From an uncultured virus (IMG/VR IMGVR_UViG_3300024272_000072) (Duplodnaviria > Heunggongvirae > Uroviricota > Caudoviricetes), in the IMG/VR virus record IMGVR_UViG_3300024272_000072: a stretch of DNA of 20,000 nucleotides. One strand, given 5' to 3'. Below, one piece after another: positions 1 through 20,000 of the stretch. The notes beneath the pieces were generated by a model. It searched no databases. It worked only from the letters and a program-made list of their open reading frames with translations, and was not told the DNA's origin. How positions within the stretch are numbered: the first letter of the stretch is position 1; the number at the start of each line of letters is the position of its first letter. Made by a program: the position numbers and the translations under genes.

Positions 1-2
1 TA

Positions 3-212
3 AGTTCATATACAGCTTGATGATGAAATTGATGATGTTGAGCAAATTGATGAAAAGTGTTCATTTGATATTTCAGAGATATTACACAATGATGTGTTGA
101 TGTGAGCTGATGAAGTTGATGAGCTTGATGAAGTGCAAGTTGAAGTTGAAACAGCTGATGTCCGTGAGCAAATTGAAGTGATTGATGTTATATGATTTGC
201 AAAATTATGTAA
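3..212 (+). CDS. 3' end of Gly-rich protein, probably virion/tail-associated (partial)
   Basis: With TGA=Gly, frame +3 reads SSYTAGGGNGGCGANGGKVFIGY...GGSGGAGGSASGSGNSGCPGANGSDGCYMICKIM*, ending at TAA 210-212. Runs such as TGA TGA TGA only make sense as Gly. Confidence 0.75.
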
Positions 213-235
213 TTTATTTCAATAAATAAGAAACA

Positions 236-1900
236 ATGGCGAATGCGTGATGTATAAATGCAATCTGATATGATTGATGTTATATCAGAACATTGCAGAA
301 TCTTGATAGTTCTGATATTTGAACTGGTGTTGAATATACAGCACCAAACCCACTATGAGACAGAAATTTCGACTATATCAAATACACAGATAAATGTTGA
401 AATACTTGTTGCTTGACGTGAGAAAATGAAATCAACATAATCACAACAAATTGAGTTCTGAAAGATTTGAATCTGACAAGCAATCAAGACAAAATCATAA
501 TCACACGAACTGATTTATTTTGAAGCAACCGAGCAAAAACAGTCGTGAGATATTCAACATCGTGATACCCTTCAAGCAAAACAGATTGAACGCTTGTTGT
601 TGAAGAAACAACGAAAAATCAATATTCTTCAACTTGATACAATCTAACTGTTTCTGATAGTTGAACATATTATTTTTCAGCGTTCGCACTTGATTCAGAT
701 TGAAATGTAATTTGAGCAGCACAAAGCAACATTGCTGTATCTTTGTCAAAAGTATTGACTTTCACATTGAATCAAACACAATCAGTACCTTGAAGTATGA
801 TTACAGCGATTTCTGATGACGCAATCAATATGACACAGCAAGAAGTGATTGATTTCATTTGAGCATACCCAGTCTTACTTGACAATTCTTGAAACGAATA
901 CAAAAAGCTAAACCCTTTGAATTTCCAACAATTTGAAGATTGAACAGACGCAAGTTCATATACAGCTTCAACATCATACGATGTGATGATAAAATTTCCA
1001 AGAAGATGATACAAAATCAGCACAACGAACAATATCACAACATTCACATTGACTGATAAACAGAATGACCCAGAATATTGCTACGCACCATTTCAAAGAC
1101 TTTCAAGCTGAACATTATGAAACAGCAATGCAGTATATACAAATGCGTCAGCTTTCTATCTTTGAGCATATAAATGATACGCAAATTCAAATATTTTGAG
1201 AAGTCGATACAACAAAACGCCAACAGCTTCACAAACAATTTGAACATTCTCTTGATACGCAAGAAATCATTGAAATCTGCGATGAATCACAGAATTTATG
1301 CAAGAATTCTATCTTGAATTGTGTTTTATGGCGATATACAAAACAACAGACGCACAAAGTTCAATTTGACAATGATATGTATGATGAAGTTCAGCACCAA
1401 CATCGTGAACAATGACATACAATAAATGAATGACATATTGAACAAGTTCAACGACACAATGTATGAAATTCTTATGAATAGAAAATCGATATTGATGAAT
1501 TTGGGAGTGGGTGAACTGACGATGACAGACTTCTGCGTGAGTTCATATTTCAATACCTACAACAACGTGAGACAACAGAACTTCGACATATAGTTATACG
1601 CCTACTTGATACACAACAGTTTGAAGCATATCGCCAACATCTTGAAGTTATATCACGAAAGTATTATGACACACGTATTGATGATTCACGCCAACAACAA
1701 CTTGATGAAGTGAAACGACATACTTCACAGATTACTCTCGGCGGGCTTCGGGTTCTCGTGTGGCGGTATTCGGTGGTGCGTGGGGTGACGGTGCGAGATG
1801 TGGTGCTTTCTGTTGGTATTTGATTGGTGCTTCGTCGAATTCTTACTCTACTTTCGGTGCTCGCTTGATGTTCTTGCCGAATTGAGATTTATCTGTATAA
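236..1900 (+). CDS. DGR target protein, 554 aa: FN3-like domain plus C-terminal C-type-lectin-fold (Mtd-like) domain carrying the VR; likely receptor-binding/tail protein
   Basis: Open from ATG 236 to TAA 1898-1900 with TGA=Gly. FN3-like segment ITWTD..NWAKTVVRYSTSGYPSSKTDG..GTYYFSAFA. CLec-type motifs KFLGIENWYGGIWEWVNG, GFTPTTTGGSETTYFTDY, GGAWGDGARCGAFCW and FGARLMF. The 3' end matches the TR. Confidence 0.9.
1730..1873 (+). repeat. DGR variable repeat (VR), 144 bp
   Basis: Ungapped alignment to 2127-2270 gives 32 mismatches, 31 of them opposite a TR adenine. The one non-A mismatch is near the 3' end (IMH/IMH*-like position). Confidence 0.97.
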
Positions 1901-1911
1901 TCAAAAACAAA

Positions 1912-2061
1912 ATGGAAATCAAAATCACAATTGAAACAATACCAAAAGAAAAAATATATGAAATGACAGAAGATTGAATGAAAGAATCTGAAAACGAAAA
2001 AGTCGAAATGACAATCAAAGAATGAGATGATTGAGAAATCATCATCGAAAAAGATGAATAA
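1912..2061 (+). CDS. Small acidic hypothetical protein (49 aa) between VR and TR
   Basis: MEIKITIETIPKEKIYEMTEDGMKESENEKVEMTIKEGDDGEIIIEKDE*, with the A-rich leader typical of other genes here. Confidence 0.65.
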
Positions 2062-2126
2062 AAATATGGGTATTAGATACTGATATTAGAAATTCCACGT
2101 TTGTGCCAAAATCTAAAAGTGAAAAA

Positions 2127-2270
2127 AATTACACTCAGCAGAATTCAAGTTCTCGTGTAGCGAAATTCAGTGGTAAATGGAATAACAGTGCGAAATGTGG
2201 TGCTTTCTATTGGAATTTGAATAATACTTCGTCGAATTCTAACTCTAATATCGGTGCTCACTCAATGTTC
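2127..2270 (+). repeat. DGR template repeat (TR), 144 bp
   Basis: Adenine-rich copy of the VR (AAT/AAC/AAA/AGT codons at variable positions), lying directly upstream of the RT gene. Confidence 0.97.
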
Positions 2271-2430
2271 AAAAAATTCTTGATATGGAATATGATGTTT
2301 CACCGACATCATATTTCGAAATTAAAGCTCATATCTGATACCCTGGCTCTTGCCAAAACATAGAAACGTTTTATTTGGAGTCGTGCAAGTAAGAAATGAA
2401 AACTCGACCGTAAAGAACATCAACAAAAAA
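2271..2430 (+). ncRNA. DGR RNA 3' spacer (structured region between TR and RT)
   Basis: Perfect 10-bp stem AATATGATGT (2289-2298) / ACATCATATT (2306-2315). CCCTGGCTCTTGCCAAAAC at 2341-2359 resembles motifs I recall downstream of other DGR TRs. Confidence 0.5.
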
Positions 2431-3534
2431 ATGAAAACTTATGACAATTTATGGAATAAAATTATTGATAAAAACAACATATTGAATGCACACTACAACG
2501 CAAAAAAAGACAAATCGCATTATCAAGAAGTCAAGATGGTCGAATCAAATCTTGACTTTTTTATAAATGAAATACACGAAATGCTGAAAAACAAAACATA
2601 TATCATTGAAGACATTGACTATTCAACGTCTGTGATAAATGACAGCTGAAAAGAAAGAGAATTGCGAAAATTGAACTACTACCCACACAGAATCATACAA
2701 CGAGCAATTATGCTACAATTAGAGCCAATTTTTATGGAAGTATTATGCAATCACGTGTGTGCAAGTCTGAAAAAAAGATGAATTCATCACGCATTCAAAT
2801 TGACGCAAAAATACTTGCAAGATGAATGACACACAACATATTGTCTGAAAATCGATGTGAGAAAATTCTACCCAAGCATAGACCACGAAATATTGAAGCA
2901 ATTATTGAGAAGAAAAATCAAAGACAAAGATGTGCTTGAAATTCTTGATATGATTATTGACAGCTACCCTTGAACAAAATGAGTGCCAATTTGAAGCTAT
3001 CTTTCACAGTATCTTGCGAATTATTATCTTGCATATTTCGACCACCGAATGAAAGAAGAAGCGAAATGCAAATACACAGTCAGATATATGGACGACATCA
3101 TCGTTCTGAATGAAAGCAAAACACGACTTCACGAAACATTAGACAAAATCAGAGAAGAACTTTCAGATTTGAAACTTGAAATCAAATGAAACTATCAGAT
3201 TTTTCCAGTCGATAAAAGATGAATTGATTTTGTTTGATATAGATTTTTTAGAAATTTCACATTGTTGAGAAACTGAACAAAAAAGAAAATGAAGAAAAGA
3301 TTGAAAGAAATCAAAGATGAAAAAGCTGACAAACACAAGCTTTTGAATTACAATGAACGGTGCAGTATAAACAGCTACGTTTGACGAATGTTGAGTTGTA
3401 ATCATTACAGATTATTTATGAAATACATTTTGCCATTGATTCCAAGTCTTGACAGATATTATTTTTTTGTTTTATCACATCGCAACGAGAAAAAATTGAA
3501 AAAATATCACGAAAAATTGATGAGTAAGATATAA
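2431..3534 (+). CDS. DGR reverse transcriptase, 367 aa
   Basis: With TGA=Gly and CGA=Trp: GKEREL..YYPHRIIQWAI, YCLKIDVRKFYPSIDH, GVPIGSYLSQYLAN, FDHWMKE, RYMDDI, GIDFVGY, SYVGW. ATG 2431, TAA 3532-3534. Confidence 0.96.
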
Positions 3535-3561
3535 GAAAGAACTTGATAAACTTTGAAAAAT

Positions 3562-3590
3562 TTCACGCATTCATCATCTGTGATTATAAT
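3562..3590 (+). promoter_or_regulatory. Possible sigma70-type promoter for the glycosyltransferase gene
   Basis: TTCACG-N17-TATAAT in the RT/GT intergenic gap; the -35 match is weak. Confidence 0.35.
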
Positions 3591-3620
3591 ACAATCGCAT
3601 TTATATGATAAAATCAAAAA

Positions 3621-4505
3621 ATGTCAGACAAACAAGAGAAAAAAGCTGACTTGAAAAAGCCAGAAACTTCACAGAAATCGCTTGTGATAAAAATCGATTG
3701 ATGATTGTGAAGAAACATCGCAATGACTTGAATCATTTCAGAAGTTGCGAAAAAAAGAAAAGTGAAAGTGATTGCTTCACGACCACTTGCTTTCTGGTGA
3801 AACCCATTCATCGAAAGTGTGCATTGATTATGAGACAGAAGACTGTTTCAAGATGTGATTCGTTGAAATGATTATGTTGAAATTGAGCCTTATACAAACC
3901 CAAAATTCTTCAATGATTGAGAAAATCGATTGAAGATTGTATGAGAACAATTCTGATTCAACGAAATCATATACCCACAACTATTTCTTGCAGAACGAGA
4001 AAAGAAAGCGTATAGACTTGATTGAAATGCTGTGTTGTTTCAGCCTTTCGGAAGCACAATGGACTTGAACGGAAGCGACAAATCATATCGTTCAATACCA
4101 GTTGAAAAAGCACAATATATCGCTGAACAGCTGATGAAAAAATGATATACAGTCTATACTTGCGAAAGCGAAAAACAGCCAGAATTGAGATGAGTGAACA
4201 CATTGAGAAAAATCACTGATTTGAGATACATCGTTTGATTGTGTTCGAAATACAAAGTGATTTGATGTGATTCTTGTCTTCATCACGCAAGTGTTTGATT
4301 CTGAATGAAGCCGACAGTTCTTCGAGCTTGAACAGATTCTGCAAGATTCTGATACGATGAAAAAGAAAACAATTACAGAGAATTTGAGATGAAAGCATAT
4401 ACGCCGATGAGATTGCCGATGAATGATTTCGATTTCGACAATTCGAATCAATGAACAAATGATTTCACGATTGAATTCATTGACAAAGTTCTTGAAAAAT
4501 TTTAG
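3621..4505 (+). CDS. Glycosyltransferase family 9-like (heptosyltransferase-fold) protein, 294 aa
   Basis: N-terminal IKIDGGLGRNIAMTG, central VLFQPFGS, C-terminal VIGCDSCLHHASVGFGMKPTVLWAGTDSARFGY, matching the GT9 pattern GLGD...DSG..H.A.....vlfG.T. Stop TAG 4503-4505. Confidence 0.75.
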
Positions 4506-4522
4506 TTCGTAATTCATAAAAA

Positions 4523-4660
4523 ATGCGATTGAAATTGATTCTTATGCTTGCTTGCTGAATTCTATTCATATTCAGTATGATAAAATTCGACATTGCATTG
4601 TTCAAATTCTTGCTTGTTTTGAGCTTGCTTGCAATTATTTTTATTTGTGTTTTTATGTAA
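4523..4660 (+). CDS. Small two-TM membrane protein (45 aa)
   Basis: MWLKLILMLACGILFIFSMIKFDIALFKFLLVLSLLAIIFICVFM*, tightly packed before the holin. Confidence 0.55.
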
Positions 4661-4664
4661 ACAA

Positions 4665-5138
4665 ATGAACGAAGCTGAATGATTCGCTATATGAATATTC
4701 TGATGACTTTCTGTCGCTGGAATACTTGAATATTTTTCAATCAGTGGCGAATGACTGCTGATTATGACAGCAATGCTTGTTCTTGATTTGATTTTCTGAT
4801 TATGTTCTGCAAAAGCCAGATGAGAAACAATTCAGAGCAAAAAACTTCAAGAATGACTTATCAAAAAGATGACACGCCGATTGTTGCCGTTCATCGTTGC
4901 ACTTTGATTGAAGCGAACTTGAATGCCGTGAATTGAAGCACTAATCACAGCAATCGTTTGAATGATTGTGTTTTCAGAACTTTATTCAATAATCTGACAC
5001 ATATATTCAATCAATTACAAAGAAGAATTGCCAGAAGTTGACGCATTCAAGATGTTGTTGAATAGTGTTGTGAAGATTCTGAAAAATCTGATAAACAAAA
5101 AGAACGATGAAATCGAGCCAAAAGATGAAGAAAAATAG
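4665..5138 (+). CDS. Phage holin (Phage_holin_4-like), 157 aa
   Basis: Hydrophobic segments with LVLDLIFGLCSAKARGETIQSKKLQEGLIKK and FSELYSIIGH motifs, plus a charged C-terminal tail. Confidence 0.8.
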
Positions 5139-5168
5139 AAATACTTTACATCATAATGTAAAGAACAA

Positions 5169-5261
5169 ATGAAGAAAACAAAAACGTATATATTGAAGCG
5201 AATCACAGCAATTGTGCTTTCTTTGATTATACGATTTTTATTTTTTTGAGAAGTATGATAG
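5169..5261 (+). CDS. Tiny single-TM peptide (30 aa)
   Basis: MKKTKTYILKWITAIVLSLIIWFLFFGEVG*; reading CGA as Trp gives a clean TM helix. Confidence 0.45.
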
Positions 5262-5342
5262 ATTATATCATTTATAAGTTCACAAGTTGGTGGAATAAGA
5301 GAAAAATCAAGAGAATCATTTTAGCATATAAGAAAAGCTTGA

Positions 5343-5621
5343 ATGTGAAAACTTGAAAACAATTACAGCATTCATCACATACTGCCAAAAAGTCAGCACG
5401 GAAGTAGTGAATCAATCAATCTTGAACTGTTGAGAAACACGACACATCGTGCAATTCATACGCTGTTTCAGAATCAGATGATTGCTGAACAACTTATCAC
5501 AACAGTCTGATTGTCAGAAAAAGCATTGCGTGAAGATGTGCGTGAACGATTGCTTGAAACACTGACATCAAGAAACATTCTTGACCCATACGAACGATAT
5601 AAAAAAGACGCTATTTTATAA
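5343..5621 (+). CDS. HNH-type endonuclease-like protein (92 aa)
   Basis: SIHHILPKSQHGSSESINLELLRNTTHRAIHTLF fits the HH..P...G....NL......H...H signature. Confidence 0.7.
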
Positions 5622-5635
5622 TCAAATATCAAACA

Positions 5636-5899
5636 ATGAACAATTGAATTCTTGACGCACAAGTTTCAAAGCTGATTGAAGAAAATGAAGAATTGAAAGA
5701 AAGAATCAATCAACTTGAAAAGACTGTGCAACAAAATCAGAAAAATGATGTTCACGACATCAAAGAGATGTTGAATTCAATCAAAGAATTCAATGAAAAG
5801 CTTCTCGATTTTTCGAACACAATCAAACTGCTACAAGCACGAAAAGATTGAATCGACAAAATCATTGAGAAAATCAAGAAAATTTTACCTATTGTCTAA
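5636..5899 (+). CDS. Coiled-coil hypothetical protein (87 aa)
   Basis: Open frame with heptad pattern KLIEENEELKERINQLEKTVQQ. Confidence 0.7.
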
Positions 5900-5905
5900 T
5901 AGAAA

Positions 5906-6043
5906 ATGGAAGAATACGAATACAAAGACAAAAGAATATGCAAATATTGATTGCAGATTGAATCTTGCAGAAAATGTCTGTTTGAAACATTGTGCAGACT
6001 TGAAGAAGACCAGCAACGCCGTGAGCCTATCGAATGAAGCTAA
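5906..6043 (+). CDS. Small Cys-containing hypothetical protein (45 aa)
   Basis: MEEYEYKDKRICKYGLQIESCRKCLFETLCRLEE...; fills the gap between neighbouring genes. Confidence 0.5.
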
Positions 6044-6087
6044 AAGAACGGCGTTCATATAGAAATTTTATTTTCTAATATATAGGA

Positions 6088-6954
6088 ATGAACGAAGAAG
6101 AAATGCTTTGATGTCTTTGATTGTGAGAATCTGATACAGATTACATCTTATGCGACGGCGATATTGATATATTGCCGAAACTTTACAATCAAGATGAAAT
6201 CAGATTTGAATACAATCAAGCGAATCAGCCACGAAGTCGTGTATCTTGCACGATATTTTCAGCAATGTGAATGCTTTCAGATTTGATGAATTATGAATTC
6301 AGTCTTGATGAATTGAAAGAAGTTGATGAATTATCATATCAGAATTGAAGAATCAGATGACAATGACGATATGTGAAATCAGCTGTTGACCTTGTTCGCA
6401 AATGGTGGAATGAAAAACACGCTGATTTGTGAACTGTTGCATATTATAGAATCAACAAATATTCTGACAAGATTGATGAGATTCTTGAAAAATGATATAC
6501 AATCAATTGAAACTTCTGCCCAACATCTGAATATTGAGCAGATTATAGAAAAGACGCTGTTCTTGATTGATGTGATTTTTGAGTGAATACGAACTGACAC
6601 GCAATCGATATAATCTGGAATGAATGACACAGAAGCACGAAAGATTCATACAAATGAAGAAAGACATACGATTGAACAAAAGATTGCAACAGATATGAAT
6701 TGAAGCACAAAATCGCAGAACTGACGAACTATTGACACCGATATTATGTATTCACGAAAGTTGCAGAAGACAATCTTGAAGAAATCAAGAGATTGAATGA
6801 ATTGAAATCGCTTGTTCTGATTGCTATTGAAACGAACAGCAAAATGCGACATCTTGTGAATGATGAATGATTCAGAAACAAGCTTCATTCAATGAATGAC
6901 GCAAATCGTTCAAAGCTTGAAGATATCAATATTCAGTTGAAAAGACTTTCATAA
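6088..6954 (+). CDS. Papain-like cysteine peptidase (C1/C39-like), 288 aa; candidate endolysin
   Basis: YNQ..(7)..SCTIFSA (oxyanion Gln and catalytic Cys), NGHAI (His) and KDSY (NSW-equivalent). Last gene of the holin-containing operon. Confidence 0.65.
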
Positions 6955-6982
6955 TCAATATACAAAAAGCACTTCGTATGAA

Positions 6983-7013
6983 AAAAGCACCACAACGGTG
7001 CTTTTCTTTTTTT
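6983..7013. terminator. Intrinsic, probably bidirectional, terminator
   Basis: AAAAGCACC-ACAAC-GGTGCTTTT with A and T tracts on the flanks, between convergent genes. Confidence 0.85.
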
Positions 7014-7497
7014 ATCTCAAATCTTTACAAGCCCAGATTTCTCTTTTATATGCAGAACATCGATATATATTCACATCATTGACATAAATATAAACTCTTG
7101 CTTGGTCTGATAAATCTTCATCAGCCAATTCGTTCGATAAATTTACAGATTGCCCCCTTGCAATAAAATCAACTGTGTCTTTGATTCATTCAATGTTTGG
7201 AGTTTCTGAATAATAAATATTCAAATCTGCTTCTTTACATTCATCTTTACAGACTACTTTCACAAATTCAGATTGTTCAGCTGAAAATAATTCCGTGATT
7301 CTATCAATTCTTGCTTGAACAACATTTCTCATTTTTTGAGTTTTTGTTGAAACATAAGTTGAAGATGTTGAATTTGACGTTGTTGAAGTGTTTCAATCTT
7401 TCGCAAGACTGTTCAATATTCAACAAACAAAGATGAAAACAATCACTCGAAATCGCCATTTCTTATGCAATGGCTTTTTTGCCTTTTCTTCTGCCAT
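7012..7497 (-). CDS. Membrane-anchored surface protein (161 aa); possible superinfection-exclusion protein
   Basis: MAEEKAKKPLHKKWWFWVIVFIFVCGILNSLAKDGNTSTTSNSTSST...: the familiar KKPxxKKWWFW anchor plus an S/T linker. Only reverse-strand gene found, next to the recombinase. Confidence 0.8.
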
Positions 7498-7526
7498 TTT
7501 GAACGACTTATGATATAAATGAAATC

Positions 7527-7554
7527 AATATACAGAATCACTTTCGAATGTCAA
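7527..7554 (-). promoter_or_regulatory. Sigma70-like promoter for the reverse-strand gene
   Basis: Minus strand TTGACA-N16-TATATT, about 30 nt upstream of ATG 7497. Confidence 0.6.
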
Positions 7555-7558
7555 TAGA

Positions 7559-7592
7559 TTGACATTTGACAAAAAAAATATATAAATATACT
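7559..7592 (+). promoter_or_regulatory. Probable promoter for the recombinase gene
   Basis: Tandem TTGACA at 7559 and 7566, followed by TATAAA (7581) and TATACT (7587); divergent from the reverse-strand promoter. Confidence 0.5.
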
Positions 7593-7649
7593 CGTTGACA
7601 TAAGCTTATGAAACACACAAATCTTTTTATATGCTTATGTTTTTTATCA

Positions 7650-8591
7650 ATGAATGAATTTATAGAAATATTACAACAACGACGTGATTATGAAGAAAAC
7701 GTCAGAAATCACAATTCATATATCAATCGCTTCTATATTATAAGAAACTTCTGAAAATATCTTGTTTCTATCAAGCCACAATTCAAGCTTGAAGAAATCG
7801 AACTATATGAAATCATTCAATATCTTGTATATTACAGAACGCACAAAAATTGCAGATGAACAATACCGAGCAGATGTGCTGAATACAATGTGATTTGTGC
7901 AATCAGAAATTTTTTCAGATTCTGCAATATTCTTTGAATGCGTTTGAAATTTAATCGAGAACAGATTCCGATGTTCAAACAAGAGCCAGTGAAACGTGAG
8001 CCAATGAGCGAAGAAGATTATCAACTAATGCACACAGCAATCAGATTGTTTTCAAAATCAGAAGAAATCAGATTGCGTGATGAACTGATGATTGAAATAC
8101 CACGAGAAACTTGATTGAGAAAATCTGAAATTGTCAGATGTAAGTTCAAAGATTTTCACAATGAAAACAGACAATTCAAAGTTCTTGTGAAGTGAAATAG
8201 ATATGAATCAGTATTTTTTTCTGAAAAATTACAGAAAAAAGTTTTTGAATATGAAAACATATTGAATCAGAAATACAAACATCTTGATATTGAAAAGCTT
8301 TTCATTTGTTTATGACAGAAAGAAAAGTGAAAAGAAATCAGTTCTGATTTATTATGAAGACATTTTCTCTTGATTGTGAGAAGAATGAAGAAAGAATGAA
8401 TGATTCCGAAGAACAAAACGCTTTGTCTTCATCAAGAAAGACATTCATTCGCAATGCGTTGTGTTTATTCTTGATTATCACAACAAGCAACAACGAGATT
8501 GATGAGACATTCAGACCCAAAAATCACGCTTCATTATTATCATATGAACGATTCACGATTACTGGATCAATATGATTCGATTCGTGTATAA
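7650..8591 (+). CDS. int: Tyrosine recombinase / integrase (XerC/D-like), 313 aa
   Basis: Catalytic residues in order: ETGLRKSE (R), LVKG (K), HQERHSFA (HxxR), LMRHSDPKITLHYY (H, Y). Confidence 0.9.
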
Positions 8592-8743
8592 AATTCCAAC
8601 AGCGAAAATATCATTAAAAATAAAAAAGTCAAAACTTTGTCATTTTTTTTCGTTTCAAGGCTTCATACCTGCTATTTGAAAATTCAATTAAGAATTGATT
8701 TTTTTCGATTTAATTTTTTTTATAAAAAAAAGTCGTCAAAAAT

Positions 8744-8771
8744 TTGCATTTTTGGAAAATTTTTATATAAT
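8744..8771 (+). promoter_or_regulatory. Sigma70-like early promoter
   Basis: TTGCAT-N16-TATAAT upstream of the structured leader and the early operon. Confidence 0.6.
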
Positions 8772-8774
8772 AGA

Positions 8775-9045
8775 TTTCAGTTAAGTTTGAAAATCGAATG
8801 AAAATGTCTTTGATTGCAAAAAATTGATGACTTTTTTCAAGAGATTATTCGTATCGTCAAGGTTCTACAATTCCGAAGTAGCTTATGTCAACCGATACGA
8901 CAGCAACAAACTTGACTGTCGTTCAATATCACATCATATTTAATTCCGACAAACAAAGATGTTGAAATGAACGACACAACATCTTTGTTCGTCTGAATTG
9001 ATTTGTGTGTAAGATTCGAACGAACAAAGGTTCGAGTCTTTTTAT
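8775..9045 (+). ncRNA. Putative structured regulatory RNA / attenuator leader with antisense segments
   Basis: Stems 8849-8856/8893-8900, 8898-8903/8916-8921 and 8942-8964/8977-8999. Alternative pairings 8917-8925/8968-8976 and 8983-8992/9020-9029. Complementary to 16375-16416 and to 7594-7623. Confidence 0.6.
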
Positions 9046-9047
9046 TT
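9011..9047 (+). terminator. Intrinsic terminator/attenuator hairpin before the first early gene
   Basis: AAGATTCGAAC-GAACAAAG-GTTCGAGTCTT followed by TTTATTT. Confidence 0.65.
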
Positions 9048-9061
9048 AATCACAAAATCAG

Positions 9062-9226
9062 ATGAGAATCAGATGAGTTGTTGCAATAGTTGTGAGCATT
9101 ATTGTGTGAATGTTCACGCCAGCTGGACTATATGTATATACGATTCCGTTTCTCATTTGATGTATGTGATGAAAAAAAGTTCGAAAATTTTATTTCAATT
9201 TTTTCTTCAAGCAAGATGACGAATAA
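9062..9226 (+). CDS. Small membrane protein (54 aa), first early gene
   Basis: MRIRGVVAIVVSIIVGMFTPAGLYVYTIPFLIGCMGGKKVWKFYFNFFFKQDDE*; overlaps the next start. Confidence 0.55.
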
Positions 9227-9947
9227 AAACTATTTCAAATGTTTTCGCTTGTTTCTTGAAACTTGAAAGAAGCTTGATGATTCGATGAAGTGAAAATATT
9301 ATGAATCATTGCTTGAATATTGACTTGATTGAATCAAGCCCACTGATCCAATCATCGACGCGTTGTTGACTTCTGCGATGTATTCGATTGACAAATCAGA
9401 TGAAGAACTGAAAAGAAAATCTGAATCAATGCAATGAAATCAAAACGCAGTCAAGAGCTTTGAAAAGCTATCAAAACAGAAAAAAACAGACAAAAACAAA
9501 AACAAACAGAACGAAACAGAGAAAAACATATGAAGAAAAGAAGTATATGAAGAATATGAAGATAATACAAACAATAATAAAATCATCATAAATGATGATT
9601 CAGAATCAAAAGATTCTGTTCAGTATTGAAATGAAGAAGTGAATAAATGTCTGACGAGAATCAAATCATATAATTGATGACTATTAGATTGAACAGTCAA
9701 AAACAATCGCAGATATGCAAAACTTCTGATTGATAAACTGAACAAACTTGAATCGATTCAAGCTTGAAAATACACACGAGAAGAAACGCTTGACATCATT
9801 CTTCAAGTGATTTCGAAAAACAAATACCACGTTTCGAAAATTACATCAGCAGAATCGATTTATCGCAATCTTGCAGTTCTTATGCAGACGTGCAAGAATG
9901 ACATTTGAAAAGCACAATCGAATCAAATCATTTTACCTACAATTTAA
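9216..9947 (+). CDS. Phage replication initiator / replisome organiser (DUF6291-like N-terminus), 243 aa
   Basis: N-terminal ..KKLDDSMKGKYYESLLEYGLDGIKP..MQGNQNA, then a low-complexity K/N/Q linker containing DNA repeats, then a C-terminal domain. This is lambda O-like architecture at the start of the early operon. Confidence 0.7.
9471..9618 (+). repeat. Iteron-like repeats and palindromes; putative replication origin
   Basis: Six phased 10-bp units with consensus nnnAAACAGA (9471-9530), then palindromes AATCATCAT-AA-ATGATGATT and CAGAATC-AAAA-GATTCTG (9581-9618). Confidence 0.6.
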
Positions 9948-9955
9948 TCAAGAGA

Positions 9956-10276
9956 ATGAATCAAATCAAAGTTTATAAAGAAATGACTTATGTCGAATGC
10001 TATGACTGAACGATATTTGAAACACCTGCAAAATTTGAGACAGTTGTTCAATTGCGAAAAAATGCTGACTTGTATGTTCAAATATGAGACACATCAATCG
10101 CAAAATGAAACATCAAAACAATCACGAAAAAGCAATTGTCAGATGTTGAACAAATATTGTATTCACAAGACAGATTCGTTCGCGAACAATTACAGAAAGA
10201 GATTGATGATAGAATCAAAAATTGATTTCGTGTGAATGTTGAGATTGTACAAAATTTACTTCAAAAATATTTGTAA
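9956..10276 (+). CDS. Hypothetical protein (106 aa)
   Basis: Open with TGA=Gly; MNQIKVYKEMTYVECYDGTIFETP... Confidence 0.7.
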
Positions 10277-10278
10277 AA

Positions 10279-10479
10279 ATGCCGATTGAATGAATTACCG
10301 AACGAGAAACACAGCCATTGTTCAAAATCTTTCTTCGCAGAATATGATTCAAGAACTTTGACGAATACATTGAACTGTTTTGAGACAATATCGAAAAGAG
10401 AAAAGAAACAGTTCGCCGATTTCAAAAAACATACCCACTTTTTACCATTAAAAAACAAGAGAAATGAAAAACATCTTAA
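10279..10479 (+). CDS. Hypothetical protein (66 aa)
   Basis: Open with TGA=Gly; tightly packed between neighbours. Confidence 0.55.
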
Positions 10480-11069
10480 AAAAACTCGCAGAAGCAAAAA
10501 AGAATATTGCTTCACAGAAAATCACAAAAGAGTGAAAGAACACTTATTCAAACTATTCATATTTCACGCCAGAACAAGTCAGTTCAATTGTTCAGAAAGC
10601 GTGTGATGAATTCAAACTGTTCACAAAATTTGACTTGATCCGTGATGAACAGTGAATCGAATGACAGTTGACGATATACGATATTGAATCAGATGAAAAT
10701 ATCACGTTCATTTGAGCAACTGCAATTCCAGAAATCAAAGCAACGAACGTTGCACAACAAATCTGATGATGTATGACATACACCGAAAGATATTTGAAAA
10801 TGACAGCGTTCTGAATCGCAGACAATTCACTTGATTTCGATACGACTGAAAACACAGAAAAGACAGCGAAAGCACAATCAAAAGCTGAAACTAAAAAAGA
10901 AACAAAGCGATTCAACAAAGAACAACTCGAAAACTTGAAAACAAATACTGAATACTTGAAGAAATTCGAGAAATCAGACGATTTGCTTCAAGACATTCAG
11001 AAACTTTGATATTCAGTCAGCAAAGAAATGAAGATGAAGATTGCTGATGTTCGAGCAAGTGTTGAATAG
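10464..11069 (+). CDS. erf: ERF-family single-strand annealing protein (201 aa)
   Basis: KEGKNTYSNYSYF near the N-terminus and AQQIGGCMTYTERYLKMTAFGIAD, matching the ERF Q..G...TY.rRY....fgi motif. Confidence 0.8.
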
Positions 11070-11101
11070 TTTTCTATTTATTCCTTAATCAAACCAACAA
11101 A

Positions 11102-11473
11102 ATGCAACAAGAGAAAAAAAGAATCAGAAGTGTTTGAAAATATCACTTCGAAAATGTCAGAATCTGTTGTGAGACAGATGTGATATATACGAGATGTCGT
11201 ATTTGTAAAGAATACAAACCAAGCAACTTGAAATATTTCAGAAAAGATTCTGATCCAAACGCACAAAGATTGATTCAACCATTATGTCTTGAATGTGCAA
11301 GACAAATGGAAAAAGCGAAAAGATATAAAAAAGTTGAAGCAGAAAAACCAATCACAAACGTTGAACAGAAAGAATTGTTTGATTGAAAAGTCTTCACGAA
11401 AAAAGAATCAGAATCAAACGAAACACTCGAATCAAAAATCAACAAAATCTTTAATTTCTTATGACTGAAATAA
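11102..11473 (+). CDS. Zinc-ribbon hypothetical protein (123 aa)
   Basis: CRICKEYK...F...LQPLCLEC-like CxxC pair. Confidence 0.7.
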
Positions 11474-11475
11474 AA

Positions 11476-11868
11476 ATGAACATACAAGAAATAATCGACA
11501 AATATGAATCATTCAAAAAGAAATGATTGAAACTAAACGAACAAGATATGTTCGACTGGCTTGAACTTCAAGATGTGATTGAAGACAAAGTGATTGAAAT
11601 CAAATCAAAATATCTTGAAGACAAACTTGTATTCGACCGTGATTATTGATTGCGTCTGATTGAGTTGAAAGACAAGAAAGACGCAGATTGAAAAAAGATT
11701 TTCACAGATACAACAGCAAAAGCATTTTGCGACAATGAGTTCTTTGAACGTGAACTTGCATTGATTACAGCAAAAGCAACGTATGAGAATCTGATGAACA
11801 AAACAAACAATGTTGTTGAATACATCAATGTGATAAAATTATCAATGAAGAAAGACTTTACAATTTAA
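11476..11868 (+). CDS. Helical hypothetical protein (130 aa)
   Basis: Open with TGA=Gly; MNIQEIIDKYESFKKKGLKLNEQDMFDWLEL... Confidence 0.7.
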
Positions 11869-11878
11869 TCAAAACAAA

Positions 11879-12088
11879 ATGACAGAAACAAAAGACAAAA
11901 TAATCAATCAATGATTATCGATTGAAAAAGACAAATTGTTCGCAATTTGCAAATGAGACCGAAAGCTTGCAAGAGTTGAAATGATGATGACGTTGAAGAA
12001 CGTGTTGAAAGTTTCAATTCTCGAAGCACACGAGAAAACAAAGCAACTGAAACCCGAACGAGAATCTTTTTATTCCTTAATCAATTAG
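11879..12088 (+). CDS. Hypothetical protein (69 aa)
   Basis: Open with TGA=Gly; A-rich leader. Confidence 0.6.
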
Positions 12089-12089
12089 A

Positions 12090-12896
12090 ATGAGACAAAA
12101 GATAGTTTATATATTGAGCATTTTATTCGCAATACTCGTGATTCTATGAATCGTATTGTTGAAATGAAATGTTGTTGCGAAATCAGAACCGATTCAAGAA
12201 ATATTGAATCAGATACAAACAAATGAATCTGAACTGCAACAGCTTGAAATCAGACAGAATGAATTGAATCAATGAACTGCAATGTTGAAAGAAGAATTGT
12301 TCGTGAAATATTGATTGCAACTTTCAGAAAAAGAAGAAACAGAACTTTTGACTGATGAAAATTGAAATTGTATTTGATGAATCTGATGTTCAAAAGATGA
12401 ACGAACACCGTGAAAATTGAATGAAAGTTGAAACGCACAAGAAATGCCAATTGTTGAATGAAATGATTCACACGATAAATTCAAGAATCTTGCAATTGCT
12501 TATTGATTGGACGCTTCACAGATTCGAGCAGTCGAGAATCACTATTGAATCACAGAATGAGTGATTCTGTGCATTACAGTCGCAGAAACATCTTGATGAA
12601 ACAGATGAGCTTGATGAAAAAATATTTGAAGTGTATGAAGCAATGACAGATGAGAAAGACCAACTTATGCACTTATGGAATCTTGACTTGAAGATATTTG
12701 AAAAACATTGACGAACAGATATTTGTGAAAAAAACAAACACTTTGATGTCTTTCAAATGCGTGAAGTTGTAAAGAAACAAACGACAATTGAAAAAGATAT
12801 GCAACGAGTGAATCACACCGAGAAAAAAATATGACAGCGTGTCTTTCAACAATTTATTGAAGCATTGATCCAGCGACATTCAGCATAAGAAGATAA
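12090..12896 (+). CDS. Membrane-anchored lysozyme-like hydrolase (GH73/glucosaminidase-like), 268 aa
   Basis: N-terminal TM helix, coiled coil, then HYGI..VILCITVAETSGG..KNIGSVGSND..RYATSESHWEKN (catalytic Glu and YAT..W motif). Confidence 0.65.
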
Positions 12897-12921
12897 AATT
12901 TATTTTCTTAATGCAAACAAA

Positions 12922-13479
12922 ATGAGAAAATCACAAATCAAAGAATTGTATGATAAATTTCTTTGACTGAAATGTTCAATGTCAGTTTACTATCAGAGAA
13001 TCAAACATTGAATTGATCCATTCACAGCAATGAAACCAGTTGAAAGAAAATATGAAGTCAGAAGCAAGAAATATTGAGCAGAGCTTGAACGATACAACAA
13101 ACAACCACAACCGAAACCACCGAAGCAGAAATTCTATTGAAGACTTCAAAAATGATATTCAAAAGAAGAAGCAATCAAGATTCAACTGAAATGTAAAGAC
13201 AGAAAAAAGAGATGACAAAAAGATTTGTATGTGAAAGCATACACAGTCAAAGAAAGAAGATACAAACAAGATGACTATGAAATCAGAATCACGTATCATT
13301 CAGATGAAGCAAAAGTTTTCAAAGATGAATATGAAAGAATGATACGTGAAACTGAACAAAAACGAAATGAGACTGATGACATTATTGAAGCAAAAGAGCT
13401 GAAAAAGAAACTCGACAAACTGATTGAAGAATATGCACTTTTTATTTCTTATAATAGCAAACAAAATGAATCATTGTAG
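12922..13479 (+). CDS. Hypothetical DNA-binding protein with two short repeats (185 aa)
   Basis: YYQRIKHGIDPFTAM and FYGRLQKGYSKEEAI repeats resemble the PVL ORF50-type motif. Extends track ORF 13225..13479 upstream through TGA. Confidence 0.65.
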
Positions 13480-13903
13480 AATTTGTTGAAAAACAATACC
13501 GAACATATTCAATTGATGACTTGCATTGCGATGTTCAGAATGTCGTGCGATTCAAGATGAAAAACTTTCAGAAATGATGTTTGAACACGACAGTCTTGAA
13601 TCAGAGAATGAATATTTGAGAAGTCGTTTCTTTGATACAGAAAGAGAATATGCTGAAAGAAATTACAAATATTCAAAACTGAAAAAAAGATATGATTTAT
13701 TGCGACAAAGACATTCTGTCGTTATCAGAGAAAACGCAAGATTGACGAAAAAGAATGAAGAAATGAACAGAGTTTTTATGCAGAAATGCGAAGAAATGAG
13801 AAAAGAAATATTTGATTTGAATAAAAAAGTTGAAGAACAATATCACACGATCCAACAATATGAGCAATGATTCGCAATTTGAAGCTATCATTGAGAAGAA
13901 TAA
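13466..13903 (+). CDS. Zinc-ribbon plus coiled-coil hypothetical protein (145 aa)
   Basis: HCRICGK...WCSECR followed by long heptads; extends track ORF 13526..13870. Confidence 0.7.
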
Positions 13904-13928
13904 TTTTAGACCATAATCAAAAGAAATA

Positions 13929-14291
13929 ATGAAAAAGAGAACATTCAGAAATAAATTTCAAGTATTCTCACTTGAAAGATATGATCCAAACACGTGAGAC
14001 GAAGTTGTTTATGTTTCAGAAATGTTTGAAAACATTATTGAAAAAGCAAAAAAAATTTGATATGAAAAATCAATTGATGTGTATTTATACGAACGAACGG
14101 CTGACTGAATTTGATATGTTCACGAGTGAAAAGACCTAAAGTTCAAATATTGAATATCAAAAATCAACTATACAGACAGAGAAAGAGTATGAATCAAATC
14201 AGCAATCATCGCAACTTTCTGAAAAGTAGAAGACGCAAAACTTTTTGAAGATATTTCAAAATATTGTGATATTTGTCTGCAACAAGAATAA
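13929..14291 (+). CDS. Hypothetical protein (120 aa)
   Basis: Open with TGA=Gly. Confidence 0.65.
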
Positions 14292-14316
14292 TTTTATATC
14301 AATTATTATTTATCAA

Positions 14317-14562
14317 ATGGAAAAGAAACAAGAAAAAAGAGCTGAAAAGCCACAAATCAAAAAAATAATCACAGAATCTGAAATTTATTATTGAACAAAT
14401 CGAAAAATCATAATTTCAAAAAGAATTCTTTCAAAATCATATATTGTGAAAGTGAGACACAACACACGAAAAGAATCAACATTGATTGATAAAGATTTCA
14501 ATACTTATGAAGAAGCCGAAGAATATGCAATACAATATCTTGAAGAAACGATGAAATTTTAG
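14317..14562 (+). CDS. Hypothetical protein (81 aa)
   Basis: Open with TGA=Gly; ends DFNTYEEAEEYAIQYLEETMKF*. Confidence 0.65.
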
Positions 14563-14580
14563 TTCAAAATATTTCGAAAA

Positions 14581-14955
14581 ATGAGACAGAAAATCAATCT
14601 TTTTGAAGATCCAGAATATAGAAGAAAAAAAAGAATCAGAACAGTATGAGATTTTGATTCTGCAAAAAGAAAAATGGTGAAATTATTTTGTCAGATTTAT
14701 TTCTGAAATGAAAACTGTCGAAGTCGAATGGAATACATCGGCTGATATATGAAACAGACAATATTTGTAAAATCAAAAGAAAATAAAGATTATATATTCA
14801 ATCTGAATGATATATTCACAGCGTTGTATTGCGATATTTCATCAGAGATGTTGTTTGAACGATACAAATGCAATGAATATTTGATGAATAATTGACACCA
14901 AGAACAGTCTTTGAAATCGTTTTATTTGTCGTATTTTGAATCAGATGAATGATAA
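14581..14955 (+). CDS. Hypothetical protein (124 aa)
   Basis: Open with TGA=Gly. Confidence 0.65.
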
Positions 14956-14956
14956 A

Positions 14957-15298
14957 ATGAAGAAATTGATGAATCTATTGAACGAATATTTGATTGAAAT
15001 TGAACGATGATTCACAGTCAATTATCGAAACGAAGAATTCAAATGCTTTGATGATTTAGAAGAAACTTGACGAAATATAAATCAAGAATTATTGATTCTG
15101 AAATCATTCAAATTCATCGAACGATTATTTGAACGCAAAAAAATTGATGAAAACAAGTTGAGATGAGCAAACCCATATTTCAGACTTGAATGATGATGAA
15201 TCTTCAAATCAGCAAAAGAAAAAAGATACTATACGGCTTTGATGTTGCTTGCAATCACAGATGAGCCGATGAAACTTTTATCATCTATTTTGAAATAA
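14957..15298 (+). CDS. Hypothetical protein (113 aa), paralogue of 15782-16159
   Basis: Shared motifs FKFIEWLFERKKID and LMLLAITDEPMKLLSSILK*. Confidence 0.7.
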
Positions 15299-15299
15299 T

Positions 15300-15599
15300 A
15301 TGGAAAAAAATATATGACTACGAATATTCTGAATATGAATATCTATTCTTATGATTCCTGTGATATGTGCAATCATAGAGAACAAAAAAATTCATTTATG
15401 AGATACAATTTATAGTGATTGGTGATGTCCGTGATGAATAGTTGTTTGATTGTCTGATGAAGTAATAATCACATCAGATTTATCGTGAAATATTCAATGT
15501 GAATATAATTTGTCAGCGATTGATTATGACTTGAAGAAGAAAAATCTGAATCATAGACAGACAGCAACTTGATATGAGTATATTATAGACAGATTATAA
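15300..15599 (+). CDS. Hypothetical protein with N-terminal TM segment (99 aa)
   Basis: MEKNIGLWIFGIGISILMIPVICAII... Confidence 0.6.
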
Positions 15600-15629
15600 T
15601 CAAACTTTTATATTCAATTTTGAAATAAA

Positions 15630-15779
15630 ATGAAAATGACAATCGCAGAATTTTTCATCATATTCATCATCGCTTTGATTGTTTGAATATGAATCGCTTT
15701 GATTCCTGAATTGATAAACTGTGCAACAATGCAAGTTTCAGAAATGCCGTGATATTGCTTTTATTTATTGCAGAAATAA
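15630..15779 (+). CDS. Small membrane protein (49 aa)
   Basis: MKMTIAEFFIIFIIALIVGIGIALIPELINC... Confidence 0.55.
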
Positions 15780-15781
15780 AA

Positions 15782-16159
15782 ATGACTGAATTTGAAGCAC
15801 CAACAGAACAAGAAGCAAAGCTTTTGAAATGTTTTGAAAATTTTCTTATGGAAAGAAATGAAAAAGAAGATTTCACAATCATAGTCAAATGATTGCCTTG
15901 ATGTTATCTTTTCTGAATTCACGAATCAGTTATTATTTCAAGAACATTCTGATTCATCAAACGATTGATCCAGACAGACAAAATTGATTATGACAAGACG
16001 TTTGAATGAAACGCAATGGCTTGAACTTGATGAAATTATGCAATCAGCGTTTCAGCATTCACAAGCAAAACACGAGAAGAAATTCAAATCGACAAAATCT
16101 TGATGATTTTGAGTGTGAATGAACGACCTTTGCACTTTTTACAATCTATTTTGAAATAA
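15782..16159 (+). CDS. Hypothetical protein (125 aa), paralogue of 14957-15298
   Basis: FGFIKWLIQTDKID and LMILSVNEWPLHFLQSILK*. Confidence 0.7.
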
Positions 16160-16160
16160 A

Positions 16161-16286
16161 ATGTCAGTATTATTTGCAATATTTTCAATCATCTATTGAT
16201 TGATATTCATATTCACTTTTCAAGATTCGAAATTGATTATTTCACTTTTGTTTTCGATTCTTGCAACGATTCATTCGTTTATATAG
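16161..16286 (+). CDS. Small two-TM membrane protein (41 aa)
   Basis: MSVLFAIFSIIYGLIFIFTFQDSKLIISLLFSILATIHSFI*. Confidence 0.5.
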
Positions 16287-16309
16287 AAACACAAAGATAT
16301 TGAATCAAG

Positions 16310-16333
16310 AAAGTCGGAAATTCCGACTTTTTT
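16310..16333 (+). terminator. Intrinsic terminator closing the early operon
   Basis: AAAGTCGGA-AAT-TCCGACTTT followed by a T tract. Confidence 0.85.
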
Positions 16334-16364
16334 CAAAAAGATTTCGTTTTGAATCAAAATAATA

Positions 16365-16444
16365 TAATATCATATTGACATAAGATATTCGGAAATTGTA
16401 GAGCGTTGACGATACGTGCGTATTTATCTTCGCTTTCTTTTTTT
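16365..16444 (+). promoter_or_regulatory. Late-operon -10 box and 5' leader containing the inverted copy of 8850-8891
   Basis: TATAAT at 16365-16370 with no good -35; 42-nt element at 16375-16416; a short hairpin and T tract before ATG 16445. Confidence 0.55.
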
Positions 16445-16891
16445 ATGTGAAAAAAGACGAAACAACAAATCAGCAAAAAAAAGCTGAATGATGAAAATGT
16501 TGAGCTTGCGAAATTGATTGCAAAAGTCAGAGACAAATACACTTGTCAGCATTGTTGAAAAACAGCAAGACAGACATCAATTCACGCAAGCCACATCATC
16601 AATGAAGCAAGAGACCACAGACTTGCAAGCGATCCATACAACATCAAAGCTTTGTGCTATAATTGCCACATCAATCGACGACACAAAAACCCAATCGAAG
16701 CAAGTCAACGATTCAATGAAAAACGACCTTGAAGATATGATGAACTTCAAGCGAAACACATTGAATATATGAATAAATGAAGCATTGACATCAATCGAAT
16801 GCTTGAAAGAAATCAAGAATTGAGAAAGCAATGTGAAGAAATGAAAATTGATATTTCAAAATTCAAATTCTGACAAAAATTTATTTCATAA
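16445..16891 (+). CDS. NinG/HNH-like nuclease (148 aa)
   Basis: KVRDKYTCQHCG..IHASHI..NIKALCYNCHINWWHKNPIEASQWF. Confidence 0.75.
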
Positions 16892-16906
16892 ACAAAACAA
16901 CGCACA

Positions 16907-18160
16907 ATGAAAATTCAAGAAATCAAAATTGATTCGTTGATTCCTTATGAATACAACAACAAGAAACACGATGAGACACAAGTCAATCGTCTTGCGAATT
17001 CAATCAAAGAGTTCTGATTCATACAGCCACTTGTGATTGATAAAAACAACATCGTGATAATCTGACATTGAAGACTTGAATGAGCAAAAAAATTGTGATT
17101 GAAAACTGTTCCTTGCGTGAAAGCCGAAACACTGACAGAAGAACAAGTGAAAAAATTGAGAATTCTCGATAATAAGTTGAACGAATCGCCACGAGATATT
17201 GAGAATCTGCAATATGATTTGTCAACGATAAAAAATTTCAACATTTGAGACATAGAAATCACGATTGATGATTTATTTTGAGATATGTTCCCAGAAGAAG
17301 AACCAGAAACAGAAGTCAAAGATGTTGAATCAAAAATCTGAAAAACTGCGAAAGTTGTGAAGAAATGAGATATTTTTGAACTATGAAATCACAGATTGAT
17401 GTGTTGAGATTCAACAAACGAAAATGATGTTGCACAATTGATGTGAGATGAACGTGCAGACATATCATTCACTTCGCCACCATACAACGTCTGAAAGAAT
17501 GCGAAATTGAATGCGTGAATGAGATGAGATGATTCAAAATATGAAAACGATTCTGACGATAAAGATTCAGAAGAATACAGACAATTTCTTGAAACATTCA
17601 CAAAACTTTCACTTGAACATTCTGAATATTCATTTGTGAACATTCAATCACTTGCGTGAAACAAAATATCATTGATTGATTATCTGTATGATATGAAAGA
17701 CCAATACGCAGACACAATCATTCGAGATAAATGACGAAGCGCACCAGCAATGTGAGAAAACGTTCTGAATTCAAGTTTCGAATACATTCACGTATTCAGC
17801 CACAAATGAAATCGTGCAATCTGAACAATACCATTCAGATGAACATTGCAGAATATTTTTCACGTCAGCTGACAGATGAAAAACGAATATTCAAAAATTC
17901 ACAGTGCAACATTCTCAATCGAGTTTGCAGAACACTTCATCAAAAATTTTGCAAAAGACAGCGTTCTTGATTTGTTCTGATGAACTTGAACATCAATGAT
18001 TGTTGCAGAACAACTTTGAAAGAAATCGTTTCTTATGGAATTAGATCCTTTGTATTGTGAAGTTATCATCAAAAGATTTCACTGATTGAGACCAGAGCAA
18101 AAAATCAAATGCACAAACAGAGAAATCGAGATTGATGAAATTTTATCTGATGACGAATAA
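16907..18160 (+). CDS. ParB-like N-terminal domain fused to an N4/N6 DNA methyltransferase (417 aa)
   Basis: LIPYEYNNKKH..SIKEFGFIQPLVID..IGHGRL (ParB-N); HRLMCGDST; catalytic FTSPPYN; SAM-binding VLDLFGGTGTS..MELDPLYCEVIIKRF. Confidence 0.88.
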
Positions 18161-18163
18161 TCT

Positions 18164-18355
18164 ATGAACAAAGACAAAATGGAAAATTTGCTGTGAGTTG
18201 TGATAAACAACACAAGCAGAAACTACAAACAGAAAAATCTTGAATTGTGCTATCTTGTTGAAAGATTGCTTGATTATATCTCATACAATCTATTCAAGAC
18301 AAACAAGAAAAGACGAAGACGCAGAATCATCATTTATTTATTAAAAAAATTATAG
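18164..18355 (+). CDS. Hypothetical protein (63 aa)
   Basis: Open with TGA=Gly; abuts both neighbours. Confidence 0.5.
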
Positions 18356-18850
18356 ATGAAGAAGATTCACGATTATTCAGCTTTGAAACTCGAATTCTTC
18401 AAATCTGATTTTGATGAAGTGAAAGCGTTTATCACTGATAAATGACTGACATATAATTCAGAACGAACGAAAAGAACAAAATGACGAACAAAAGAGAAAC
18501 AAGAACGAAAAAAGAACATCGTTGAAAAAGCATTGATGAAACAAGCCGAGAAACAAGCGAATGAATTATCTGTGCCAATTGAAGACTTGATGAAATGAAA
18601 GAAAGCAGTTCTTCAATTGTTGCTTGTTCAAGTCTCAAAGTTCGTGAAAGCGAATCAAGATAAAAAAGACATCGACATCGATGTGTGAGACGCAGAAAAG
18701 ATTCTGAAAATGTTCAAGACTGAACTGTGAGAACCTGCAACAATTTGAGCGAATTACAATATGAACGCAAGCAAGGTTGAATGACTGACAGATGAAGAAT
18801 CAGAAGCGCTTGATGTTCTGTTCAGCACGAAAATCAAAAAAGTCAAATAA
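18356..18850 (+). CDS. Putative terminase small subunit (164 aa)
   Basis: Lies directly upstream of TerL; size and helical content fit; contains TKGWTKEKQEW and KTELGEPATI. Assignment is mainly positional. Confidence 0.6.
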
Positions 18851-18937
18851 TCAGATATTGATTGAGATTAGTGAGAATCGCTTCCGACGGTGGAATGAAA
18901 AACACAGTATATTGACATATTTATTATTTATCAATCA

Positions 18938-20000
18938 ATGGACAAACAAAAAGCAATAGAATTATTGAAAAACAGCAGTTTGTTGAGAAACAAATATTTT
19001 GAATTCAATTTCTTTGATTTTTGCAAGTTCTATTTTATGGAATATTACACATTCGAAACGCCAGAATGTCTTGTTGAAATTTATGACGCACTTGAAGAAT
19101 GAAAGAATGTGTTCATTGAGTGATTCAGATGAAGTGCAAAAACAACGATTGCACAGATGTTCGTTTCACGATGTATCGCATACAAGAAAAAAAGAAACAT
19201 TATGCGATACGCACAAACAATCGAGAATGCAGAAGAAAATCTGACTTATATTGCGAACAGTTTCATTTGAGACACCGACTGATGAGAAAGATTCATTCGT
19301 GATTATTGACATTTGTATTACCCAGAATTTATGAATCGCTGATGACAGAAGAAAATCAAACGTATTGATAAATTCATCACAGAAAATGACTGCTATGTCA
19401 GAGCGATGTCTTTGTGAACGTCGCCGAGATGAAAGAACTATACAGCACCAGATTGAAAATTTAGACCAGACTTGCTTGTGTTCGATGATGTTGATACAAT
19501 GACGAGCACAGATTCAAAAAAGAAAATTGACAAAAACTTTGAATTCTTATTGAATGAAGTTCTTTGATGAACAACGAACGCAACGCAGATGATATTTCTA
19601 TGAAATACAATCTATGAAGACTGACTTGTGCCGAGATTCAGAGAACACATCGCAAAAGACAAAAATCGAAGAACAATCAGAATTCCGATATATGATGAAA
19701 AAAATCAAATCGTTCGAAACAGATTCGTTGAAACAGACAAAGAAGCAGAAAAACTGAATGAATGAATCACAGATTCAAATAAAAAGTTCACGTCTCTTGA
19801 ATCTGAAAGACGCAGACTGTGAAGCATTTCATTCAATCAGAATTATTTGCTTGTTCCTTATGTGATTTGACAACACATCATCACACGTGATATGATTCAA
19901 TATGATGAAAATTGCAGAAACTATCAATTCGATTTCATTCAGATTTGAGTTGATCCAGCAGTGAGTGAAAAAGAGTGAAGCGATGAATATGCAATCAATA
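18938..20000 (+). CDS. terL: Terminase large subunit (partial, runs off the window)
   Basis: Walker A GFRGSAKTT, SLGTSPRG, Walker B RPDLLVFDDVD, FLGNTIYEDG, FNQNYLLVP, and nuclease motif IGVDPAVSEKEGSDEYAI. Confidence 0.92.

Follow-up and report, generated by a model that had tools for sequence, protein, structure and literature searches.

Antisense-RNA immunity, as in phages P1 and P4, and integration-dependent switches, as in BPs and at lambda sib, are known separately. The locus described here appears to combine the two. Lambda sib is a structured RNA element downstream of int and on the far side of attP, with a long hairpin and a terminator, and integration separates it from int. A retroregulator of this type lacks its own promoter and works in cis, by means of RNase III, on int transcripts that read through. 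The CI RNA of P4 is a small RNA from a leader transcript that pairs with phage leader sites and controls transcription termination, and the split-operon idea for P2 int holds that integration parts a gene from its promoter. The c4 RNA of P1 and P7 is described as a phage antisense RNA whose loops pair with another phage message and vary between related phages; its target overlaps the ribosome-binding site, and pairing blocks translation (PMC12197685). In the accounts of BPs and its relatives, attP lies inside a regulatory gene, and integration changes the regulator that is made (PMC4557955, PMC3694055).

The window, which is the whole 20,000-nucleotide stretch of DNA that was analysed, is from a temperate phage of a gut bacterium using genetic code 25 (TGA read as glycine), and it spans only part of a phage genome of about 36 kb. 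It has no match in a collection of GenBank phages. According to our preferred reading, to which we assign a probability of roughly 50%, an RNA that spans attP is a type-specific antisense partner of the late-operon leader, a segment of the integrase leader (box A) is a weaker target, and a second segment (box B) is not a target. The features are listed in Table 1.

Table 1. Features of the integrase, RNA-unit and late-operon regions, in window coordinates
Feature	Position	Strand	Remarks
Promoter-like site of divergent sie-like gene	7527-7554	-	TTGACA-16-TATATT, 11/12
Candidate integrase promoter	7560-7588	+	-35 TTGACA 7560-7565, -10-like TATAAA 7582-7587; read by eye
Box A	7594-7606	+	Exact complement of 8880-8892; holds 5' arm of leader hairpin
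Integrase leader hairpin	7597-7645	+	Outer stem 7597-7605/7633-7641, inner stem 7607-7613/7625-7631, loop 7614-7624
Box B	7613-7623	+	Exact complement of 9000-9010; the variable loop of the leader hairpin
Tyrosine integrase, 313 aa	7650-8591	+	PF00589, E 1.6e-16, residues 129-302
Promoter-like site of RNA unit	8743-8771	+	TTTGCA-17-TATAAT, 10/12
Putative structured non-coding RNA unit, ~270 nt	8778-9048	+	Closing helix 8778-8789/8907-8918
attP core region	8806-8831		From prophage-host junction contigs L069 and L073
Predicted antisense hairpin domain	8849-8900	+	Stem 8849-8855/8894-8900, apical hairpin 8865-8868/8878-8881
Box A partner	8880-8892	+	Exact complement of 7594-7606
Long near-perfect hairpin	8942-8999	+	23-nt arms, 12-nt loop
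Box B partner	9000-9010	+	9004-9010 predicted (consensus fold) to pair inside the RNA with 8931-8938
Intrinsic-terminator-like hairpin and T-run	9011-9048	+	11 pairs; stem kept through one-sided changes
Late-operon -10-like TATAAT	16363-16368	+	No good -35; 6 nt upstream of complementary segment; by eye
Late-leader 5' segment	16375-16416	+	~88% complementary to RNA 8850-8891
Late-leader hairpin and U-run	16400-16444	+	Hairpin 16400-16436, U-run 16438-16444

The integrase gene, the RNA unit and the attachment site

The integrase gene contains 10 in-frame TGA codons read as glycine, and its translation shows ETGLR (in which one of these glycines occurs), RHSFAMR and RH...LHYY, which together supply the catalytic residues of a tyrosine recombinase (R..HxxR..H/W..Y). 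Its relatives among solved structures are solely XerH/XerD-like recombinases, of which XerH and XerD are nearest, and one 317-residue Int protein. The promoter scan did not flag the candidate integrase promoter; if this site acts, the transcript would start within about 2 nt of position 7594. The divergent sie-like gene (7015-7497) has PHROG superinfection-exclusion matches with E values of 5e-6 and 4e-5.

The RNA unit lies downstream of the integrase gene, where the earlier note had placed a non-coding RNA, and what is found there is a conserved and structured element. Its predicted fold has an energy of -80 kcal/mol (z -6.8; 0 of 200 shuffles were as stable). The consensus structure of six aligned sequences has 78 pairs, and compensatory changes occur in 6 of these. 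Because indels among the six sequences are not in multiples of three, and the reading frame spanning the unit has no Pfam or PHROG match, the region behaves as non-coding. Relatives carry equivalent TTGACA-type sites at the position of the promoter. These features make it likely that the RNA exists. None of the sequencing runs listed as containing the region is registered as RNA.

Judged by sequence identity, the unit is better conserved than its surroundings. Comparison of the relative L063 with the window gives 73% identity in the integrase coding sequence, 88% in the antisense domain and 97% in the terminator, and the spacer upstream of the RNA promoter is 63% identical. The bacterial genome G001 is the same as the window across 8861-8977, with flanks that diverge; one of its contigs breaks within the 3' arm of the long hairpin. 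G001 is also the only one of 399 scored genomes of its class in which the RNA region is present, and the other 18 matches are short A/T-rich stretches. A 15-mer from the RNA occurs at 27 loci in the viral contig collection, four of which are true relatives, and a 17-mer occurs at 19 loci in the genome contig collection, one of which is a true relative. A T-arm-like stretch at 9013-9040 was considered as part of a tRNA or tmRNA. This assignment was rejected because neither ARAGORN nor Rfam finds a tRNA or tmRNA in the window, and the stretch belongs to the terminator-like hairpin.

Two junction contigs, L069 and L073, locate the attachment site. They carry different phage variants, yet both are collinear with the phage to position 8821 and then enter the same host flank, which contains a terminator, tRNA-Arg-CCG and a ComF-like gene with six in-frame TGA codons at glycine positions. 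Because the sequences diverge after 8821, attP lies between the promoter of the RNA and the antisense domain, and integration probably splits the RNA gene. The attachment site within the RNA unit had escaped the earlier note. Six U residues come after a hairpin at the att core, and this structure might halt some transcripts before the antisense domain. The second prophage junction, in which host DNA would precede the core and the body of the RNA, was not found among the contigs; thus, in lysogens, the antisense domain might still be transcribed from a promoter in the host DNA.

Searches for the host flank of L069 gave no match in G001 and, with an exact 28-mer, none in the genome contig collection. 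In 201 genomes of the order to which G001 belongs, the flank gave three matches of 29-57 nt (E 1e-5 to 6e-4), none of them useful. G001 itself was rejected as the host, because its rpoB frame runs for 1238 aa with no internal stop, and both the phage and the host flank use TGA as a sense codon.

Complementarity to the late-operon and integrase leaders

The late leader precedes a gene for an HNH endonuclease, whose ATG (16445) abuts the U-run, and genes for a ParB-methyltransferase and the large terminase come after it. The segment complementary to the RNA includes the 5' arm (16400-16405) of the late-leader hairpin. The relative G005, in which the leader was located with a gapped pattern, has the same layout with an outer stem that is two pairs longer, and the hairpin and U-run are retained in both G005 and G003. 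The late-leader hairpin is no more stable than shuffled sequences (z -0.6). The promoter scan did not flag the late -10-like hexamer, and both this hairpin and that of the integrase leader fall short of the G+C-pair and loop-size requirements of the terminator scan.

The window, G003 and G005 each have their own version of the loop and of a TTGAC-GATACG segment, and each version is found in both partners. When duplex energies are arranged in a 3x3 matrix of these RNAs and leaders, each RNA and each leader has its cognate as the most stable partner. Cognate duplexes have energies of -54.6, -50.0 and -45.4 kcal/mol, versus -33.6 to -43.4 kcal/mol for non-cognate pairs and -16.1 ± 3.2 kcal/mol for shuffled late-leader targets, in a comparison that covers three phage types only. 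Mismatches specific to each partner are conserved in the pairing. After the cost of self-structure is paid, a net gain of -31 to -33 kcal/mol remains, with the late-leader hairpin predicted to be dissolved. These are domain-level predictions, which replaced whole-RNA long-range predictions that were swamped by A/U-rich pairing. The RNA probably pairs with the late leader. In another relative, L067, an integrase leader of the window type is combined with a G003-like RNA.

The integrase leader has a layout like that of the late leader: a promoter-like -10, a shared 10-mer near the predicted start, a hairpin, a U-run and the ATG. The self-fold that the earlier note described upstream of the integrase ATG is present (-13.7 kcal/mol, z -4.1; 0 of 200 shuffles were as stable), and the U-run at 7640-7645 makes it terminator-like. 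The nine distinct integrase leaders conserve the stems and the U-run and vary in the loop.

Both complementarities reported in the earlier note are exact, over 13 nt for box A and 11 nt for box B, and neither can be extended by one base. Box A is identical in all five loci found through the integrase protein, at integrase identities down to 42%, and its partner is invariant in all five distinct RNA variants, where it is unpaired in the centroid fold and forms part of an internal loop. Box A and its partner show no variation and hence no covariation. Box B is replaced in three leader types (L065, L071 and L066/G001) in which 9000-9010 is unchanged, so that for this box the lack of co-conservation that the earlier note had set as a refutation is observed. 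Moreover, the partners are arranged on the RNA in the order A'...B', 107 nt apart, and a simple antiparallel bipartite duplex needs the order B'-A'. The proposed two-site design is therefore not supported, and box B is very unlikely to be functional. Of the bipartite match, the box A half is worth following and the box B half is not.

Pairing of the RNA with the folded integrase leader brings a net gain of only 0 to -0.9 kcal/mol. The idea that one RNA controls both the integrase and the late genes is supported insofar as a single domain is complementary to both leaders and the late leader co-varies with it, but pairing at the integrase leader gains almost no energy. The late leader is plausibly the main target, and box A is a plausible and much weaker second one. 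That box A is a functional target at all is a tentative proposal.

Operators, cis-acting elements and chance

The shared segments could instead be DNA operators, although we consider this unlikely. Sites of the TTGACATAAG type would then be bound by the integrase or by a phage repressor or directionality factor, and the RNA complementarity would be a by-product of inverted operator reuse. The integrase copy, overlapping the box A region, forms a palindrome that is perfect over 12 nt (7599-7610), of the kind bound by a dimeric repressor; the 42-nt element has a pair of similar half-sites in direct orientation, TTGACATAAG and TTGACGATACG, separated by about 31 nt; and both forward copies are at the predicted +1 of the integrase and late promoters. 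The third copy is ~60-70 nt from the att core, a distance at which attP accessory sites occur in other phages. A precedent is the repressor of mycobacteriophage BPs, which is described as binding 12-bp palindromes and half-sites at several places in the genome (PMC4557955). However, operators do not account for the concerted change in the sequence separating the half-sites, which forms the apical loop of the RNA hairpin. They also leave unexplained why the RNA unit has compensatory pairs and promoter-like and terminator-like sites and why U-runs are conserved after both leader hairpins. No solved-structure match covers the first ~80 residues of the 313-aa integrase, which therefore shows no sign of an arm-binding domain, and Pfam searches (E up to 0.01) recognised neither a repressor-like nor a helix-turn-helix family in 30 candidate ORFs near int and in the early region. 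Because the window is a partial genome, a repressor gene may sit outside it.

The structured region might also act in cis, either as the 5' leader of the early operon or as an element on integrase read-through transcripts that, like lambda sib, is removed by integration; the similarity to the late leader would then be an old inverted duplication kept for another reason. The region follows int immediately, on the far side of the att core, a geometry that lambda sib shares, and the near-perfect 23-bp hairpin would suit a double-strand-specific RNase. In addition, the region ends 14-25 nt before the next ATGs (9062 and 9073), and no strong promoter is seen between the RNA unit and the early genes. 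Yet the stretch from int to the core holds a promoter-like site for the RNA itself, and a cis-acting element does not predict type-specific co-variation with a site that is 7.5 kb away (23.5 kb in G005). We regard this explanation as rather improbable.

A further possibility is that the integrase-leader hairpin is kept for a function of its own, as an attenuator, stabiliser or translational element, that the matches of the leader to the RNA are coincidental or a by-product, and that the RNA controls the late operon only. Short matches are indeed common. The 271-nt RNA has seven exact complementary matches of at least 11 nt to the plus strand of the window, and among 200 shuffled RNAs, the longest match to the window is 11 nt or more in 170 and 13 nt or more in 32. 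Taken singly at the scale of the window, the box B match is therefore nothing unusual and the box A match is borderline. Co-conservation is absent for box B, pairing with the folded leader yields no net energy, and the most distant relative (L062/G006), in which the gene order is different, keeps box A with no partner sequence detectable in the 13.3 kb examined. The boxes gain weight from their position, not from match length alone: both lie within 30 nt in the single leader that adjoins the RNA gene. When dinucleotide shuffles were used to compare this leader region (110 nt) with the region that follows int (496 nt), a match of at least 13 nt arose in 17 of 1000 shuffles, and the combination of 13 and 11 nt in none of 1000. 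The 10-mer at 7595-7604, within box A, also opens the co-varying late-leader target, so that both involve the same seed in the RNA loop, and a loop of the ACACACA type persists in five of the nine distinct leaders. Coincidence in the integrase leader seems quite improbable.

Finally, although inverted repeats adjoin a recombinase gene, it is most improbable that site-specific inversion acts on the inverted copies (7594-7606/8880-8892 or 8850-8891/16375-16416), given that all six relatives with both copies share one orientation, that no strand-changing joint occurs in assembled contigs from four runs (X15, X16, X17 and X10) and that the actual att core is elsewhere and unlike these repeats.

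Comparison with known systems and a proposed mechanism

The likeness to c4 is limited to type-specific antisense loops: the loop at 8869-8877 changes together with the late leader across three phage types, and the loops of c4, from the immI regions of P1 and P7, differ between related phages and so confer type specificity. Unlike c4, which is 77 nt long and has an antirepressor gene as its target, the present RNA is ~270 nt long, its gene is interrupted by attP, and its putative main target is a late-operon leader. The complementarities end at 7606 and 16416, which is 43 and 28 nt upstream of the start codons (at 7650 and 16445, respectively), and do not overlap a ribosome-binding site. Pairing in two segments, as in c4, is not seen, because the second short site (box B) is not conserved. 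No Rfam family reaches its gathering score anywhere in the window. At E values up to 10, the region 8560-9120 has 25 weak matches, none of them to C4; most are to microRNA-precursor models, as for a generic hairpin, and the rest are to sRNA, snoRNA and cis-regulatory models far below their cut-offs.

As with lambda sib, the domain (from 8849) is beyond attP (exit at 8821) from int (ending at 8591), so that integration uncouples the two, and a long hairpin and a terminator are present. In contrast to sib, the RNA is preceded by a promoter-like site (10/12) that lies after int and before the core. Its complementarity is to the 5' leaders of the integrase gene and the late operon, whereas sib acts on the 3' end of int, and co-variation with a site so far away points to a trans-acting RNA. 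The RNA resembles the P4 CI RNA, by description only, in being a small RNA that would pair with phage leaders. In P4, however, pairing terminates transcription within the RNA's own operon, whereas here it would cover the 5' arms of terminator-like hairpins in two other operons and predicts read-through. The parting of a promoter from its gene by integration resembles the split-operon idea for P2.

As in BPs, attP is within a regulator gene. In BPs, a repressor protein loses its degradation tag upon integration, but here the regulator would be a non-coding RNA whose promoter and antisense domain are parted. No truncated repressor is apparent at this locus; none of the 30 ORFs is recognised as a repressor, and the region appears non-coding by its indels.

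The sequences, their conservation and co-variation, the predicted folds and the junction contigs are observed; from these we infer the following mechanism, including transcription, start sites, action in trans and direction of regulation. An RNA of ~270 nt would be transcribed across the attachment site from its own promoter-like site to its terminator-like site. The hairpin domain would pair, as a type-specific antisense element, with the initial ~42 nt of the leader of the late (packaging) operon, and the 13-nt internal loop of this domain could also pair with box A, the 13 nt with which the integrase leader would begin. Because the paired segment in both leaders contains the 5' arm of the hairpin that precedes the U-run, pairing would block the hairpin, and it most plausibly occurs during transcription. 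If the hairpins are attenuators, the RNA would activate the genes. Alternately, if they are protective 5' structures, the RNA would destabilise the messages. Because attP is between the promoter and the antisense domain, the full RNA could be made only from the unintegrated (circular) genome, and the RNA would thus report the integration state.

An extension of this mechanism, which we think unlikely, is that lysogeny is achieved with no repressor protein. The RNA would be the master lytic regulator, with a gene that is cut by integration, and would open the attenuators of int and the late operon by means of its type-specific loop. The loop would then be an RNA "immunity" determinant, and the prophage would be silent for the sole reason that the promoter and the antisense domain are at its opposite ends. 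If this is true, the locus would be an RNA counterpart of integration-dependent immunity, in phages of candidate-phyla bacteria that have recoded TGA to glycine.

The three natural pairs of RNA and leader are a directly testable specificity matrix. The loop of a putative RNA that spans attP appears to co-evolve with the late leader, and integration itself would switch the regulator off. If the preferred reading is true, such an RNA would be a simple physical memory of the lysis-lysogeny decision, and the locus would give an initial glimpse of how genes are regulated in phages whose uncultured bacterial hosts read TGA as glycine.

Genetic code and gene content

Under translation table 11 the window contains short ORFs only, and the frames open when TGA is read as sense. 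In-frame TGA codons occur at glycine positions, both in the recombinase motif ETGLR and, six times, in a host ComF-like gene, and therefore indicate table 25, which, judged from sequence, is the genetic code of the phage. TGA is enriched 2.8-fold in the window, all six frames contain few TAA and TAG codons, and the dinucleotides GG, TA, and CC occur at 0.15, 0.41, and 0.47 of expectation. Because this skewed composition leaves many overlapping open frames under code 25, ORF length says little about where genes lie. The gene map comes from PHROG and Pfam scans of the window.

Features of the window
Feature	Coordinates	Strand	Evidence or comment
Diversity-generating retroelement repeats	1731-1873, 2128-2270		143-nt variable repeat, in tail-like gene
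Reverse transcriptase	2350-3531		phrog_1423, E 5e-106
Sie-like membrane protein	7015-7497	minus	PHROG/Pfam scans
Terminator-like hairpin	7455-7480	plus	
Box A	7594-7606	plus	int leader
Box B	7613-7623	plus	int leader
Tyrosine integrase (int)	7650-8591		PF00589, E 1.6e-16
Promoter-like site	8743-8771		10/12
Putative RNA unit	8778-9048	plus	
Antisense domain (hairpin)	8849-8900		52 nt
Terminator-like hairpin and T-run	9011-9048		
11-nt unit AATCAGATGAG, twice in tandem	9056-9077		
10-nt A-rich unit, six copies	9464-9538		
Erf-like annealing protein, one of the early genes	10464-11066		
Terminator-like hairpin	~16308-16336		
Late block	from 16445		HNH endonuclease, ParB-methyltransferase, large terminase

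The variable repeat of the retroelement differs from its template at 31 positions, 30 of which are template adenines, and the reverse transcriptase gene follows the repeats. The closest records are G002, a 35,960-bp virus contig with terminal repeats (94% identity over 7495-9600), and phage contigs C33, C58, and C7 within G001, a 1.2-Mb genome bin. The rpoB gene of this bin is a 1238-amino-acid open frame without internal stop, in contrast to the phage and its true host flank, in which TGA is a sense codon; the assignment of the phage contigs to this bin is probably an error.

Position 7495 is a recurrent mosaic breakpoint, where homology to G002 begins and to the left of which contigs from two sequencing runs are unrelated. 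Since the sie-like gene begins here, the moron that precedes int is apparently exchangeable. Within the 5' end of this gene, a terminator-like hairpin immediately precedes the int promoter region. One contig of a single sequencing run (X10) joins 7585 to 8605, omitting 1019 nt that hold the int gene; the shorter side of this joint is only 27 nt, with likeness below 95%, and the joint may reflect another element or a repeat artefact.

A putative RNA unit probably interrupted at the attachment site

The segment 8778-9048, downstream of int, appears to be a noncoding RNA unit, flanked by a promoter-like site and ending in a terminator-like hairpin. Its predicted fold has an energy of -80 kcal/mol (z -6.8), and the consensus structure built from six sequences has 78 pairs, of which six show compensatory changes; the indel lengths are not multiples of three. 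In a relative whose int coding sequence shares 73% identity, the unit is conserved beyond its surroundings: identity is 88% in the antisense domain and 97% in the terminator, as against 63% in the spacer preceding the promoter. No Rfam family matches the segment, and ARAGORN finds neither tRNA nor tmRNA in the window. The tandem 11-nt unit directly follows the terminator and is kept in relatives, and the A-rich units lie within the first early gene. Assemblies tend to break in the RNA region: G001 is interrupted in the long hairpin, within its 3' arm (8977-8997), and the record L074 ends in the RNA body near window position ~8904.

The metagenome contigs L069 and L073, which differ in their variants of the leader-int-promoter module, both follow the phage to base 8821 and then enter one common foreign flank with a hairpin and T-run, a tRNA-Arg(CCG) gene, and the ComF-like gene. 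Just past the break, GAC and then a T-run are still common to phage and flank, and att sites often have such sequence shared on both sides. The contigs are likely prophage-host junctions. Because the break falls at 8821, integration would part the antisense domain, the long hairpin, and the terminator from the promoter; the closing helix of the RNA (8778-8789/8907-8918) spans the break. A second junction was not found in G001, 201 genomes of its order, or the genome contigs searched.

Leaders of the int gene and the late operon

An earlier note proposed that boxes A and B of the int leader pair in bipartite fashion with this RNA. Both complementarities are exact (box A with 8880-8892, box B with 9000-9010) and neither extends; the observation as a whole is confirmed, as is the hairpin of the int leader, at -13.7 kcal/mol (z -4.1). 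In local shuffles of the leader against the region downstream of int, a 13-mer match arose in 17 of 1000 cases and the two matches together in 0 of 1000; their joint occurrence is locally unlikely by chance. At the scale of the window, the RNA has seven exact complementary matches of at least 11 nt, and among 200 shuffled RNAs the longest match was 11 nt or more in 170 and 13 nt or more in 32. A simple antiparallel bipartite duplex requires the partners in the order B'-A', whereas the RNA has A' and then B', 107 nt apart.

Box A is unchanged in all five loci found through the integrase protein alone (92, 85, 86, 65, and 42% identity), and its partner, located in the internal loop of the hairpin domain, is invariant in all five distinct RNA variants. 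Nine more metagenome stretches add leader and RNA variants; because their search pattern contained box A, they are uninformative on its conservation. Nine distinct leaders keep both stems and the U-run, with a loop, equivalent to box B, that varies in sequence and length. The loops of L064, L063, L072, and L067 retain an ACACACA-type stretch of 7-8 nt complementary to the RNA; in L067 the leader is that of the window and the RNA is another variant. Those of L065, L071, and L066/G001 have no such complementarity, yet their 9000-9010 segments are identical to the window. In the consensus fold, 9004-9010 pairs with 8931-8938 inside the RNA, which by itself explains the conservation of that segment. 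The earlier interpretation is partly supported: box A belongs to a conserved relationship between RNA and leaders in which the late operon is the principal partner, and box B, which fails the co-conservation check set by the earlier note, is most likely incidental. In the most distant relative, L062 (G006), with an integrase of 42% identity, the leader hairpin and box A are retained and the late genes (ParB-methyltransferase, terminase, protease, capsid) converge on int; no partner of box A was found in the 13.3 kb examined.

The 10-mer TTGACATAAG common to box A has one further plus-strand copy, at 16375, located 6 nt past a TATAAT, just past a terminator-like hairpin, and upstream of the late operon. 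The 42 nt from 16375 are ~88% complementary to RNA positions 8850-8891. In two related records, G003 and G005, this layout recurs with a sequence particular to each, and across the three types the apical loop (8869-8877 in the window) and a TTGAC-GATACG segment change jointly in the RNA and the late leader. Computed duplex energies of the 52-nt domain with the late leaders are -54.6 (window), -50.0 (G003), and -45.4 kcal/mol (G005) for cognate pairs, -33.6 to -43.4 kcal/mol for noncognate pairs, and -16.1 +/- 3.2 kcal/mol for shuffled targets; the cognate pair is best in every row and column. The main rival explanation is that a DNA-binding protein uses the same sequences as operators. Box A does contain a 12-nt palindrome, and BPs offers a precedent (PMC4557955), but the spacer between the half-sites changes in concert and the covariation is of the RNA type, which argues against operators.

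RNA pairing with the late leader yields a predicted net gain of -31 to -33 kcal/mol after the cost of self-structure, and the leader hairpin is gone in the predicted complex. For the folded int leader the gain is just 0 to -0.9 kcal/mol, so box A could matter there only kinetically, during leader synthesis. Both leaders present, in order, a -10-like hexamer, the shared 10-mer, a hairpin, a U-run, and a start codon, with the 10-mer a few nucleotides from the predicted start and the 5' arm of the hairpin within the RNA-complementary segment. Pairing would lead to read-through, and hence activation, if the leader hairpins act as attenuators, and to decay if they protect the 5' ends.

Proposed regulation and known systems

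Perhaps the full RNA is made from the unintegrated genome only. As the late leader, and possibly also the int leader, is being transcribed, the loop and internal loop of the RNA would then pair with it and alter the fate of the transcript, and integration would turn the RNA off. No recognizable repressor was found among 30 ORFs tested in the window, which is only about half of the genome; this negative and incomplete result agrees with an RNA mechanism.

The position of the RNA relative to int and attP matches that of lambda sib. Like c4 of P1/P7 (PMC12197685), the RNA has type-specific antisense loops. Unlike c4, it has no model match, ribosome-binding-site overlap, or second conserved site, and it is not a family member. 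As in the integration-dependent immunity of BPs, where attP is within a regulator gene (PMC4557955), attP would lie inside the regulator gene of this phage. The best matches of a limited full-text literature search included no description of an attP-split RNA regulator. The proposed attP-split RNA is a more interesting result than the box matches.

Follow-up and report, generated by a model that had tools for sequence, protein, structure and literature searches.

The question raised by this locus is whether two short, mutually complementary sequences, one in an early and one in a late leader of a phage genome, allow the two transcripts to meet and so link early to late gene expression. The window, meaning the whole stretch of 20,000 nucleotides that was analyzed, belongs to a temperate phage using genetic code 25 (TGA=Gly); to our knowledge, phages of TGA=Gly candidate-phyla-radiation bacteria are known from metagenomes alone. 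Its tyrosine integrase gene (7197..8591, + strand; Pfam Phage_integrase, 3.1e-16 under code 25), whose true start probably lies further into the frame than 7197 and whose relatives are 48-92% identical, is followed by a candidate small RNA, the early genes, and the late leader, an order that is kept, in one direction, in all records holding both copies of the repeat. The late operon opens with an HNH endonuclease (16445..16891, +; Pfam HNH, 4e-05; PHROG HNH, 2.5e-09) and continues with a ParB-N/N6-N4 DNA methyltransferase (16907..18160, +), a presumed TerS named from its position (18356-18850, +), and a presumed TerL (18890 onward, past the window end at 20000, +) named from its position and a Walker A motif, GFRGSAKT; the frames of these last two (18356..20000) gave no strong family match. 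Almost none of the early proteins of the window match a known family, and, in keeping with the first-pass annotation, which had recognized no CI-like repressor or Q-like antiterminator, neither 63 candidate early-region ORFs nor 30 ORFs yielded a repressor, Q-like, or late-activator family.

The inverted pair itself, 8850-8891 (here called E) and 16375-16416 (called L), was exact in sequence and coordinates as first annotated, and a repeat search placed it first of 178 inverted pairs in the window. The copies are 83% complementary over 42 nt when aligned ungapped, and the 38 of 43 complementary columns reported earlier are reproduced once two 1-nt gaps are allowed. Written as a degenerate pattern, each half of the repeat matches at these two places alone in the window, and none of 200 dinucleotide shuffles gave at least two matches to either half. 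Both copies lie 3' of + strand TATAAT boxes, at 8766-8771 (early) and 16363-16368 (late), and both regions look non-coding, as had been proposed, judging from overlapping open frames that lack a Pfam or PHROG match and from gaps of 1-7 columns in relatives. Inverted repeats of which one copy sits 260 nt from an integrase gene might also be sites for that adjacent tyrosine recombinase, with an invertible early region of 7.5 kb, an alternative already raised in the first-pass annotation. We regard it as extremely improbable, as a single arrangement is found in all records with both copies and no opposite-strand joint of the two sites occurs in the contigs of four runs. Copy-specific features (AAGC...GTAGAAC in E, GTAGAGCG in L) are never swapped, unlike what crossing-over inside the repeat would produce, and the repeat lacks a short identical core framed by symmetric binding arms, its center carrying mismatches and length differences of 1-3 nt instead.

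The early copy had been described as part of an early leader. It does lie in one, but the feature is more than a leader, E being a hairpin inside a discrete promoter-to-terminator unit, a candidate small RNA of ~269 nt (8778..9046, +) recognized by its promoter, terminator, and fold. The early promoter P_E (8743..8771, +; TTTGCA-17-TATAAT) is sigma-70-like and agrees with the consensus at 10 of 12 positions, and relatives carry TTGACA-17/18-TATAAT, TATACT, or TATATT in its place. At the other end, the strong intrinsic terminator T_E (9011..9046, +) has an 11-bp stem and a T-run, and the one-sided changes in its stem, which is helix 6 of the fold, U-A to U-G and A-U to G-U, remain standard pairs if the + strand is the RNA. 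Between the two, E makes up most of hairpin P2 (about 8849-8899, +), which has an outer stem, CGTATCG/CGATACG, an inner stem, CTAC/GTAG, and an apical loop, AATTCCGAA, that is the portion differing among phages; a second inverted repeat found by the repeat search, I2 (8925..9016, +), forms the long hairpin of the small RNA with helices 4 and 5. The small RNA has a minimum free energy (MFE) of -80 kcal/mol (z = -5.46), equaled by none of 200 shuffles. Its consensus fold over six variants contains 75 pairs with 94.4% of cells paired, a figure that drops to 35-43% when the partners are slid, and nine pairs are changed on both sides; none of 500 shuffles came up to this. A 27-codon frame at 8799-8882 is not preserved in the related phages G010 or L088, and the ORFs overlapping the unit have no family match in Pfam or PHROG. 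The stretch 8778-9046 thus combines the features of a trans-encoded sRNA, namely, its own promoter, an intrinsic terminator, no apparent coding capacity, and a conserved fold. The C4-type relationship that was suggested earlier as worth checking found no match: when the whole window was compared by cmscan with 4227 Rfam families at E <= 1, no C4 or other phage antisense family appeared, and the six weak matches were all under gathering scores.

At the late end, the upstream operon is closed by a terminator-like hairpin with T6 (16310..16334, +), identified from sequence immediately ahead of the late promoter; a simple terminator scan did not flag it, and relatives have equivalent hairpins of other sequence 5' of their late copies. 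The presumed late promoter, P_L, has a TATAAT -10 box (16363..16368, +) without a recognized -35, and a simple promoter scan found no complete -35/-10 sigma-70-type site at the late copy; -10-like boxes are present 4-10 nt ahead of the element in all eight class-A late leaders. L (16375..16416, +) is predicted to form the initial 42 nt of the late-operon leader; in all lineages it starts within a few nucleotides of the predicted late transcript start. It ends 28 nt 5' of the HNH ATG at 16445, and in all lineages its similarity to E starts at the same TTGA and ends in the loop of a leader hairpin. That hairpin, T_L (16398..16444, +, with a U-run at 16438-16444), had been pointed out as a potential AGAGCG/CGCTTT stem with a T-run, and it is indeed part of the MFE fold, with outer stem AGAGCG (16400-16405)/CGCTTT (16431-16436) and inner stem GATACG/CGTATT. 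The outer stem is kept in eight of eight related leaders, its individual pairs in 5 to 8 of the eight with two pairs changed on both sides, and the U-run is conserved across the eight. The stem has internal loops and T_L was unflagged by the simple terminator scan, and the late leader by itself is not more stably folded than its shuffles (z = -0.72); in our model, T_L would terminate transcription.

Conservation in relatives and compensatory change between the copies, on which an RNA switch had been expected to turn, are both observed. Both regions were fetched for six phage variants in four clades (the window; G008 and L085; G009; G010 and L088), and the pair is present in all six, with the copies always on opposite strands and thus antisense, although integrase identity is as low as 56%. 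The variable middle and second half of the element differ among phages and are matched inside each phage, reading TTCGGAA and TTGACGATACG in the window, ACAAATTG and TTGAAGATACG in G008, TAATTGG and ATTGATACG in G009, and TATCTTTTC and TTCGATAC in G010. Counted by columns, compensatory change is modest: seven gap-free columns vary in both copies, with pairing kept in 6/6 phages at three of them, in 5/6 at two, in 4/6 at one, and in 1/6 at one, cognate pairing is sometimes not best, and such co-variation counts rest on four clades and are inflated by the kinship of the sequences. It could be argued that the repeat is functionless, a duplication remnant or a module-boundary sequence held similar by gene conversion, as these phages are mosaic and one of them, G002, shares 39% of the window's sampled 31-mers and has its copies 8.7 kb apart as opposed to 7.5 kb. 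Yet four clades have retained the pair, its fixed copy-specific differences and matched variable parts included, and the copies coincide precisely with a structured RNA hairpin and a predicted transcript start, which makes the absence of any function very hard to credit.

The earlier suggestion that the two RNAs could base-pair is borne out by the energetics. Cognate E-L duplexes have energies of -44.9 to -53.5 kcal/mol, compared with -25.9 to -42.3 kcal/mol for cross-lineage pairs and a mean of about -12.5 kcal/mol for shuffled leaders, and in the 6 x 6 matrix no row or column holds a better duplex than the cognate one. Within the window, the 42-nt late 5' end has one outstanding + strand partner, which is E at -54, the runner-up standing at -24.7. 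Pairing is stabler in the +/+ than in the -/- RNA sense in 6/6 pairs, by 2.6-10.2 kcal/mol, a preference that fits differences tolerated as G.U, such as GAGC in L versus GAAC in E. In full-length cofolds, 24-31 kcal/mol is gained over the separately folded RNAs; the leader hairpin T_L is lost from the predicted small RNA-leader dimer in 6/6 phages, and the closing helix of the small RNA is switched to an alternative hairpin.

Identity between copies is also what a shared protein would need, and the two, one in the early leader and one at the late promoter, could be DNA operators of one phage-specific DNA-binding protein and co-vary because the sites follow the specificity of the protein; a likeness is offered by the P1 C1 repressor, whose operators are dispersed and asymmetric. 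Every E and L copy, and those of the class-B sister phages as well, carries the flanks CATAAG and GTAGA(A/G)C unchanged, which goes beyond what pairing alone demands, and class B has several partial copies, including a pair of inverted arms flanking the late -10 box. A regulator could moreover hide among the early ORFs, which are mostly without known function. In three of the five distinct pairs, however, the E and L of one phage differ by 1-3 nt in the distance that separates the flanks, a difference that a duplex could absorb, unlike a rigid two-part protein site; among phages, this distance varies from 13 to 19 nt. At 42 contiguous nt, the match is long for an operator, and it begins at the predicted RNA 5' end and ends in a hairpin loop. 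E lies within a covariation-supported RNA hairpin that carries the variable part in its loop, every distal copy is antisense to L, and the favored +/+ sense would be meaningless for double-stranded DNA. No DNA-binding family was found among the 63 candidate early-region ORFs or the 30 ORFs either, and we consider operators unlikely.

The best explanation of the whole, which we hold with moderate confidence, is that termination in the late leader is under the control of a trans-acting antisense RNA, with antitermination as its probable mode of action, and contact between the two RNAs probably controls when the late genes switch on. In such a model, the small RNA 8778-9046 would be transcribed rightward from a strong promoter just past the integrase gene and would stop at a terminator of its own. 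Hairpin P2 (8849-8899) of this RNA, antisense to the initial 42 nt of a late-leader RNA starting at about 16375, would contact the unstructured 5' end of the leader through the phage-specific apical loop, and the duplex would then extend into the 5' arm of the terminator-like leader hairpin. With this arm occupied, the hairpin would be unable to form, and RNA polymerase would read through into HNH-MTase-TerS-TerL, provided that the trans-acting RNA catches the ~60-nt nascent leader before the hairpin closes. The small RNA could then be seen as the RNA counterpart of a late antiterminator, tying late transcription to the accumulation of the early transcript. Both RNAs are presumed to be made from their predicted starts, and the sign of the effect is likely read-through: because the pairing covers the 5' arm of T_L, relief of termination is predicted rather than P4- or c4-like repression. 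Of the trans-acting switch between early and late transcription proposed in the first-pass annotation, the conserved, co-varying pair thus stands, with relief of termination as the predicted effect.

It is also conceivable that the RNAs pair with their roles reversed or with repression as the effect, which we judge rather unlikely. In the reversed form, a short terminated late-leader RNA of about 65 nt, made constitutively like the short PR' transcript of lambda, would act on the early leader or on early mRNAs; in the repression form, the duplex would be a double-strand RNase target that inactivates the late mRNA, and the small RNA would be an immunity factor of the lysogen, as are P4 CI and P1 c4. 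The small RNA gene adjoins the integrase gene, the usual place of immunity functions, no protein repressor was recognized among the 63 candidate ORFs, the closing helix of the small RNA is switched on pairing in the predicted dimers, and a class-B partner over codons 3-10 of an early gene resembles the target site of a regulator. Short terminated late-promoter transcripts can also regulate, the short lambda-type PR' transcript being StxS, as given in excerpts of one report (PMC7547250). Against this, the loss of the leader hairpin in the predicted class-A duplex would on its own lead one to expect more read-through rather than less, and no link from P2 to the terminator of the small RNA is predicted.

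The simple model of terminator relief does not fully explain the arrangement in class B. There, the late 5' end finds its antisense partners in a local arm within the promoter spacer, in 24 matching nt at an early gene start that cover codons 3-10, and in 15 matching nt of the early leader; none of them overlaps the leader hairpin, so terminator sequestration is not a universal mechanism. A wider reading, offered tentatively and in our view doubtful, is that the early-to-late switch runs on RNA alone, with a ~270-nt trans-acting "RNA Q", made from the first promoter past the integrase, that occupies the 5' arm of the late terminator, a private phage-specific loop as its key, an RNA-based counterpart of heteroimmunity, and, in class B, key and lock moved into cis and into early mRNAs.

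Viewed by analogy, the candidate system is a variant of the phage antisense control exemplified by P4 CI and P1/P7 c4. In P4, the CI RNA pairs with sites in its own leader, seqA and seqC, and the resulting premature termination confers immunity. As with P4 CI, RNA rather than protein would be the candidate master regulator, would originate from an early leader, and would act via transcription termination; unlike P4 CI, it targets a different operon, where the predicted outcome of pairing is that a terminator hairpin fails to form. Immunity of the P4 CI type was rejected, as the sole strong + strand partner of the late 5' end, E, lies in the other unit and the predicted duplex destroys the terminator hairpin. 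Antisense RNAs also decide whether an intrinsic terminator forms in the countertranscript attenuation of pT181, pIP501, and pAMbeta1 and in the Anti-Q system of pCF10/pAD1, and RnaG of Shigella is reportedly grouped with countertranscript-driven attenuation (PMC2879508). Such systems show that antisense capture of a nascent leader is kinetically feasible, but their RNAs are encoded opposite or beside the target and favor termination, whereas here the RNA is 7.5 kb away and the geometry favors read-through. The succession of late promoter, short leader, terminator, and late genes, opened by antitermination, is that of lambda Q/PR'-qut-tR'. Q, however, acts as a protein by modifying RNA polymerase, and the put RNA of HK022, which antiterminates as RNA alone, acts in cis on the polymerase, whereas here a separate RNA would sequester a terminator arm. 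The meeting of a regulator hairpin loop with the extreme 5' end of its target recalls RNA-OUT and RNA-IN of IS10, a cis-encoded, non-phage system that blocks translation.

The c4 RNA of the P1/P7 immI operon is likewise a structured phage RNA with loops that pair with a phage transcript, and differences in the pairing-loop sequences set its phage-specific (heteroimmune) specificity, according to the available portions of a 2025 phage small RNA review (PMC12197685). The loop described here is c4-like in that it varies by phage and matches its own target. In contrast, c4 is 77 nt long and blocks the ant ribosome site in its own operon, whereas the candidate RNA is ~270 nt and its target is 7.5 kb off, at the 5' end of the late operon, where the start codon would be left uncovered and the terminator arm overlapped. 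Membership in the C4 type was set aside on the same ground, the target being the HNH-terminase leader 7.5 kb away rather than a site in the regulator's own operon, 5' of an antirepressor gene. In open-access text, including the available portions of that review, no phage RNA that targets the leader terminator of a terminase operon in trans is described (PMC12197685).

Should the small RNA act in trans to relieve an intrinsic terminator, it would count among the rare natural instances of such logic and would also supply mutually orthogonal RNA key/terminator pairs, discrimination among the four clades already amounting to 5-25 kcal/mol. The match between the two RNAs, which can be tested in vitro without culturing the host, offers a testable handle on how late genes may be timed or locked in TGA=Gly phages.

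The strongest inverted repeat of the window consists of an early copy at 8850-8891 and a late copy at 16375-16416, as the first-pass annotation had described; each half of the repeat is unique to these two sites, and two matches were found in 0 of 200 shuffles. The pair is also kept in related phages, with the copies on opposite strands in all six variants for which both regions are available and 7.5-8.7 kb apart where a contig shows the distance. In the relative G009, the distance is 24.8 kb, on a contig of 66 kb (locus L096) of which about 3 kb (20000-23000) has only 13-18% G+C. The early genes of G009 follow its small RNA in the same way as in the window, and a reading of G009 as an integrated prophage was dropped for this reason.

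The window encodes glycine by TGA (genetic code 25). When read with table 11, it contains no long frame and TGA is very frequent in every frame, while the dinucleotides GG and TA stand at 0.15 and 0.41 of expectation. In the confident ORFs under table 25, glycine is specified by 124 TGA against 10 GGN codons, and TGA stands for glycine in the FGGTG motif of the methyltransferase and in the Walker A motif of TerL; on these grounds, the window is assigned from its sequence to a temperate phage of a code-25 host of the Gracilibacteria/Absconditabacteria type. Stop codons are so rare under this code that most frames on both strands remain open, and open frames alone are therefore no marker of genes. 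The table 25 reading of the + strand gives a tail-fibre-like gene (236-1900), a reverse transcriptase (2350-3534), a holin (4593-5138), a tyrosine integrase ending at 8591, an ERF recombinase (10464-11069), an HNH endonuclease (16445-16891), a ParB-N/N6-N4 methyltransferase (16907-18160) and, after it, the presumed TerS and TerL. Near-identical DNA is present in a complete virus record of 35,960 bp (G002 and G003, which are one record) and as pieces in a 1.2-Mb genome (G001). A diversity-generating retroelement occupies 236-3534, with its variable repeat (1731-1873) at the 3' end of the tail-fibre-like gene and its template repeat at 2128-2270 ahead of the reverse transcriptase; 30 of the 31 differences between template and variable repeat fall at template adenines, and a weak match to Rfam RT-17 at 2339-2405 lies below threshold.

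The late copy is predicted to form the start of the late-operon leader transcript. The upstream operon ends in a hairpin followed by T6 (16310-16334), a TATAAT box stands at 16363-16368 with no recognisable -35 element in this promoter, and the repeat begins 7 nt further on; in eight related leaders, a -10-like box likewise lies 4-10 nt ahead of the element. The similarity between the two copies starts at the same TTGA in each lineage and stops within the loop of the leader hairpin (16398-16444), whose outer stem AGAGCG(U)/(A)CGCUUU and the U-run behind it are conserved and are directly followed by the HNH-type start codon. The terminator scan of the window left this hairpin uncalled, and the folding energy of the late leader itself is unremarkable. 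Just upstream of the late promoter, the small ORFs 14807-15298 and 15683-16159 have similar C-termini (...SSILK and ...QSILK) and look like paralogous genes from their sequences; a 38-nt gene-junction repeat is present in three copies (15269, 15599 and 16130) within 14807-16167.

The early copy lies in a candidate small-RNA unit of 269 nt (8778-9046, + strand). A sigma-70-like promoter (8743-8771, 10/12) follows the integrase stop, recurs in relatives as TTGACA-17/18-TATAAT, TATACT or TATATT, and is followed about 7 nt past its -10 box by an invariant CAGTTAAGTTTGA; an 11-bp hairpin with a T-run (9011-9046) ends the unit. The predicted fold has an energy of -80 kcal/mol (z = -5.46), and the consensus from the six-variant alignment contains 75 pairs, arranged as a 12-bp closing helix from the extreme 5' end, the hairpins P1 and P2, a long hairpin that corresponds to the second inverted repeat of the window (8925-9016), and the terminator. 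Paired cells make up 94.4% of this consensus, against 35-43% after the partners are shifted by 1-3 columns, and changes on both sides occur at 9 pairs, a count equalled by 0 of 500 shuffles. A covarying fold in six related sequences supports a structured RNA, short of proof. One-sided changes in the terminator stem (U-A to U-G and A-U to G-U) leave standard pairs if the + strand is the RNA. The early copy makes up most of P2, with an outer stem CGTATCG/CGATACG, an inner stem CTAC/GTAG and a 9-nt apical loop, which is the portion that varies among phages. Frames overlapping the unit have no family match in Pfam or PHROGs, the alignment of relatives there has gaps of 1 to 7 columns, and a 27-codon frame (8799-8882) is lost in two lineages. 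The Rfam search proposed in the first-pass annotation, run over the whole window, returned nothing relevant.

Several further features of this unit and its surroundings were considered. For the tRNA-like GGTTCGAGTC at 9029-9038, the 3' arm of the terminator is the better reading, and an attP/attB assignment at 8977-8997 was unconvincing, since elsewhere in G001 only 14-16-nt matches are found, without a tRNA there. Two G001 contigs (C33 and C58) end at window position 8977 and resume at 8997, inside the long hairpin, with a 94%-identical variant on one side and complete identity (100%) on the other; this is probably a strain-mixture break. The block GTCTGAATTGAT..GTGTGTAAGATTCG (8990-9025) is nearly invariant though the integrases are merely 56-68% identical, a conservation that exceeds the need of base pairing in the fold. 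Directly after the terminator, the segment 9056-9110 carries ATCAGATGAG in tandem, together with the inverted repeat CAATA-N11-TATTG (9084-9104), which reads CACAAT...ATTGTG in relatives. Five related loci (L020-L024) keep this segment, which may serve as an operator or belong to the start of the early genes. Among the sequencing runs listed for this stretch, none is recorded as RNA. In Logan contigs of four runs thought to be RNA, parts of both regions are covered (8778-8955 by a single contig in X4, whose library is labelled cDNA; 8859-9039 in X3; 16367-16854 in X2); contigs carry no information on transcript starts, ends, strand or level, and the runs were picked by this stretch, so that these contigs are not counted as evidence.

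Relatives were collected by integrase and HNH protein searches and by motif patterns, and the six variants with both regions represent four clades (the window; the close pair G008 and L085; G009; and the close pair G010 and L088), with integrase identity down to 56%. A metagenome scan gave nine loci and added L085, L088 and the partial L093, a two-block viral scan gave nine loci of which five (L103-L107) were unrelated coding DNA and were excluded, and a pattern scan of genome contigs for further lineages gave 0 matches. Among 401 genomes of the order to which G001 belongs, BLAST found the small RNA in G001 alone, and two partial contigs with late copies only (G011 and G012) were excluded from pairing. 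The flanks of the repeat are constant, the early copy in late orientation reading CATAAGC...GTAGAAC and the late copy CATAAG...GTAGAGCG, and these differences between the copies are fixed across phages; the middle and second half vary among phages and match within each phage. Conserved, co-varying copies in four clades do not fit a functionless remnant.

Consistent with pairing between the two RNAs, cognate duplexes of the small-RNA hairpin and the late leader have predicted energies of -44.9 to -53.5 kcal/mol, against -25.9 to -42.3 for non-cognate duplexes from different lineages and about -12.5 on average for shuffled leaders, and the cognate duplex is the best in each row and column of the matrix. 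Within the window, the best + strand partner of the late 5' end is the early copy (-54, next best -24.7). Full-length cofolds gain 24-31 kcal/mol over separate folds, and in all six an intermolecular helix is predicted to replace the leader hairpin. Duplexes of the opposite transcripts are weaker in 6/6 variants by 2.6-10.2 kcal/mol, so that differences between the copies tend to be G.U-compatible for + strand RNAs, with the GAGC/GAAC difference, shared by descent, counting once only. The compensatory change that the first-pass annotation proposed to test for is modest when counted by columns: among seven gap-free columns varying in both copies, pairing is kept in 6/6 phages in three, 5/6 in two, 4/6 in one and 1/6 in one, and the cognate is not always best. 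As indels blur this count, the matrix is preferred.

A shared DNA-binding protein with operators at both copies is a less likely explanation, which would also give copy identity and co-variation and would fit the invariant flanks. It leaves unexplained the 42-nt length, the strand asymmetry, the placement in an RNA hairpin loop, the way in which the match begins and ends at RNA landmarks, and a flank spacing that differs between the copies in three of five distinct pairs. The inversion sites suggested earlier for the integrase are unlikely: all records have one arrangement only, the copies are never chimeric, arm-core-arm symmetry is absent, the repeat centres contain imperfections, and the contigs of the four runs show no inversion joint.

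In a sister group, class B, with eleven related HNH loci (L029-L038 and L040, as in records G004-G007), the leader has the same conserved core of GCATAAG, a variable stretch and TTGTAGAACC, followed by a hairpin and T-run. Each genome carries one full motif copy and several partial ones antisense to the leader: a 19-nt arm within the spacer of the late promoter, with G-T mismatches on the + strand and co-variation with the leader across two subtypes; a 24-nt stretch across codons 3-10 of an early gene that matches at 23/24 positions and is G.U at the remaining one in the +/+ sense; and a 15-nt match in a long non-coding leader after the integrase, with a strong promoter of the same kind. The early/late leader duplex, at -31.1, lies within the shuffle range (mean -23.6, minimum -32.7), and the arrangement did not reduce to a single model. 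This recurrence strengthens the idea that an antisense partner of the late 5' end is needed by something in these phages. None of the partners overlaps the leader hairpin, and terminator sequestration is therefore not the whole story; the partial copies also keep dispersed operators for a protein alive. The leader hairpin of the class B phages, G007 (loci L097 and L098) among them, is CCTTTGA/TCAAAGG; it holds AAGGTG 9 nt before ATG and may, judging from this position, hide a ribosome site rather than terminate.

Returning to the RNA pairing of the window and its close relatives, it can be hypothesized that the P2 loop meets the nascent late leader at its unstructured 5' end, that the duplex spreads across the leader hairpin's 5' arm and keeps the hairpin from forming, and that RNA polymerase then continues into the packaging operon. 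The pairing itself is well supported by the modelled duplexes; that the leader hairpin terminates, that the RNA is fast enough and that the effect has this sign are all three inferred. We consider a functional RNA pairing, in either direction, to be likely, and relief of the late-leader terminator by the small RNA to be favoured by a narrower measure. The logic could also be reversed, with the small RNA as an immunity factor triggering cleavage or with the short leader RNA regulating early transcripts, which would suit the integrase-adjacent site and the lack of a recognisable repressor. In line with the first-pass annotation, neither a CI-like repressor nor a Q-like antiterminator was recognised when 30 ORFs were compared with Pfam and 63 with PHROGs; the only matches were the integrase, reverse transcriptase, holin, ERF, HNH, methyltransferase and a single family without known function, besides a few weak hits below threshold.

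P4, pT181, IS10, put and Q served as comparison systems. Most alike in working are the antisense RNAs P1/P7 c4 and P4 CI and countertranscript attenuation in plasmids. The small RNA belongs to none of these families: it has no Rfam match, its target is another operon 7.5 kb away, and its pairing is predicted to remove a terminator, not to create one. The layout of the late operon resembles lambda PR'-tR', with an RNA here in the place of Q. Nothing equivalent was found in the accessible portions of the open-access literature, including a 2025 review of phage small RNAs (PMC12197685).

The RNA switch first suspected from the repeat is the best-supported explanation of its conserved, co-varying copies and their predicted duplex. 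If it relieves the late-leader terminator, the small RNA would be a positive timing element, an RNA doing the job of Q, and this model of small RNA and late leader is directly testable.

Follow-up and report, generated by a model that had tools for sequence, protein, structure and literature searches.

A structured RNA leader upstream of the early genes of a temperate phage: a candidate attenuator with an antisense module

The uncultured viral DNA analyzed here, a stretch of 20,000 nt referred to as the window, raises the question of how the genes that follow its integrase gene are switched on. A preliminary description had seen, at 8775-9047, an attenuator-like leader in which mutually exclusive hairpins control read-through into replication genes. 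We consider, with a probability of roughly 0.55, that 8778-9047 specifies the 5′ leader RNA of the early operon, which would act in cis as an attenuator and in trans as a riboregulator of the late and integrase (int) messages. The transcription signals, the fold, its conservation in four phage lineages, the compensatory changes and the co-variation with a target come directly from the computation.

The genetic code of the window differs from translation table 11, under which no ORF exceeds 141 aa. TGA is about 3-fold over-represented and TAG is rare, and a dense set of + strand genes opens once TGA is read as a residue. TGA accounts for 51 of the 554 codons of one window protein and exchanges with GGA between homologs of the small ORF at 9062-9226. 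By this pattern, TGA is glycine in the window (code 25). Across 8300-9400, the window is 98% identical to G002, a virus record of 35,960 bp that has direct terminal repeats, and a genome of ~1.2 Mb (G001) carries similar DNA in fragments. Together with the glycine reading of TGA, these two matches indicate that the window belongs to a temperate phage whose host uses code 25. The genes located 3′ of the leader encode a small membrane protein, a DUF6291-like protein and an Erf recombinase; they are not recognized replication genes, so this part of the earlier claim falls. An HTH repressor was not found among the 22 and 20 proteins scanned, which makes RNA-based immunity possible. The scan of the window for tRNA and tmRNA genes gave none. 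A BLAST search of 8592-9100 against 61 genomes gave true matches only in phage-like contigs of G001, and AT-rich matches of at most 60 nt, mostly upstream of 8778, in 13 other genomes. Outside phage-like contigs, the same 61 genomes contained no match longer than 32 nt to 8778-9047, hence no attB-like identity, and an attP or host identity of the leader was rejected. Two G001 contigs end inside the P3 hairpin described below, at 8977 and 8997, which we read as an assembly break at an inverted repeat.

To find homologs of the leader, viral, metagenome and genome collections were screened for integrase synteny and for DNA patterns. Four phage lineages carry it: the window type (window, L019, L020, L052 and L010), the L018 type (L018, L049, L054 and L059), L021, and L094, the latter located in a complete virus record of 34,808 bp (G180). 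A 16-mer scan of viral contigs returned 13 loci including 4 true homologs, and a scan of metagenomes 24 loci including 10, all from known lineages. A three-part pattern gave 5 loci and no new homolog in viral contigs, and 7 loci in genome contigs of unrelated phyla, taken as chance matches and left unaligned. When 151 genomes of the nearest genus were searched with a covariance model of the leader (R1), only G001 gave a hit. The model had no match in L022, a phage with a 42% identical integrase and a different downstream gene layout.

As predicted from these signals, 8778-9047 would be a transcription unit between int and the early genes and would yield a structured RNA of ~270 nt (Table 1). 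A promoter of the TTGACA/TATTAT type is found at the equivalent position in L018, L010, L021 and L094. At the other end, a G+C-containing hairpin is directly followed by a U-run, as in intrinsic terminators. All of its cells (100%) are paired across the lineages, with two one-sided changes. The first early ORF starts 15-16 nt 3′ of the T-run in the window, L021 and L094, and overlaps the ATG (9216) of the next gene. It is conserved as a protein in L021 and L094, TGA/GGA exchanges included, and its product has no family match. The promoter scan found no + strand promoter between the terminator and 9274. With neither room for a promoter nor one in the scan, the early genes lie behind the terminator. 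Thus, the terminator is placed between promoter and first gene without an intervening promoter which, for signals predicted from sequence, is the defining geometry of an attenuator. The block 3′ of the terminator was considered as a second regulatory RNA and rejected, since it is the 54-codon ORF. Protein coding across the leader was rejected as well, the code-25 frames over 8900-9000 being broken by single-base indels between lineages. A sequencing run labeled as RNA-Seq cDNA and judged to be probably DNA (X18) gave a 184-nt contig covering 8778-8955 only, and was not counted as expression evidence. One raw-read RNA run (X21) gave 0 aligned reads, which was not taken as evidence either way.

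Table 1 Positions of the leader elements, of the proposed partner messages and of genes identified in the window
Feature	Position	Strand	Remarks
int leader	7594..7649	+	5′ hairpin then U-run, just before the int start at 7650
Tyrosine integrase gene (int)	7650-8591		
Promoter, sigma-70-like	8743..8771	+	TTTGCA-17-TATAAT; scan, 10/12 matches; predicted start ~8778
5′ domain	8779..8917	+	Three-way junction of P0, hairpin Pa and P1; MFE fold
P0, long-range closing helix	8779-8789/8907-8917	+	MFE fold; absent from the preliminary description
Pa hairpin	~8799-8839	+	MFE fold
P1	8849-8856/8893-8900	+	8/8 paired
Antisense module	8850..8892	+	Enclosed by P1; complementary to 16375-16416 and, at 8880-8892, to 7594-7606
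P2 hairpin	8898-8903/8916-8921	+	6/6 paired; excludes P1, P0 and X1
X1, first helix	8917-8925/8968-8976	+	Segment A with P3 loop; 9/9 paired
X1, second helix	~8929-8935/8958-8964	+	Linker with top of P3 5′ arm
P3, long hairpin	8942-8964/8977-8999	+	12-nt loop; 21/23 paired
X2, candidate antiterminator	8983-8998/9014-9029	+	P3 3′ arm with terminator 5′ arm and loop
Intrinsic terminator	9011..9047 (hairpin 9011-9040)	+	Scan; 11-bp stem, 8-nt loop, T-run
First early ORF	9062..9226	+	54 codons, code 25; small membrane protein
Erf recombinase gene			Identified in the window, downstream of the leader
Late-operon 5′ leader	16375..16447	+	HNH, ParB-methylase, terminase; module target at 16375-16416
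Late (packaging) operon			HNH/ParB-methylase/terminase block; start codon 16445
Diversity-generating retroelement			Identified in the window
Holin gene			Identified in the window
Sie-like gene		-	Identified in the window

The + strand of 8779-9048 folds with -77.5 kcal/mol (z -5.32, 0 of 200 shuffles as good), and the - strand of the leader with z -3.55. The five pairings of the preliminary description are present at its coordinates, four of them perfect and P3 with 21 of 23 positions paired. They also interlock as it had described: the 3′ strand of P1 overlaps the 5′ strand of P2, the P2 3′ strand shares positions with 8917-8925, the P3 loop contains 8968-8976, and the P3 3′ arm engages the 5′ arm and loop of the terminator. 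The core of X2 (8983-8992/9020-9029) is paired at 10/10 positions, and its extended form is 88% complementary (15/16 with one G-U by hand count). Each link was compared with 1000 dinucleotide shuffles in duplex tests. The number of shuffles that reached the observed value was 4 for X2 (terminator 5′ half against upstream sequence), 41 for X1 (P3 loop against upstream sequence), 2 for P2 (P1 3′ strand against downstream sequence) and 1 for P0 (5′ end against the rest of the leader). In a crude stem count, the leader has 4 perfect stems of length at least 8 against a shuffle mean of 1.5, a value reached by 55 of 1000 shuffles, while its total of paired bases was reached by 14 of 1000. The number of conflicting stem pairs was not unusual (191 of 1000). 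The statement that such interlocking is hard to obtain by chance is therefore borne out link by link, only mildly by the crude stem count, and not by the number of conflicting stems. An Rfam scan at E values up to 1 gave six sub-threshold chance matches only (two miRNA families with three matches, snR73, RT-17 and STnc410), none of them to a phage RNA family.

In the model alignment, 92.8% of 694 cells are paired over 86 pairs, of which 5 show double changes. By helix, the paired cells amount to 97% for P0, 93% for Pa, 93% for P1 and 95% for P3, the latter with one double change and four one-sided changes. Conservation is poor (78-85% paired) for a small hairpin located within the antisense segment, which fits a constraint of this segment by pairing with something else. 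Compared with L021, the linker and terminator are 97.9% identical and segment A with P3 82.9%, whereas the int CDS (71.9%) and the small ORF (79.2%) fall below the 3′ domain of the leader. Compared with the L018 type, the order is reversed, with flanking genes 95-97% and the leader only ~85% identical. On these identities, this is the pattern of a fast-evolving specificity determinant. An apparent start of conservation exactly at the transcription start was discarded as an artefact of a short query.

What the antisense module could pair with is indicated by the late operon. The segment 8850-8891 is the reverse complement of 16375-16416 at 37 of 42 positions. Upstream of 16375, a terminator-like hairpin with a T-run is seen at ~16315-16335 (our own reading of the sequence), followed by a TATAAT box at 16364-16369, and the module target ends ~30 nt before the start codon. 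On these grounds, 16375-16416 is taken as the 5′ leader of the late message. Homologous late leaders are found in records of the other three lineages (G063, G064 and G180), and the module is antisense to the late leader in 4/4 lineages. In the 4x4 matrix of modules and late leaders, the cognate pair is the best in 4/4 rows and 4/4 columns, with 36/41, 36/42, 33/41 and 37/44 matches against 29-33 for non-cognate pairs. Cognate duplex energies are the best in 3/3 lineages, and module and late leader have lineage-specific words in common, including in the variable center. The module thus co-varies, in these alignments, with its late-leader target in 4/4 lineages. The antisense segment that had been noticed within P1 is real, and its distant partner changes with it. 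In addition, each of four phage records contains exactly three copies of the 9-mer TGACATAAG, one in the int leader, one in the early leader (inverted) and one in the late leader, against 0-1 occurrences for a control pattern. With its matches to the module and its co-variation, the late leader 16375-16416 is a complementary RNA that could bind the upstream part of the early leader, as antisense attenuation demands. Its own fold is not unusual (z -0.26). A complementarity of 8831-8839 to the late start-codon region was dropped because it is not specific to the cognate pair.

The third TGACATAAG site is located at the extreme 5′ end of the int message. The hairpin of the int leader has z values of -3.0 to -4.0 in four loci, including L022; L094 keeps the hairpin and has lost the U-run. 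Its 5′ arm, at 7594-7606, is complementary at 13/13 positions to 8880-8892, the most conserved block of the early leader. This match is invariant, hence without covariation, and the 509-nt query has five further 13-nt matches in other parts of the window. A putative pairing of 8880-8892 with the int leader is thus treated as a lead only.

Do the competing pairings of the 3′ half hold in the relatives, as the preliminary description had proposed to check? Compensatory pairs are found for X1 (3), X2 (2) and possibly P2 (1, in the MAFFT alignment only). X1 is invariant in three lineages, and both partners change together in L094, from GUCGUUCA/UGAACGAC to GUCUGAC/GUCAGAC, that is three adjacent double changes. 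In total, 97.4% of X1 cells are paired, a value reached by 0/500 shuffles. The L094 change, one event in one lineage, keeps complementarity rather than sequence; the comparative depth is small, four lineages in all. X2 is 88-93% paired in the four lineages with two doubly changed pairs (in the L018 type, AU in place of UA; in L021 and L094, UA in place of CG), and L018 shows one newly gained pair (our reading of the aligned letters). X2 is thus a conserved alternative pairing that sequesters a terminator arm, as in attenuators. P2 is paired in 97-100% of cells; its double change (AU to GC, L021) is seen in the MAFFT alignment (A3) and is absent from the model alignment (A8).

The linker 3′ of segment A contains, in every lineage, a short CAACAUC-like copy of the first bases of the P3 3′ arm. 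Hence, X1 continues as a second helix, in competition with the top of P3. The resulting two-helix hairpin is the MFE of the prefix ending at the P3 loop in 5/5 sequences (window, L052, L018, L021 and L094), and P3 becomes the best fold only ~12 nt later than X1 in growing-chain folds. When X2 is forced, the X1 hairpin appears spontaneously. A pairing of segment A with the terminator, seen in the window prefix fold (9029-9034), was dropped since it is lost in the L018 type by our own reading.

At equilibrium, the balance is on the side of termination. The terminator conformer is the MFE by 10.0, 12.7, 17.6 and 14.6 kcal/mol over the antiterminated fold in four sequences. With X1 forced, the terminator still forms in 3/4 sequences (window, L052 and L021), and X2 is adopted only in L018. 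Therefore, any switch must be kinetic. The proposed terminator/antiterminator logic keeps its geometry and its conserved competing pairings, but the energies do not favor it. Within P3, X1 involves no more than the loop and the top 7 bp, and may coexist with P3 as a pseudoknot rather than as a rival fold. The similarity between the 5′ arms of P3 and of the terminator could equally reflect repeated protein-binding sites.

These energies fit a stand-alone, trans-acting small RNA, antisense to the late leader and perhaps to int. In such an RNA, P3, the pseudoknot between segment A and the loop, and the terminator would serve stability and shape, X2 would be a by-product of repeated motifs, and the early genes would be reached by a constitutive leak of the terminator or by some protein antiterminator. 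The dominance of the terminator fold, even under a forced X1, agrees with this, as do the steric compatibility of X1 with P3 (it uses the P3 loop), the co-variation of the module with its target in 4/4 lineages, and a number of conflicting stems no higher than expected from the shuffles. However, X2 was kept through two double changes and one gained pair, and the second helix of X1, which overlaps the P3 stem, recurs in 5/5 prefix folds of differing sequences. Moreover, the first early ORF leaves no room for a promoter before it, so the terminator must be passed somehow. We regard the stand-alone small RNA as possible but rather unlikely.

A ribosome could also be the sensor. An ORF from 8798 or 8804 to 8881 (25-27 codons in code 25) covers Pa, the 5′ strand of P1 and the module, the right place for a sensor, and the position of the ribosome on it would open Pa and P1 and thereby set the downstream relay. 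By our own reading of the alignments, every lineage examined has an in-frame ATG followed by an open frame, and the TAG stop is shared by the window, L052, L010 and L018 types. But the peptide itself is not conserved. Between the window and L021, 1/12 changed codons is synonymous (hand translation), L021 stops 7 codons early, and a -1/+1 frameshift patch is seen in the L018 type. The tandem TGA of the window is replaced by TGT GGA in L052, TGA CGA in L010 and AAC CGA in L021. In addition, a Shine-Dalgarno-like sequence was not seen, and we estimate that, given this composition, ~17% of frames should stay open for 27 codons. The translated ORF with conserved regulatory codons that characterizes a leader-peptide attenuator was not found here, and we hold this explanation to be very unlikely.

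Finally, the motifs could be DNA-level signals, either operators for an unrecognized regulator or integrase recombination sites, with incidental RNA folds. The region adjoins int and contains three copies of ATTCNGACRAACAAAG and an inverted TGTCGTTCA pair; TGACATAAG...GATACG is found at three loci, TGACATAAG lies at the start points of two promoters, the concerted A to T change in all three motif copies of the L018 type also fits a change of operator specificity, and the window is enriched in ACRAACAAAG-like words (20, with 8.6 expected). This is nevertheless highly improbable because the X1 and module/target pairs preserve complementarity rather than words, the L094 change of X1 being of this kind and the module/late-leader co-variation spanning the variable center of 42 nt, always antisense (4/4), while a promoter precedes the first hairpin and a T-run follows the last, the host genomes searched (61 by BLAST, 151 with the covariance model) show no attB-like identity outside phage-like contigs, and no DNA-binding protein was recognized among the proteins scanned.

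The attenuator and riboregulator reading would work as follows. Transcription would start at the strong conserved promoter and stop by default at the terminator, 15 nt before the first early ORF, so that the terminated product would be an RNA of ~270 nt. That alternative folds decide termination is our inference, as are the identity of the input RNA and the direction of each effect. As long as P1 is intact, segment A would stay free. Nascent segment A, with the linker up to 8935 (8917-8935), would pair with the loop of P3 and with the upper part of its 5′ arm, forming X1 and delaying P3. The freed P3 3′ arm would then pair with the terminator 5′ arm (X2), resulting in read-through. Conversely, if P1 is opened, P2, which competes with P1, would capture segment A, and P3 and the terminator would form. 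Since P1 encloses the 42-nt antisense module, a natural candidate for its opener is the late leader, which would pair with the module including the 5′ strand of P1. Alternatively, the P3 loop of finished RNAs may capture segment A of nascent RNAs in trans, in a P4-like manner. The module would in turn pair with the leader of the late (packaging) mRNA and with 13 nt of the 5′ arm of the int-leader hairpin. In this way, one RNA could couple three operons, early, late and int.

A more speculative extension, to which we give a rather low chance, is that the leader acts as an all-RNA lysis-lysogeny switch, without protein repressor, in phages of TGA=Gly (Gracilibacteria-type) bacteria. The nascent early leader would fold via X1 and X2 in a naive cell, and the early genes would be read through. 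As terminated 270-nt copies accumulate, their exposed P3 loop would kiss segment A of new transcripts and block X1, leading to termination, that is, to P4-like immunity. The module would meanwhile silence the late-operon leader and open the int-leader hairpin, turning integrase on. Lineage-specific X1 and module/target sequences would then define immunity groups, an idea consistent with the lower identity of the leader (~85%) than of the flanking genes (95-97%).

Parts of this arrangement are known from other systems. The immunity RNA of satellite phage P4 is the CI RNA with its seqA, seqB and seqC elements. In the account of P4 given in PMC4825925, an untranslated leader is transcribed from a constitutive promoter upstream of the early/replication genes; a stem-loop RNA derived from this leader is complementary to another part of it, and transcription ends prematurely before the early genes without a protein repressor. 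As in that account of P4, the phage leader has a stem-loop (the P3 loop) complementary to a segment of its own (8917-8925), and a terminator precedes the early ORF. Unlike P4 as portrayed there, it would present an explicit terminator/antiterminator alternative in cis, it carries a long antisense module against the late operon 7.5 kb away, and its host is a TGA=Gly bacterium. The leader matched no curated Rfam family of the P4 CI or P1 c4 immunity-RNA type at E values up to 1.

In the rep leaders of pT181, pIP501 and pAMbeta1, the nascent RNA chooses between a pre-emptor (antiterminator) and a terminator before the first gene, and a complementary RNA that binds an upstream segment tips this choice. 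The phage leader resembles them in its candidate antiterminator opposed to a terminator just before the first gene. The plasmid regulators are countertranscripts, read from the other strand of the leader that they control. In the phage leader, the promoter scan gave no countertranscript promoter on the - strand within 8779-9047; - strand promoter-like sites are only at 9156-9127, 8632-8605 and 8380-8351. Unlike in the plasmids, the part of the complementary RNA would fall to the 5′ leader of a distant operon, or else to the leader RNA itself, and the relay would comprise more steps (P1, P2, X1, P3, X2 and the terminator).

IsrK of the Gifsy-1 prophage, as described in PMC4825925, is a small RNA ending at a Rho-independent terminator; a fraction reads through into a 45-codon ORF and a downstream regulator gene, and the short form acts in trans on the long form to activate translation of the read-through transcript. 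The phage leader is alike in its terminator before a short ORF (54 codons against 45 in IsrK). It differs in that there is no homology (no Rfam match) and that its suggested targets in trans are the leaders of other operons.

The c4 RNA (immI) of P1/P7 and the paQ and OOP RNAs of lambda are phage antisense RNAs that hold lytic functions in check. Between heteroimmune phages, c4 changes together with its targets, as the module does with the late leader between the present lineages. However, c4 is processed from its own operon and acts within it, and the lambda RNAs are encoded in cis opposite their targets, whereas the antisense module would be encoded in trans and embedded in an attenuator. 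A literature search on Gracilibacteria phages and antisense RNA, limited in depth, returned no such element. To our knowledge, phages of candidate-phyla bacteria with TGA=Gly have no experimentally studied regulatory circuits.

Overall, comparative sequence alone yields here a concrete, testable circuit, in which one leader RNA would be tied by base pairing to three operons. If true, it would extend RNA-based immunity and attenuation, known from P4, P1 and plasmids of Gram-positive bacteria, to a very different group of hosts, and it would add a design in which the leader of one operon senses that of another. As a compact natural RNA relay with several states, it would also lend itself to in vitro tests that need only RNA polymerase.

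In the genome nearest to the window (G001), two contigs, C33 and C58 (L010 and L011), terminate within the inverted repeat of P3, the long hairpin of the leader RNA, at window positions 8977 and 8997. On the left side, these contigs are about 87% identical to the window, as against 99-100% on the right side. Together with the location of the ends inside P3, this unequal identity suggests that the assembly broke at the hairpin, where variants of a mosaic phage meet. Another leader variant, of the L018 type, is found in the metagenome contig L059, where unrelated sequence takes the place of everything upstream of approximately window position 8815. Hence, the RNA 5' end, the closing helix P0 of the 5' domain and the promoter are lost, and this leader is either a recombinant that arose naturally or a copy that has been truncated.

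The early operon opens with a gene for a small hydrophobic protein without a family match, and this gene runs into the start of the one that follows. This ORF is conserved in two other phage lineages with a homologous leader, L021 and L094. Its start codon is spanned by a perfect tandem direct repeat, two copies of AATCAGATGAG (window 9056-9077); the L018 and L094 types have retained this repeat, and L021 has retained it in part. Among homologues of the ORF, TGA and GGA codons are swapped for one another, and TGA accounts for 51 of the 554 codons of one window protein. The whole window is read with genetic code table 25, in which TGA specifies glycine.

Features in the window and related phages
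Feature	Location	Strand	Remark
Diversity-generating retroelement	window 236-3534		
Variable repeat	1731-1873		C-terminus of 554-aa protein
Template repeat	2128-2270		
Reverse transcriptase	2350-3534		RVT_1, E 5e-23
Sie-like gene	window 7015-7572	-	PHROG E 5e-6
int-leader hairpin	window 7594-7649; L018 200-262; L021 2445-2508; L022 2437-2500		
Small hydrophobic protein ORF	window 9062-9226		54 codons, unannotated

In the retroelement, mismatches between the variable and template repeats fall almost only at template adenines. The minus strand of the window carries a single clear gene, whose product is similar to superinfection-exclusion proteins; a strong promoter-like site accompanies it (7554-7527).

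At the extreme 5' end of the message of int, the tyrosine integrase gene, a hairpin is followed by a U-run immediately before the start codon. The hairpin has fold z-scores of -3 to -4 and is conserved even in the phage L022, the integrase of which is only 42% identical; the U-run is absent in L094. This element could possibly act on int as an attenuator or a translational block.
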